Source of the DNA: a virus
DNA length: 36,848 nt
Virus record (IMG/VR): IMGVR_UViG_3300028568_000020
Reading direction: 5' to 3' (one strand)
Below are positions 1-36,848 of this stretch, piece by piece. How positions within the stretch are numbered: position 1 is the stretch's first letter; each line of letters begins with the position of its first letter. Under the pieces are notes generated by a model. It worked only from the letters and a program-made list of their open reading frames with translations, was not told the DNA's origin and did not search any database. The position numbers were made by a program, and so were the translations under genes.

Positions 1-137
1 ATCCAATCTTGGAGTTTTGGATTATCATATTCATAATTATTTGTATTTTGCCAATCTTTTTCAATTGCAACTTTTCCTTTTTTCTGAACCAAAATAAACT
101 TAGCTTTGTCTCTAATTTGTTCTGGTATTTCTACCAT
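1..137 (-). CDS. N-terminus of a probable primase-polymerase (Prim-Pol/AEP), truncated by the window edge
   Basis: ATG at 137 overlaps the upstream stop (TAATG). Reads MVEIPEQIRDKAKFILVQKKGKVAIEKDWQNTNNYEYDNPKLQDW..., resembling the K-x-[AP]-x3-WQ...Y...L..W start of bifunctional primase-polymerases. Lies at the end of a replication operon. Confidence 0.55.
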   Translation of the reverse strand, partial: MVEIPEQIRDKAKFILVQKKGKVAIEKDWQNTNNYEYDNPKLQDW

Positions 138-772
138 TAATAGCCCCCATTATCTTTTTTATATTGTTTAACTTCCCACCACTTGTCAACAAGTATATTA
201 AATTCTTTTGTTAGATTATAAAGTTTATTACAATCGATAACCTTTGTCTTAACTTCTAAATTTGGATTTGTTTCAATAAATGGGTGTATTGATATAATCA
301 TTGCCTTATCTGGAAAATCTTCTAATAACCCAGCATATCCACCAAGTTGCAGTAAATGATTATCATAAATTGCCTTACTTGTTTTTAAATCAAACAAAAC
401 AACTTCATCATCTAATATACCCAGTAAATCTAATGTTCCGCAATATTTATCATTTTTGTGAAACTGTTCAACTTCTAATGGCTCAATGTTTAAATAAAGG
501 TGCTCCCACATTTCAACAGCATTTTCCAAAAGATAATAAATATCATCTGGGTAATCTTTTAAATCAATGTCTGGGGGTTCTAATTCCAAAGGTGATAACT
601 TATTTAATATATGGTAGTGAACCAATGTCCCAATGTTACCCCTTTCTTTTAGCATTCTTTCCCATTCTGGATTTTTATTTTTCCAATATTTTAGTCCTTG
701 TGGTTCTGGCATCATTTCTCTTAAAATTTGTGTTACACTTGGTAACTTATTCTCTTCAAAATTATGTGGCAT
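137..772 (-). CDS. PD-(D/E)XK exonuclease (phage lambda-exo/Cas4-like fold)
   Basis: Motifs LPSVTQIL, GNIGTLVH, CGTLDLL, LFDLKTS, QLGGY. Start re-called at ATG 772 (ORF track gives 781). Confidence 0.8.
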   Translation of the reverse strand: MPHNFEENKLPSVTQILREMMPEPQGLKYWKNKNPEWERMLKERGNIGTLVHYHILNKLSPLELEPPDIDLKDYPDDIYYLLENAVEMWEHLYLNIEPLEVEQFHKNDKYCGTLDLLGILDDEVVLFDLKTSKAIYDNHLLQLGGYAGLLEDFPDKAMIISIHPFIETNPNLEVKTKVIDCNKLYNLTKEFNILVDKWWEVKQYKKDNGGY

Positions 773-787
773 TTTTATCAATCCTAC

Positions 788-2155
788 TTATTCTTCTGTA
801 TTAACAAGTTTTCCAAATACTTTTATATAGTTTTGTTTTCTTTGAATATAGTGGCTTAATAATAATCTATTACCGTTATCTTTAAAGTCTATAATTATTG
901 CATCGTTTTTTCCTACTTGTGGTCTTAATACCCTACCTATTGTTTGAATTGTAGCAACAGCACTTTTTTTACCACTTGCATATATTAGTGCATCCATTGA
1001 TGGTATATTAACACCTTCTTTTAATAAGGTTGAAATTAAACAAGATAATTCCCCAGTTGCAAACATTTTAATAATTTCTTGTCTGTCTTTACTTTGACCA
1101 GATATAAACATACTATTGGGTATCATCTTTTTTAATAATAAACCGTGCTTAATTCTATCAGTGTGAATATAAACAGAACGACCATCTTTAACTAACTTGG
1201 TTGCCCAGTCAGCTATACTTTTATTTCTTTCTTCATTTTCTACAATACCTTTAACATAAACAGTATTAAAATCTTCTGAATAAATAACTTTTGGGGGCAG
1301 TTTTTGGAATATAAAAATTGGTTTTGCCAAATACCCATTTTCAACAAGATATTCTGGTGTTATTGTTTTACTTAATAATCCAATAGCTCCAAATATTTTA
1401 ATATCGGCATTATCTTCTCTATAAGGTGTTGCACTTAAACCCAATCTAAATTTGGGTAAAAAACTCATTGCAACTTTATAAGCTGTATCTGCTGGTATTG
1501 TGTGGCATTCATCAAATATAACAAGTGGGTAATTAATAAGGGGTTTTTTATTTTTAACTTTTTGGTGTAAAGTTTGAACCATTGCAACGGTGCAAATATC
1601 ACCCCATTCTTCCACCCCATCACCGACAATACCTGCATCAATACCCAAGTTTAATTTTATCTCATCTTTCCATTGATACAGTAATTCTTTTCTATGAACA
1701 ATAACTACAAATGGTGTTTTATTTAAGTAAGCCCAATACAATCCTATTAAAGTTTTACCTGCTCCAGTTGGCAAACTAACAATCCCACTTTGGTTTCTTT
1801 GCTGTTGCAAACAATTAATAGCATCAACTTGGTAATCTCTTAACTCAAAACCCAGCCAATTAAAATCATATTCTTTATAAGTGTTAAAATACTCCTGTAT
1901 TTTATAATCTATATTGTTACAAATTAAAATACTTTCAACTTTTTCAATTAATCCTATTGGAAAAAAATTGTTGCCCTTATTTGAAAGTTGTAATAATCTA
2001 ACCCTTCCGTCCCAATCACCAGTTAAAAATTCGTGGTCTTTAATGTAATAACTTAAAGCTATATCTAACTGGGTAAAAACATCATCTGGTAAAGTCCCAT
2101 TTAAAAAATAAAAAGGAAAATTTGATGGTTTTGTTATTGTTATCAAAAACATCAA
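788..2155 (-). CDS. Superfamily 2 DEAD/H helicase (XPB/Rad25/UvsW-like)
   Basis: LRDYQ Q-motif, Walker A PTGAGKT, DECH, LSATP, QTIGRVLR motif VI. Confidence 0.92.
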   Translation of the reverse strand: MMFLITITKPSNFPFYFLNGTLPDDVFTQLDIALSYYIKDHEFLTGDWDGRVRLLQLSNKGNNFFPIGLIEKVESILICNNIDYKIQEYFNTYKEYDFNWLGFELRDYQVDAINCLQQQRNQSGIVSLPTGAGKTLIGLYWAYLNKTPFVVIVHRKELLYQWKDEIKLNLGIDAGIVGDGVEEWGDICTVAMVQTLHQKVKNKKPLINYPLVIFDECHTIPADTAYKVAMSFLPKFRLGLSATPYREDNADIKIFGAIGLLSKTITPEYLVENGYLAKPIFIFQKLPPKVIYSEDFNTVYVKGIVENEERNKSIADWATKLVKDGRSVYIHTDRIKHGLLLKKMIPNSMFISGQSKDRQEIIKMFATGELSCLISTLLKEGVNIPSMDALIYASGKKSAVATIQTIGRVLRPQVGKNDAIIIDFKDNGNRLLLSHYIQRKQNYIKVFGKLVNTEE

Positions 2156-2160
2156 CTCCT

Positions 2161-2940
2161 CTAATCAAACAAGTTTCCTTTCTCAAAAATTTCCGCTGTT
2201 TTTTGCAACTTTTCTGGTGTTACCTTTTGTGCTGGTTCTTCTGGTAACTCAACACCACTTTCCAACCAGTTTTTAATTTCAATTCCAGTTTGTTTTCCCA
2301 CATCAAAAATTCCCCTATGGGCAAATAGTCCTGTTCTATCTTTTGAAACACTTGCTTTATGCTGTTGGTCTAACATAAAAACAATAAGAAATTCAAAATC
2401 CAAATTTTCTCTTTGAATTGGGGCTAAACCCTGTTTAACAACTCTTGTTTGTCCATTTTCTGTAATCATTGAATAATCTGTTTTTGCTCTCATTGTAAAG
2501 ACCATATGCATTTTTGTGTTTAAGATGGTGTCAACCATTTGGTTATACATTGGGGTTATATCATTCCAAGCAGTAAAAGAGTTTCTGCCTCTTTTTTCCA
2601 AAGCTACTTTTTGGTCTAATAAACCACCTTTTCCAACCCAAAAACTACTTAAACCATCTACAAGTAACCCCTTATAACCATTTTCTTTTGCACTATCAAC
2701 AGTTTCTTGAAATTTGGCTATTGTATAATCTGGTTCAATTATACAAATATCAAAAGGTGTTAATTGAGAATAAAACTCTGCTGAACCGTTTTCTGTATCA
2801 GCAACAGCAATAGGTTCATTTTCCCCAACTAAACCTCTTAACATTTCAATACCAGACCAAGTTTTCCCAGAACCACTTGCTCCAATTAAGGCAACTTTTG
2901 CATAACCCCTTCTTCTTTCTGCTTTTCTAAATTCTGCCAA
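2161..2940 (-). CDS. AAA_24/Sak4-like P-loop ATPase (recombination, single-strand annealing)
   Basis: GASGSGKT, DTENGSA, LVDGLSSFW, FTMRAK, YEF-like LDFEF, KDRTGLF. TTG start. Confidence 0.8.
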   Translation of the reverse strand: MAEFRKAERRRGYAKVALIGASGSGKTWSGIEMLRGLVGENEPIAVADTENGSAEFYSQLTPFDICIIEPDYTIAKFQETVDSAKENGYKGLLVDGLSSFWVGKGGLLDQKVALEKRGRNSFTAWNDITPMYNQMVDTILNTKMHMVFTMRAKTDYSMITENGQTRVVKQGLAPIQRENLDFEFLIVFMLDQQHKASVSKDRTGLFAHRGIFDVGKQTGIEIKNWLESGVELPEEPAQKVTPEKLQKTAEIFEKGNLFD

Positions 2941-4137
2941 TTACATCACTTCCTTGTGTATCGCTTTCAAAACTGCTTCTGCAAATACAACTTGTTCTGG
3001 TTGTAACTGCTTTTGTAGTTCTTCAACAGTTGGTATTCTACCCAATATTTTTTCCATATTTCTTGCAACCTGTTTTACAGCATCAACTTTTGCTTCAATA
3101 GTTGTTTGTGTTTTGGGTTCGATATCAACACCTCTTGGAATTATTTTTTCGTTTGGTTGTGTTTTCATTGCTTCTTTAACTGTAATAGGTGTTTCTTGTT
3201 TAGGTGTTGCGGGTGTAACTTTTGTTAAATCCTGTATTGTTAAAGTTCTTAAAGTTATGTAAGTTATTTTTTCACCATCTTGTGAAACACTATCTTTTAA
3301 ACTTACAAGTTCCCCAATGGCTGTTATCTGAATACCTTTTGTTAAAACTGTTAGTTCTTCTATTGTTTCATCAATCCCAGATATACCTTCATTGGTATAA
3401 ACATCTGCCAAAACTGTATTAAGTTCGTCGTGGTTTATCCAAATAACACCGTTTTTATTACGCTGTAAGGAAACGGTAATATGGTTTTTAACACCTTTTT
3501 CACTAACACCAGTTTCCAGAACAAAATTTAATACTGGTCTGCCTTTTTCATCAAAAGGTTTTTCTGTATCAACTTTTTCCCCATCAACCCAAATAGGTAT
3601 TGAGTTAACCCAATTAATAACCCCTGTTATAACAACTGTATCATATTTTTCTTTAATTGAAAAATCGCTTTCTGTTGTCATTGTTATTTTTTCTAAAAAA
3701 GTGGGTATCTTGGAAACATCAAAGTTAGGTTCTTTAATCCCAAGATTTACAATAATGTTCTTATACTGGGTGTTGGGTGTTCCCCTAAACTTGTATTTTC
3801 CAATACTTGTAAAAACTTTACTATCCCAACTGGAAGCTGTCTTTACTGTTCCATCTGCAAATAATATTGGAAATGAATAGGGACTATTTTTTGTGCCATT
3901 TCTATCAACACCACAATTCGAAAGAACCACCCCTTCCATTTCTACACTATCTACAAGATTTTTTGCTTTTTGTAGTATTGCATTTTTAGCTATTCTTAAA
4001 GCCATTGTATCTTTGTATTTTTCAATACTACTTCTTTTTTCTTCTAAAATATCTAATGGATTAATACCTTCTTTTTCCAAAGTTTTGTATTCTTTCATTT
4101 TTCTTATTTCATTTTCTATTGTTTTAAAATCTGCCAT
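2941..4137 (-). CDS. Putative single-stranded DNA-binding protein (possible tandem OB folds)
   Basis: Two beta-rich segments with OB-like patterning (MEGVVL...; VVITGVINWV...ITAIGELV). First gene of the ATPase-helicase-nuclease-primase operon. Fold not confirmed. Confidence 0.4.
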   Translation of the reverse strand: MADFKTIENEIRKMKEYKTLEKEGINPLDILEEKRSSIEKYKDTMALRIAKNAILQKAKNLVDSVEMEGVVLSNCGVDRNGTKNSPYSFPILFADGTVKTASSWDSKVFTSIGKYKFRGTPNTQYKNIIVNLGIKEPNFDVSKIPTFLEKITMTTESDFSIKEKYDTVVITGVINWVNSIPIWVDGEKVDTEKPFDEKGRPVLNFVLETGVSEKGVKNHITVSLQRNKNGVIWINHDELNTVLADVYTNEGISGIDETIEELTVLTKGIQITAIGELVSLKDSVSQDGEKITYITLRTLTIQDLTKVTPATPKQETPITVKEAMKTQPNEKIIPRGVDIEPKTQTTIEAKVDAVKQVARNMEKILGRIPTVEELQKQLQPEQVVFAEAVLKAIHKEVM

Positions 4138-4159
4138 TGTTTTTCACCTTTTATTTTAG

Positions 4160-4210
4160 TGTTGGGGGCAATTTGGACTACATATGATTTTTTTATTTAA
4201 GCCCCCAACA
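4160..4210 (-). promoter_or_regulatory. 5' UTR hairpin (10-bp perfect stem)
   Basis: TGTTGGGGGC (4160-4169) and GCCCCCAACA (4201-4210) are exact reverse complements and lie between the promoter and the GGTGA SD of the 4137 gene. Confidence 0.6.
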
Positions 4211-4227
4211 AACTAAAAATATTTTTA

Positions 4228-4248
4228 ATATATATAAAGGTTACGGTT
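4228..4248 (-). promoter_or_regulatory. Archaeal BRE-TATA promoter of the replication operon
   Basis: Minus strand AACCGTAACCTTTATATATA, matching the motif seen at seven other gene starts. Confidence 0.75.
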
Positions 4249-4687
4249 TAAATAAAATTTCATTTTCAAAATCAGCAATTCTTGAAAAAACCTTATCAGA
4301 AAAATACTTTACCCAAATATGAGTTCTAACAAATTCTGATGGGCTTACAACATACACCTTTATATCTGGGTTTTGAATTTTAGCCAAAGCTACTTCCATA
4401 AATGTTCCAATGGTTCTTTGATAAGATAATAATATGGCAACTAAAACATCACTTGTTTTAATATTGTTTAAATCATTAGGCACAATAATCTCTGCTGGAA
4501 ATTCGTTTGCCCCAATTAATTTATCTTTGAACATCTGGTTATAGCACATACCACTATCATAAAATGGGTTGTATAAAAACACATTTATGTTTTGGGTATC
4601 AATCTTTTCTTGTGTTTTAAGTTGCCATAACCTAACAAGACTTTCATCGGCATAAGGATGTGCCAAGTAAAACTTTCTTATTTCCAA
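4241..4687 (-). CDS. Nucleoside 2'-deoxyribosyltransferase / Rcl(DNPH1)-like N-glycosidase
   Basis: FYLAHPY, YNPF, NDLNNIKTSDVLVA and GTFMEVALA carrying the family nucleophile Glu. TTG start after a GGTG SD. Confidence 0.72.
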   Translation of the reverse strand: MEIRKFYLAHPYADESLVRLWQLKTQEKIDTQNINVFLYNPFYDSGMCYNQMFKDKLIGANEFPAEIIVPNDLNNIKTSDVLVAILLSYQRTIGTFMEVALAKIQNPDIKVYVVSPSEFVRTHIWVKYFSDKVFSRIADFENEILFKP

Positions 4688-4689
4688 TT

Positions 4690-4830
4690 TTACACCTTTT
4701 CAATTGTTACTTTTACCCTATCATCTTTTTTAAAATGTTTTGCAACTTCTTTTGGAAGGTAAATAATTTTATTCTTAAATCCTTCCCTGTATAGTTGTGC
4801 CCCATCTCTAACATTAACTATAAATTCCAT
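4690..4830 (-). CDS. Small AbrB/MazE-like (swapped-hairpin) DNA-binding protein, 46 aa, not in ORF track
   Basis: MEFIVNVRDGAQLYREGFKNKIIYLPKEVAKHFKKDDRVKVTIEKV; GGGGTGAG SD; I-x-LPK...GD/DD-x-V-x-V-x-I pattern. Confidence 0.55.
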   Translation of the reverse strand: MEFIVNVRDGAQLYREGFKNKIIYLPKEVAKHFKKDDRVKVTIEKV

Positions 4831-4851
4831 AACTGCTCACCCCATAAAAGT

Positions 4852-4910
4852 TAATATATAAAAGTATATATAAATATAACTACTGTTTAACCGTAAAGTT
4901 TATATATATA
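4852..4910. promoter_or_regulatory. Back-to-back archaeal promoters
   Basis: Plus strand AACCGTAAAGTTTATATATATA (4889-4910) before the 4937 gene; minus-strand TTTATATA boxes at about 4852-4875 before the 4830 gene. Confidence 0.65.
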
Positions 4911-4936
4911 ATAAATATTTTTAAGTTGGTGATAAA

Positions 4937-5140
4937 ATGTTTAAAATGGATTTAGTGAATAAAAGAAAAGATTACTGCCAAACAATAGCAGTAAAAGACA
5001 CTATTGAAGAAATAGCAGAATTAGTAAAAGATATAACATTGGGTAAAGGTGACCATTTGGACATTTATGCAATGAAACATTTGATTAATTTACCTTATGA
5101 AAAAAGTGAAGAAGGTGAAGAAAGTTGGTTGAAGATATAA
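4937..5140 (+). CDS. Hypothetical protein, possibly ribbon-helix-helix-like regulator
   Basis: GGTGA SD and own promoter; short strand followed by two helices by inspection. Confidence 0.5.
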   Translation: MFKMDLVNKRKDYCQTIAVKDTIEEIAELVKDITLGKGDHLDIYAMKHLINLPYEKSEEGEESWLKI

Positions 5141-5358
5141 AGTTGGATTTAGCCAGAATTTTTGGTGTGCCAATAAATGTTATTACAGAAACAACAAAAG
5201 TTACAAGTGAGTTTTTAAGGTTTGAGATAAAATTAAATAGTTGTTTTATAGATAAAAGATTTGAAAAATTAAGTGAATATACACAAAAAAATAATTTAAT
5301 AAAGTGGTTTCTAATGCCTATTCCCAATGGAATAGAAATTAGTTTTCCAAAAAAATAA
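5125..5358 (+). CDS. Hypothetical protein
   Basis: AGGTGA SD, TTG start, overlaps the upstream gene, ends at a bidirectional terminator. Confidence 0.55.
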   Translation: MVEDIKLDLARIFGVPINVITETTKVTSEFLRFEIKLNSCFIDKRFEKLSEYTQKNNLIKWFLMPIPNGIEISFPKK

Positions 5359-5372
5359 AATTTTATTTTTTT
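5349..5372. terminator. Bidirectional oligo-T terminator between convergent genes
   Basis: Perfect palindrome AAAAAAATAAAA/TTTTATTTTTTT giving T-runs on both strands. Confidence 0.6.
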
Positions 5373-5758
5373 TAATAAATATTCATTATTTCAATAACTG
5401 GAATTATAACGGTGTGTTCTTCATCTTTTACTTCGTCCCATCTTATTTCATACTGTATCAACCAACCATTGTAAGCATATTGATATTGACCTTCTGGTTT
5501 TGGCACTATCTTTTGATAAGCCGTTCCATTGCACATCATTGACTTGCTATCATAAGCACCACCTGCTTTTTGAACCAAATAAAATGCTTCTGTTCTTGTT
5601 GGTTTTTTAGTTTGGGTATCTGTATTTTTTAGTTCTTCTAAATATTCCTGTGCTGTTTGACCTGTTGCTGGCATAACTACATCTGTTTTTTCTATCTCAT
5701 TAACAGATTTAACTTCTTCTATCTTTATGGTTTTACCAAATAGTTTAGCTAAACACAT
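5372..5758 (-). CDS. Hypothetical protein (late operon end, possible lysis module)
   Basis: AGGTG SD, 128 aa, no recognised motif. Confidence 0.6.
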   Translation of the reverse strand: MCLAKLFGKTIKIEEVKSVNEIEKTDVVMPATGQTAQEYLEELKNTDTQTKKPTRTEAFYLVQKAGGAYDSKSMMCNGTAYQKIVPKPEGQYQYAYNGWLIQYEIRWDEVKDEEHTVIIPVIEIMNIY

Positions 5759-5766
5759 CCTAACAC

Positions 5767-5985
5767 CTACTTTTTAAATATATCTTTGCCTGCTTCCCAT
5801 ATAGCAACAAATTCTTCTTCTGATACTGCATTATCATATAGTGCTTTTTCCACTATCTCAAAAAACATTTTCATTTTTGTTATTTTGGATTTTAGTATTT
5901 CCCAACCACCTATTGTTCCTATAACAAAAGTTACAACAAAAGGTAAAATTTTTAATAATATCTCAATTATCTGTGCTGTTTCCAT
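5767..5985 (-). CDS. Small membrane protein, holin-like
   Basis: One N-terminal hydrophobic helix (IIEILLKILPFVVTFVIGTIGGW) and a charged tail, after the tail genes. Start re-called at ATG 5985 after GGGGTG SD. Confidence 0.5.
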   Translation of the reverse strand: METAQIIEILLKILPFVVTFVIGTIGGWEILKSKITKMKMFFEIVEKALYDNAVSEEEFVAIWEAGKDIFKK

Positions 5986-6039
5986 TATTACCACCCCATA
6001 TTTTTATATTTTGGTTTATTTATATATTTAACTATAATT

Positions 6040-6939
6040 TTATTGATAACTATAATCTAAAACTAAATTTGAAATTGTTAATCCTGTATATCTACAAGTC
6101 CAATACCAAGTTGTAGTTGCATCTACTGGGTCACTACTATTTGTGCAACTACTTCTGTATTGGGTTGAGTTCATTTCTACATAAAAATAAGGTTGAACTG
6201 TTGGGTCTGTTGTTGTAACATTAAGAGTATATTCATGTGTTCCATTAACATCTGAACCTGTAAATTCTTCCAATAAAACATTAGAACCACCTATATTATA
6301 ATATAATTTAGTCCAATTGGGTGCATTTCCATTTGTTGTTAGTGTAATTATCATTTTTTCTAATAATACATATCTATTTTTAAAATAATTTAAATTTGTT
6401 ATTTCCATATTCCCGCTGTTAAAAGTATTTGCTCCTGCACTACAAGAACCACAAGAACCGCTTCCAATAGGATATACTTGGGAATGGTTTGTTGCATTGC
6501 TACTAATAGTTCCAACAGAACTTTGGGTTAATGTTGGTTGAATACTTTTTAAAAGTGGTGTATTTCTGGCAGTATTAGTTATAAGTGTTATTGCCCCTGT
6601 ATCTGTTGTAACTACACCCAATAATATAGCATCAGTATCAACTGTTCCAATCGTATCTGTTGTTAACCAACTTGAACCATTGTCACAATGCAAATAAACA
6701 TAATTTGTGCTATCATCTGCCATTGTTAAACTTTCTATTGCCCCACTAATAACTTGAAACATATTGCCATCTTCATCTTTAATATAAGCTCTGCCTGCAC
6801 TTATACTTATATCCAAACCAGTATCTTCTGTTATCTCAAAACCTGTTCCAACAAAATTAGAGAAAAAATCACCAAACCATAAAGTCCAGTTAGATGCTAA
6901 TCCTGTCTGCCCATTAACATAAAATTTACTAAATGCCAT
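6040..6939 (-). CDS. Tail tip / fibre-type structural protein
   Basis: N-terminal GFEIT...GLDISISAGRAYI...NYVYL motif common in tail-fibre/baseplate anchors; Thr/Ser/Asn-rich beta C-terminus. Confidence 0.6.
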   Translation of the reverse strand: MAFSKFYVNGQTGLASNWTLWFGDFFSNFVGTGFEITEDTGLDISISAGRAYIKDEDGNMFQVISGAIESLTMADDSTNYVYLHCDNGSSWLTTDTIGTVDTDAILLGVVTTDTGAITLITNTARNTPLLKSIQPTLTQSSVGTISSNATNHSQVYPIGSGSCGSCSAGANTFNSGNMEITNLNYFKNRYVLLEKMIITLTTNGNAPNWTKLYYNIGGSNVLLEEFTGSDVNGTHEYTLNVTTTDPTVQPYFYVEMNSTQYRSSCTNSSDPVDATTTWYWTCRYTGLTISNLVLDYSYQ

Positions 6940-7430
6940 TAATATTCCACCTCATATAATACATTTAAAGTTTTTGTGTTATTAAATGTTACAGTTGGGC
7001 TTATTAGTGCGTGGGTTAACATCAATAACCCATCTAAACTAAAAAGTGCTATTTCTTTTAGAGTATCATAATATTCTGCTTCTGTGCTTTCATAATACCA
7101 ACTGCCCTGACCAATGTTATAAGTTGTGTTATTGTGTATAGAACTTGTTATGGGTTCTTTTAAATCCCCAACTTGACTATTCATTGCTGTATTGCTGGAA
7201 ATTGGTGCTGTGTCATCATTCCCCAAACCTAAATAATACATTGTAATCTTGTAAGGTTCATAAACCCCAGTAATAACAAGTGCCATTTGTTCTTTCCATT
7301 TATCTGTAATCAGATTTTTTTGCCAATTACCTTTAATGTATTTATCTTTTTCAATTATGTATTCATCAATTCTAAATCTTCCAAGCCATTCTGACTTGTC
7401 ACCCCTTACTAAATCATAATTTGTTACCAT
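6939..7430 (-). CDS. Minor tail protein
   Basis: YLGLGNDDTAP...EIALF...TLNVLYEV; same pattern as the 10566-10934 product. Confidence 0.6.
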   Translation of the reverse strand: MVTNYDLVRGDKSEWLGRFRIDEYIIEKDKYIKGNWQKNLITDKWKEQMALVITGVYEPYKITMYYLGLGNDDTAPISSNTAMNSQVGDLKEPITSSIHNNTTYNIGQGSWYYESTEAEYYDTLKEIALFSLDGLLMLTHALISPTVTFNNTKTLNVLYEVEY

Positions 7431-10165
7431 TTAAACACCCCAAATATAAAGTCATCATCACCAAGTGCTTCCTCATCACTTGTTGCATCTCTTTCATAAA
7501 TATTAATATCTTCAATAGGTTCGTCAAAAGTTTCTTGTTGCCCAATGTATTCAATATTTTTTCCACCCCTACTTGTAGTATTTTTAATATTAATCTTTTT
7601 TATAGCATTATATAAATCCGCAAAAGCGGTATAGAAATCTATTGCCTTAATACATTCTAATTCAATAAATAAAACTTTATTATCATCAATACTATAAGTA
7701 ACATTTGTTACAACCTGTTCATCATTTAAAACATCACCTATATTTAATCTTATTTTTTCTGCTGGCATTATAGGTCTTATATTGGGTATAACTGTTAAAC
7801 TGCTACTATTTTGTCCTATCTTTTCAACTAACTTTTGTTCCGCTGTTCTTTCACCCATTTCAATAGTTTCAATGCTTTCATCTGTAACTAATAGTTCTGA
7901 ATAATAATCATTTAATTGTTTTGTTCCTGTTCTTGTGCTAACAATTTGAATTCCGTAATAAGTTTTAACTGCTAATGCCCCTGTTTGTGTTACCCAAGTT
8001 TCAATATCTTCACTTCTATAATGCCCATCTGCTGTTGCATTATCGTGATATAAAACAAAATATTCGTCCCCATTAGTATAAAGATTAAATACAATCCAAA
8101 AGGTATCAGTAATTAATGGAATATTTAAAGAACTACTATCAACCCAATCTGGTGTTTCCCCAATATCCCAAGTATCAATAAAACCTGTTCCCATTACCTG
8201 ACCAAGTGGTTCACCATTTTTATCTGCTATTATTGAAAACCCCAAGTTATATCTGGGTAACCCCACTTTTGCACAAACAACTGAAATTTTATTTATATTA
8301 ACTGCTGATGTTGTAACCTTAACTGCATAATAATAATCAATACAATTAATGTTTGTTACTACATCTTCATCTGCAAAATCGTTTTCTAAGATATTTTCTT
8401 TTCCACCTAAAACATAAACCCTGTCAAAAGTATCTTCATAATCTTCCCCAAACTGTGCTGTTATTAATCTACTTTTACTTATTTCGTGTTTGGGTTTGGT
8501 ATCTTCATAAAGTTTAAAGACTAAATCATTATTAACATCAACATAATAATAACCATTAACCAATTTTGCCAATTCATCTAATGCGTCGGCAACTGTAATC
8601 CAAGTAAAACTTTTATAGGGTAATTCTTCTGTATCTGAATAAACTTGTGTGGTTGTTATATCTGGTGTATAAGTTTCAATAATATCTGTAACAATTTCTG
8701 GGACTGTTTTATTTTGAAATTCCCTGTTGCCTGTTATTAACTTTTGTTTTAATCTGATAGAACCCTTATCTTCTCCCCTAATTAAAATATAACTTTCATC
8801 ATAATTACTTAAATTATATTTAACACTTGTAATCATACCATTAAATATTTCTGTTTTATTATTTTCATCATTATAAATATAAAGTTCTATTTCATTGCCT
8901 TTATGGAAAACATTGTAATAATCACCATCATTTAATAAGCTAATTGTTACGGTGTGTGATTTTCTATTATAACTTGCATTAAAATCAAAAGTTTGGATAA
9001 TATTTAAATCTTTAAGATTATAAGTTGTATCACCTTTTATTATATTCAAATCCCAATATAAAGGCTGTGTTTCTGTGTAAAAACTTGTTGTTGGTGTTAA
9101 TGATAAAATGTTTTCGTTTGTGATTTTTGAAGATGTTTTAAAACTTGTTGTTGGTGTTAGAGTTAAAATGTTTTGGTTTAGAAATCCACTCAATCCTACT
9201 GCACCGTCTATTGTGATGAAGGTTGAATAATTCTGGACATTGTTATAAACGGCTTTAATCCAATTTTCCGTCTTGGCATCTGTAAAAACCCAGAACTCAT
9301 CAGCCTTACCATCTGGGTCATAACTTATGTTTGACCCACCAAAACCACTGATTAAATAATTTGATGTTGAACTCCCAGATGTCCCTGACAACGCAGTTCC
9401 GTCAATATACAGGGAACTACCCGATACATCTCCATTTCGTGTGTGGGTCCATAAGTGCAAGGCGGTGAGTGTCCCCGTAGAAACAGAGCTAAAATTCCTC
9501 AAAGTTGTTCCTTGAACACCGCAATAAACTTTGGTGTCGCCAACATACCATTCAAAAACTAACTCCCCGATGCCGAAACTAAAATTGTGAGTTTGATTTG
9601 TTATGTCCCCATCAAACCAAAACATGACTGTGTTGGCAGTTCCGATGTTTTGTTGTGTAAAAGTCACCCTTGCAGTATTTGCGGTATTAAAATCAATACC
9701 TTTGCCAACCACACCCACCGTTTGATTTACGGTGACACCGTTTTGTGCAGTTCCAGTTATATTGTTGCCCGAACTATCTGCAATCGAAGTTCCCGAAGAT
9801 TCTTCAAAGTGATAAATTATTTTTCCATTAGTCCAGACACTTGTCTTGCTTTCAGTTCCCGTTATGCTTGGAGTTCCATACCAGAAATAAATGACCGTAT
9901 CGGCAGTTGAGGATAAATCGACCTTTACATAAAAGATGGCGTCTGTCGCTGAAAAGACAACGCATTCATGTGCCAACTGTGTTGTTCCAACATCATCATC
10001 AGAAAAAGCAACACTGTCCCCATCTTCTCCATTATCAAATAAATCTGCATGGTCTGTTGAATTGAATTTTATTAAAACAGGAACATTACTTGTAGCAGAT
10101 GTAATATAGGCATCTGCATTTATTGTAATTTTCCGTTGTAATGTGTATTCCCCAAAATCAACCAA
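7424..10165 (-). CDS. Large tail protein: DUF2341-like + LamG/concanavalin-like lectin domain fused to a tail-hub-like region
   Basis: N-terminal VPVLIKFN...VAFSDD...LAHE...FYVKV...IYFWYG (DUF2341-like); YHFEE...DSSGNN..GT, GKGIDF, LYIDG, GKADEFWVF (LamG-like); C-terminal Tal/hub-like segment. TTG start after AGGTGA. Confidence 0.72.
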   Translation of the reverse strand: MVDFGEYTLQRKITINADAYITSATSNVPVLIKFNSTDHADLFDNGEDGDSVAFSDDDVGTTQLAHECVVFSATDAIFYVKVDLSSTADTVIYFWYGTPSITGTESKTSVWTNGKIIYHFEESSGTSIADSSGNNITGTAQNGVTVNQTVGVVGKGIDFNTANTARVTFTQQNIGTANTVMFWFDGDITNQTHNFSFGIGELVFEWYVGDTKVYCGVQGTTLRNFSSVSTGTLTALHLWTHTRNGDVSGSSLYIDGTALSGTSGSSTSNYLISGFGGSNISYDPDGKADEFWVFTDAKTENWIKAVYNNVQNYSTFITIDGAVGLSGFLNQNILTLTPTTSFKTSSKITNENILSLTPTTSFYTETQPLYWDLNIIKGDTTYNLKDLNIIQTFDFNASYNRKSHTVTISLLNDGDYYNVFHKGNEIELYIYNDENNKTEIFNGMITSVKYNLSNYDESYILIRGEDKGSIRLKQKLITGNREFQNKTVPEIVTDIIETYTPDITTTQVYSDTEELPYKSFTWITVADALDELAKLVNGYYYVDVNNDLVFKLYEDTKPKHEISKSRLITAQFGEDYEDTFDRVYVLGGKENILENDFADEDVVTNINCIDYYYAVKVTTSAVNINKISVVCAKVGLPRYNLGFSIIADKNGEPLGQVMGTGFIDTWDIGETPDWVDSSSLNIPLITDTFWIVFNLYTNGDEYFVLYHDNATADGHYRSEDIETWVTQTGALAVKTYYGIQIVSTRTGTKQLNDYYSELLVTDESIETIEMGERTAEQKLVEKIGQNSSSLTVIPNIRPIMPAEKIRLNIGDVLNDEQVVTNVTYSIDDNKVLFIELECIKAIDFYTAFADLYNAIKKINIKNTTSRGGKNIEYIGQQETFDEPIEDINIYERDATSDEEALGDDDFIFGVFKW
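9080..9174. repeat. Two-copy 60-bp-period direct repeat in the tail protein linker
   Basis: AAAACTTGTTGTTGGTGTTA at 9080 and 9140; encodes NILTLTPTTSF / NILSLTPTTSF. Confidence 0.85.
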
Positions 10166-10179
10166 ACCATATCACCTAT

Positions 10180-10566
10180 TTATTTTGGCATTAACAATTT
10201 TACTTTCCCTAATTCTATATCATATTGTTCTTTTGTAATCAATCCCAAATCAAAATATTTCTTTTTTTGTTCCAATCCTATAACTGCATTTTGAAACTTT
10301 TGTTCATCTGTTTCAATCGGTTCTGCTGGTTTAAAATCAGCTTCTGCAATTGGTATCTTTGTGGTTACTTCTGTAAAACTTTCTTTTGCATCTATAAATT
10401 TTGCTTTTTCATAAACAAACTGTTTCATTTTTACTTCGTCATTAACATCTTGAATTGGGTATCTTGTGGTTGCAGTAATCCCTAAATCTGTTTTAAATGT
10501 AATTAAAACAAAATCCATAAGTTTTTCTTTTTCTATTATCTTTTCAATTTTTGTTATCTCAACCAT
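10180..10566 (-). CDS. Hypothetical tail-module protein
   Basis: 128-aa ORF coupled to neighbours; C-terminal SHOCT-like GLITKEQYD motif. Confidence 0.55.
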   Translation of the reverse strand: MVEITKIEKIIEKEKLMDFVLITFKTDLGITATTRYPIQDVNDEVKMKQFVYEKAKFIDAKESFTEVTTKIPIAEADFKPAEPIETDEQKFQNAVIGLEQKKKYFDLGLITKEQYDIELGKVKLLMPK

Positions 10567-10934
10567 TATGCCACAACTCCTTCTTCTACTGTTATTTTAA
10601 AAATAACTTCTAAAAACTGTCCACTTGCCAATGTTATTTCACTATTGGCTATTGCTCTAACCATCATTGTTCCTGCTTCATCTGCATTGAAAACTCCTGC
10701 CTCATTAACTGTTAAAGCCCCAGTAGCTTCAAACTCTTTTGTTATTGTTAAAACTCCTCCTGTATTATCAACAATAGCTAATGCTCTTGCCCCACCATTT
10801 GTTGTTATTTCAGTCCCCAGTGCTGTATCTTCTTCACTTTCTGCTGTATCATCAGAACCAATAGCAATATAATCAAATTCATTTTCAATAGCTTCTAATA
10901 CCCAAGCTAAAAATGCTGTTGTTAATTTTGACAT
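10566..10934 (-). CDS. Minor tail protein (distal-tail region)
   Basis: FDYIAIGSDDTAE...DTALGTEI...NEAGVFN...MMVR; follows the tape measure gene. Confidence 0.6.
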   Translation of the reverse strand: MSKLTTAFLAWVLEAIENEFDYIAIGSDDTAESEEDTALGTEITTNGGARALAIVDNTGGVLTITKEFEATGALTVNEAGVFNADEAGTMMVRAIANSEITLASGQFLEVIFKITVEEGVVA

Positions 10935-11021
10935 ATTATTTTCCCACCTACTTCTGTTATTATATTTCCATCTTTATCTTTAATTAAAAACTTAACTTTA
11001 ATCTTTGGTTTAAATTTTAAT

Positions 11022-13403
11022 TTATCCAACTCTAACCACCCTGTTTAATTCCATCATAATCATTTTAACTAATTCCTTATGGTCTTTCTGTTCTGATATA
11101 TTAAACACCACATTGATATTTTTAGTTGGTTGTTGCGATGGTGTTGTTGTAGTTTGTAAATTTGGAAATTTTCCCCCACCGTCTGCTGTGGCGTATTGAT
11201 TATTTCGCCATTCTTGGAAAGCGTCTAATTCTTCTGGGTAATCAAAACTTGTTCCTGAAATTGTATCAATATAACTTAGACTGCCTGTTGCAATACCTTT
11301 AACTTTTCCACCTGCTTTTTCTACCCTTTCAACTAATGCGTTATAGCTATCAGTAAGTAACTTATTCAATGGGTGCATATTATTAAGGTAAGCATCATTA
11401 GTTTGCTCACTTGTTTCTATGTCATATAACTCCCTCATTTTAGCAGTTTCATCTGCCCCCGCCATTATAACATCGACAAGTTTTGCCCCAAAATCGCCTG
11501 TTTTTTCTCTAACTTTGGCATTATAAAGTATTTTTGTGTCCCAATTCTTTTCACCACCTGATAAATAAAATTCTGGTTCTTGAAAATTTGGGTTTTGTAT
11601 TGTTTTTTGTTCTGTTGTCCAAGCACTACTTATTTCCTGCCAAGTTGGAACATGATAACCACCATCATCACCCCTTTGAATATCGGTAACTTCATAACTG
11701 CCCCCGCCCCCCTCAACTATTGCCCCAGTTGTTCCAGAATTGCAACTGCTTCCATCAAAACTACTACTTGAACGACTACTATAACCACCACTTCTTCCAC
11801 TAACACTAAAATTATTTAATTTTTGTTGGAAAGATGTTATGTAAGCACCCAAGTTTGAAAATCGTGCTGATGTGTGATTTAATAAAACTTGAAATTTATT
11901 CATTTCATCATTAGTTTCTGCTGTGATTTGTTCCTGTTCCTGTAAAGTTTTATTTATATCTTCAACCTCAACACCACCTGTTGAACTTTGTAAGCCACCC
12001 TGAAATGCTAATATGTTATCATTATCATTAAATTGAATTACTTGACCTGACTTGGTTATTAAAGCATCATTAACTCTTTTAGTTCCTTTCGAAACCCAAG
12101 CAGAATAATCAATATTGCCAAAATCATCTAATATTCTTTGATTTGCACTATTGGGTATTATGGTGTTTGTGCTTTCATCATAAGTTCCCCCCGCTTTGTC
12201 CATATCCATACTACTTGTTAAACTCATTATTTCTTTTGCTTTTGCTATAACTCCCTCAATAGCTTCTTTCATATCATTAATAAAACCTGCAATATTATTA
12301 ACAATATCCGCAACCTTTTGAAAAGCTTTACCTATGTTTCCTATTAATTCTTCCGTTCCACTTAACCCTAATATGTTTGCTAATAAATCTGAACTTGAAA
12401 TAACTAAATTGCCAAAACTACTCGCCATTTCAGAAATCCCTGCTGTAAAGGTTTTAAAACCTTCGCTTTGGGTAATATTCAATAATGTTGCACCAAAACT
12501 TTCCAATAAAGGTTTAAACCCTTCCAATAAGGCTAACCCAAGTGCTTCTTTTACATTATCTATTTGCTTGGTTACATTTTCTAATGCCCCTGCCCCTGTA
12601 TCTCTTTCTGTTTTATAGGAACCTTGAAAAGTATTCATTAACTGTTCATAAAGATATTTTGCTTTATCTGAATTTGTTTTAAATTTTTCCAATTCTTCTT
12701 CATCTATATCAATACCCAATGTTGCTAATGTGCTTGCTCTTGCTTCCCCAGTGGCAACTTTTGAAAGTGTTTTAGAAACTTGATATAAATCTAAACCTTT
12801 TTTACTGGCTATATCCATTGCCAATCCTAACCACTCATTTGCCTTTGCTGTATCTTTTGTTGTGGTCAATAATTGAACATAAGCTTTATTTAATTCTTCA
12901 CTTTCAAATCTACTGGTTGCTTCATATTTAGCAATATTCTGCATTGATTTTTCAAATTCATTTGACTTACCTAATTGGTCTAATGTGTGTTTTGTTTGGG
13001 CTACTGCCTTTTCTTCACCTGATGCAAATTGCATTAACCCAACACTTAATTTAGCTAACCCTAAACTAACTGCCCCAACAGCAACAGCCAAACCAGTTCC
13101 TAACATAATAGCTAAACCTGCTGAACTACTTGCAAAACTTTTTAGTGCCCCACCGGCTTCCCCAATTTTACCACCCAAACCTTCAAAACTCTTTCCAATA
13201 CCACCCATTGATGTTCCAAGATTTTGAAGTGTTTGCGATAAACCAGTTAAACCCGACATTGACTGGGTTAAATTACCTGTGCTAAATCCCTGAAACATTT
13301 TGGATAAATTAGTAACTGAACCTTCAATGTTTTTAATAACTGGTGTAACTTCATCTTTTGCAGTAATTTTAACACTAATGGTTGCATTTGTATTAGTAGC
13401 CAT
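11022..13403 (-). CDS. Tape measure protein
   Basis: 793 aa, N-terminal ISVKITAKD, Ala/Gly-rich amphipathic helices, VNDALITKSGQVIQFNDND motif; follows tail tube and chaperones. Confidence 0.85.
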   Translation of the reverse strand: MATNTNATISVKITAKDEVTPVIKNIEGSVTNLSKMFQGFSTGNLTQSMSGLTGLSQTLQNLGTSMGGIGKSFEGLGGKIGEAGGALKSFASSSAGLAIMLGTGLAVAVGAVSLGLAKLSVGLMQFASGEEKAVAQTKHTLDQLGKSNEFEKSMQNIAKYEATSRFESEELNKAYVQLLTTTKDTAKANEWLGLAMDIASKKGLDLYQVSKTLSKVATGEARASTLATLGIDIDEEELEKFKTNSDKAKYLYEQLMNTFQGSYKTERDTGAGALENVTKQIDNVKEALGLALLEGFKPLLESFGATLLNITQSEGFKTFTAGISEMASSFGNLVISSSDLLANILGLSGTEELIGNIGKAFQKVADIVNNIAGFINDMKEAIEGVIAKAKEIMSLTSSMDMDKAGGTYDESTNTIIPNSANQRILDDFGNIDYSAWVSKGTKRVNDALITKSGQVIQFNDNDNILAFQGGLQSSTGGVEVEDINKTLQEQEQITAETNDEMNKFQVLLNHTSARFSNLGAYITSFQQKLNNFSVSGRSGGYSSRSSSSFDGSSCNSGTTGAIVEGGGGSYEVTDIQRGDDGGYHVPTWQEISSAWTTEQKTIQNPNFQEPEFYLSGGEKNWDTKILYNAKVREKTGDFGAKLVDVIMAGADETAKMRELYDIETSEQTNDAYLNNMHPLNKLLTDSYNALVERVEKAGGKVKGIATGSLSYIDTISGTSFDYPEELDAFQEWRNNQYATADGGGKFPNLQTTTTPSQQPTKNINVVFNISEQKDHKELVKMIMMELNRVVRVG

Positions 13404-13620
13404 TAAACACCTTCTTATTTTTTCTCTTTAATTTTTCTAAATATATTTCCCTATGTTTTGGGTAGTCGTTAATTTCTGGGTTTAAAGATGTATAGTAAGA
13501 GTTAAGCACATAATTTTTTTCACCAATTGTTAAATTCATTATTTCCCAAATTTTATAACCCAACTGGTGCAAAATATATACCTCTCTCATTATCTTATCA
13601 TCTTCAATCATTGTAATCAT
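13393..13620 (-). CDS. Tail assembly chaperone, second ORF (gpT-like)
   Basis: Between first chaperone and TMP; LGYKIWEIMNLT pattern; ATGA overlap. Confidence 0.6.
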   Translation of the reverse strand: MITMIEDDKIMREVYILHQLGYKIWEIMNLTIGEKNYVLNSYYTSLNPEINDYPKHREIYLEKLKRKNKKVFNGY

Positions 13621-13919
13621 TTTATATTTGATAATTCATTCATTGCATTAATAAATTTTTGTATCAATATATTATTACTTTCCAATATTTCTTCAACTGT
13701 TAATTTAGGTTCAATAAGATGTTCTGATAAAAGTTTAATTATCATTTGTTCCCTTTCTTCAACAGATTTTAATTTACCCAATTTTAAAATTTCCCCAAAT
13801 ACTAATGGCGTCATTTTAATGTATTCTGGGTTTTCTTCTGTTCCCACATTAATATCTTTGGATATTAAAGTTCCATCTATCTTTCTAACCAAAACATCTT
13901 CTTTTGTTAATACTTTCGT
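13617..13919 (-). CDS. Tail assembly chaperone (gpG-like); start uncertain (ACG 13919 or GTG 13931)
   Basis: Directly after the tail tube gene. The ORF-track extension to 14015 overlaps the tail tube and lacks an SD. Confidence 0.6.
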   Translation of the reverse strand, partial: TKVLTKEDVLVRKIDGTLISKDINVGTEENPEYIKMTPLVFGEILKLGKLKSVEEREQMIIKLLSEHLIEPKLTVEEILESNNILIQKFINAMNELSNIK

Positions 13920-13920
13920 T

Positions 13921-14907
13921 TTACCACCCACCAGATGCAACGGTTGCTGGTGCTTGCCATACAACACTTGAAACATATTTTGCAATAAATGGTATTGTAT
14001 AAGCCACCCCATCATTTAATGGAAATCTCATTTCTGCACTTTTTAATGTTGCATCTTTTATTGTTATTGTTACTTGGTCATCAACTGCTGGTGATGTATT
14101 ACAACTTGGTAACCAATCAATAACTATATCCTGTTCTGCTAAACAGTCTTCTGCTGTTACAATATCTTCCAATTCTCTTGCTGTTGCACTATCCTCAACC
14201 CAAGCTGTTAAACTACCTGTTATAGCTCCATATTTTCCAAGAACATTTTGTGTTCCTGTTCTTGAACTTAAACTGTAATTAATTTTGCTATCCCTGCTTA
14301 TTGTAAAATCGATTTCTGTAAGATAAGCTATATCTGTCAAATCCCCAATATCAATAGCTGTTCCAATACTTTCTATTGGTGATGCTGTTGGTAAAGTTAT
14401 TGTTGTTGGTGCTGTAAAAGCAGTATCAGTTTTACTTTTAGCTATAAAATTTAAAGTCCCAGTTGCTCCACCAGTTAACCCCAATCTAAAACTTAAACTT
14501 GTTGCATAACACCCTGCTAATTGAGTATTTATTTCATTTGTTGCAACACCTAAAACACTTGCTGAAAAACTTGGTATTGATGCGGTTGGTGTAATTGTCC
14601 AAACATAAGGTGCTTTTTCTTCAACTGGGTCTGTTGCTGTAACTGTTCCAAGCATTAATGCAAAAGGCATTGCATTAACATACTCAAAATTATAAGTCCC
14701 AGTATAAGCAACATTTCCCATTGTCCTATAAAGTGGTAAATGACTGCTTGAATTATTTGTTATATTAGCAGAATTTTCTGATTTAAATGAAAAATCTAAT
14801 GTTTTCCCCAATACTTCTAATTGTGTTGTTGTTGGTGCAGTTGGGTCAGCACCAGTTCCCCAAGCACTTTCCTTTTTAAAAAATACTTCCTGCTTACTAA
14901 TTGCCAT
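13921..14907 (-). CDS. Major tail tube protein
   Basis: KKESAWGT start motif, LPLYRTMG, FSASV, QLAGCYATSLSF, ITGSLT. Start re-called at ATG 14907 after GGGGGA SD. No sheath gene, so siphovirus-like. Confidence 0.8.
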   Translation of the reverse strand: MAISKQEVFFKKESAWGTGADPTAPTTTQLEVLGKTLDFSFKSENSANITNNSSSHLPLYRTMGNVAYTGTYNFEYVNAMPFALMLGTVTATDPVEEKAPYVWTITPTASIPSFSASVLGVATNEINTQLAGCYATSLSFRLGLTGGATGTLNFIAKSKTDTAFTAPTTITLPTASPIESIGTAIDIGDLTDIAYLTEIDFTISRDSKINYSLSSRTGTQNVLGKYGAITGSLTAWVEDSATARELEDIVTAEDCLAEQDIVIDWLPSCNTSPAVDDQVTITIKDATLKSAEMRFPLNDGVAYTIPFIAKYVSSVVWQAPATVASGGW

Positions 14908-14920
14908 TTTTTTATTCCCC

Positions 14921-15319
14921 CTATTCAATTATCCTTGTGGGCACATCAACATAAAATGCCTGCCCACCAAAACTTTCTGAATATTCATTTGCTTTTAAAT
15001 CATAACTTAATTCTTTCCCCAAACCTGTTCCAAAATGTTCACAAGATTTTGCTCCTGCTTGTGTTAAAAGGCAGGGGTTATTTTTTATAAATGTCATAAC
15101 ATAATCAAATAATGAATTTGTCCCATCACTTAATTTATCTAATTTTTCAATTACTATTATCCTTGTATCAAAATCATAAATATTTTTTGAACTACTTATT
15201 GCATAAGATTTACAACTTAAATTTATTATTTCTATTGATATAATTGGAAATGTCGCTGTGGCTAATGGAATATATTGACTTATATAACTGGCAGTAGTTA
15301 AACCAGTTGATGCCTCCAT
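14921..15319 (-). CDS. Tail terminator / completion protein (probable)
   Basis: Position before tail tube; FPIISIEI...YDFDTRIIV pattern. Confidence 0.5.
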   Translation of the reverse strand: MEASTGLTTASYISQYIPLATATFPIISIEIINLSCKSYAISSSKNIYDFDTRIIVIEKLDKLSDGTNSLFDYVMTFIKNNPCLLTQAGAKSCEHFGTGLGKELSYDLKANEYSESFGGQAFYVDVPTRIIE

Positions 15320-15357
15320 TAATCTTATAATGTTTGCTGTAAAGGTTTTCCAATTTA

Positions 15358-16269
15358 CTATTTAACCACCGCCATATTTATTTTACTGGGTAACCCTTTA
15401 AATAACATTCTAATGTTCATTCTATTTGTTACCCCTGTTGTTGCCCCCATTTCTTCTGTTACAACTAAACCACCGTGCTCAACTTTAAATGGTTTTACAC
15501 TTCCACCACTTTCCACATAACTATAAAGATTTTCAAATATTAGATATGTTGCAAGTTGTTTAGCCATAATTCCATAAGCTGATGTTTTAGGATACCCATA
15601 AGTAAAAGTTAAAGTAGCTTTATCAATACCCAATGGAAAATAATGTTTTTCACTATCACTTGTTAAAATTATACTACTATAATTAATTACTATTGTAGTT
15701 GTAGTTATAGATGTCCCATCAATAGATAAAGAACTAACACTTTGAATTGGGGCATATTGTGGTAAATAAAGTTCATTATAATAATTTGCAAAAAAGCTAT
15801 AATTTGAATATTTATCATTACACCTTACATTTTTAATATTAGTGTCAATGCTAACAGTTTCGGTTACTTCTTTAAAAATAAAACCACCTGTTTGTGCTGT
15901 TATTAATGTGTCTGCATTATCAAACCAACTATTTATTATATTTAAATAAGGCACATTAAAAGTTTCACAAACATCTTTTGGGCTACTGTAATTGTCATAA
16001 CTTAAATAAACTGCTCCTGTTTTAACATCTGCTGGAAAGGTTCTGCTTATTTCATTTATTTTTGTAGTATCATAAGTCCCAGAATTATTCAAAATGGTTG
16101 CAGTAATCCCAGTTATTTTTTCTAATTCTGTTTTTAATTTAGTTACGGTATCAATAGCCCCATCACCAGTAAAAGCAATATCTGTTGTATTACAAGTTAA
16201 AATATTATTTTCAATATAAAGTGGTATTGTAGTTGCTACACCTGAATAAGTTATTTTCATTATATCCAT
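15358..16269 (-). CDS. Head-tail adaptor (gp6/gp15-like) with extra N-terminal domain
   Basis: YSSPKDV...ADTLITAQTG..F, PIQSVSSL, TFTYGY, AKQLATY patterns typical of adaptors, preceded by about 90 extra residues. Confidence 0.65.
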   Translation of the reverse strand: MDIMKITYSGVATTIPLYIENNILTCNTTDIAFTGDGAIDTVTKLKTELEKITGITATILNNSGTYDTTKINEISRTFPADVKTGAVYLSYDNYSSPKDVCETFNVPYLNIINSWFDNADTLITAQTGGFIFKEVTETVSIDTNIKNVRCNDKYSNYSFFANYYNELYLPQYAPIQSVSSLSIDGTSITTTTIVINYSSIILTSDSEKHYFPLGIDKATLTFTYGYPKTSAYGIMAKQLATYLIFENLYSYVESGGSVKPFKVEHGGLVVTEEMGATTGVTNRMNIRMLFKGLPSKINMAVVK

Positions 16270-16273
16270 TTAA

Positions 16274-16660
16274 TTACCTCATCTTATCATAAAATGTTGT
16301 TATTAACCAAGTTATAAAAGCAATAATTGGTGTTACAACCATTAAACCACCCTGTAAGGTATCTTGTTTGCTTTTAATATTATTTTGTGTTTGGGTAATA
16401 ATTTCTAAAATCTCATTAAATTTTTTCTCATTTTCTGCCATTCTATTTTCTAACTTGGTTATTCTTCTATCACATAAATCCCTAACTTTTTTATCTGCTT
16501 TATCATCTGAATTATAATAAGCTTGAAGAACTGCAAAAGACTGTTCCAAGTGTGAAATCTTTTCTGGCACATCTTTAAGATTATTTAAATGATTATTAGT
16601 TTCTTTTAGTGCAAACACTAACTTATTAACTGTTTCCTCACTTAATTCAGTAATCTGCAA
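16274..16660 (-). CDS. Coiled-coil protein with C-terminal transmembrane helix
   Basis: Heptad-rich body; C-terminal GGLMVVTPIIAFITWLITTF; TTG start after GGGGGA SD. Confidence 0.6.
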   Translation of the reverse strand: MQITELSEETVNKLVFALKETNNHLNNLKDVPEKISHLEQSFAVLQAYYNSDDKADKKVRDLCDRRITKLENRMAENEKKFNEILEIITQTQNNIKSKQDTLQGGLMVVTPIIAFITWLITTFYDKMR

Positions 16661-16670
16661 TTCCCCCTTT

Positions 16671-17444
16671 TTATCTTGTTAATACAATTAAATTACTTGT
16701 TGATGCATTGTAATCTAAAACATCAAAGTTTCTTATACCCAACTTGTTTAAACTGAACATAACATTTGCATAATTGTTGCTCATATAACCGTAAGTTCCA
16801 AATTGAACTGTATAATCTGCCCCAATTGTTAAAAAGCCATTCTGGTCTGTATAAGTTGTTAAAGATTTATCATTTAAATAAGTCCAACCATCTGTTGTTG
16901 TGAACATATTGTTTGCCAACCCTGCGTCTACTTTTGAAACATTCCCATTCACATAAGTTATAAATTTCCCAAGTGTATTATAAGTTGCATTTGATGTATC
17001 TATTGCATAAGTTAAAGTTGCATTAACATCTAATGTATCACCTGCTGAACTGTTCAAATTAATCTGGGTAAATTCTGGGATACCAGTTGCCAATAAGGCA
17101 TCTTTAACTTTGGTATCAACTTTAACTGCTGTAATACCTGTTAAGGTATTTATTTTAGCAATTACCTCACCTACTGTATTATAACTTGCGGTATTTGTAT
17201 CCATTGCTGTTTGTGTTCCATTGCAATCAATGATTAATGTAGTTCCTGAAAATGTTACATTGGCATCTTGTGTTGGTATTAATTGAAAAATTGTTGGTGC
17301 ATTAACTATTGTTATCGTTCCACTTGAAACCGTAACATTAGCATCATCAGTTACTTTTAATCTTATGGCTTCAATACCCAATACTGCATTAAATGTTGTT
17401 AGTGTTAAAAGTAAAGCTAACAATAAAATTAAACTTTTTTTCAT
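16671..17444 (-). CDS. Signal-peptide-bearing Thr/Asn-rich beta protein
   Basis: Start re-called at ATG 17444: MKKSLILLLALLLTLTTFNAVLG is a class I signal-peptide pattern; internal repeats DDANVTVS/QDANVTFS and YNTVG/YNTLG. Confidence 0.65.
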   Translation of the reverse strand: MKKSLILLLALLLTLTTFNAVLGIEAIRLKVTDDANVTVSSGTITIVNAPTIFQLIPTQDANVTFSGTTLIIDCNGTQTAMDTNTASYNTVGEVIAKINTLTGITAVKVDTKVKDALLATGIPEFTQINLNSSAGDTLDVNATLTYAIDTSNATYNTLGKFITYVNGNVSKVDAGLANNMFTTTDGWTYLNDKSLTTYTDQNGFLTIGADYTVQFGTYGYMSNNYANVMFSLNKLGIRNFDVLDYNASTSNLIVLTR

Positions 17445-17449
17445 TTTAC

Positions 17450-17737
17450 TCACTTCCCATAAGCTACCCAAGTTCCAGATGTATTTGCTGTTGTAACAAT
17501 AGTTGCAGTTCCTGTCATACCAATACTTGCTGTTGGTTTTGTTTCATTAATTGAACCTGCCCCACCAACTACAACTGCTGATGCAATTGGTGTTATATCA
17601 ATATGATATAAATAACTTAATCCTGTTGCTATATCCCCACCTGTTGAGCCACCTGCCCCAACAAATGTCCCAAATACAACTCTAACATCACCCATAACCG
17701 TTTGTTTAGTTATGGCAACTGTAAATGTTCCAGTCAT
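17450..17737 (-). CDS. Probable capsid decoration / minor head protein
   Basis: 95 aa, Gly/Thr-rich beta pattern, two genes downstream of the capsid gene. Confidence 0.5.
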   Translation of the reverse strand: MTGTFTVAITKQTVMGDVRVVFGTFVGAGGSTGGDIATGLSYLYHIDITPIASAVVVGGAGSINETKPTASIGMTGTATIVTTANTSGTWVAYGK

Positions 17738-17741
17738 TTAA

Positions 17742-17987
17742 TTATTCCCCCTTATCTACTCTAATTTTTTCAACCTTTGGTTTTTCAACCTTTGGTTTTT
17801 CATACCTAACTTCATTTAAAGGCTGGTCATTTATCACAGCAAAAGCAAGTGGGTGCTTTTTGAAATATTCAATATCCATATCTTTAATGTCAACTGTTTC
17901 ATTTCCCACAAAAGTATAAAGGTTTAAAGATGGGTTTGCTTTGGCAGTAAAAATACCTCTACTTCCAATATATTTAACTTTTGTCAT
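17742..17987 (-). CDS. Small head-module protein
   Basis: AGGTGA SD; VKYIG start; C-terminal EKPKV repeats. Confidence 0.55.
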   Translation of the reverse strand: MTKVKYIGSRGIFTAKANPSLNLYTFVGNETVDIKDMDIEYFKKHPLAFAVINDQPLNEVRYEKPKVEKPKVEKIRVDKGE

Positions 17988-18000
17988 TTTATCACCTTAA

Positions 18001-18020
18001 AATAAAAAAAAATAAAAGAT
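18001..18020 (-). terminator. Oligo-T terminator after the capsid gene
   Basis: Minus strand ATCTTTTATTTTTTTTATT immediately after the stop. Confidence 0.5.
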
Positions 18021-19130
18021 TTATAATAAATCTCTTATTTTGCCGTGACACTTGAATTTAGTTGCAAACAACTGTGCTGATGTATAATAAGACGCCTTTC
18101 TAGCAAAATGGTCTAACTCAATATAGTTATCCGAACTCCATAATGTAGTCGGTTTTGCAATGGCTATTCCTATATGGTCTAAATCCAATATGTAAATTCT
18201 GCTTGCTGTATCTTTGGCAATGTTGTTGCTTCTGATAATGGGTATTCCGTCAAAAGTTGCACATCTAAATCCTGTTTCCCTTCCAACAACCCTAACACCG
18301 TTAAAGCTGGTTTCCAAGTTCACATAATCAATATATCTTTGCTGTGTTTCGTAAAGTGATGCAATATCTGATGCTGTATCATAACCTGTTATGATTACCT
18401 TATTCTGTGGTCTATCCCAATAAGGTTCAATTTCTGTTATTGTATCCCTTAAAAGTTTTATAGTTAATGCCCTATCAGTTCCAGAATTGTGGTTAACATA
18501 AGCATCTGCATAAGTTGCTCCACTATCCCTATCTAAACCCTGAAAAGTGTTATCATTTGCTGTTAATGATAAACCAGAAGCTTCTGAATTACTTGAACAA
18601 ACCCTATCAATACTTTCAATATTATTTCCTGCAAGTGTGTCTACATCTGTGCATAAGTTAACATTAATAAGTTTTTTATGTTCCTGCCCCATATAATCAA
18701 CAATCTGTGCCCACTTAACAGTATCGTCTTTTGTTTCAATGTTTAATGACCTTAAACTCATTTCAAAAGCTGTTGCCATTTCTGCTGGTGATATATCTAT
18801 TTGGGCAAGTGTTGGTTTTGTGGTATCGGGTATAGCTGAATTTTCTGCTACTCCACCGCCACTTGAATTTGCTTCTGCTGTTAAAAATCTAAACCCAGAT
18901 TTTTCCCAATCTACTTTTGGTAATACCCCAAACACATTGGCTTCTGTGCTCATCTGATAAAATAGTTTTGCCCCATAAATGTTATTTCTAAATCCAGTTG
19001 TTCCCTGTAAAATTGGTGCATCTTCTTTTAATAGGTTTTCCATTTCTGGATTATCCAATGCATAAGTTTCATTTACCAACTGTGAAATGGGTTTCATTTT
19101 ATAAATGGGTGTCCCATAAAAATCAGTCAT
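18021..19130 (-). CDS. Major capsid protein (HK97 fold)
   Basis: 369 aa after the protease; GGGVAENSAIPDT, QIDISPAEM, NIESID, TFDGIPII, YYTSAQL patterns. Confidence 0.85.
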   Translation of the reverse strand: MTDFYGTPIYKMKPISQLVNETYALDNPEMENLLKEDAPILQGTTGFRNNIYGAKLFYQMSTEANVFGVLPKVDWEKSGFRFLTAEANSSGGGVAENSAIPDTTKPTLAQIDISPAEMATAFEMSLRSLNIETKDDTVKWAQIVDYMGQEHKKLINVNLCTDVDTLAGNNIESIDRVCSSNSEASGLSLTANDNTFQGLDRDSGATYADAYVNHNSGTDRALTIKLLRDTITEIEPYWDRPQNKVIITGYDTASDIASLYETQQRYIDYVNLETSFNGVRVVGRETGFRCATFDGIPIIRSNNIAKDTASRIYILDLDHIGIAIAKPTTLWSSDNYIELDHFARKASYYTSAQLFATKFKCHGKIRDLL

Positions 19131-20168
19131 TTAATATTCCCCCTCAATTTTATTTAATTTATCTAATTTCCCCAAAACAGTTTCATCTAGTGATTTTGCA
19201 ATTATAGGTTCTTCTTTTACTTTACCCAATGGTATTTTCTTTTCCTCAACAACTGGTGTTTCTGATTTTTTTAATTTCTCAAAAACTAAACTTGCAATTT
19301 CTTCCGCTTCTTCTTTTGTAAGTCTAACTTTATAACCTTCTGGTGTTTTAACAACTTCTGGTTCTACTGCTACTTTGGGTTCAACCTTTTTAGTTTCTGC
19401 CTTTTCAATTTTGGGTTCTTTGAGTTTTTCCCATTCCCCCATTTTTGTTTTTATTTCTTTAATTTCCTTTTCTAAAACTTCCAATTTTGGAGTTTCAATA
19501 ACTGGTTCAACTTTTGTTTCTACTTTTTCTTCTTTAACAAAAGCTTCCCCTTCTTTAATATCTTCTTTCAATAAAATCCCCCCATTACTTATAGGTTTAA
19601 AAAAAGCCAATGGATTAGCACCTTTTTCTGTTATTGTTACTGCATCTAATGTTAAGTCATCTACACTTGTATAACAATTTTTCTTATCACAAACATAAGA
19701 TGTATTTATCTTATGCCCACTTATAGAAAACATATTATAAAAGCCATTTTGTATTTTTTGTATTAAAGATTTATTAAAATCATTATCATTGAAAATATTA
19801 GCAACAATGAACAGATATTTTTTTAAAGGTTCTAAATTTACATTCATTGATTTAAAAAAACTAATATCATATTCATTTGGGTAATCCACTTTGGTTCTTA
19901 AAAGAGTATCTTTATTAATAACAAATTCTGGTAAAATTTTTCCAACTATTGTATCCCTATGTTTATAAGAAACAGTTTGTCTTGTTAAAAGTTGTGGCAA
20001 TCTTTTTTCCAATGCTTCCATTTTAACAATTTCATTTTGGGTATCTAAAATTTCTGCACTTCCGATACCATAAATAACAAGTTCCCCTGTATCAGTTTCC
20101 CCTGCTTTCTGTATAAGACTATTAAAGAAAACATCTTGGGTATTTTTAATATACTCTACTTCCCCCAT
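19131..20168 (-). CDS. Prohead protease with C-terminal scaffold-like region
   Basis: IYGIGSAEILDTQNEIV, YKHRD (His), FSISG (Ser), VTITEKGANP; Glu/Lys/Pro-rich tail. Confidence 0.8.
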   Translation of the reverse strand: MGEVEYIKNTQDVFFNSLIQKAGETDTGELVIYGIGSAEILDTQNEIVKMEALEKRLPQLLTRQTVSYKHRDTIVGKILPEFVINKDTLLRTKVDYPNEYDISFFKSMNVNLEPLKKYLFIVANIFNDNDFNKSLIQKIQNGFYNMFSISGHKINTSYVCDKKNCYTSVDDLTLDAVTITEKGANPLAFFKPISNGGILLKEDIKEGEAFVKEEKVETKVEPVIETPKLEVLEKEIKEIKTKMGEWEKLKEPKIEKAETKKVEPKVAVEPEVVKTPEGYKVRLTKEEAEEIASLVFEKLKKSETPVVEEKKIPLGKVKEEPIIAKSLDETVLGKLDKLNKIEGEY

Positions 20169-20243
20169 AAGTAATAGTAAATTTAAAAACTATTTAAAAT
20201 TAACTACAAATTAATTAAAAAATATATAAAAAACAGTAATTAT

Positions 20244-20420
20244 TTAATCTTCATTTAACCTTTTGGTTAAATTGGTAAAAAATAGGGTATATTCTGAACC
20301 ATCTTTATCACATAATATAACCCTATCTTTTCTCAAATCCCCAACTTCCAGAACCATTTGGTCATATAAAACAAAATCCCCTTTTTTAAGGGGTGTCCCA
20401 TTTTGGTCTTTAAAGTTCAT
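20244..20420 (-). CDS. Small SH3/KOW-like hypothetical protein
   Basis: DQNGTPLKKGDFV motif; start re-called at ATG 20420. Confidence 0.55.
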   Translation of the reverse strand: MNFKDQNGTPLKKGDFVLYDQMVLEVGDLRKDRVILCDKDGSEYTLFFTNLTKRLNED

Positions 20421-20425
20421 CTTAA

Positions 20426-20800
20426 TCACTCTGTGTAGTAAATCCCAATTGCCCAGTTTGTTTCATATTCTATTGCTATTGGGTATTTGTGTTCCCTGAA
20501 ATAAGTTGTTAACTTGTCTACAATATTGTAAGGGTTGTCCATTGTAAAGTGCTCATACCCTGCTCCGTCAAAGGTAACAGTTAATAAACAGTTAGAGTTT
20601 CCACTTAAAGTTCCTGTCCAACCTTTGCTTATGTCGTCGTTATATTCGTGTTCTATAATCTTGTTACTAAAAATAAGGGTGTCTGCAAATTCGTCACCCC
20701 AACCGTTTTTTTTGTTCATTGGGTTGAACTGCTTTCTGATTTCGCTCATTTCCTGCCTTAAAACCTTCTTACAAATTTTTTTACAAGTTGTTTTATCCAT
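20426..20800 (-). CDS. Hypothetical protein with own promoter
   Basis: GGTGA SD; promoter at 20829-20850. Confidence 0.6.
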   Translation of the reverse strand: MDKTTCKKICKKVLRQEMSEIRKQFNPMNKKNGWGDEFADTLIFSNKIIEHEYNDDISKGWTGTLSGNSNCLLTVTFDGAGYEHFTMDNPYNIVDKLTTYFREHKYPIAIEYETNWAIGIYYTE

Positions 20801-20828
20801 CTACATCACCATATTATAATAGGGGTGT

Positions 20829-20850
20829 TATATATATAAAGTTAACGGTT
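20829..20850 (-). promoter_or_regulatory. Archaeal BRE-TATA promoter
   Basis: Minus strand AACCGTTAACTTTATATATATA. Confidence 0.72.
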
Positions 20851-21228
20851 GGTAATTAGTTTATCATCAACCATTCTTTTAATTCTTTCCAATAAAACAG
20901 GCAGATTTTTCATAACACTTACTTTCATAAATGCTTTTCTGGTCATTGGTCGTGTCATCTTTACTCCATAACCTTCTGGTTCTGATGGTTCATTATACTT
21001 GGCGTATAAAACTTTGGCATTTCCTGCTGTTATCTCTTGCCCATCTTCTATATCTGTTTGCATAATACTTTGAGATAAATTCCCAGTTTTCCCTTTTGGT
21101 GATAACTCAACTGCACTATCAACAACATCTTTCCCAAAATCTTTAAACAGTAACCTTAATTCTTTTTTAATATCTTCCTTTTTTGCAAAATAAAGGTCTT
21201 TGGAAACTTCGATTTTTATTTCAATCAT
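20842..21228 (-). CDS. HK97 gp10-like neck/tail-completion protein
   Basis: AVELSPKGKTGNLSQSI, YAKYNE, FMK patterns of the gp10 family. Confidence 0.7.
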   Translation of the reverse strand: MIEIKIEVSKDLYFAKKEDIKKELRLLFKDFGKDVVDSAVELSPKGKTGNLSQSIMQTDIEDGQEITAGNAKVLYAKYNEPSEPEGYGVKMTRPMTRKAFMKVSVMKNLPVLLERIKRMVDDKLITNR

Positions 21229-21477
21229 TTAAATAATCTTTCCCTTTAAACTTTTTAACATTTTTTTAGCTTGCTTTTTATCCACAAAATCAAAATTTAT
21301 ATATTCTTTTTTATTATCTGAAATATCTTCATTAAATTCAAACAATACTTTTTCCTTCCCAATGGGTGTTTTATGATTAAATCTTCCAATGGAAATTAAA
21401 TCTGGTATATTTTCCCCAAATTCACAATCTTTATTTCTGTGCTTACAGTAAAGACAAATTTCTACCATTGCGTTCAT
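21229..21477 (-). CDS. Small Cys-containing protein downstream of MuF (candidate immunity/partner)
   Basis: CLYCKH...C..G..IP..I..G.F.H..P pattern; TTTATATA box at about 21495-21503 just upstream. Confidence 0.55.
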   Translation of the reverse strand: MNAMVEICLYCKHRNKDCEFGENIPDLISIGRFNHKTPIGKEKVLFEFNEDISDNKKEYINFDFVDKKQAKKMLKSLKGKII

Positions 21478-21516
21478 TTTAACCCCTATTATCTATATAT
21501 AAAAAACTTTATAAAT

Positions 21517-23400
21517 TTAACTGTTATATTTTTCTAAAACTTCTCTATCCACCTGCCCAAAAAATGTTTTTTTCTCATTTGACCATTTAGTAACTTTTTT
21601 TATCGCATCCCTATTACCCATTTCTGATAAAACATAAAGAGAATAATTTTCTGCAAAAGTTTCCAAATATAAATTTTCTAAATTATAATTTTTTTCTTTT
21701 GAATAAGATGATGTATTAAATAATTCTTTTATTAAATGTTTTTGTTCTAAATCTACTAATTTTTCAAATAATTTATCACTTTCACTTTCAAATGTAGTAT
21801 AATCAATTTCATTATTTAATAATTGAGTATTTAAATCTTGAATTTGATTATGAATATCTTGTATTTGTTTCTGTTGGTCTAAATATAAATCTTCAATCAT
21901 CTTACTAAAAAATAACCTATTTTCTGAATTTTTCATATCAAACCCAAAATCTAAACTGTGTGAAATTTCGTGATATAAATTTCCCTCAAATGTTGGCATT
22001 GCGTGCTGTGGTATTCCATTTTCTTTTAAACTATCCAAATCTTCTAAATGCATTTTATACAGTATATATTCATCTAAACCGTGAACTCTTACTAAATTAT
22101 CGTCCATATAATCATTGTAACCCCAAGAACCAAAATCAGTATCCATTGTAATTAATTTAATTGGTAATTTACCATATCTTTCTTCCAATCTTTTTAATTC
22201 CAAAATCAATTTCCTTGAAGAAGATAATGTCTGTTCTTCTATCCATTTAATAAAAATATCATCTAATTCCTTACTTTTAAATTGCCCTACTGCCCATTTA
22301 CTCACCCACATTGAAGGGTCTTCTTCATAATCTTCTATAAGTTTTTTAAGAATACTATCTACCAATTCGGTTCGCATATCATAAAAATATCTAAAATAAG
22401 AACTTATACTAATTCTGAAATCATCATCTGCAATTATTCCTTTAAATCTACCGTTTATTTCTTCTGCCCCTAAATCAACTGGTGTTTTTAAATGGGTATC
22501 TGCCCACCTTTGTAACTGTTCCTCATTCATCTTACTTAAATCTGCATCATACGCTAACAAATCAACTTCTGGTTTTAACTTCTTGTCTGGTTCATAACTA
22601 TATTGACTGAAATATTTCCCCTGTTCCAACTCATATTGATAGTGGCACATACAGTTGGGGTGAAAAGGAATATCTGGGTTATTAAGTAAAGTATTTTCAT
22701 AAGGTTGGTCAATGGGTATTGCCCCCTGTGCTTCAAACTCTTTACACCGTTCACAACCCACAACCGTTTTTACCCTTTTCATTGTGTATCCCAATGATTT
22801 TGCTGATGCTAAACTTGCTTGTGTAAATACCCTTGTAGCTTCTGTTCTACCAACCATTTCCCAGTAAGTTTTATTATCCATCCCATAAGGATTTTCACCA
22901 AGTAACTTTTTTAAACCCCTTTCTGCCCTGTCATAACTATAACCTGTCATCATTAGTTCTTCCAAAAAACCAAATATGGCTTTTTTCTGTTCATCTTCCC
23001 AGCCTTGCATAAATGGGGTTTCATAAGTAGCAAAAAACTGTTCCAAAAAAGATAAATTGTAAGGTGTAACCTCATCTAAAAACCCACCTGTAACTTTTAA
23101 ATCTTCCTTTTTTAGTTCCTGTAAGGCAAACAACTTTTTAATGGAATACTCTTTATGGGTATCATTAAAACTTTTAAGATAAACATTTTTTAAGTAAATT
23201 GAAAGTAAAGATTTTAAAGCAACACTTGTGTCTTTAATATCCTCTTCAATATCTGTTACAAGTTGACTTCTACTTTTATGTTTTTCAAACTTTTTGACTA
23301 TACTTAAAATATTTTTTTGGTGCTGGTAATCCACCTTGTAAAGTTGTTCGGCAATAAACAAAAAGTAACTTTCAATTTCCTGTAAAGACTTTAACAACAA
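21517..23400 (-). CDS. MuF (gpF/SPP1 gp7-like) head protein with C-terminal zinc metallopeptidase-like extension
   Basis: RTEATR, CERC, PFHPNCMCHY (MuF); C-terminal HEISH (21958-21972) and ETFAE. Confidence 0.8.
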   Translation of the reverse strand: MLLKSLQEIESYFLFIAEQLYKVDYQHQKNILSIVKKFEKHKSRSQLVTDIEEDIKDTSVALKSLLSIYLKNVYLKSFNDTHKEYSIKKLFALQELKKEDLKVTGGFLDEVTPYNLSFLEQFFATYETPFMQGWEDEQKKAIFGFLEELMMTGYSYDRAERGLKKLLGENPYGMDNKTYWEMVGRTEATRVFTQASLASAKSLGYTMKRVKTVVGCERCKEFEAQGAIPIDQPYENTLLNNPDIPFHPNCMCHYQYELEQGKYFSQYSYEPDKKLKPEVDLLAYDADLSKMNEEQLQRWADTHLKTPVDLGAEEINGRFKGIIADDDFRISISSYFRYFYDMRTELVDSILKKLIEDYEEDPSMWVSKWAVGQFKSKELDDIFIKWIEEQTLSSSRKLILELKRLEERYGKLPIKLITMDTDFGSWGYNDYMDDNLVRVHGLDEYILYKMHLEDLDSLKENGIPQHAMPTFEGNLYHEISHSLDFGFDMKNSENRLFFSKMIEDLYLDQQKQIQDIHNQIQDLNTQLLNNEIDYTTFESESDKLFEKLVDLEQKHLIKELFNTSSYSKEKNYNLENLYLETFAENYSLYVLSEMGNRDAIKKVTKWSNEKKTFFGQVDREVLEKYNS

Positions 23401-24926
23401 ATTTTTTTTTTAACCATTTTTTCAAACTTTTCATATTTAACTGGGTCATCTATTACTTCTTCCACATCAATATATTGAACTTCTGGCTGTATCTGTTTTT
23501 GCTGGTTTTTAGCTTTTTCTGATACCACAATATCATTATCAACATATTGAACTTCAAAACCACTTGTTAAAAATATGTTTGCAGTTTCGGCTTTTATCTT
23601 TTGTATCTGGGCTTCCCTCAATTCATCTTTAATTGTAAAATCTGGAAATGCAATATAATAATCGGTAATCCCAAAAGCTTCCATTATTCGTTTATTAAAA
23701 GGTTCTTCAATTGTCCTAATCAAACCCCTTTTGGTTGAACCCATAACTACATCTTGTATATTTGGGTTGTTACCAGCTTTTCCACTTTCCACAACACCAG
23801 AAAATACTGGGGGCACTTCAAAAACACTTGCTAAAACTTCTCTATAAAACTTATACCATTCCAAACTTTGTAACTTTTCGGCATCTGGTAAAGCATCAAA
23901 CACCTTAATATCTGATGCCCCACTTATACCCAAATAAACATCATACAAAAATCTTTTTAACCCAAAACCTTCTCTAACATTATTTTCAACATTATCCCTA
24001 ATTTCATTTATCTGGTCTTGTGTTGCCCCATTGAAAACAAAAATCTTATTTAACTTTCTTTTAACAAAAATATCTGAATTTAAACTGTCCAATCCAATAA
24101 GTGCTTGTAACTGCTGTATAGCAGAAACCAGTTTTGGAGTTCCATATAAATCTGGCAACTGCCTGTTATAATGCCCCTCAATCATTTCTTCTTTTTTGTA
24201 TCTGGCAACAATAACATCACTATATGGAGTTTCCAATTTAATGTAATAAGTTTCCCACAACTCTGCTCCACATTCTGGACAAGTGGTTTCCCCATCTTTA
24301 TAAATTTTATCTGGTTTATAACACAATGGACAAAACTTTTCGTTTGGTGTTTCCCTTATTCTTATGTATCTTGGGTTTTCAACAAACAACCCAGTTGGAG
24401 TTTTTGAAAGTTTTTTATACCCACCTTGTTCATAAGTAAAAGAAACATTAACATAATAACGGTCTAATTTTAATTCCCACAATAAACAACTTCTAATAAT
24501 TTCATAAAAATCATAATTTGGGTTTGGGTCATCTACAAACTTATTTAATATGTTCTTATCTTGTATATTTGGTTTTCTTAATTTAGCCCCACATTCACAT
24601 AATTCCATTTCTGGTAAATGATTATATTCTTTTAAACACTTCTCATTAGTGCATTTAAAAGAAAACATTGGTTTTATTTCCCAATTATCTTTTGTGCATT
24701 CTTTTAACAACACACCTAAAATAGATGTCATTATTGCAGAACGGTCGCAATAATTTAAAAGTAAATCTTCATTCCAAACTAATGGTTTAATATAACTACT
24801 GGTATCATCATAAGTATTGGGTAAATTAGTTTTAGGTAAAGCTTTTAATTTTAATTCTGCCTTTTGTAATTTAAGTAATAAAATGTCAACATCATTTTTT
24901 CTTTTAAAAGAACTCAAAAACCCCAT
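23391..24926 (-). CDS. Portal protein with two Cys4 zinc-ribbon insertions
   Basis: YGTPKL, FEVPPVFSG, IEEPFNKRI, ETANIF portal motifs; inserts CTNEKC...CECG and CPLC...CPECG. Confidence 0.82.
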   Translation of the reverse strand: MGFLSSFKRKNDVDILLLKLQKAELKLKALPKTNLPNTYDDTSSYIKPLVWNEDLLLNYCDRSAIMTSILGVLLKECTKDNWEIKPMFSFKCTNEKCLKEYNHLPEMELCECGAKLRKPNIQDKNILNKFVDDPNPNYDFYEIIRSCLLWELKLDRYYVNVSFTYEQGGYKKLSKTPTGLFVENPRYIRIRETPNEKFCPLCYKPDKIYKDGETTCPECGAELWETYYIKLETPYSDVIVARYKKEEMIEGHYNRQLPDLYGTPKLVSAIQQLQALIGLDSLNSDIFVKRKLNKIFVFNGATQDQINEIRDNVENNVREGFGLKRFLYDVYLGISGASDIKVFDALPDAEKLQSLEWYKFYREVLASVFEVPPVFSGVVESGKAGNNPNIQDVVMGSTKRGLIRTIEEPFNKRIMEAFGITDYYIAFPDFTIKDELREAQIQKIKAETANIFLTSGFEVQYVDNDIVVSEKAKNQQKQIQPEVQYIDVEEVIDDPVKYEKFEKMVKKKICC

Positions 24927-24992
24927 TATAATTTAAAAAGTTAAAATACTTTATATATTTTACTATAAAATAAATTAAAAAAATAAAAAAAT

Positions 24993-25148
24993 TTACCTTA
25001 ATAAAAATGCTTTATATTTTATGTGCTGTTCTATCGTCATATTTTCTTGTGCTGGATAGCTATCAAAAGCATCTCTATCATAAAGCATATCTGCACTTGC
25101 AATAAGTGCTTGATAATCTGCTTCTCTTTCATCATCTGTTAATTCCAT
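24993..25148 (-). CDS. Hypothetical 51-aa acidic protein (not in ORF track)
   Basis: GGGGGTGA SD; MELTDDEREADYQALIASADMLYDRDAF... Confidence 0.55.
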   Translation of the reverse strand: MELTDDEREADYQALIASADMLYDRDAFDSYPAQENMTIEQHIKYKAFLLR

Positions 25149-25162
25149 TTTTAATCACCCCC

Positions 25163-25318
25163 CTACCACCAATTTATATAAAATCCAAATCTTAAAAACT
25201 CTACTGCAAACCAAAATTGAAATGGATTTATTCTAATATCAAATTTAAAAAAGATTAAATCATTTTCTCTAATATCAAAACCTAAAAGTATTTCTAATTG
25301 CCCTTTTTCATATATCAC
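25163..25318 (-). CDS. Hypothetical 51-aa aromatic-rich protein (not in ORF track)
   Basis: AGGTGA SD, GTG start overlapping upstream stop (GTGA); ends ...FLRFGFYINWW. Confidence 0.5.
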   Translation of the reverse strand: MIYEKGQLEILLGFDIRENDLIFFKFDIRINPFQFWFAVEFLRFGFYINWW

Positions 25319-25485
25319 TTTGGTTCACCTTCATAAAATTGTCCAACATCATATTTTCTTTTACATCTAAAACAAGATACTTCTTTTATGTTATATGCTT
25401 CGTGGTTAAGTATAATGTTTGTAAAATCACATACTGGGCAATCCCACATCCACATACGATAAACATCAACTTCATCGGACTTCAT
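25315..25485 (-). CDS. Zinc-ribbon microprotein, 56 aa (not in ORF track)
   Basis: MKSDEVDVYRMWMWDCPVC...VSCFRCKRKY; ATGA overlap; GAGG SD. Confidence 0.65.
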   Translation of the reverse strand: MKSDEVDVYRMWMWDCPVCDFTNIILNHEAYNIKEVSCFRCKRKYDVGQFYEGEPK

Positions 25486-25766
25486 AAGGTCGCCTCTTTT
25501 TCTTTTATTTTAGCAAATAATAAAAATCCCTTTTCAGTTGGAAATACCCCACCTAAAAAATGAACTCTTATTAATCCATGTTTCCAGAAGAATTGCAAAT
25601 CTGATACAGAGCAATTAAATTTTTCGGCTAACATTTGATTTGCTTGTTTTCGTGAATAACAATTTAGATAATAACCGTTATCGTGATAAATATACATAGC
25701 AATTTGTAGATATAATTTAGAATTACTTATGATATTTATTATTGTGTCCTCTAAAATATTGGTCAT
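25482..25766 (-). CDS. Hypothetical protein, possible winged helix
   Basis: C-terminal F..HGLI...V.PTEKG resembles the wHTH wing motif. Confidence 0.5.
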   Translation of the reverse strand: MTNILEDTIINIISNSKLYLQIAMYIYHDNGYYLNCYSRKQANQMLAEKFNCSVSDLQFFWKHGLIRVHFLGGVFPTEKGFLLFAKIKEKEATL

Positions 25767-25769
25767 GGT

Positions 25770-26087
25770 TTAGCCTCTTTTAGCCAATCGTTCTTTTAAT
25801 TTATATAATTCAATTTTATACTGTTTGCTAAATTCTTCATGGGATATTCCAAAAATATAAGTTATCTGATTTAACATTAAAATAACTTGTGCCAATTCAA
25901 GAACCAAATTATCTTTGTATTCCTTATTCTCCACATCGTCAGATTTCCATGCTTTGTTTATAGCTTGTATCAATTCTCCCATCTCTTCAAAAGTCTGCAT
26001 AATTTGTGGAACATACCCATACATCTGAACAGCATCCCTGATTATCTTATCTTTTTCCTGTTTGCAGAAACTAATTTCATCTTCCAT
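25770..26087 (-). CDS. MazG-like all-alpha NTP pyrophosphohydrolase
   Basis: YGYVPQ...EEMGELIQAINK...ELAQV (canonical E-x-A-D-V has Q for D here). Confidence 0.75.
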   Translation of the reverse strand: MEDEISFCKQEKDKIIRDAVQMYGYVPQIMQTFEEMGELIQAINKAWKSDDVENKEYKDNLVLELAQVILMLNQITYIFGISHEEFSKQYKIELYKLKERLAKRG

Positions 26088-26102
26088 TTAATCACCCCTT
26101 AT

Positions 26103-26141
26103 TTATTGCGTATAAGTCTTATTATATGCAACTCTTCTCAT
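26103..26141 (-). CDS. 12-aa leader mini-ORF (MRRVAYNKTYTQ)
   Basis: GAGGAG SD, between the promoter and the MazG SD. Too short to be sure. Confidence 0.25.
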   Translation of the reverse strand: MRRVAYNKTYTQ

Positions 26142-26172
26142 TTATCTCCTCTACACATTTACATATAATGTT

Positions 26173-26197
26173 GGTTATATATATAAAGTTATTGGTT
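26173..26197 (-). promoter_or_regulatory. Archaeal BRE-TATA promoter
   Basis: Minus strand AACCAATAACTTTATATATATAACC. Confidence 0.72.
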
Positions 26198-26448
26198 CAA
26201 CCATATTTTAATTTTAACCCTATCATTAACAACGAAAGCATTAAAGAAATATAATTAGAAATAACAATAGGTGCATCTTGCTTTAATACCCCATAAATAC
26301 ACCACAAAAAAAGTCCACCTGCTAAAATACCCCAGTATAAAAGGGATAAATCTTTTGTTTCTTTTAATTTAATTACCTTAATAACTTGTGGTAAAATTGA
26401 AACAGTTGTTAATGTAGTTGCAACAAAACCCAATAAAATTAAATCCAT
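26197..26448 (-). CDS. SemiSWEET / PQ-loop (MtN3-saliva) transporter
   Basis: 83 aa, three TM helices, T-x-S-x-L-P-Q PQ-loop, ETKDLS, LWCIYG, PIVISN. Confidence 0.9.
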   Translation of the reverse strand: MDLILLGFVATTLTTVSILPQVIKVIKLKETKDLSLLYWGILAGGLFLWCIYGVLKQDAPIVISNYISLMLSLLMIGLKLKYG

Positions 26449-26610
26449 TTACCCACCAACAAAACTATTCATTGTTTGCCCTAGTTCACATTCCCATTCA
26501 TACCTAACATAAGTTCTTAAAAATACACAAAAACCATCAAAATAATCAACTAATGTATCTTCATCTTCCAAGCTAACACAATAACCACAACAAAAACAAC
26601 AAGTGTTAAT
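26449..26610 (-). CDS. Cys-rich microprotein (not in ORF track); start ATT 26610 or GTG 26619
   Basis: INTCCFCCGYC...GFC...WEC; open to TAA 26449 abutting the SemiSWEET ATG; AGGTGA SD. Confidence 0.55.
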   Translation of the reverse strand: MNTCCFCCGYCVSLEDEDTLVDYFDGFCVFLRTYVRYEWECELGQTMNSFVGG

Positions 26611-26710
26611 TGTAATCACCTTTAATAACTCTCATAAAATAATAAATAAAAATTCCAACAATACACCCAGTTATAAAAAAATATAATACAATAAAAGCTT
26701 CAAAACTCAA
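26606..26710 (-). CDS. 34-aa single-pass membrane peptide (not in ORF track)
   Basis: TTGA overlap with terminase stop; MSFEAFIVLYFFITGCIVGIFIYYFMRVIKGDYN. Confidence 0.5.
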   Translation of the reverse strand: MSFEAFIVLYFFITGCIVGIFIYYFMRVIKGDYN

Positions 26711-27948
26711 TAGAACACCACGCCAGAACTCGGTCTATGAGAAACATTTCTGATATAGTTTGTATAAAGTGCATATCGTAAGGCATCGCATAAGTGGTCG
26801 TGATACTTAATGGGTTCTTCTAATATGTTCCCATCCCTATCTTTTCGATAACTATAATTCTGGATTTCTTCTATAAGGTTAACACTTTCAATATCAATGT
26901 GCAACTTATGCCTTTTAACATAATCAATACCATCTTTAACACTTTTTTCTGCTGGGAAACAATAAAAACCACTTTCCCTTATTTCTTCTATCCTACTGGG
27001 TTCGGCACAATCTGCATAAATTATATCTTTCCGATTATCCAATATTATATCTAATTTTTTTATTAAATCTGTATTGGTTAATTTGGTTTGGTAAAGTTTT
27101 TCCTGAACATAAAACTGTTCGTCATATTCCATAACCTTTATTAATCCAGTTTCTGCATTATACCCAAAATCCAAACCCCAGAAAGTATTTTTGGGTTCAA
27201 ACTTCCACCTTGTGTTTTCCTCTATTGTGTAATTGGAGTAAATGAGGTTTCCAACCTGCCCCCAATCACCCCTTGTATAAATACTAAAATAATTTTCATC
27301 TTCCCCAGCAAGTGTTGCCAACTGATTAATATATTCTCTGGGCAAAAATGGGTTATCTTCCCAAGTGCTATGATGTATAGCCATATCTTCTGCTGGCTGG
27401 CTAACAATTTTTTTATACAGCCAATGGTGAATTGAAATTGGGTTAAAGGTTAAAAACATTTGATTAAAGGTATCACTATTACGCCTTAATCTTAAATTTA
27501 ACTGCATATATTTTTCGAAAGTTATTTCTGTTGCTTCTTCTATCCAGATATAATTGGCTTCAAAACTTTTAATTTTTTCCTCGTCATCAATGGATTTAAA
27601 AAAGATAACATTTTTATTTGATGGGTGTTTTATGGTTAAATCACTATGGTTTATCGTAAATTGCAAACCTGTATTCTGGGTGACATCTGAAAGCAGTTGT
27701 GAAATTAGCATAAAGCAAGTTATTTTAAGTGCTGGCAATGTATTTCTAACAACAAGAAACACCTTATCTTCTTTTTCCAAAAAAAGTTTGACTAACCATT
27801 GGGCAGTTGAAACAGATTTACCAGAACCTGCACCCCCATAAATTACCAGTTTTCTCTTATCAAAATTTAGGGTAAAAAAATCCCAAAATGAACCAATTAA
27901 ATTAATTTCCATCTTCGGTTGTTCCATCTGCATCAGTATCCTTTTCAT
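26707..27948 (-). CDS. terL: Terminase large subunit (PBSX-like); true start probably 27912 or 27927
   Basis: Walker A YGGAGSGKS, Walker B IWIEEATE, LTFNP, RGDW, nuclease GLDFGY and DHLCDALRY. Confidence 0.95.
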   Translation of the reverse strand: MKRILMQMEQPKMEINLIGSFWDFFTLNFDKRKLVIYGGAGSGKSVSTAQWLVKLFLEKEDKVFLVVRNTLPALKITCFMLISQLLSDVTQNTGLQFTINHSDLTIKHPSNKNVIFFKSIDDEEKIKSFEANYIWIEEATEITFEKYMQLNLRLRRNSDTFNQMFLTFNPISIHHWLYKKIVSQPAEDMAIHHSTWEDNPFLPREYINQLATLAGEDENYFSIYTRGDWGQVGNLIYSNYTIEENTRWKFEPKNTFWGLDFGYNAETGLIKVMEYDEQFYVQEKLYQTKLTNTDLIKKLDIILDNRKDIIYADCAEPSRIEEIRESGFYCFPAEKSVKDGIDYVKRHKLHIDIESVNLIEEIQNYSYRKDRDGNILEEPIKYHDHLCDALRYALYTNYIRNVSHRPSSGVVFY

Positions 27949-28573
27949 CTTCCACCACTTTTGCTTCTGTTACCACAAGATTATCAAATAAATCTCTATG
28001 TGGATTTTTATCATTTATAATATTGTAAGTTATCTGTATCTTGTTATTGGCTTTGGGTTCTTTTTCCTTATCCAACCCCATAATAATTCTTTCCAACTCA
28101 ATCCCAGTTTTTATAAACTGTAATATTTCCATTGGTCTTAAACCTGCTAGGTCTGGTTCACCATTAATAAAAGTTTCTAATTTTTTTAAACTTTCTTTCC
28201 CAATATTGTGTAACTCCCTTGCAGTTTCTTCCTGTTGGGTTATGTATCTTTTACGCTGTTCCATCTTGGCTTCTATTTCTGTTTGTTGCAACAAACTATC
28301 ATATAACTTTGCCCTGTCCCACCACTTGTTCTTTTTTGCGTGTTTAGCCATTAAAATGTAAGTTCTACCTTTTGTTCTGGCAACATTGGAAATACTCCTA
28401 TCAGCACCCTGCCTTAAAAATTCACAAAAATAATCAAACTGTTTTGCTGTTTCTTGTGGTAATCGTTTATCCAAATAGTTTTCCAAGTCTTTAATCGTTT
28501 CATTGGATATTGTTAATGCCTTGCGTGGTCTGCCCCCAACACTTTTTCCTGCCTCCCCACCTTTCACAAACAT
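27902..28573 (-). CDS. Terminase small subunit (probable)
   Basis: Directly upstream of terL; GGRPRK, F..F...G..RS+..VA, W.DRA..YD pattern; coiled coil. Confidence 0.7.
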   Translation of the reverse strand: MFVKGGEAGKSVGGRPRKALTISNETIKDLENYLDKRLPQETAKQFDYFCEFLRQGADRSISNVARTKGRTYILMAKHAKKNKWWDRAKLYDSLLQQTEIEAKMEQRKRYITQQEETARELHNIGKESLKKLETFINGEPDLAGLRPMEILQFIKTGIELERIIMGLDKEKEPKANNKIQITYNIINDKNPHRDLFDNLVVTEAKVVEDEKDTDADGTTEDGN

Positions 28574-28607
28574 AAATAATACCCTATTTAACTGTTTATA
28601 TACTTAA

Positions 28608-28808
28608 CTACTGGGTTTTTAACTTTACCCTAATATAAGTTAAATTATAATGAGAACTTAATGGGTTTTCATTTAAAATCTCTACTAAATCAATAATTTT
28701 AAGGTTTTCCAACCTTTTTAAGTAATCAGGGCTTAAACACCAATAGGGTTCTACCCAACTGTTGCCATTAAAATCCCTATTAAAAAATAGATATTTTAAA
28801 AAGTTCAT
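28608..28808 (-). CDS. Hypothetical protein
   Basis: GAGGTG SD, 66 aa. Confidence 0.5.
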   Translation of the reverse strand: MNFLKYLFFNRDFNGNSWVEPYWCLSPDYLKRLENLKIIDLVEILNENPLSSHYNLTYIRVKLKTQ

Positions 28809-28814
28809 TTAAAA

Positions 28815-28898
28815 TTACACCTCACAAATCTTAACTTGGTCTATTTCCCCATTTTCTTTTGGGCAGTTTATTTTTCTGGTTATTAGTAAGTTAATCAT
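28815..28898 (-). CDS. 27-aa ORF, possibly a truncated zinc-finger gene
   Basis: ATGA overlap; MINLLITRKINCPKENGEIDQVKICEV. Confidence 0.3.
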   Translation of the reverse strand: MINLLITRKINCPKENGEIDQVKICEV

Positions 28899-29080
28899 AT
28901 ATCTTCCTTATACCCACAATTATGACACTTAACACCAACATCAACTGGAAAACTTGCTGTTGTGCTACCATAAGGGACACTTTCATAAATTGTCTTAAAA
29001 TCTTCCCTATCATAAGGGGTTAAGCATTTTGGGCAAATTTCATAATCATCTATTTGTTTCTGTTGTTCTTTTGTTACCAC
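28895..29080 (-). CDS. Zinc-ribbon microprotein
   Basis: CPKC...CHNCG; GTG start after AGGTGA. Confidence 0.7.
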   Translation of the reverse strand: MVTKEQQKQIDDYEICPKCLTPYDREDFKTIYESVPYGSTTASFPVDVGVKCHNCGYKEDI

Positions 29081-29200
29081 TTAATCACCTTCTATATCTA
29101 TCAAATCAGAACAGTAGCAATCTTCACATAAGTAAGCATCATATTCTGATATGTAGCTTACAGGTTCGTTTTTTTTACAGTATTCACAGTTTTTACTCAT
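29081..29200 (-). CDS. 39-aa zinc-finger microprotein (not in ORF track)
   Basis: MSKNCEYC...LCEDCYC; GGTGA SD; first gene after a promoter. Confidence 0.65.
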   Translation of the reverse strand: MSKNCEYCKKNEPVSYISEYDAYLCEDCYCSDLIDIEGD

Positions 29201-29225
29201 TTAATATCACCATAAATAACTAATA

Positions 29226-29251
29226 GTGTTATATATATAAACCTTTTGGTT
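29226..29251 (-). promoter_or_regulatory. Archaeal BRE-TATA promoter
   Basis: Minus strand AACCAAAAGGTTTATATATATAACAC. Confidence 0.78.
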
Positions 29252-29278
29252 GGTTGTATAAAAAAAAATTTACACTTG

Positions 29279-29308
29279 TATTAAAGAAAATACGGTTTTT
29301 CTTTAATA
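29279..29308. repeat. 12-bp perfect inverted repeat with 6-bp spacer
   Basis: TATTAAAGAAAA-TACGGT-TTTTCTTTAATA; a second 7-bp hairpin follows at 29321-29338. Confidence 0.7.
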
Positions 29309-29447
29309 GCTGGGTGTTCTATTAAAGGTTTCTTTAATCATATATATAAAAAGTTAAAATTTTTAAATCAAAATTTTAACACCCCTGTCAACCTTAAAAA
29401 AACTTTTAAGACCTTTTTGACACATTTTGGTAAAAATAATTAAAAAA

Positions 29448-29475
29448 GTTACGTATAATAAACATTATACGTAAT
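29448..29475. other. dif-like (Xer-type) 11-6-11 palindromic site
   Basis: GTTACGTATAA-TAAACA-TTATACGTAAT; arms match at 10 of 11 positions with the inner ATAA/TTAT of dif sites. Confidence 0.5.
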
Positions 29476-29596
29476 AAATCTTAATAATATAGTAAATGAA
29501 ACTTGCCTTTGTGGGGTATTCGTGAATTAATCTAATCCTTTCTGCCAGTTCTACCAACCTATCTTCTTCCATTTGCACTTGTTTTCGTGTTCTCAT
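29465..29596 (-). CDS. Ribbon-helix-helix (CopG/Arc-like) regulator, 43 aa (not in ORF track)
   Basis: MRTRKQVQMEEDRLVELAERIRLIHEYPTKASFIYYIIKIYYV; GGTGA SD; own promoter. Confidence 0.6.
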   Translation of the reverse strand: MRTRKQVQMEEDRLVELAERIRLIHEYPTKASFIYYIIKIYYV

Positions 29597-29620
29597 AACA
29601 TCACCATACATAACTACACC

Positions 29621-29645
29621 TATTATATATATAAACCTTTTAGTT
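29621..29645 (-). promoter_or_regulatory. Archaeal BRE-TATA promoter
   Basis: Minus strand AACTAAAAGGTTTATATATATAATA. Confidence 0.75.
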
Positions 29646-29764
29646 GATACCCCTTATTTTTATATTATTTATTTACCCTGTGGGGTGTGTATTATATAGT
29701 TAAAACTGCTGGAAACGGTGTCTTACGCTTACGAACACTTAATATTTTAATATATATTATGATT

Positions 29765-30157
29765 TGTTACATATATATAAAAAACATCTGTAACATCTGT
29801 AACACCAAATATTATAACTTTCTTATACTTAAACACCTAAATACATAATTTTTCTATACTTTTACCCAACACAACACCACAAACTTATAGGGGTGAAAAT
29901 GTTACAGATGTTACACATTTTCTGGAAAGTAGTTACTATATTATTTTTGTTATACTACAAAATTATAGAATAATGTGTAACATCTGTAACACTATTTTAT
30001 ACTATCTACTATATTATACTATATTTATATTTTTAAATAAAATAATATAAATATATTATAGAAAAGTAAGTAAAAGTAACAGAAATTTAAAAGAAAAAAT
30101 GTTACACATTTTACAAACATCTGTAACAATGCGTAACAATGTGTAACATCTGTAACA
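29765..30157. repeat. Iteron cluster, probable replication origin
   Basis: About a dozen (T)GTAACA/TGTTACA cores at 9-10 bp spacing in both orientations; AATGTGTAACATCTGTAACA at 29972 and 30138 with its exact reverse complement at 29900; very AT-rich core at about 29995-30060. Confidence 0.7.
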
Positions 30158-30202
30158 TTTATATTTTTTTAAGTAAAAACATAAGAATAATATAAAAAAG
30201 TG

Positions 30203-30613
30203 TTAAATTTTATTAAACATATCTATTTCTGCAAACAGTTCCAGCCACCAGTCTTTTCCAAAACACTTAAACAGATGTTCTATCCTGTCTAAATTCCAAA
30301 CTGTGCCCTTACTGAACGGGTCTTTAACAGAATACCCAATTTCCCCACAATTATAGCAAACCCATAATCCCACATCATAAAAATTGATTTTATCATAAAT
30401 ATACACCCTTTTCTTTTTGGTGCTACACTTATTGCAGGTTATGTTCCCCTTTGTTGTGCTGTCTTCTACTACCCAATCAATATCCAAACTTTTCCCAAAT
30501 ATACAGCCTTTTAATTCTGTTTGCTTGTCAACTGTTAACATACAGTTTTTGTTGCATTTTAAAAAATCTTTTGGATTTACTCTTTTACAATATAATATCT
30601 CTCTTTTGTGCAA
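30203..30613 (-). CDS. Multi-CxxC zinc-binding protein
   Basis: CNKNC, CNKC, CYNCG; TTG start after GGGGTGG SD. Confidence 0.65.
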   Translation of the reverse strand: MHKREILYCKRVNPKDFLKCNKNCMLTVDKQTELKGCIFGKSLDIDWVVEDSTTKGNITCNKCSTKKKRVYIYDKINFYDVGLWVCYNCGEIGYSVKDPFSKGTVWNLDRIEHLFKCFGKDWWLELFAEIDMFNKI

Positions 30614-32413
30614 TTAACCACCCCAACTTTTTCCTATTGTTATGTCTACATCAATCTTAACATCTGCTATAAATTGATACCACGCTTCCATCATACAATT
30701 TTTTAGTTCCCTGCTTATCCTTTCACTATCTGTTTCCTTACATTCTAAAACTATTTCATCGTGAACAATAGCCACAATTTTAACTGATCTTAATTCACTA
30801 CATAATAATGTTTTAAATATGTTAAATAGTGCTACTTTTAATATATCAGCACCAGTTCCTTGAACTGGCGTATTATATAGTTCTCCTGTAATATAATCCT
30901 TGTCATACCTTCTTATCCTGCCACCTAATGTAACACTATAATCTTTTCTACTTAATTTACTATGCCAGTCTTTTAAACCCCTATAAGTTTCAAAAAATCT
31001 TTTTTTAAATATTTCTGCTTTACCCAATGTTATCTCTAAACCAAAATTGGTCTTGGCATAATCCTTAAAACTTTCTGCCCCCATACTGTATAAAAACCCA
31101 AAATTAAATGACTTGGCTTGGTATCTTTGTTCCTTTGTTACCTGTTCTTTTGGGACACCCAGAAGTTTGCTGGCACTTAAAGTGTGTAAATCTTCACCCA
31201 ACTCATAAGCCTTTAACATGACTGGGTCTTGTGATAAATGGGTAGCTATACGCAGTTCTATCTGTGAATAGTCCGCTTTTATCAATACACCCCCATCTTC
31301 TTGTGCCTTAAAACACTTTCTATAATTCTTTTCCCTCGGCACTTGCTGTATATTGGGGTTGTTGCAACTAAACCTTCCAGTTGCTGTTCCTATCAGATTA
31401 TATTTTGGGTGTAATCTGTTATCTTTCGAACTTTTATATTTCTGATATTCCTTTCCAAAACTTGTTAATTTTTTTGATATTGTTTTATACTCAATCAATA
31501 GTGGCAGAACTGGGTGTCTGTCTTTTATGGTGTCTAAAAAGTCTTTCCCAGTTGTTTCCACTTTAATACCCAAGTTTAAATCTTGTAATACTTCTTTAAG
31601 CTGTATTGGTGAATTTAAGTTAATATGCCTATCCAACATAATTAAAATTTGGTCTTCCAGTTTATCATATTCAAACTGTAATTGTTGGGCAATAAGTTCC
31701 CAATCATTAAAATCCAGATAAATGCCATCTTTAATGCACCTTACTATTGTTGGAATACAGTTAATGTCAATGTTAAATGCCTTTGTTAATCCCATTTGTT
31801 CCAACTTATTTTTTAATATCCCATACAGTTCATAAGTTACTTCTACATCTTTTTTGGCATATCTTACTTGGTCAATACTTAATTTTTTAATCAACCAATT
31901 TCCAGTTTGTTCTGATTTATCTAACTTTATGTTAAGGTATTTGTTGCATAAATCTTCCAAACTAAATCCTTTTCTGTTTAATCCACAATCAATTATTTTT
32001 TCTGCCACTTGTGTATCAAATAACTTAAAATCTGTTCTTTTGATGTGGGCATAAGGGTAAAGCATACTTAAATCAAATATGGCATTATGGAAAACTAATA
32101 TGCCATTGGTGTAATTTAATAAGATGTTAACAATATATCTTTTTTGTTCATCATCATAATCAAAAAAATCAAATATAAAAACTTCATCATTATCAATTTT
32201 AACTTGTAGTAATCTTACATAATCTTCACTAAAATCCAACCCTGTTGTTTCTGTGTCAATGGCAATAATATTAGAACCCATTATTTTTAACATTGTATCT
32301 TTTAGGTTATCCCATTGTGCTGTTACCATCACATTGTTAAATTCTTTTTGAATATCTGCCTTTTGTTTTAAGGTATCTTCAAAACTAAATAATGTTTCTT
32401 GAACCCCTACCAT
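30614..32413 (-). CDS. polA: Family A DNA polymerase with 3'-5' exonuclease, no 5'-3' exonuclease
   Basis: ExoI IAIDTETTG, ExoII HNAIFDL, ExoIII YAKKD; motif A KADYSQIELR, motif B RYQAKSFNFGFLY, motif C VHDEI; TGRFSCNNPNIQQVPR. Confidence 0.95.
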   Translation of the reverse strand: MVGVQETLFSFEDTLKQKADIQKEFNNVMVTAQWDNLKDTMLKIMGSNIIAIDTETTGLDFSEDYVRLLQVKIDNDEVFIFDFFDYDDEQKRYIVNILLNYTNGILVFHNAIFDLSMLYPYAHIKRTDFKLFDTQVAEKIIDCGLNRKGFSLEDLCNKYLNIKLDKSEQTGNWLIKKLSIDQVRYAKKDVEVTYELYGILKNKLEQMGLTKAFNIDINCIPTIVRCIKDGIYLDFNDWELIAQQLQFEYDKLEDQILIMLDRHINLNSPIQLKEVLQDLNLGIKVETTGKDFLDTIKDRHPVLPLLIEYKTISKKLTSFGKEYQKYKSSKDNRLHPKYNLIGTATGRFSCNNPNIQQVPREKNYRKCFKAQEDGGVLIKADYSQIELRIATHLSQDPVMLKAYELGEDLHTLSASKLLGVPKEQVTKEQRYQAKSFNFGFLYSMGAESFKDYAKTNFGLEITLGKAEIFKKRFFETYRGLKDWHSKLSRKDYSVTLGGRIRRYDKDYITGELYNTPVQGTGADILKVALFNIFKTLLCSELRSVKIVAIVHDEIVLECKETDSERISRELKNCMMEAWYQFIADVKIDVDITIGKSWGG

Positions 32414-32423
32414 TTAATTTCCC

Positions 32424-34124
32424 CTAAAAGTAATTTTGCAATGTAGATTGTTCCCCATCATCTAAATCTAATTTACCAAAAATTTCATTTATTTTTTTAG
32501 CATCCCCTTTAAAAAATACTAAAACATTTTGGTGCATTTTACCAATTTTTCTTGAATTATTAAAAATTTTACCTGCCCTAATAGGTAAAGTCCCAATAGA
32601 ATTAACTAAAATAATTTCATTATATTTTAAAGCACCCCATTTCGTAAAAATATTAACCGTTTCTTCTGGTAAATTTCTATAAAAACCCTTTTCATCCCTT
32701 ACATCACCTACAACAAATACAGCAAATCTGTTATTTTTTAATTTATCTAATGACTTTTTGATAATTGAACTATACACTTCTAAAAATTGATTATAAGTCA
32801 TGTTGCTTAAATCCTGTTTGTTATCAGAATAAACCTCTAAATCAAAATATGGGGGGCAACTAAAAATTAAATCTACACTTTCATTTTCAATTAAATCTAA
32901 AACTTGATTACTATCCCCAGTTAACCAAACTGGATTAATATAATCATCTTGTTGTTTTTTTGCTGTTTCCCTGATACCAATTATCCAAAATAAATCACCA
33001 CTTTCTAAAAATGGGATGCATTTTGCTTCATAAATTGGGTCTAATTCTATTCCTTTAAAATTAGTTGTTGGTGCAAATTTATGGTAATCTAAACCACTAT
33101 CAATTAAAGTTACCTTTTCTTTCCAATCACTTGGTGCATATTTATTTAATCTTTCCTCTGGATTAGCACCAACACAAACACCCAAAACTTTAATATTTAA
33201 ATTTTGTTCTTTTAATCCCCATAATAATCCACTTAAAGACATTCCACTCCCAACAGTTATAACAATTCTTTTTACATCAGTTGGTATATCCACAACTTGT
33301 TGTTTTGTTTGATTAATAACTTCATCACATTCCATTCCAAAAGGTATTTCTGCCCATCCCAAATTTTTAGCATCTTCTCTTGCTCTTGCAACAATAACAC
33401 TATTATACCCTGCTTTATGTTGAATAATCTCTGCACCCTTTTCTTGTGCCCTAATTAATTCTGGTGAAAGTTCACCTTGTGGGGTGTGTGCCCTGCATTT
33501 TAAATTTAATCTTTTGGCTAATGTTGCAACAATATTAACTTGTGGTGATGAACGACTCCCTGCTGTAACAACACCTGTTGTTTTTAAGTTTTTCATTAAA
33601 CCCCAAGCTGTTCTAACTTTTCCACCACAAACACCATCAATAGTAAATAAATCTTCCCTTTTAAACCACATATCATCTATTTTTTGGATAGGTGTAACAA
33701 AATTAAATATAGAATTATTTGTTTTATTTTTAGGTTTTATATCTATCCATTGTTGTTCATTTGCTTCAATTTGTCTTTGACTTAAATCAATGCCTATATA
33801 GGGGTAACCTGATAAGGAAGCTACAATGCCCCTCACACTCCCACCAGCAAAACAATCTAATATTTTTCCATTTTCAACATTAAACCACTCGTAACAAATT
33901 TCACATAAAGCTGGGTCAAAAATACTTGTTTCTTGTGATTGTTTTATGCCATACTTTTTTTCATCAAATCCTTTTGGCAAACACCCAGCATCTCTCCCCA
34001 GTTCCCCTTTTATACCAAGTTTTAACCATTTTTTTCTTCTGTCTATCCAATATTGTTGTTTTGTGTCAAAAACACTAAATGGGGGTATTAAAAATTTGTC
34101 TTCTAATTTATTGAATTTTTTCAT
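32424..34124 (-). CDS. SAM-dependent amino-methyltransferase-like protein split by an in-frame fold-type II PLP enzyme domain
   Basis: MTase motifs ILDCFAGGS, GIDL, GDS, DLIFSCPPY; insert (aa ~143-386, nt ~32967-33698) with KREDL..GGKVR, TAGSRSSPQ, VGSGMS, LDPIYEAK. Confidence 0.85.
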   Translation of the reverse strand: MKKFNKLEDKFLIPPFSVFDTKQQYWIDRRKKWLKLGIKGELGRDAGCLPKGFDEKKYGIKQSQETSIFDPALCEICYEWFNVENGKILDCFAGGSVRGIVASLSGYPYIGIDLSQRQIEANEQQWIDIKPKNKTNNSIFNFVTPIQKIDDMWFKREDLFTIDGVCGGKVRTAWGLMKNLKTTGVVTAGSRSSPQVNIVATLAKRLNLKCRAHTPQGELSPELIRAQEKGAEIIQHKAGYNSVIVARAREDAKNLGWAEIPFGMECDEVINQTKQQVVDIPTDVKRIVITVGSGMSLSGLLWGLKEQNLNIKVLGVCVGANPEERLNKYAPSDWKEKVTLIDSGLDYHKFAPTTNFKGIELDPIYEAKCIPFLESGDLFWIIGIRETAKKQQDDYINPVWLTGDSNQVLDLIENESVDLIFSCPPYFDLEVYSDNKQDLSNMTYNQFLEVYSSIIKKSLDKLKNNRFAVFVVGDVRDEKGFYRNLPEETVNIFTKWGALKYNEIILVNSIGTLPIRAGKIFNNSRKIGKMHQNVLVFFKGDAKKINEIFGKLDLDDGEQSTLQNYF

Positions 34125-34174
34125 TTTTTTATCTCCTGTAATTTTTTTATTATTGTGAAAAAATTTAATTTATT

Positions 34175-34861
34175 TTATTCATTCATTGGTTTTATCTTGT
34201 TGAAATAATACATAAATGGGGTGTCAATTAAAGCATTTAATACTTTAAATAAATATCCTAATATCCCCATATTCAATAAAACATAATTTGGAAAAACTCC
34301 ATAAAATGCTATTGTTAAAAATATTAGGGTATCAAATATGCTTGCTACCATTGTTGATGCATTATTTCTTAACCATAATTTCTTTTCACCAGTTTGGTCT
34401 TTTATTTTATGAAATATTGTAACATCTATAATACTTGAAAAAGTATAAGCTATTATTGATGCTAAAGCTATTCTGGGCATTAAGGCAAATATGGCTTGTA
34501 AAGATGGTCTTGCCCAATCTTCAAAAGATGGCACATAAAGTAGCATTATCTGGGTGTAAAAAGTAAAAATTACCATTCCTGCTATCCCCAGATAACAAGC
34601 CTGTTTTGCTAATTTTTTTCCATACTTTTCACTTATAAAATCTGTTGCCAGATAACTTAAACTGTAAGTGTTCCCAATACCTGCAATTAAACCAAATATT
34701 GATGCTAATTGTAAAACTGCTATATTGGCATATATTATATATATGGGTATTAAAATAAAAAGCCCGATTTTCCCAAATATTTTATATAGCACAAGCAGTA
34801 ATCCTGCCCCTATTAAAAATTCTACAATCCACAAAATTGAGTTAAACAAAATTTCATTCAT
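34175..34861 (-). CDS. yhhQ: YhhQ/VUT-family (DUF165) 7-deazaguanine (queuosine precursor) transporter
   Basis: About six TM helices; IYANIAV, IGNTY, LATDFISEKYGKK.A, PRIALASIIAYTFS, LWLRNNASTMVASIFDT. Confidence 0.88.
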   Translation of the reverse strand: MNEILFNSILWIVEFLIGAGLLLVLYKIFGKIGLFILIPIYIIYANIAVLQLASIFGLIAGIGNTYSLSYLATDFISEKYGKKLAKQACYLGIAGMVIFTFYTQIMLLYVPSFEDWARPSLQAIFALMPRIALASIIAYTFSSIIDVTIFHKIKDQTGEKKLWLRNNASTMVASIFDTLIFLTIAFYGVFPNYVLLNMGILGYLFKVLNALIDTPFMYYFNKIKPMNE

Positions 34862-34869
34862 TTTTTCAT

Positions 34870-34930
34870 TGTCTCCTTTTATTTTTTTATCCCATTAAAC
34901 TGGGGTTGAGTAACCGTTTTAATGAGTAGT
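34870..34930 (-). promoter_or_regulatory. Structured 5' leader of yhhQ (riboswitch candidate)
   Basis: Stem CUCAUUAAA/UUUAAUGGG, inner GGUU-ACUC-AACC hairpin, then AUAAAAAAAUAAAA and AGGAG SD. Confidence 0.35.
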
Positions 34931-34941
34931 TTAAATTAATA

Positions 34942-34966
34942 GGTTATATATATAAAGGTTTTGATT
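34942..34966 (-). promoter_or_regulatory. Internal archaeal promoter for yhhQ
   Basis: Minus strand AATCAAAACCTTTATATATATAACC overlapping the end of the dpdA-like gene. Confidence 0.7.
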
Positions 34967-35732
34967 TTAACTTCCAATAAACTTCCAATCTGTTCTGTAA
35001 TTTACTCCATTCAACAAAAGACCAATTTCTAAAATAGTTTGTCTTTTGTGGTTGCGCCCTGTATTTATTTAAAGTAACTAATTTATCTTTATTATAAACA
35101 ATCAAGTCCCCAAATCTACAACTATTAACCCAAGAACTGCTATCAACACTATCAAAATTAAATCTAAAAATATCATTCATTGCTGTTAAAGCAAAACCGT
35201 GCACTAATGTCTTATTTTTATGGGCGTAATCTAACATTGGCTGGATATACCTGTAATCAATTTCCCTTCCAAAACCCACATATTTAAATTCCTTACAATA
35301 ATTTTTCCAATCATTTAAAGTTCTATTAAAACCTAATTTGCTATCCAGACCATGCCAAACTGCTATTGGGGGTTCACCAATACAATCCCATAAATAATGT
35401 CTTATTTCTTTTACTTTTTTATACGGTATAATATTATCAATATCCATTTCTACATAATTATCCCAGTAATCATAATTTTTTTTTAACCATCTAATGTAAT
35501 TTTCTACATATTTATCAACTGTTTGTTCATCTATATGTTCTAATTTTTGCAAGGTGAAAGCCCCACTATCTATCATAAGATAATGATTTTTTAGTATATT
35601 GGCTTTATGTATTCTATTTAAATCTTGGTCTTTAAAATAAGTAAAAGATATAAGATTACTTGAACTTAAATTTAAATTTTTTGAATTAATAACATTAAAA
35701 TCTGCCCAACCAAAAGATAAAAGTAATTTCAA
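34944..35732 (-). CDS. dpdA: DpdA-like tRNA/DNA-guanine transglycosylase (TGT fold)
   Basis: MIDSGAF, VEMDID, AVWH, VGFG, VHGFALT, FDSVDSSSW; adjacent to yhhQ. Start re-called at TTG 35732 after GGTGA. Confidence 0.78.
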   Translation of the reverse strand: MKLLLSFGWADFNVINSKNLNLSSSNLISFTYFKDQDLNRIHKANILKNHYLMIDSGAFTLQKLEHIDEQTVDKYVENYIRWLKKNYDYWDNYVEMDIDNIIPYKKVKEIRHYLWDCIGEPPIAVWHGLDSKLGFNRTLNDWKNYCKEFKYVGFGREIDYRYIQPMLDYAHKNKTLVHGFALTAMNDIFRFNFDSVDSSSWVNSCRFGDLIVYNKDKLVTLNKYRAQPQKTNYFRNWSFVEWSKLQNRLEVYWKLKSKPLYI

Positions 35733-35733
35733 T

Positions 35734-36204
35734 TCATTCACCAAAAAAATCTGTTAATTTATTCTGGTTTCTTTTCCCCTGTTCAATCTTTTCAATTTGT
35801 TCCAATGTTAAATTACTTGTGGGTAAAAACAAATCAGAAACAATATATCCAGTAATCACTTCTTGAAATTCTTTTGTTGTTCTCATAAGGTATTCATATA
35901 ATAAGTCGGCATTGAAAGAACTGTATTGGTCAGAAAGATTACAAGATAACATAAACTCAATTTCTTCTTGGGTATCTTTAAATTCTTTAACAATAACTGG
36001 TATTTCTTTTTTACCCAGTAATTTACAAGCATTAAATCTGGCATTACCATCTATTATTTCATTTTGGGTATTGATTACAATAGGTTGAACAATACCAAAT
36101 TTTTCAATCAATGTTACCATTAATACAGTTGTTTTGTCAATATTCTTTAAAGTTGTATATTTTTCTTTTAATTCATCAATATTTTTTTCTATTATTTGTC
36201 TTAT
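35734..36204 (-). CDS. ParB/Sulfiredoxin-like N-terminal domain protein; start ATA 36204 or GTG 36213
   Basis: FGIVQPIVIN...IIDGNARFNACKLLG...IPVIV...LSCN; C-terminal QNKLTDFF. Confidence 0.82.
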   Translation of the reverse strand: MRQIIEKNIDELKEKYTTLKNIDKTTVLMVTLIEKFGIVQPIVINTQNEIIDGNARFNACKLLGKKEIPVIVKEFKDTQEEIEFMLSCNLSDQYSSFNADLLYEYLMRTTKEFQEVITGYIVSDLFLPTSNLTLEQIEKIEQGKRNQNKLTDFFGE

Positions 36205-36209
36205 GTAAA

Positions 36210-36289
36210 TCACCCCTTATTATTGTGATAAACCAAGTGGGTTTTTGGTGATGTAAAAAGTTACCCACTTGGAAACGGTTTCACCGTTT
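36210..36289 (-). promoter_or_regulatory. Two-hairpin intercistronic leader with anti-SD loop
   Basis: AAACGG/CCGTTT hairpin, then a 10-bp stem CCAAGTGGGT/ACCCACTTGG whose loop holds ATCACC, complementary to the downstream GGTGAT SD. Confidence 0.5.
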
Positions 36290-36320
36290 TTTAAATGAAG
36301 GCTTCTTGGACGGTATAAGT

Positions 36321-36488
36321 TTAATCACCCATTAATTCATCAATATTATTTAACACCCAATCTAAACATTCCATTATGCCCTCTATTCTGGCTACTGTGG
36401 TTGGGTATATTATATCCCTTGCGTGTTTGTTATACTGGGCATCAAAAAATTCTTTTGCATCTCTTATTTCCTGTTCTGTTCTAATCAT
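36321..36488 (-). CDS. Hypothetical 55-aa protein (not in ORF track)
   Basis: MIRTEQEIRDAKEFF...ARIEGIMECLDWVL; AGTGA SD. Confidence 0.6.
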   Translation of the reverse strand: MIRTEQEIRDAKEFFDAQYNKHARDIIYPTTVARIEGIMECLDWVLNNIDELMGD

Positions 36489-36493
36489 TTAAA

Positions 36494-36604
36494 TCACTTT
36501 CCTTCATCTTTAAACCCAAACCAATAGATTTGAGTTACTGTTTTTTCCAACACTTCTAAACTAACACTCTTTTTTTCAGATTTTTTTAGTTGTATTGTAT
36601 TCAC
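36494..36604 (-). CDS. Hypothetical 36-aa protein (not in ORF track)
   Basis: GGTGA SD, GTG start, first ORF after the promoter. Confidence 0.45.
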   Translation of the reverse strand: MNTIQLKKSEKKSVSLEVLEKTVTQIYWFGFKDEGK

Positions 36605-36630
36605 ATACATCACCATATTATCAAATACAA

Positions 36631-36654
36631 GTTATATATATAAACCTTTTGGTT
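36631..36654 (-). promoter_or_regulatory. Archaeal BRE-TATA promoter of the modification operon
   Basis: Minus strand AACCAAAAGGTTTATATATATAAC. Confidence 0.78.
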
Positions 36655-36655
36655 T

Positions 36656-36711
36656 GTTACTAATTGGCAATTAGTAGTTCCCCCATAAGTTACTAATTGG
36701 TAATTAGTAGT
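36656..36711. repeat. Pair of palindromic operator-like boxes
   Basis: GTTACTAATTGG(C/T)AATTAGTAGT at 36656 and 36689, 33-bp period; each contains TACTAATT-N3-AATTAGTA. Confidence 0.75.
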
Positions 36712-36848
36712 ATTAACACCCCTATATTAAACACATCAAATATATATGTTTTTAATAACTGGTTGTTTAAAACACTTAAACAGTTGTTTAAAATAAAAGA
36801 AAATAAAATGGGTGTGTTTTAATACACCCTATCTTTTAAATAACGGCT

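Follow-up and report, generated by a model that had tools for sequence, protein, structure and literature searches.

A ParB-DpdA-YhhQ cassette for putative salvage-fed 7-deazaguanine DNA modification, next to a PLP-methyltransferase and PolA in a phage genome

Genes and features of the locus

The window is the whole stretch of DNA that was analysed, 36,848 nucleotides of the IMG/VR virus record IMGVR_UViG_3300028568_000020. Five contiguous and co-oriented genes, proposed in an earlier reading made from the letters alone (the sequence-only reading), were all confirmed on its minus strand. They encode a ParB-like protein, a DpdA-like protein, YhhQ, a methyltransferase with an inserted PLP domain, and PolA. 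The features are the following:

36217..36228, minus strand: 12-bp direct repeat TCACAATAATAA, upstream copy, marking the left edge of the cassette and followed after a few bases by the RBS of the ParB-like gene
35734..36213, minus strand: ParB-like protein, 159 aa (PF02195, ParB_N, 5e-10; phrog_620, 2e-16)
34944..35744, minus strand: predicted DpdA-type DNA-guanine transglycosylase, 266 aa (phrog_887, 2e-30)
34175..34861, minus strand: YhhQ/COG1738 queuosine-precursor transporter, 228 aa (PF02592, 7e-45; TIGR00697, 4.5e-49)
34147..34158, minus strand: 12-bp direct repeat, downstream copy, marking both the right edge of the cassette and the left edge of the next module and closely followed by the RBS of the PLP-methyltransferase gene
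32424..34124, minus strand: PLP-methyltransferase, 566 aa (PF00291, PALP, and PF01555, N6_N4_Mtase)
30614..32413, minus strand: PolA, family A DNA polymerase with 3'-5' exonuclease, 599 aa (PF00476, 3e-85; PF01612, 8e-31)

The stretch from 32376 to 36185 is covered by a single contig from another run with one mismatch, and is also tiled by a run from a different study; thus, the gene arrangement is no assembly artefact. The contig is incomplete at its 36848 end, where a relative carries a primase gene. The nearest TerL and PolA belong to phages of bacteria, and the archaeal host assumed earlier found no support.

A mobile cassette and its neighbours

The ParB-like, DpdA and YhhQ genes form a 2.07-kb cassette flanked by the 12-bp direct repeat, whose exact sequence occurs only twice in the window, once at either end of the cassette. 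A contig from run X2 ends its match at 34162 and continues with 14 letters matching 36233-36246, which places the junction at the repeat. The closest relative, L001, has 288 unrelated bases where the window has a 2193-base segment with the cassette, and keeps a 55-aa ORF, the PLP-methyltransferase, PolA (91% identity), TerS and TerL (95%), all at 80-95% identity. In contigs from two other metagenomes (runs X3 and X5), in turn, position 32405 is linked to 34158 by 30 other letters, and the PLP-methyltransferase is missing. The DpdA cassette and the PLP-methyltransferase each occur alone in close relatives or alleles and are thus separate modules.

These observations indicate that the stretch is probably made of three independent modules. 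The first (34147-36228) would be a mobile three-gene cassette for DNA modification by scavenging; the second, the PLP-methyltransferase, would be a DNA-modifying enzyme in its own right, common among phages and independent of DpdA; the third would be PolA, the phage replicase, placed beside the others by ordinary early-gene clustering. A neighbourhood survey of 80 viral DpdA loci, of the kind that the sequence-only reading had suggested, recovered only part of its gene set: a ParB-like gene was present in 73 loci and YhhQ in 20, but the PLP-methyltransferase and PolA in none. PolA is a core gene whose adjacency to the cassette is not conserved, and the idea of one operon coupled to replication is not supported, on this count and on the lack of the cassette in L001.

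The DpdA-like transglycosylase

Neither the DpdA-like protein nor the validated DpdA of phage 9g has a match in Pfam or NCBIfam. Nonetheless, a profile built from 62 sequences matched 9g DpdA at 99.5% probability (E 1e-22) and Rosebush gp2 at 98.4% (E 6e-15; hhalign). The AF2 model (pLDDT 90.8) is a TGT-type TIM barrel, with Z 16.7, an rmsd of 3.7-3.8 and 254 aligned residues against bacterial and human TGT (VIA-align), and its best Foldseek matches are Cap10, TGT and ArcTGT. D59 (in DSGAF), D101, H131, H182 and D201 (in VDSSSW) are invariant across the 62 sequences. The catalytic aspartates were assigned by motif, the general acid/base lying in DxGxF and the nucleophile in xDS; in the alignment with Salmonella DpdA (PDB 7ui4), D59 falls on Asp95 and D201 on Asp256, two residues whose roles have been described (PMC10164549). 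The structural zinc motif of bacterial DpdA and TGT, CxCxxCx22H (PMC10164549), was not found, as there is no cysteine cluster after D201 and none among the conserved columns. At 266 aa, the protein consists of the barrel alone and lacks both the zinc subdomain and the C-terminal tRNA-binding domains.

From sequence comparison and the structural model, the product of 34944..35744 is a phage DpdA of the 9g/Rosebush type, predicted to exchange guanine in DNA. The subfamily is linked to 7-deazaguanine by its neighbourhood, since FolE, QueD, QueE or QueC lies within 6 kb in 48/80 loci; in Bacillus phage BCD7, FolE, QueC, QueE and QueD are all beside the DpdA homologue. By homology, the reaction would be the double displacement of TGT, with D201 as the nucleophile and D59 as the general acid/base, and guanine in phage dsDNA would be swapped for an imported base after replication. 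The base inserted by DpdA enzymes can be preQ0, preQ1 or CDG, as set by supply (PMC10516641). Evasion of host restriction is the probable benefit of such a modification.

The ParB-like partner

The ParB-like gene overlaps the DpdA gene by 11 nt, as called. A homologous full-length ParB-like gene lies immediately upstream of DpdA on the same strand in the 73 loci mentioned above, and in at least three of the remaining seven (L011, L041 and L080) DpdA sits at a contig end. The profile of the ParB-like protein matched Rosebush gp1 at 94.9% probability, and the protein itself matched the ParB of Fusobacterium phage phiFN37 at 2e-8 (BLASTP). Within the DGNAR motif, G56 and R59 of the G..R nucleotide-binding motif are invariant in 27 partners; an NPR motif is kept by most partners but is absent from the copy in the window. 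Partners elsewhere measure 160-215 aa, and at 159 aa the protein in the window has no room for the C-terminal domain of DpdB. No PADLOC Dpd model matched in the window.

Bacterial DpdA requires DpdB, a ParB-fold ATPase (PMC10164549), and a phage T-dioxygenase is activated on dsDNA by a ParB (PMC13229309). By analogy with these precedents, and given the conserved pairing, the ParB-like protein would help DpdA to act on duplex DNA. The data support its membership in the DpdA modification cassette.

Precursor supply

YhhQ scores 167 bits against TIGR00697 (equivalog cut-off 50.95) and 153.6 bits against PF02592 (cut-off 27.2). In 20 of the 80 viral DpdA loci a YhhQ homologue follows DpdA. FolE, QueD or QueE is present in none of these 20 loci versus 40 of the remaining 60 (Fisher p = 8e-8, a value that overstates independence, as the loci are related to one another). 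In 17 of the 80 loci there is neither YhhQ nor a precursor gene within 6 kb. QueC is present in 5/20 YhhQ loci, which hints that YhhQ may in some cases import a compound other than preQ0.

In the window, no member of the FolE, QueD, QueE, QueC, QueF or ArcS families was found among the other 37 ORFs of this contig, which is incomplete at the 36848 end. Iterative searches of the window with the 9g and BCD7 enzymes returned no precursor-synthesis genes, QueC and Gat-QueC included, in agreement with the absence noted from the letters alone. No preQ1 riboswitch was found upstream of YhhQ. The transporter would import preQ0 or preQ1, a queuosine-precursor base for which the phage would lack a synthesis route of its own. 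Judging from gene content, DpdA and YhhQ in the absence of precursor-synthesis genes most likely represent a salvage-fed 7-deazaguanine DNA modification, and the distribution of YhhQ relative to the synthesis genes supports this type of supply. This part of the sequence-only reading was retained, while the accompanying claim that a SAM- and PLP-dependent enzyme tailors the deazaguanine was left without support.

The PLP-methyltransferase

The sequence-only reading had described a fusion of a methyltransferase and a PLP enzyme. Both domains are indeed present, although not end to end: the PLP domain (approximately aa 140-395) is inserted within the methyltransferase, between the part with motif I (aa 69-114) and that with motif IV (aa 396-546). 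The SAM-binding motif I, DPFAGGSVRG (aa 90-99), is invariant in 43 sequences; the PLP-binding lysine K169 (GGKVR) is also invariant. Since the SAM motif and the PLP lysine are kept, the enzyme is probably active. N6/N4 DNA methyltransferases are expected to have a motif IV of the form (D/N/S)PP(Y/F/W). The motif here departs from it: almost all of 82 loci, with or without the PLP domain, have CPPY with an S or T in front. The fold of the PLP domain resembles that of ACC deaminase and D-cysteine desulfhydrase (fold-type II; Foldseek E 1e-11 to 4d9f and 1j0a).

The enzyme has more than 5000 relatives, most of them with a ParB fused at the N-terminus, but there is no fused ParB in this phage lineage. 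Its relatives are partnered with a PLP enzyme or a SAM decarboxylase. Among 80 methyltransferase loci, DpdA and YhhQ each occur in one. The Pfam matches of all ORFs in the window included none of the 7-deazaguanine tailoring enzymes DpdC, DpdL, DpdM/DUF3109, DpdN, Gat-QueC, ArcS and QueF. In particular, DpdM, the known dPreQ1 methyltransferase, is a DUF3109 protein unrelated to the PLP-methyltransferase.

Alternative explanations

The five genes had been read as a single pathway in which DpdA installs the imported precursor and the SAM- and PLP-dependent enzyme tailors it to an undescribed base, in coupling with PolA. The contiguity and common orientation of the genes, the precedent for tailoring of DNA deazaguanines (PMC10516641) and the probable activity of the PLP-methyltransferase would fit such a pathway, which is however very improbable: L001 retains both the PLP-methyltransferase and PolA but lacks the cassette, contigs in two runs omit the PLP-methyltransferase, DpdA and the PLP-methyltransferase co-occur in 0/80 and 1/80 loci when counted from either side, and PolA never accompanies DpdA in the survey. 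Moreover, members of the large PLP-methyltransferase family typically carry a fused ParB of their own, with no DpdA in the vicinity, and the known dPreQ1 methyltransferase is not related to this family. The TGT-like protein could also leave phage DNA unmodified, either because its substrate is tRNA or because it is idle for want of substrate. Its fold is common to tRNA enzymes, and Mycobacterium phage Orion has DpdA only and DNA without deazaguanine (PMC6884629), so that the presence of DpdA is no guarantee of modification. Still, this outcome is unlikely for the phage in the window, as the closest validated relatives of its DpdA are DNA enzymes, the barrel is devoid of the zinc subdomain and of the tRNA-binding domains, the pairing with a DNA-binding-type ParB fold is strict, and an importer within the cassette argues that substrate supply is catered for.

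There is a modest chance that the DNA is modified mainly via preQ0 or preQ1 made by the host, with YhhQ topping up the supply or importing a different compound. Indeed, the 17 loci that lack both YhhQ and precursor genes within 6 kb imply that many such phages must depend on the host, as proposed for DpdA-only phages by Hutinet et al. (PMC6884629), and the QueC genes in some YhhQ loci would suit a different import. Against this, the mutual exclusion of YhhQ and FolE/QueD/QueE is the pattern expected of alternative supply routes, and a YhhQ match at equivalog level to queuosine-precursor transporters points to salvage. Collectively, ParB-DpdA-YhhQ is best regarded as a three-gene cassette that recurs in phages and by which a scavenged 7-deazaguanine is most likely inserted into phage DNA.

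Possible wider meaning

A further pair of tentative proposals is that there is a ParB-dependent class of phage DpdA and that, in this phage, two independent modification systems operate on the same DNA. If the former is true, small ParB-like proteins would be obligatory activators that mark a distinct and very large class of phage DpdA, within which YhhQ import and de novo synthesis would be interchangeable supply modules; it would also account for the failure of some DpdA enzymes in heterologous tests. As to the latter, the PLP-methyltransferase may install an undescribed SAM-derived group of the aminoalkyl type on another base.

Comparison with known systems

The earlier suggestion that the system is new is not supported: phages with DpdA only, YhhQ genes in phages and phage DpdA genes with a ParB/DpdB-like neighbour have already been published (PMC6884629, PMC6392294). 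The ParB-like and DpdA pair is homologous to gp1-gp2 of Mycobacterium phage Rosebush, in the same order and overlapping, although the proteins of Rosebush have 263 and 385 aa and thus exceed those of the window (159 and 266 aa) in length. Rosebush gp1-gp6 are ParB-like, DpdA, QueC, QueD, QueE and FolE, so that this phage makes its own preQ0, whereas the window has YhhQ and no synthesis genes. Rosebush DNA contains dPreQ0 at about 28% of G (PMC6884629), and its modification is a post-replicative guanine exchange, as proposed for the window.

The cultured Fusobacterium phage phiFN37 (OR492271) has the same order without adjacent synthesis genes; its genes are annotated as ParB-like partition protein, queuine tRNA-ribosyltransferase, hypothetical protein and queuosine precursor transporter. 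The ParB and DpdA genes overlap by 4 nt, and DpdA is 30% identical to that of the window (tblastn). Unlike the window, phiFN37 has an extra 144-aa gene between DpdA and YhhQ, in a genome of 85 kb; no modification data for this phage were found in the literature. The DpdA of Escherichia phages 9g and CAjan (DpdA1, Queuovirinae) is also homologous to that of the window and, in 9g, adjoins polymerase genes, as here; in contrast, 9g has no ParB-like gene beside DpdA and carries the full FolE/QueD/QueE/(Gat-)QueC set.

In bacteria, the Dpd system of Salmonella Montevideo has a DpdA with the same catalytic aspartates and a ParB-fold partner needed for preQ0 insertion (PMC10164549). However, bacterial DpdB is a far larger ATPase with an SspE-like alpha-helical C-terminal domain, in a subunit of about 40 kDa, and this domain is absent from the ParB-like protein of the window; bacterial DpdA, at more than 400 aa, has insertions and also the zinc site, unlike the 266-aa protein described here, and bacterial Dpd sits in a restriction-modification island rather than in a cassette of this kind. 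Finally, the PLP-methyltransferase is a member of the family of phage ParB-N6_N4 methyltransferase fusions (PMC12704722), from which it is set apart by the inserted PLP domain, the CPPY motif IV and the lack of a fused ParB.

Gene content of the window

The five genes that the sequence-only reading joined into one new, salvage-fed 7-deazaguanine hypermodification operon coupled to replication are all present in the window, a phage-like contig with a G+C content of 30% in which all genes lie on the minus strand:

35734-36213, minus strand, ParB-like protein of 159 aa with a ParB_N match
34944-35744, minus strand, DpdA-like protein of 266 aa, filed with phage DpdA of the 9g/Rosebush kind
34175-34861, minus strand, YhhQ of 228 aa, scoring far over the curated cut-off for queuosine-precursor transporters
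32424-34124, minus strand, PLP-methyltransferase of 566 aa with PALP and N6_N4_Mtase matches
30614-32413, minus strand, PolA of 599 aa, a family A polymerase with proofreading exonuclease

The terminase genes TerS and TerL lie downstream of these five, and the remainder of the window comprises helicase, exonuclease and structural genes. The absence of precursor genes also holds within the window, which is an incomplete genome since its closest relative, the Logan contig L001 from another sample, encodes a primase-polymerase/D5-type helicase (L001 1-2034) placed just past the window's end at 36848; at least this primase region is thus missing from the contig. No Rfam family reached its gathering score and no tRNA gene was found in the window, and no preQ1 riboswitch was detected at E up to 1 within 34100-36848. 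Distant from the ParB-like, DpdA and YhhQ genes, a 148-aa protein (4241-4687, minus strand) weakly resembles nucleoside 2-deoxyribosyltransferases (phrog_1817, 1.6e-5; PF05014, 0.009, below cut-off). The record nearest to the window, G001, is a 9.9-kb fragment without the five genes.

Two neighbouring modules

The proposed gene set was sought in the neighbourhoods of 80 mutually related viral loci encoding the window's DpdA subfamily, and both the PLP-methyltransferase and the polymerase were absent from all 80. In the reverse direction, the DpdA profile matched only 1 of 80 methyltransferase-family loci. It is thus very improbable that the SAM- and PLP-dependent enzyme tailors the deazaguanine installed by DpdA: nothing in this co-occurrence ties it to deazaguanine, and DpdM, the validated dPreQ1 methyltransferase, is an unrelated DUF3109 protein. 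The coupling to replication finds no support either, as the adjacency of PolA is not conserved and DpdA modification is held to be post-replicative (PMC10516641). Collectively, the genes observed by the sequence-only reading stand and its interpretation stands in part, without the tailoring and the replication coupling; in place of a new system, the window holds two phage DNA-modification modules, each of a known kind, that are neighbours by chance.

This modularity is also visible among close kin. L001 retains TerL (95% identity to the window), the 55-aa ORF and PolA (91% each), the PLP-methyltransferase (86%), TerS (81%) and the 136-aa ORF (80%), while ParB-like, DpdA and YhhQ genes are all absent from its examined 15.7 kb; judged by synteny, the part of L001 outside these 15.7 kb should correspond to the structural genes. 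In the alignment the two differ exactly from the stop of the 55-aa ORF to the start region of the PLP-methyltransferase, where 2193 bases in the window (34127-36319) stand against 288 unrelated bases in L001. The 12-mer TCACAATAATAA occurs exactly twice in the window, bracketing the ParB-like, DpdA and YhhQ cassette, and each copy lies a few bases 5' of a ribosome-binding site, that of the ParB-like gene and that of the PLP-methyltransferase; it may serve both as a promoter-like element and as a point of recombination.

Contigs from public sequencing runs provide further arrangements. The full one is real, since a single contig of run X3 covers 32376-36185, differing from the window at one position, and this region is also tiled by run X5 of a different study. 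In other contigs from both runs, the start of PolA (32405) connects to 34158 via 30 other letters, so that the PLP-methyltransferase is skipped at the edge of the repeat. In run X2, the match of one contig stops at 34162 and is followed by 14 letters matching 36233-36246, which suggests, with this continuation as its sole basis, a precise cassette-less allele joined at the repeat; X2 has zero cover over 34351-36182, which alone is no evidence of absence. The wastewater phage thus appears to have natural alleles without the PLP-methyltransferase or without the DpdA cassette, with junctions at the 12-bp repeat, and L001 and the contigs of the three runs together indicate that each module occurs without the other in close kin. 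Alleles with and without each module would make a comparison of restriction sensitivity possible.

The DpdA protein and its ParB-like partner

Searches of Pfam and NCBIfam returned no match for the 266-aa protein, and none for the validated DpdA of phage 9g; PADLOC likewise had no Dpd model for the window's ParB-like or DpdA protein. An exhaustive HMMER search collected relatives in 1309 representative clusters, most with a length near 250 aa, and in an alignment of 62 sequences D59-S60-G61 (DSGAF), D101, H131, H182 and D201 (VDSSSW) are invariant. The resulting profile matched 9g DpdA with 99.5% probability and Rosebush gp2 with 98.4%. Among solved structures it came closest to Salmonella DpdA (7ui4), and in this marginal match (E 0.07) D59 aligns with the general acid/base Asp95 and D201 with the nucleophile Asp256. 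Superposition of the AF2 model (pLDDT 90.8) with TGT enzymes gave a Z of 16.7 over 254 residues. Because of these profile matches, aligned aspartates and TGT-like model, the protein is classed with the phage DpdA of 9g and Rosebush, as a putative short form. It lacks the zinc site found in bacterial DpdA and TGT, which shows neither in its sequence nor in the conserved columns. Some subfamily members (P0151, P0160, P0180, P0225, P0248, P0282 and P0244) reach 495-624 aa through a C-terminal extension of 250-370 residues in which Pfam has no match.

An iterative search placed a full-length ParB-like homologue immediately upstream of DpdA, on the same strand and abutting or overlapping it, in 73 of the 80 loci; in at least 3 of the other 7, DpdA sits at the contig end. 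The window's own ParB-like protein keeps the invariant G56 and R59 of the nucleotide-binding motif and misses the NPR motif conserved in most such partners. A role as helper of DpdA may be assigned to it because of precedents: bacterial DpdA requires the ParB-fold ATPase DpdB (PMC10164549), a thymine dioxygenase has a phage ParB homologue as its activator, with an effect specific to double-stranded DNA (PMC13229309), and the gene preceding a mycobacteriophage DpdA was suggested in the CRB2 paper to be a dpdB homologue (PMC6392294). At 159 aa, the protein is too small for a DpdB orthologue. With so nearly obligate a partner, reconstitution with DpdA only may fail.

The PLP-methyltransferase

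The PLP-methyltransferase is probably an interesting enzyme in its own right. It is not the simple fusion that the MTase::PLP of the sequence-only reading would suggest, as the PLP domain is inserted between the two parts of the methyltransferase: the segment with the SAM-binding motif I (DPFAGGSVRG, invariant) is followed by the PLP domain and then by the motif IV half. The insert is ACC-deaminase/D-cysteine-desulfhydrase-like, with an invariant lysine (K169) and a fold resembling D-cysteine desulfhydrase. The family counts more than 5000 members among the matches listed, most of about 750 aa with an N-terminal ParB fused. Across 82 family loci, the PLP domain is inserted in 24, encoded by a separate gene of the locus in 13 and missing in 45. 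In Mycobacterium phage Vincenzo, gp1 and gp2 form a split pair of adjoining, overlapping genes (L164 1-2275), gp2 being ACC-deaminase-like, while in Croceibacter phage P2559S (L165 2515-4156) the partner is instead a small SAM decarboxylase, gp67. N6/N4 methyltransferases are expected to carry D/N/S-PPY as motif IV, and nearly all of the 82 loci have CPPY instead. This motif and the variable partner (PLP domain, PLP gene or SAM decarboxylase) are sequence hints of a reaction at the amino-acid end of SAM instead of a simple methylation. No specific description of a ParB/methyltransferase/PLP enzyme turned up in a search of the literature.

Host

The premise of an archaeal host found no support, as the nearest TerL and PolA come from bacterial phages. 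Indeed, the nearest TerL proteins belong to phages of Thermoanaerobacterium, Helicobacter pullorum, Bacillus and Clostridium (35-44% identity) and the nearest PolA to Clostridium phages (30%). The stretch is present in wastewater, sludge, digester and soil metagenomes (16 studies), and neither TerL, PolA nor the metagenome matches showed archaeal affinity.

Precursor supply and comparison with known phages

Genes of the preQ0 pathway lie within 6 kb of DpdA in 48 of the 80 loci (FolE 39, QueD 40, QueE 37, QueC 44), and YhhQ lies downstream of DpdA in 20. FolE, QueD or QueE are absent from all 20 YhhQ loci and present in 40 of the 60 others (Fisher p = 8e-8, no true probability given that the loci are related). 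Since YhhQ and these genes are mutually exclusive, base scavenging gains distributional support as a real alternative to synthesis. DpdA-only phages, and YhhQ in some phages, were described by Hutinet et al. in 2019, who proposed host supply or uptake and raised scavenging without any such pattern (PMC6884629). Five of the 20 YhhQ loci (L003, L007, L016, L033 and L069) carry QueC between DpdA and YhhQ and no FolE, QueD or QueE; import of CDG instead of preQ0, or another role of QueC, would fit this arrangement.

The cassette of the window is probably salvage-type and of a known kind. In Rosebush, in whose DNA dPreQ0 amounts to 28% of G (PMC6884629), the ParB-like gp1 overlaps DpdA gp2 and is followed by QueC/D/E and FolE, and in BCD7 synthesis genes adjoin the DpdA homologue. 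Fusobacterium phage phiFN37 encodes a ParB-like protein, DpdA, one small gene product and a queuosine-precursor transporter, a cassette as in the window; as this phage is cultured, scavenging is directly testable.

Follow-up and report, generated by a model that had tools for sequence, protein, structure and literature searches.

The window analyzed here is a 36,848-nt stretch of viral DNA (IMG/VR record IMGVR_UViG_3300028568_000020). Every gene is on the minus strand, and three of the encoded proteins carry terminal peptides that resemble the PCNA-interacting peptide (PIP box). The relevant features are as follows:

30614–32413, minus strand: family A DNA polymerase (PolA), 599 aa (Pfam DNA_pol_A, E=3e-85; DNA_pol_A_exo1, E=8e-31)
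32381–32401, minus strand: N-terminal QETLFSF of PolA, residues 5–11, a near-PIP peptide that also fits the QxxLF type of clamp motif
32424–34124, minus strand: methyltransferase fold with an inserted PLP-dependent domain (methylase::PLP), 566 aa (Pfam PALP and N6_N4_Mtase)
32427–32450, minus strand: C-terminal octapeptide QSTLQNYF of this methylase, followed by the stop codon; canonical PIP-box pattern by direct reading
34175–34861, minus strand: YhhQ/Vut_1 queuosine-precursor transporter (Pfam Vut_1, E=7e-45; TIGR00697, E=5e-49, above cut-off)
34944–35744, minus strand: DpdA-like DNA transglycosylase (phrog_887, queuine tRNA-ribosyltransferase, E=2e-30)
35734–36213, minus strand: ParB-like protein, 159 aa (Pfam ParB_N, E=5e-10; phrog_498 positions 34–156; alignment)
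35743–35766, minus strand: C-terminal octapeptide QNKLTDFF of the ParB-like protein, with GE and the stop codon after it; canonical PIP-box pattern by direct reading

The window is best explained as the genome, whole or in large part, of a tailed archaeal virus. In a comparison with 50,697 phage records, the only matches were vir519 (Methanofastidiosa) for the portal, Haloarcula viruses and vir519 for the protease, vir519, Haloarcula tailed viruses and vir335 (Methanomassiliicoccales) for the major capsid protein, and a Nitrososphaera provirus for the 913-aa tail protein. Most ribosome-binding sites belong to the GGTG type, several genes that lack one have a TATA-like box 29–32 nt upstream of the ATG, and no recognizable endolysin occurs among the ORFs scanned. 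Because PolA, TerL, YhhQ and ParB-methylase, the genes for replication and modification, have their nearest relatives in bacteria or bacteriophages, the archaeal assignment rests on the morphogenetic module, whose exclusive matches to archaeal viruses bear out the premise from which an earlier, sequence-only reading of this DNA had started. In an archaeal host the clamp would be PCNA, and these matches of capsid, portal, protease and tail are thus indirect evidence that the motif-bearing proteins act in a cell that contains it. No viral sliding clamp was found in the window; the only large unassigned protein of the replication module has a predicted SSB-like OB fold.

PIP boxes follow the consensus Q-x-x-[ILM]-x-x-aromatic-aromatic and reside at extreme N- or C-termini (PMC3504372). 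Direct reading confirmed all three peptides at the coordinates that had been claimed for them. QNKLTDFF and QSTLQNYF both conform to Q-x-x-[ILM]-x-x-[FYW]-[FYW], and all three occupy terminal or flexible positions, 2 and 0 residues from the C-terminus and, in PolA, at residues 5–11 from the N-terminus. When all 44 ORFs (10,968 residues) were scanned with the strict pattern Q..[LIM]..[FY][FY], the two C-terminal octapeptides were the only occurrences, in agreement with the earlier observation that structural proteins lack the motif. The number expected is 0.63 for the whole proteome and 0.013 for the five most C-terminal start positions across the 44 proteins, corresponding to a Poisson probability of 8e-5 for two or more. 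The C-terminal placement of the two strict motifs is far from chance, although the test is post hoc.

The tail of the ParB-like protein is the strongest case of the three. It reads QNK[LI][TS]DFFG in three other clusters at 47–61% identity, with Q, N, K, D, F, F and G invariant while the rest of the protein diverges to as little as 47% identity, although the four clusters form one clade and do not amount to four independent observations. The motif is not found at the termini of homologues from Enterococcus, Listeria, Fusobacterium, Pseudanabaena and Erythrobacter phages, and for this tail the expectation that bacterial-phage homologues would not commonly share it is upheld. It is likewise missing from the terminus of the haloarchaeal HCTV-2 homologue and, by this comparison, is not general in archaeal-virus homologues. 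The tails of the bacterial-phage homologues compared, like that of the one from HCTV-2, are acidic. Residues 149–159 have a pLDDT below 50 in the predicted model.

Alignment further reveals an ancestry for this peptide that the sequence-only reading had overlooked. The ParB-like protein, which keeps a GxxRxxA-type motif as GNARFNA, is the counterpart of the N-terminal part of ParB-methylase fusions, and its PADLOC match is to the N-terminal part of MTase_II. The methylase ORF, apart from a PALP insert of approximately 270 aa, corresponds to the C-terminal half; of its 5120 homologues, the best 120 are mostly longer than 600 aa and bear a ParB-side N-terminal extension. Together the two ORFs cover phrog_498 end to end (positions 34–156 and 354–616), and they contain, as a split member, the succession of ParB_N, an L-x-[DE]-[RK]-F-x-x-PPFS junction and an N6_N4 methylase that defines the fusion family. 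By these alignments, the ParB-like protein and the methylase are two halves of one split ParB-methylase gene. They correspond to the phage ParB-N6/N4 fusions of phrog_498 (Enterococcus phiFL3A gp36, Listeria B054 gp77), but in the window the gene is split at the junction, the DpdA and YhhQ genes lie between the halves, and a PLP domain has been inserted. The phage fusions have no PIP-like ends, whereas both halves in the window end in PIP-like peptides.

The junction is present in both halves. The ParB octapeptide aligns with the segment L-x-[DE]-[RQK]-F-[LIV]-[VI]-PPFS of 101 unsplit homologues, and the methylase N-terminus retains the junction as NKLEDKFLIPPFS, in which the sister copy reads NKLEDKF. 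The ParB "PIP box" is, on this alignment, derived from the old domain junction. Fission of the ParB-methylase gene would have left behind a junction peptide (consensus R-x-[ST]-L-x-[DE]-[RK]-F) that then gained Q1 and F7; at the homologous junction of the unsplit proteins these two residues are all but missing, with Q in 1/101 and the first aromatic residue in 0/101. The ParB motif accordingly appears, from these comparisons, to be an exaptation of the old junction peptide. The L, D/E and F of the octapeptide already belong to the conserved structural junction segment, and part of its conservation could be inherited.

The methylase tail was correctly recognized as an exact PIP match, but it is conserved among very close relatives only. 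A relative at 85% identity ends in QSTLTNYLG, and the motif is missing from the other 118 of the best 120 homologues (of 5120), most of which have acidic tails; in a relative at 56% identity the spacing is shifted (QTGLLDKWI). In two other virus groups, the tail of the homologous methylase matches in sequence that of the co-encoded PolB. In one (L051), methylase::PLP ends in LLDKWI and the adjacent PolB in TLDKWL. In the other (L004 and L027–L031), the methylase ends in Q-x-[TS]-L-x-E-W-[LI], with L in place of Q in L029, and PolB ends in WL, as does the ERCC4 nuclease of L030. Other methylases, in the sister genomes L042 and L049, have no such tail.

PolA possesses a 3′-5′ exonuclease domain and lacks a 5′ nuclease domain, and its N-terminus reads MVGVQETLFSFE. 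The full PIP consensus is not attained, as QETLFSFE has E at position 8 in place of the second aromatic residue; the peptide is, as had been stated, a near match, non-canonical and either PIP-like or QxxLF-like. Members of the PolA clade down to 56% identity carry Q-x-x-L-[FL]-x-[FC] at residues 3–11 (QETLLNC, QETLLSFY, QLNLFNF), and the homologue at 56% identity displays the full PIP pattern, QETLLSFY. Among the matches listed, homologues at 41% identity or less lack the motif, and their named sources are all bacterial. An archaeal PolB1 uses QLTLF, a sequence that archaeal PCNA2 accepts (PMC3504372).

The gene following that for the ParB-like protein encodes the DpdA-like protein, which has no match in Pfam, NCBIfam or PADLOC and whose real start may lie downstream of the listed TTG. 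This protein had been described as devoid of a PIP box; a loose match, QNRLEVYW, does occur 9 residues from its end, but it is not conserved in relatives, which read SRRVELHW at this position. The nearest Atlas clusters of YhhQ are bacterial. In three other genomes (L039, L040 and L042), the DpdA gene always comes next after the ParB-like gene and a ParB-DpdA-YhhQ-PolA cassette is present without the methylase, which argues that the tail does more than dock the methylase half. This synteny supports the link that had been drawn between the ParB-like protein and DpdA. Judging from gene order, the ParB-like protein probably works together with the DpdA-like 7-deazaguanine transglycosylase, and the two may make contact. 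A pairing of DpdA with a ParB-like ATPase is known from DpdA/DpdB, in which the DNA transglycosylase gene lies, as in the window, beside that of a ParB-fold NTPase with an activity coupled to DpdA-DNA (PMC10164549). An NTP-binding GxxRxxA-type motif is kept in the ParB-like protein, which by analogy may work like DpdB. It differs from DpdB in being much smaller, in originating from a ParB-methylase N-domain, and in having a PIP-like tail instead of the C-terminal helical domain. Membership of the DpdB family itself was considered and rejected, as there is no PADLOC DpdB match, the motif reads GNARFNA rather than DGQQR, and the protein comprises only 159 aa.

We regard tethering of the terminal motifs to host PCNA as the best reading of these observations, and judge its chances of being right to be about even. 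Under this mechanism, three enzymes on replicating DNA, the ParB-like protein, methyltransferase::PLP and PolA, would dock their terminal motifs into the hydrophobic pocket of host PCNA; this would make the polymerase processive and would bring the modification enzymes to viral DNA that has just been synthesized. Structure prediction, which the sequence-only reading had proposed as a check, places the ParB tail on the clamp above controls but supports its docking weakly: residues 116–159 folded with PCNA_METTH, a stand-in for the host's PCNA, scored 0.60 versus 0.23 for the best of 3 controls. Between runs, at least 89% of contacts agree, and partner pLDDT is at least 53. The mark set for complex scores is reached by 58/80 solved complexes and 2/110 mismatched pairs, yet at scores up to 0.60 it is reached by only 7/80 solved complexes and by both of the mismatches that passed; given this calibration, a pass at 0.60 is more likely to be false than true in the absence of a good prior. 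Because PIP-PCNA complexes have already been solved, the pass may also reflect structures that the predictor already knew.

The peptides might instead address other viral proteins. In phage T7, gp2.5 and gp4 contact the viral polymerase through acidic C-termini that end in an aromatic residue, and a comparable virus-only replication-modification complex, with the ParB tail docking, for example, onto DpdA or PolA, is an unlikely but serious alternative. The methylase tail is indeed acidic with an aromatic end (LDLDDGEQSTLQNYF), acidic tails predominate among its homologues, and the ParB-like gene always adjoins that for DpdA, close to PolA. The common tails in L051 and L030 could equally address a viral factor; an RFC-like clamp loader is encoded in the L030 group, which therefore probably also has a clamp of its own (PMC4889955). 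However, two proteins here have exact PIP spacing and residues, including a Q-x-x-L that T7-type tails do not need, the ParB tail scores above controls (if weakly) on PCNA, and no viral hub protein was identified within the window. Somewhat less probable still is that the ParB tail is the leftover first element of the methylase, retained after fission for folding or by descent, and that the methylase and PolA motifs arose by chance in an AT-rich genome whose proteome abounds in F, Y, L, N and K. The alignment with the junction of 101 homologues, the sister copy at the methylase N-terminus, the single clade of ParB-like clusters and the lack of conservation of the methylase motif beyond 85% identity are all compatible with such an origin. 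It accounts poorly, however, for the two strict C-terminal matches (P about 8e-5, post hoc), and for the fixation of Q1 and F7, both off the junction consensus, in every split homologue of a protein that otherwise diverges to 47% identity. Moreover, the tail is retained in genomes without the methylase, it is modelled with low confidence, and it is not obvious how the detached start of another domain would contribute to folding.

A bacterial host, with the motifs being variants of the β-clamp-binding motif (QL[SD]LF or QxxLxF), seems very improbable. PolA, TerL, YhhQ and ParB-methylase are nearest to bacterial or phage relatives, the PolA sequences QETLF and QLNLF fit the bacterial pentapeptide Q-x-x-L-F, and QPSLF stands at the corresponding position in the PolA of a faecal phage; but four morphogenetic proteins match archaeal viruses only, no recognizable endolysin was found among the ORFs scanned, and the two C-terminal motifs have PIP rather than β-clamp spacing. 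Returning to PCNA tethering, we consider a more extended version possible but doubtful. In this version, two substitutions would have converted the junction peptide of a phage-type ParB-methylase gene into a PIP, a bacterial-type PolA, ParB/DpdA and methylase::PLP would use the trimer of host PCNA as a common tool belt and hypermodify nascent viral DNA, and clamp-tethered modification would recur across archaeal viruses, a recurrence suggested by the matching methylase and PolB tails of two groups.

Established PCNA clients include FEN1, PolB and the RFC large subunit, which bear C-terminal PIPs, and UNG2, MSH6 and DNA ligase I, which bear N-terminal ones. QNKLTDFF and QSTLQNYF fit the consensus exactly and lie at the extreme terminus as in these clients, and the N-terminal PIPs of UNG2 and MSH6 resemble the PolA start, MVGVQETLFSF. 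The carriers in the window, in contrast, are viral, and their binding is predicted; we know of no ParB-fold protein, methylase::PLP chimera or family A polymerase that is a PCNA client. The proposed arrangement resembles that of DNMT1 and PCNA in eukaryotes, an analogy already drawn in the sequence-only reading, in which a DNA-modifying enzyme is tethered to the clamp and modifies DNA in the course of its synthesis. The proteins are nevertheless unrelated, the DNMT1 PIP is internal, near the N-terminus, and the likely chemistry in the window, which is viral, combines insertion of 7-deazaguanine with a further reaction by methylase::PLP. The proposed use of a ring clamp by a virus that lacks a full replisome, via short peptides at protein termini or via small proteins, has parallels in the clamp-binding C-terminal polymerase tails of T4 and RB69, although T4 uses its own clamp, and in the archaeal virus SIRV2, which reportedly recruits the host sliding clamp (Gardner et al. 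2014); the SIRV2 interactors are not known to be modification enzymes.

To our knowledge, little has been learned beyond the T4-type phages about how viruses modify their DNA completely while keeping pace with replication, and neither PCNA use by a family A polymerase nor DNMT1-style PCNA use by a prokaryotic or viral DNA-modification enzyme is known. The tails are simple peptides that could serve as bait for the host's PCNA. If they bind it, this would be the first 7-deazaguanine or methylase machinery tethered to a clamp and the first adaptation of a family A polymerase to the clamp of an archaeon, as well as a clear case of a short linear motif made from a domain boundary after gene fission.

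The genes of the 36.8-kb window are all encoded by the minus strand, and the terminal motifs that led the sequence-only reading to propose tethering of the DNA-modification enzymes and PolA to host PCNA are found by direct reading in three members of a run of genes whose identities and order were established using Pfam and PHROGs:

35734-36213, minus strand: first in order, ParB_N (ParB-like) protein, 159 aa; C-terminal end ...QNKLTDFFGE, motif at 35743-35766
Second in order, minus strand: DpdA-like transglycosylase (phrog_887)
Third in order, minus strand: YhhQ/Vut_1 precursor transporter (Pfam and PHROGs, and also TIGR00697)
32424-34124, minus strand: fourth in order, N6_N4 methylase with an inserted PALP domain (methylase::PLP), 566 aa; C-terminal end ...QSTLQNYF, motif at 32427-32450
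30614-32413, minus strand: fifth in order, PolA with a 3'-5' exonuclease domain, 599 aa; N-terminus MVGVQETLFSFE, motif at 32381-32401

Among the 44 ORFs (10,968 residues), the strict PCNA-interacting peptide (PIP) pattern, Q..[LIM]..[FY][FY], matches only the C-termini of the ParB-like and methylase::PLP proteins, in agreement with the earlier observation that structural proteins lack such a terminal motif. About 0.013 matches would be expected in terminal positions of these 44 ORFs, and the probability of two or more is ~8e-5; the terminal motifs are real and non-random. The PolA motif is a near match to the pattern only. The DpdA-like protein had been described as having no PIP box, and it does carry a loose match, QNRLEVYW, near its C-terminal end; this candidate was dropped since the match is not conserved.

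Both the ParB-like protein and the methylase match phrog_498, a ParB-methylase fusion family, and alignment of the two ORFs with fusions from Enterococcus phiFL3A, Listeria B054 and Fusobacterium Funu2 indicates that they are the two halves of one ParB-methylase gene. The junction in unsplit homologues (n=101) reads x-x-[ST]-L-x-[ED]-[RQK]-F-[LGVI]-[VI]-PPF[ST]. The ParB-like protein ends directly after L-T-D-F-F, which is homologous to this junction, and the methylase half has its own copy, NKLEDKFLIPPFS. The ParB-like tail might be purely a vestige of the junction, with chance accounting for the rest; two of the four PIP-defining positions, the L and the last F, pre-existed there. Against it, Q occupies position 1 in just 1 of the 101 unsplit homologues and an aromatic residue occupies position 7 in none (0/101), such that both residues are peculiar to the split ParB-like proteins. 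In a set of 5.8 billion proteins, stand-alone ParB-like proteins form only three further clusters, every member of which ends in QNK[LI][TS]DFFG[DE] at 47-61% identity. This outcome of the proposed conservation check points to clear constraint on the ParB-like motif. The tail also persists where the methylase is absent, and with its invariance this led us to downgrade the idea that it is a junction remnant only, which we rank third and consider improbable.

The ParB-like protein probably belongs functionally with DpdA, because the cassette and methylase::PLP occur apart: contigs L039, L040 and L042 encode ParB-DpdA-YhhQ-PolA without methylase::PLP, and an 85% sister genome (L034) has methylase::PLP but not the ParB-DpdA-YhhQ cassette. 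The constancy of the pairing supports the suggested ParB-DpdA link. The arrangement is reminiscent of DpdA and its partner DpdB, a ParB-fold ATPase whose activity DpdA-DNA stimulates (PMC10164549), although the ParB-like protein of the window is not a member of the DpdB family. In this virus group, interchangeable cassettes occupy the interval from the Prim-Pol/D5 helicase gene to PolA (30614-36848 in the window), which holds ParB-DpdA-YhhQ in L040 and L042, methylase::PLP alone in L034, both in the window, an EcoRI-type methylase in locus L049 and almost nothing in locus L050. In some pairs, PolA and TerL are >90% identical while the ParB-like proteins are only 47-53% identical.

The PolA motif is retained in relatives of 68, 61 and 56% identity (QETLLNC, QLNLFNF and QETLLSFY, respectively) and is absent among the more distant homologues listed (<=41% identity), of which those with a named source are bacterial. 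The methylase family comprises 5120 homologues (E <= 1e-10); among the best 120 of these, the motif occurs only in the protein of the window and in an 85% relative (QSTLTNYLG), the others having mostly acidic tails; those of Pam4, R6L and the haloarchaeal HCTV-2 are likewise acidic. PIP boxes are typically found at the very start or end of a protein, and the PolB1 of Sulfolobus contacts PCNA2 via QLTLF (PMC3504372), so both flavors of motif are compatible with PCNA. A 52%-identical methylase::PLP protein without a ParB domain (P0011) ends in ...YYQSSLFGDAGFS, with a QxxLF pentapeptide of the beta-clamp or PCNA2 type near its C-terminus.

Tails in other virus groups may provide independent hints. 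In L051 (212-5144), a sediment contig of 32% GC in which methylase::PLP lies immediately upstream of a family B polymerase, the 56%-identical methylase::PLP ends in ...QTGLLDKWI and the adjacent intein-bearing PolB in ...MQTLDKWL, the peptide LDKW[IL] being common to both. In six IMG/VR loci (L004 and L027-L031), in which the PLP enzyme and methylase are separate genes, the related methylase ends in Q-x-[TS]-L-x-E-W-[LI] (with L instead of Q in L029). The PolB of each locus, nearest to haloarchaeal virus PolBs, ends in WL, as does an ERCC4/HhH nuclease in L030. A match between the methylase tails and the clamp-type tail of the polymerase is what would be expected from clamp tethering. The AAA_24 protein of L030 ends in KW. 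In this group an RFC-like clamp-loader gene adjoins the gene of an unassigned ~405-aa protein that could be a divergent clamp.

The premise of an archaeal virus, on which the presence of a host PCNA depends, is upheld by several proteins. Against 50,697 phage records, the major capsid protein (MCP) matches only archaeal viruses, namely vir519 of Methanofastidiosa (34% identity, E = 2e-49), tailed viruses of Haloarcula and a virus of Methanomassiliicoccales. The sole match of the portal is vir519, matches of the protease are confined to Haloarcula viruses and vir519, and the sole match of a 913-aa tail protein is a Nitrososphaera provirus. Most genes have ribosome-binding sites of the GGTG type, and four without a Shine-Dalgarno sequence are preceded by a TATA-like element, TTTAAATA or TATATAA, 29-32 nt upstream of the ATG start, the layout known from leaderless transcripts in archaea:

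5767-5994, minus strand: gene with TATA-like box
19131-20168, minus strand: gene with TATA-like box
23391-24926, minus strand: gene with TATA-like box
27902-28573, minus strand: gene with TATA-like box

The nearest relatives of TerL, PolA, YhhQ and the methylase are bacterial or phage, and the genome is therefore a mosaic. These affinities could suggest a bacterial host, but the structural proteins matching archaeal viruses only make this very unlikely; the nearest YhhQ clusters, all bacterial, give no clue to the host. A single-protein search found no MCP relatives among genome contigs, two MCP alignments were too divergent to build, and the contigs of MCP relatives (3-5 kb each) carry no host genes. 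No lysis genes or tRNAs were recognized in the window as host markers, and the nearest genome record, a 9.9-kb fragment (G001), has no ParB-like or PCNA match. The matches to archaeal viruses indicate that the virus is very probably archaeal, and its host would thus have PCNA.

Short palindromes are extremely avoided across the window (1-36848): GATC occurs once, GTAC 0, ACGT 2, GANTC 2, CTAG 4, CATG 12 and TCGA 12 times against 96 expected, and GGCC 0, CCGG 1, GCGC 1 and CGCG 0 times against ~18; TGCA and GTNAC are not avoided. This pattern is indicative of a host equipped with numerous restriction systems, and it is in keeping with the investment of the virus in DNA modification. Relatives encode a 518-705-aa Prim-Pol/D5 primase-helicase between an exonuclease gene and two small ORFs. 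These small ORFs are present at 36214-36848 and the primase-helicase gene is missing; because the contig ends (1-140 and 36214-36848) fall exactly at its position, the contig probably lacks ~2 kb of the full sequence. An 83-aa SemiSWEET/PQ-loop transporter gene (26197-26448, minus strand) adjoins the terminase genes and is kept in L042 (Pfam PQ-loop, MtN3_slv).

No viral clamp was found in the window. The only large unassigned protein of the replication module (398 aa; 2941-4137, minus strand) was rejected as a candidate: Foldseek with its low-confidence model (pLDDT 58) returned OB-fold SSB/RPA proteins and no clamp, and it shares no sequence similarity with the 406-aa protein beside the clamp loader of L030. 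Conserved beside the AAA_24 gene in relatives and without a Pfam or PHROG match, it resembles multi-OB-fold SSB, RPA and LEF-3 proteins in this model and is probably a viral single-strand-binding protein.

For complex prediction, residues 116-159 of the ParB-like protein, given as an alignment, were folded with a stand-in PCNA (PCNA_METTH), yielding a score of 0.60 versus 0.23 for the best of three controls. Of 80 solved complexes, 58 reach the mark for this score, as against 2 of 110 mismatched pairs; only 7 of the 80, but both of these mismatches, do so at <=0.60. Contacts agreed at a level of at least 89% between runs, and partner pLDDT was at least 53; in the monomer model, the tail has pLDDT <50. 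The suggested multimer check thus lends weak support to the complex, although the pass may mirror likeness to solved structures rather than binding by this copy, because PIP-PCNA complexes have been solved.

Tethering to PCNA is the best explanation of these motifs, and we put its chances at about even. Docking of the terminal tails within a virus-internal assembly ranks second and seems unlikely, if somewhat less so than the vestigial junction. No description of PIP boxes on the modification enzymes of archaeal viruses was found in the literature, and PCNA tethering here would be a new variation on a known mechanism.

What the first reader, a model, noticed from the sequence alone, without database searches (positions are those of the whole stretch)
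32424..34124. PLP enzyme inserted in frame into the SAM-binding fold of a DNA methyltransferase
Seen: MTase motifs I-II (DCFAGGS, GIDL) are separated from motifs III-IV (GDS, SCPPY) by a ~245-aa domain with the Schiff-base Lys (GGK169VR, nt 33618-33620), phosphate loop VGSGMS and LDPIYEAK of the ACC deaminase/D-cysteine desulfhydrase branch of fold-type II PLP enzymes. Both sets of catalytic motifs look intact and there are no intein signatures. Established: PLP enzymes of this kind act in phage thymidine hypermodification on amino-acid-bearing bases. No 5hmU pathway genes are visible here. Inference: a two-step enzyme, e.g. transfer of a SAM-derived methyl or aminocarboxypropyl group followed by PLP-dependent decarboxylation or elimination, on preQ1-type amines or on A/C.
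Basis: partly seen in the sequence, partly recalled or inferred. Interest (0 to 1): 0.9.

Follow-up and report, generated by a model that had tools for sequence, protein, structure and literature searches.

The report
Phage DNA methyltransferase carrying PLP decarboxylase
A phage gene really does carry a complete vitamin-B6 (PLP) enzyme inside a DNA-methyltransferase fold, and its relatives and alternative partner genes suggest it attaches the amino-acid end of SAM to a DNA base and then trims it, an unstudied kind of DNA mark unrelated to the neighbouring 7-deazaguanine genes.

Summary
ORF 32424-34124 (-) encodes 566 aa with motifs I-II, a ~250-aa fold-type II PLP domain, then motifs III-IV; all named motifs sit where stated. 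It is not a chimera: the PLP family has 510 clusters at E<=1e-30. It occurs as an insert, an N- or C-terminal fusion, an adjacent gene or a distant gene. This scan met the architecture before on other DNA.

The preQ1 idea fails. The nearest relative (87% nt identity) keeps the fusion but lacks the 2-kb ParB-DpdA-YhhQ cassette, and none of 80 related loci has DpdA.

The PLP domain's closest characterised relatives are ViI gp226 and M6 gp52, PLP decarboxylases acting on amino acids attached to DNA bases.

New here: a sister clade of the same methyltransferase family is almost always (73/80) abutted by an S-adenosylmethionine decarboxylase gene, experimentally confirmed in phage P2559S. That clade changes motif I from FAGGSVRG to FAGD.VFG, placing an Asp where spermidine synthases select decarboxylated SAM.

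Best reading (about 0.4): SAM aminocarboxypropyl transfer to a base amine, then PLP decarboxylation to an aminopropyl base. Plain methylation with a PLP helper remains a serious rival. SET-PLP fusions in giant viruses are unexplained.

The parts
32424..34124 (-). Whole ORF, 566 aa: methyltransferase-fold domain split by a PLP domain
33738..34124 (-). N-terminal part of the transferase (residues 1-129): conserved PPFSVFD...RKKW segment, FDP, motif I, motif II (GIDL), helix B
33828..33857 (-). Motif I DCFAGGSVRG (residues 90-99). G95 and R98 are the positions that become D and F in the AdoMetDC-linked clade
32961..33707 (-). Inserted fold-type II PLP domain (about residues 140-388), gp226/gp52-like
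33618..33620 (-). Codon of K169, the predicted Schiff-base lysine. It aligns with K51 of DcyD/ACC deaminase and with the predicted K92 of ViI gp226
33540..33548 (-). SPQ loop (193-195), replacing SNH/SNQ of DcyD/ACC deaminase; shared with ViI gp226
33237..33254 (-). VGSGMS phosphate-binding loop (291-296)
33021..33044 (-). LDPIYEAK (361-368). The Tyr-Glu dyad matches ACC deaminase (YE) and gp226 (YEGK)
32463..32930 (-). C-terminal part of the transferase (residues 399-554): motif III WLTGDS, motif IV SCPPY, strands 4-7
32847..32861 (-). Motif IV SCPPY (422-426); CPPY is the family signature
32427..32450 (-). Disordered C-terminal tail ending QSTLQNYF (PIP-box-like). Found only in this lineage
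30614..32413 (-). Family A DNA polymerase gene, starting 10 nt after the fusion's stop codon. The same pairing occurs in the nearest relative, and a PLP-PolA fusion exists elsewhere
34127..36192 (-). ParB - DpdA - YhhQ cassette. Context only and not part of the system: absent from the nearest relative

Best explanation
The protein is a self-contained two-enzyme DNA base modification module. The CPPY methyltransferase-fold domain binds SAM through motif I FAGGSVRG, with Arg98 retained. It flips out a base carrying an exocyclic amine (A-N6 or C-N4; which one is unknown). Instead of, or besides, the methyl group, it transfers the 3-amino-3-carboxypropyl (acp) arm of SAM and releases MTA. The tethered PLP domain is a relative of the phage decarboxylases gp226 and gp52, which act on amino acids hanging on DNA bases. 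It forms an aldimine with the alpha-amine of the appended acp group through K169 and removes CO2, leaving an N-(3-aminopropyl) base. A sister clade reaches the same product in the other order: an adjacent AdoMet decarboxylase makes decarboxylated SAM, and a transferase with a spermidine-synthase-like Asp in motif I transfers the aminopropyl group directly. Shown here: the architecture, the conservation of both active sites, the homology to gp226/gp52, the alternative partners and the motif switch. Inferred: which SAM group is transferred, the target base, and that decarboxylation happens on DNA. The module is independent of the neighbouring DpdA/YhhQ genes. Its likely role is protection of phage DNA from host nucleases, acting at replication or packaging (it is coupled to PolA here, and to ParB and terminase elsewhere).
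For: (1) Both catalytic sets are invariant across 39 homologues and across stand-alone and SET-fused PLP proteins. (2) The PLP module and this transferase family are joined in at least four topologies plus separate genes. Among 334 PLP-family proteins collected there were 213 inserts, 42 C-terminal fusions, 15 N-terminal fusions and 30 stand-alone proteins. The family has 510 clusters at E<=1e-30. (3) The PLP domain matches phrog_3650 at E 1.5e-31. ViI gp226 is a member of phrog_3650 (2.5e-241), hhalign to gp226 gives 97.7%, and the two share the derived motifs SPQ, GYNS.I and QVANIP. M6 gp52 gives 94.5%. Both are purified, PLP-containing decarboxylases of amino-acid:nucleobase conjugates in DNA (PMC8989533). 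Cellular PLP enzymes match far more weakly (DcyD E 4.6e-11). (4) Of 80 viral loci found with the P2559S AdoMet_dc protein, 73 have a PLP-less CPPY transferase ending at the decarboxylase start. The ESH pyruvoyl motif is intact, Pfam AdoMet_dc is confirmed, and the P2559S enzyme is an experimentally confirmed AdoMetDC (PMC9992855). (5) Those transferases form one clade (support 0.997) with motif I FAGD(T/S)VFG instead of FAGGSVRG: G95D in 100% and R98F in 98%. Residue 95 is the motif-I position of the Asp that binds the dcSAM amine and repels the SAM carboxylate in spermidine synthases (PMC3725402). (6) PLP and AdoMet_dc partners never co-occur in the loci sampled. (7) Other associations fit amine tailoring on DNA: a GNAT fused or adjacent, and PolA fused or adjacent.
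Against: The conserved core of PLP-linked and partner-less transferases cannot be told apart, and the two are interleaved on the tree. The window's own transferase sits in a clade of 31 in which 29 have no partner. Five complete partner-less virus genomes have neither a PLP nor an AdoMet_dc gene. These may be plain m6A/m4C methyltransferases, and then the PLP-linked ones may be too. The spermidine synthase / putrescine N-methyltransferase precedent (PMC3725402) shows that the dcSAM-type and SAM-type states of one fold can transfer different groups, so aminopropyl transfer in the AdoMetDC clade does not prove acp transfer here. The same PLP module is fused to SET domains in giant-virus contigs, which a DNA-base reading does not explain. 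The motif switch is one evolutionary event (one clade). No acp- or aminopropyl-modified DNA base is on record in the papers searched. The interdomain geometry could not be examined (pTM 0.66, no coordinates available).
Confidence: 0.4

Rival explanations
1. This is an ordinary SAM-dependent N6-adenine or N4-cytosine DNA methyltransferase. The PLP module is an accessory enzyme acting on the cofactor side, for example on the amino-acid moiety of SAM or SAH (product removal or donor remodelling), or on a free metabolite. It would be linked to methyltransferases in general rather than to a DNA-borne substrate.
For: Partner-less relatives share the same core and are up to about 60% identical in the catalytic half. 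Complete genomes exist without any partner. The PLP module, with the same invariant residues, is also fused to an unrelated SAM-dependent fold, SET, in giant-virus contigs, and what the two folds have in common is SAM. The insertion point is a distal loop with flexible linkers.
Against: The nearest characterised relatives of the PLP module act on DNA-tethered amino acids, not on cofactors (PMC8989533). A SAM-consuming AdoMet decarboxylase as the alternative, mutually exclusive partner, together with a dcSAM-type motif I, is hard to reconcile with plain methylation. No PLP enzyme that degrades SAH turned up in the literature search.
Confidence: 0.27
2. The PLP domain is a PLP-dependent SAM decarboxylase, a functional analogue of AdoMetDC. 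It makes dcSAM in situ, and the transferase domain then transfers the aminopropyl group directly.
For: The PLP module and AdoMetDC are alternative partners of one transferase family. This reading could also cover the SET fusions, with SET acting as a SAM-binding module.
Against: PLP-linked transferases keep the SAM-type motif I (G95, R98) in 31 of 32 sequences, rather than the D95/F98 state of the dcSAM clade. No fold-type II SAM decarboxylase is known (own knowledge).
Confidence: 0.1
3. One reading: the enzyme acts on 7-deazaguanine (preQ1/preQ0-type) bases installed by the neighbouring DpdA.
For: DpdA (phrog_887, E 2.3e-30), a YhhQ-type preQ transporter (TIGR00697, E 4.5e-49) and ParB lie immediately upstream on the same strand.
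Against: The closest relative (L085, about 87% nt identity) has the fusion and PolA but lacks exactly the 2.07-kb cassette at 34127-36192. None of 80 related loci has DpdA or YhhQ. The known preQ1 methyltransferase DpdM belongs to a different family, DUF3109 (PMC10516641).
Confidence: 0.03
4. The PLP domain is catalytically dead and serves as a target-recognition or structural domain of the methyltransferase.
For: It sits between motifs III-side and II-side elements, where some methyltransferase classes carry variable domains. Asn of the SNQ loop is replaced by Pro.
Against: The Schiff-base Lys, the phosphate loop and the Tyr-Glu dyad are invariant. The domain also exists as a stand-alone ~257-aa protein and in other fusion orders. 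The SPQ change is shared with the active enzyme gp226.
Confidence: 0.03

Closest known systems
Salmonella phage ViI gp226 and Pseudomonas phage M6 gp52 (PLP-dependent decarboxylases of O-serinyl- and C-alpha-glycinyl-thymidine in DNA; PMC8989533)
   Same: Both are small fold-type II PLP enzymes of the ACC-deaminase-like branch. The inserted domain matches phrog_3650 (gp226) at E 1.5e-31 and phrog_7093 at E 2.6e-15. hhalign gives 97.7% and 94.5%. Shared features are the KR(D/E)D, G.K.R lysine, SPQ (gp226 only), GYNS.I, QVANIP, (V/A)GS and YE.K motifs.
   Different: Identity is only 23-28%. The match to gp226 covers the first two thirds of the domain. The partner genes of the thymidine pathway (5-hmdU DNA kinase, aGPT-Pplase, dUMP hydroxymethylase) were not found in the window among the ORFs scanned. 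Here the partner is a SAM-dependent amino-methyltransferase fold.
ParB-methyltransferase genes of phage packaging loci (e.g. Enterococcus phiFL3A gp36, Listeria B054 gp77; the 'ParB-terminase locus' methylases discussed in PMC4738411)
   Same: Identity is 50-51% on both sides of the insert, with the same CPPY motif IV, the same FAGGSVRG motif I and the same N-terminal PPFS...RK..W element.
   Different: These proteins have no PLP domain (13 residues at the insertion point) and carry an N-terminal ParB domain, which the window's protein lacks. Their product has not been determined in any paper found.
Spermidine synthase with AdoMet decarboxylase (aminopropyl transfer from dcSAM)
   Same: Both use a class I methyltransferase fold. 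The AdoMetDC-linked sister clade has an Asp at the motif-I position of the GGGDGG Asp, and it sits next to a proven AdoMetDC.
   Different: The window's protein has Gly at that position and Arg98, so it is SAM-type, and it has no AdoMetDC gene. The presumed acceptor is a DNA base, not a polyamine.
SAM-dependent acp transferases of RNA (Tyw2, Tsr3, TapT)
   Same: They are a precedent that methyltransferase-like folds can transfer the aminocarboxypropyl arm of SAM to a base (own knowledge; TapT: PMC12630136, title and abstract only).
   Different: No sequence relationship was tested or found. Those enzymes act on RNA and have no decarboxylase partner.
D-cysteine desulfhydrase / ACC deaminase (4d8t, 1j0a, 1f2d)
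   Same: These are the best solved-structure matches for the insert (Foldseek E about 1e-11, TM by target 0.57-0.65). Lys51, the Ser-x-Gln loop and the Tyr-Glu dyad align.
   Different: Identity is 18-22%. TIGR01275 scores 30.8 bits against a cut-off of 289. The domain is about 80 residues shorter, and Asn79 is replaced by Pro.

Membership tests
N6/N4 amino-methyltransferase fold (Pfam PF01555) | Pfam score above the gathering cut-off | tested here: met
   39.9 bits against a cut-off of 26.7, residues 417-546. The motif-I half is matched by NF010253 at residues 79-130.
N6/N4 amino-methyltransferase fold (Pfam PF01555) | Motif I FxGxG and motif IV (D/N/S)PP(Y/F) | tested here: inconclusive
   Motif I FAGGS is present and invariant. 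Motif IV is CPPY, with Cys in place of D/N/S; Cys aligns with Ser of SPPY in 2zie.
N6/N4 amino-methyltransferase fold (Pfam PF01555) | Methyl transfer to the exocyclic amine of A or C | not testable with these tools
   No biochemical data exist for any CPPY-family member in the papers searched.
Fold-type II PLP enzymes (Pfam PF00291) | Pfam score above cut-off, Schiff-base Lys and Gly-rich phosphate loop | tested here: met
   52.8 bits against a cut-off of 35. K169 aligns with K51 of DcyD/ACCD, and GSGMS aligns with the phosphate loop. The fold was confirmed by Foldseek.
ACC deaminase / D-cysteine desulfhydrase family (TIGR01275) | Score above the curated cut-off | tested here: not met
   30.8 bits against a cut-off of 289.4. 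The protein resembles the family by fold only.
gp226/gp52-type DNA amino-acid decarboxylases (phrog_3650 / phrog_7093) | Sequence membership in the PHROG families | tested here: met
   phrog_3650 E 1.5e-31 (profile positions 24-240 of 392) and phrog_7093 E 2.6e-15. gp226 itself scores 2.5e-241.
gp226/gp52-type DNA amino-acid decarboxylases (phrog_3650 / phrog_7093) | Genomic association with 5-hmdU DNA kinase and aGPT-Pplase (amino-acid:DNA transferase) | tested here: not met
   No such genes were found among the window ORFs scanned or as recurrent neighbours in 80 loci.
gp226/gp52-type DNA amino-acid decarboxylases (phrog_3650 / phrog_7093) | Decarboxylation of an amino acid tethered to a DNA base | not testable with these tools
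   This needs an enzymatic assay.
Aminopropyltransferases (spermidine-synthase-like use of dcSAM) | Acidic residue in the motif I loop (GGGDGG) that binds the dcSAM amine and excludes the SAM carboxylate | tested here: not met
   The window has G95 (FAGGSVRG). The feature is met only in the AdoMetDC-linked sister clade (FAGD.VFG).
Intein | Hint-domain splicing motifs at the insert borders | tested here: not met
   The whole insert is accounted for by the PALP fold, and the same domain exists as a free-standing protein.

The most novel reading that the evidence does not exclude
A widespread, unrecognised class of viral DNA hypermodification in which the aminobutyryl arm of SAM, not its methyl group, is written onto a base amine by a CPPY 'methyltransferase'. 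The product is matured to an aminopropyl base by two convergent routes: decarboxylation after transfer by a gp226-like PLP module (this window), or decarboxylation before transfer by a phage AdoMetDC feeding a dcSAM-adapted transferase. If so, the many marine-phage speD genes of this subfamily would serve DNA modification rather than polyamine synthesis.
Probability: 0.38. Interest if true: 0.9.

Novelty: new variant of a known kind. Interest (0 to 1): 0.74.

Why it matters
If the reading is right, these would be the first DNA aminopropyl or aminocarboxypropyl transferases and a new cationic DNA base. Such a base would matter for evasion of restriction and CRISPR, for sequencing artefacts in viromes, and as an enzymatic handle for DNA labelling. 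It would also reassign a large group of phage speD 'auxiliary metabolic genes' from polyamine synthesis to DNA modification. One of them, from P2559S, is already proven to be an AdoMetDC. Even if the transferase only methylates, a PLP enzyme repeatedly welded to two unrelated methyltransferase folds in phages and giant viruses is an unexplained and easily testable piece of biochemistry. The family is large (510 clusters at 50% identity with E<=1e-30), is present in cultured phages (Pam4, vB_EliS_R6L, ZS04), and has no functional study in the literature searched.

Tried and rejected
1. preQ1/7-deazaguanine link. Rejected: the cassette is absent from the nearest relative, no DpdA or YhhQ occurs in 80 loci, and DpdM is the unrelated DUF3109 family.

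2. Assembly chimera or intein. Rejected.

3. My interim idea that the PLP domain is an SAH/SAM lyase relieving product inhibition. It was prompted by the SET fusions. I downgraded it after confirming the gp226/gp52 homology and finding the AdoMetDC partner. No literature precedent was found.

4. Search for a third conserved partner gene by clustering 1547 neighbour ORFs. Nothing recurred in PLP-bearing loci. PLP-less loci share only packaging and regulatory genes.

5. Complex prediction on the separately encoded transferase and PLP protein of locus L025: no verdict (score 0.00). It is reported here only and is not used as evidence.

6. The window's own assembly is not held. The nearest held record, G001, is a 9.9-kb fragment without the gene.

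7. AdoMet_dc was sought in the first 84 loci. Only P2559S had it. The link became visible only when searching from the decarboxylase side.

8. Literature searches for the fusion found no description. Iyer et al. 2013 (NAR 41:7635) could not be read. M.EcoGIX and M.BceJIII are DPPY beta-class enzymes, not this family. There is no paper on Cj0600.

Full report
**The object**

The window is a 36.8-kb tailed-virus contig with about 30% GC and all genes on the minus strand. Genes identified include a helicase, an HK97-type major head protein, a protease, a portal, terminase small and large subunits, and a family A DNA polymerase.

The ORF at 32424-34124 (-) encodes 566 aa. Pfam finds PALP at residues 150-324 and the motif-IV half of N6_N4_Mtase at 417-546, both above their cut-offs. 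NCBIfam places the motif-I half of a DNA methyltransferase at 79-130.

The AlphaFold2 model has mean pLDDT 84.8 and pTM 0.66. It shows a class I methyltransferase topology: strand 1 - helix A - strand 2 - helix B - [PLP domain, about 140-388] - strand 3 - helix C - strand 4 (followed by CPPY) and so on. The linkers at about 130-145 and 388-398 have low confidence.

The insert-less homologue phiFL3A gp36 aligns at 50-51% identity on both sides and has 13 residues at the insertion point. The insert thus sits in the helix B to strand 3 loop. From the topology, this loop is on the edge of the sheet opposite the cofactor site (inference).

**It is real and widespread**

A word-indexed search returned more than 120 proteins with E<1e-167. 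All carry PF00291 + PF01555, and many also carry an N-terminal ParB domain. Three cultured phages carry the architecture: Pseudanabaena phage Pam4 and Erythrobacter phages vB_EliS_R6L and ZS04.

An exhaustive profile search with the PLP domain alone found 510 clusters (50% identity) at E<=1e-30. In 39 full-length homologues the Schiff-base Lys, the phosphate loop, the Tyr-Glu dyad and motif I are invariant, and motif IV (CPPY) is conserved in at least 90%.

This scan had already met the architecture on other DNA (notes e1-3446300, e1-3266698, e1-4035729, e1-3422064 and others).

**The PLP module is a movable partner, not a piece of the fold**

In 80 viral loci the PLP module appears in several arrangements:
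- as an insert;
- as a C-terminal fusion (L024, L031);
- as a separate gene overlapping or abutting the transferase gene (L025, L030, L032);
- as a separate gene 4-8 kb away (L026, L042, L058);
- alone (L035, L062).

Among the 334 family proteins collected there were 213 inserts, 42 C-terminal fusions, 15 N-terminal fusions, 30 stand-alone proteins and 11 SET fusions. Stand-alone proteins are about 257 aa and keep all invariant residues.

On a tree of the transferase halves, PLP-linked and PLP-less members are interleaved. The window's own transferase lies in a well-supported clade of 31 in which 29 have no PLP. Five complete PLP-less virus genomes contain no PLP homologue anywhere. No other gene recurs beside PLP-bearing loci.

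**Not a 7-deazaguanine enzyme**

Directly upstream lie a YhhQ-type queuosine-precursor transporter, a DpdA-like transglycosylase (phrog_887, E 2.3e-30) and a ParB-N protein.

The closest relative (L085, about 87% nt identity, fusion 85% identical) is collinear from PolA through the fusion. It then jumps to the sequence that in the window lies beyond ParB. Window 34127-36192 is an indel cassette bounded by a repeated TCACAATAATAA promoter-like element. None of the 80 related loci has DpdA or YhhQ. The published preQ1 methyltransferase DpdM is a DUF3109 protein (PMC10516641).

**What the PLP domain is related to**

By fold, the best solved matches are Salmonella D-cysteine desulfhydrase, the Pyrococcus ACC-deaminase homologue 1j0a, and ACC deaminases. 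The curated family model is missed by far (30.8 bits against 289).

A lead from earlier scan notes was tested here. ViI gp226 (YP_004327553, L089) is phrog_3650 (E 2.5e-241). The window's PLP domain hits phrog_3650 at E 1.5e-31 and phrog_7093 at E 2.6e-15. Profile-profile comparison gives 97.7% to gp226 and 94.5% to M6 gp52.

The derived motifs SPQ (instead of SNH/SNQ), GYNS.I, QVANIP and YE.K are shared with gp226. gp226 and gp52 are purified PLP enzymes that decarboxylate O-serinyl- and C-alpha-glycinyl-thymidine within DNA (PMC8989533). These are the closest characterised relatives, although their pathway partners are absent here.

**The new clue: a second decarboxylase partner**

In Croceibacter phage P2559S the PLP-less family member (gp66) is overlapped by gp67, an AdoMet_dc protein (PF02675, E 2e-19).

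I searched viral contigs with gp67 and obtained 80 loci. In 73 of them a PLP-less CPPY transferase ends at the decarboxylase start, usually with ParB upstream and terminase downstream. The ESH...HTFPE self-processing motif is intact. A second member was confirmed by Pfam. P2559S gp67 complements an E. coli speD deletion, so it is a bona fide AdoMetDC (PMC9992855). That paper does not mention the adjacent methyltransferase.

The linked transferases form one clade (58 distinct sequences, support 0.997). In that clade motif I is FAGD(T/S)VFG, against FAGGSVRG in 68 of the 69 others. G95D occurs in 100% and R98F in 98%, with further changes at G403D and F69L.

By motif register (D-x-F-x-G-x-G against D/E-x-G-x-G-x-G), residue 95 corresponds to the Asp of the spermidine-synthase GGGDGG loop. 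That Asp salt-bridges the dcSAM amine, is held to repel the SAM carboxylate, and its mutation converts spermidine synthase towards a methyltransferase (PMC3725402). This correspondence is an inference from motifs and has not been checked on a structure.

PLP and AdoMet_dc partners never co-occur in the loci sampled. The window has no AdoMet_dc gene.

**Synthesis**

One transferase family has two mutually exclusive, tightly linked partners, and both are decarboxylases of an alpha-amino acid. One partner acts on SAM itself, and its transferase shows the cofactor-pocket change expected for dcSAM. The other partner is related to enzymes that decarboxylate amino acids already attached to DNA, and its transferase keeps the SAM-type pocket with Arg98.

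The simplest account is two routes to an aminopropyl base. This window would use the route of acp transfer first, PLP decarboxylation second. GNAT fusions and neighbours (P0248, L030) and PolA fusions and neighbours (P0231; the window itself and L085) fit amine tailoring on DNA at replication. I put this reading at about 0.4.

**What does not fit**

Partner-less transferases have the same core and no decarboxylase in complete genomes. They may simply methylate, and so may this one.

The spermidine synthase / putrescine N-methyltransferase precedent cuts both ways, because the pocket change could be what switches the transferred group.

The PLP module, with identical invariant residues, is also fused to SET domains. 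These occur in contigs with giant-virus hallmarks such as Rpb6, RFC, PIF1 and Ras-type GTPases. This points to a role tied to SAM rather than to DNA, and it remains unexplained.

Hence the rival 'methyltransferase plus cofactor-side PLP helper' keeps about 0.27.

**Novelty**

No paper found in the library describes the fusion, its product, or the AdoMetDC-transferase linkage. The predicted chemistry has RNA precedents (acp transferases) and DNA precedents for the decarboxylation step only.

I class it as a new variant of a known kind (phage DNA hypermodification modules). There is a substantial chance that the product is a categorically new DNA base.

Noticed in passing
window 34127-36192 (compare L085:3871-4003): The ParB-N, DpdA and YhhQ genes form a 2.07-kb cassette. 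It is present in the window but missing from the nearest relative (about 87% nt identity). Both cassette ends carry the same promoter-like element TCACAATAATAA, found upstream of ParB and again upstream of the fusion gene. This looks like a mobile 7-deazaguanine 'import and insert' module without preQ0 synthesis genes.
   Followed up: partly
L090-L169 (viral contigs); Croceibacter phage P2559S L084:3515-5156: A small AdoMetDC gene (77-106 aa, ESH motif intact) directly abuts a PLP-less CPPY transferase in 73 of 80 loci. That transferase clade has motif I FAGD(T/S)VFG. The P2559S decarboxylase was published as a polyamine gene (PMC9992855) with no mention of the methyltransferase.
   Followed up: yes
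L033:2128-3657; L086:5328-6587; L088:3965-5266; proteins P0121-P0130: The same PLP module is fused C-terminally to a divergent SET domain (ANDG instead of NHS, ELLLDYG kept). These proteins lie in contigs with giant-virus-type genes (Rpb6, RFC, PIF1, Ras/Arf GTPase, PCIF1_WW).
   Followed up: partly
proteins P0231, P0248, P0302, P0136; locus L030:9522-9983: The PLP module has further fusion partners or neighbours: family A DNA polymerase (P0231, 1049 aa), GNAT acetyltransferase (P0248, and a GNAT gene just upstream in L030), DUF3102 (P0302), and a weak sub-threshold DUF3109 (DpdM family) match inside P0136.
   Followed up: no
window 32427-32450; ParB C-terminus (about 35743-35766); PolA N-terminus (about 32381-32401): PIP-box-like peptides occur at three places: QSTLQNYF at the fusion's C-terminus, QNKLTDFF near the ParB C-terminus, and QETLFSF at the PolA N-terminus. 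Among 39 homologues, only this lineage has the tail on the fusion. This may indicate sliding-clamp tethering (also raised by scan note e1-5772019).
   Followed up: partly
L085:3990-4000: In the nearest relative the codon matching the window's ATG start of the fusion is ATA, preceded by an in-frame TAA. The gene caller there starts 48 codons later (523 aa). The N-terminal PPFS element may therefore be untranslated, or may be started from an unusual codon, in that virus.
   Followed up: no
window 25770-26087 (-): A MazG-like nucleoside triphosphate pyrophosphohydrolase (phrog_2245, E 1.2e-18) lies between the terminase and portal regions.
   Followed up: no
Erythrobacter phage vB_EliS_R6L, L003:5058-6101: A PAPS-reductase-like gene (gp7) lies about 2 kb from the ParB-transferase-PLP gene (gp1) of this cultured phage. 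This may be a further DNA-modification function.
   Followed up: no
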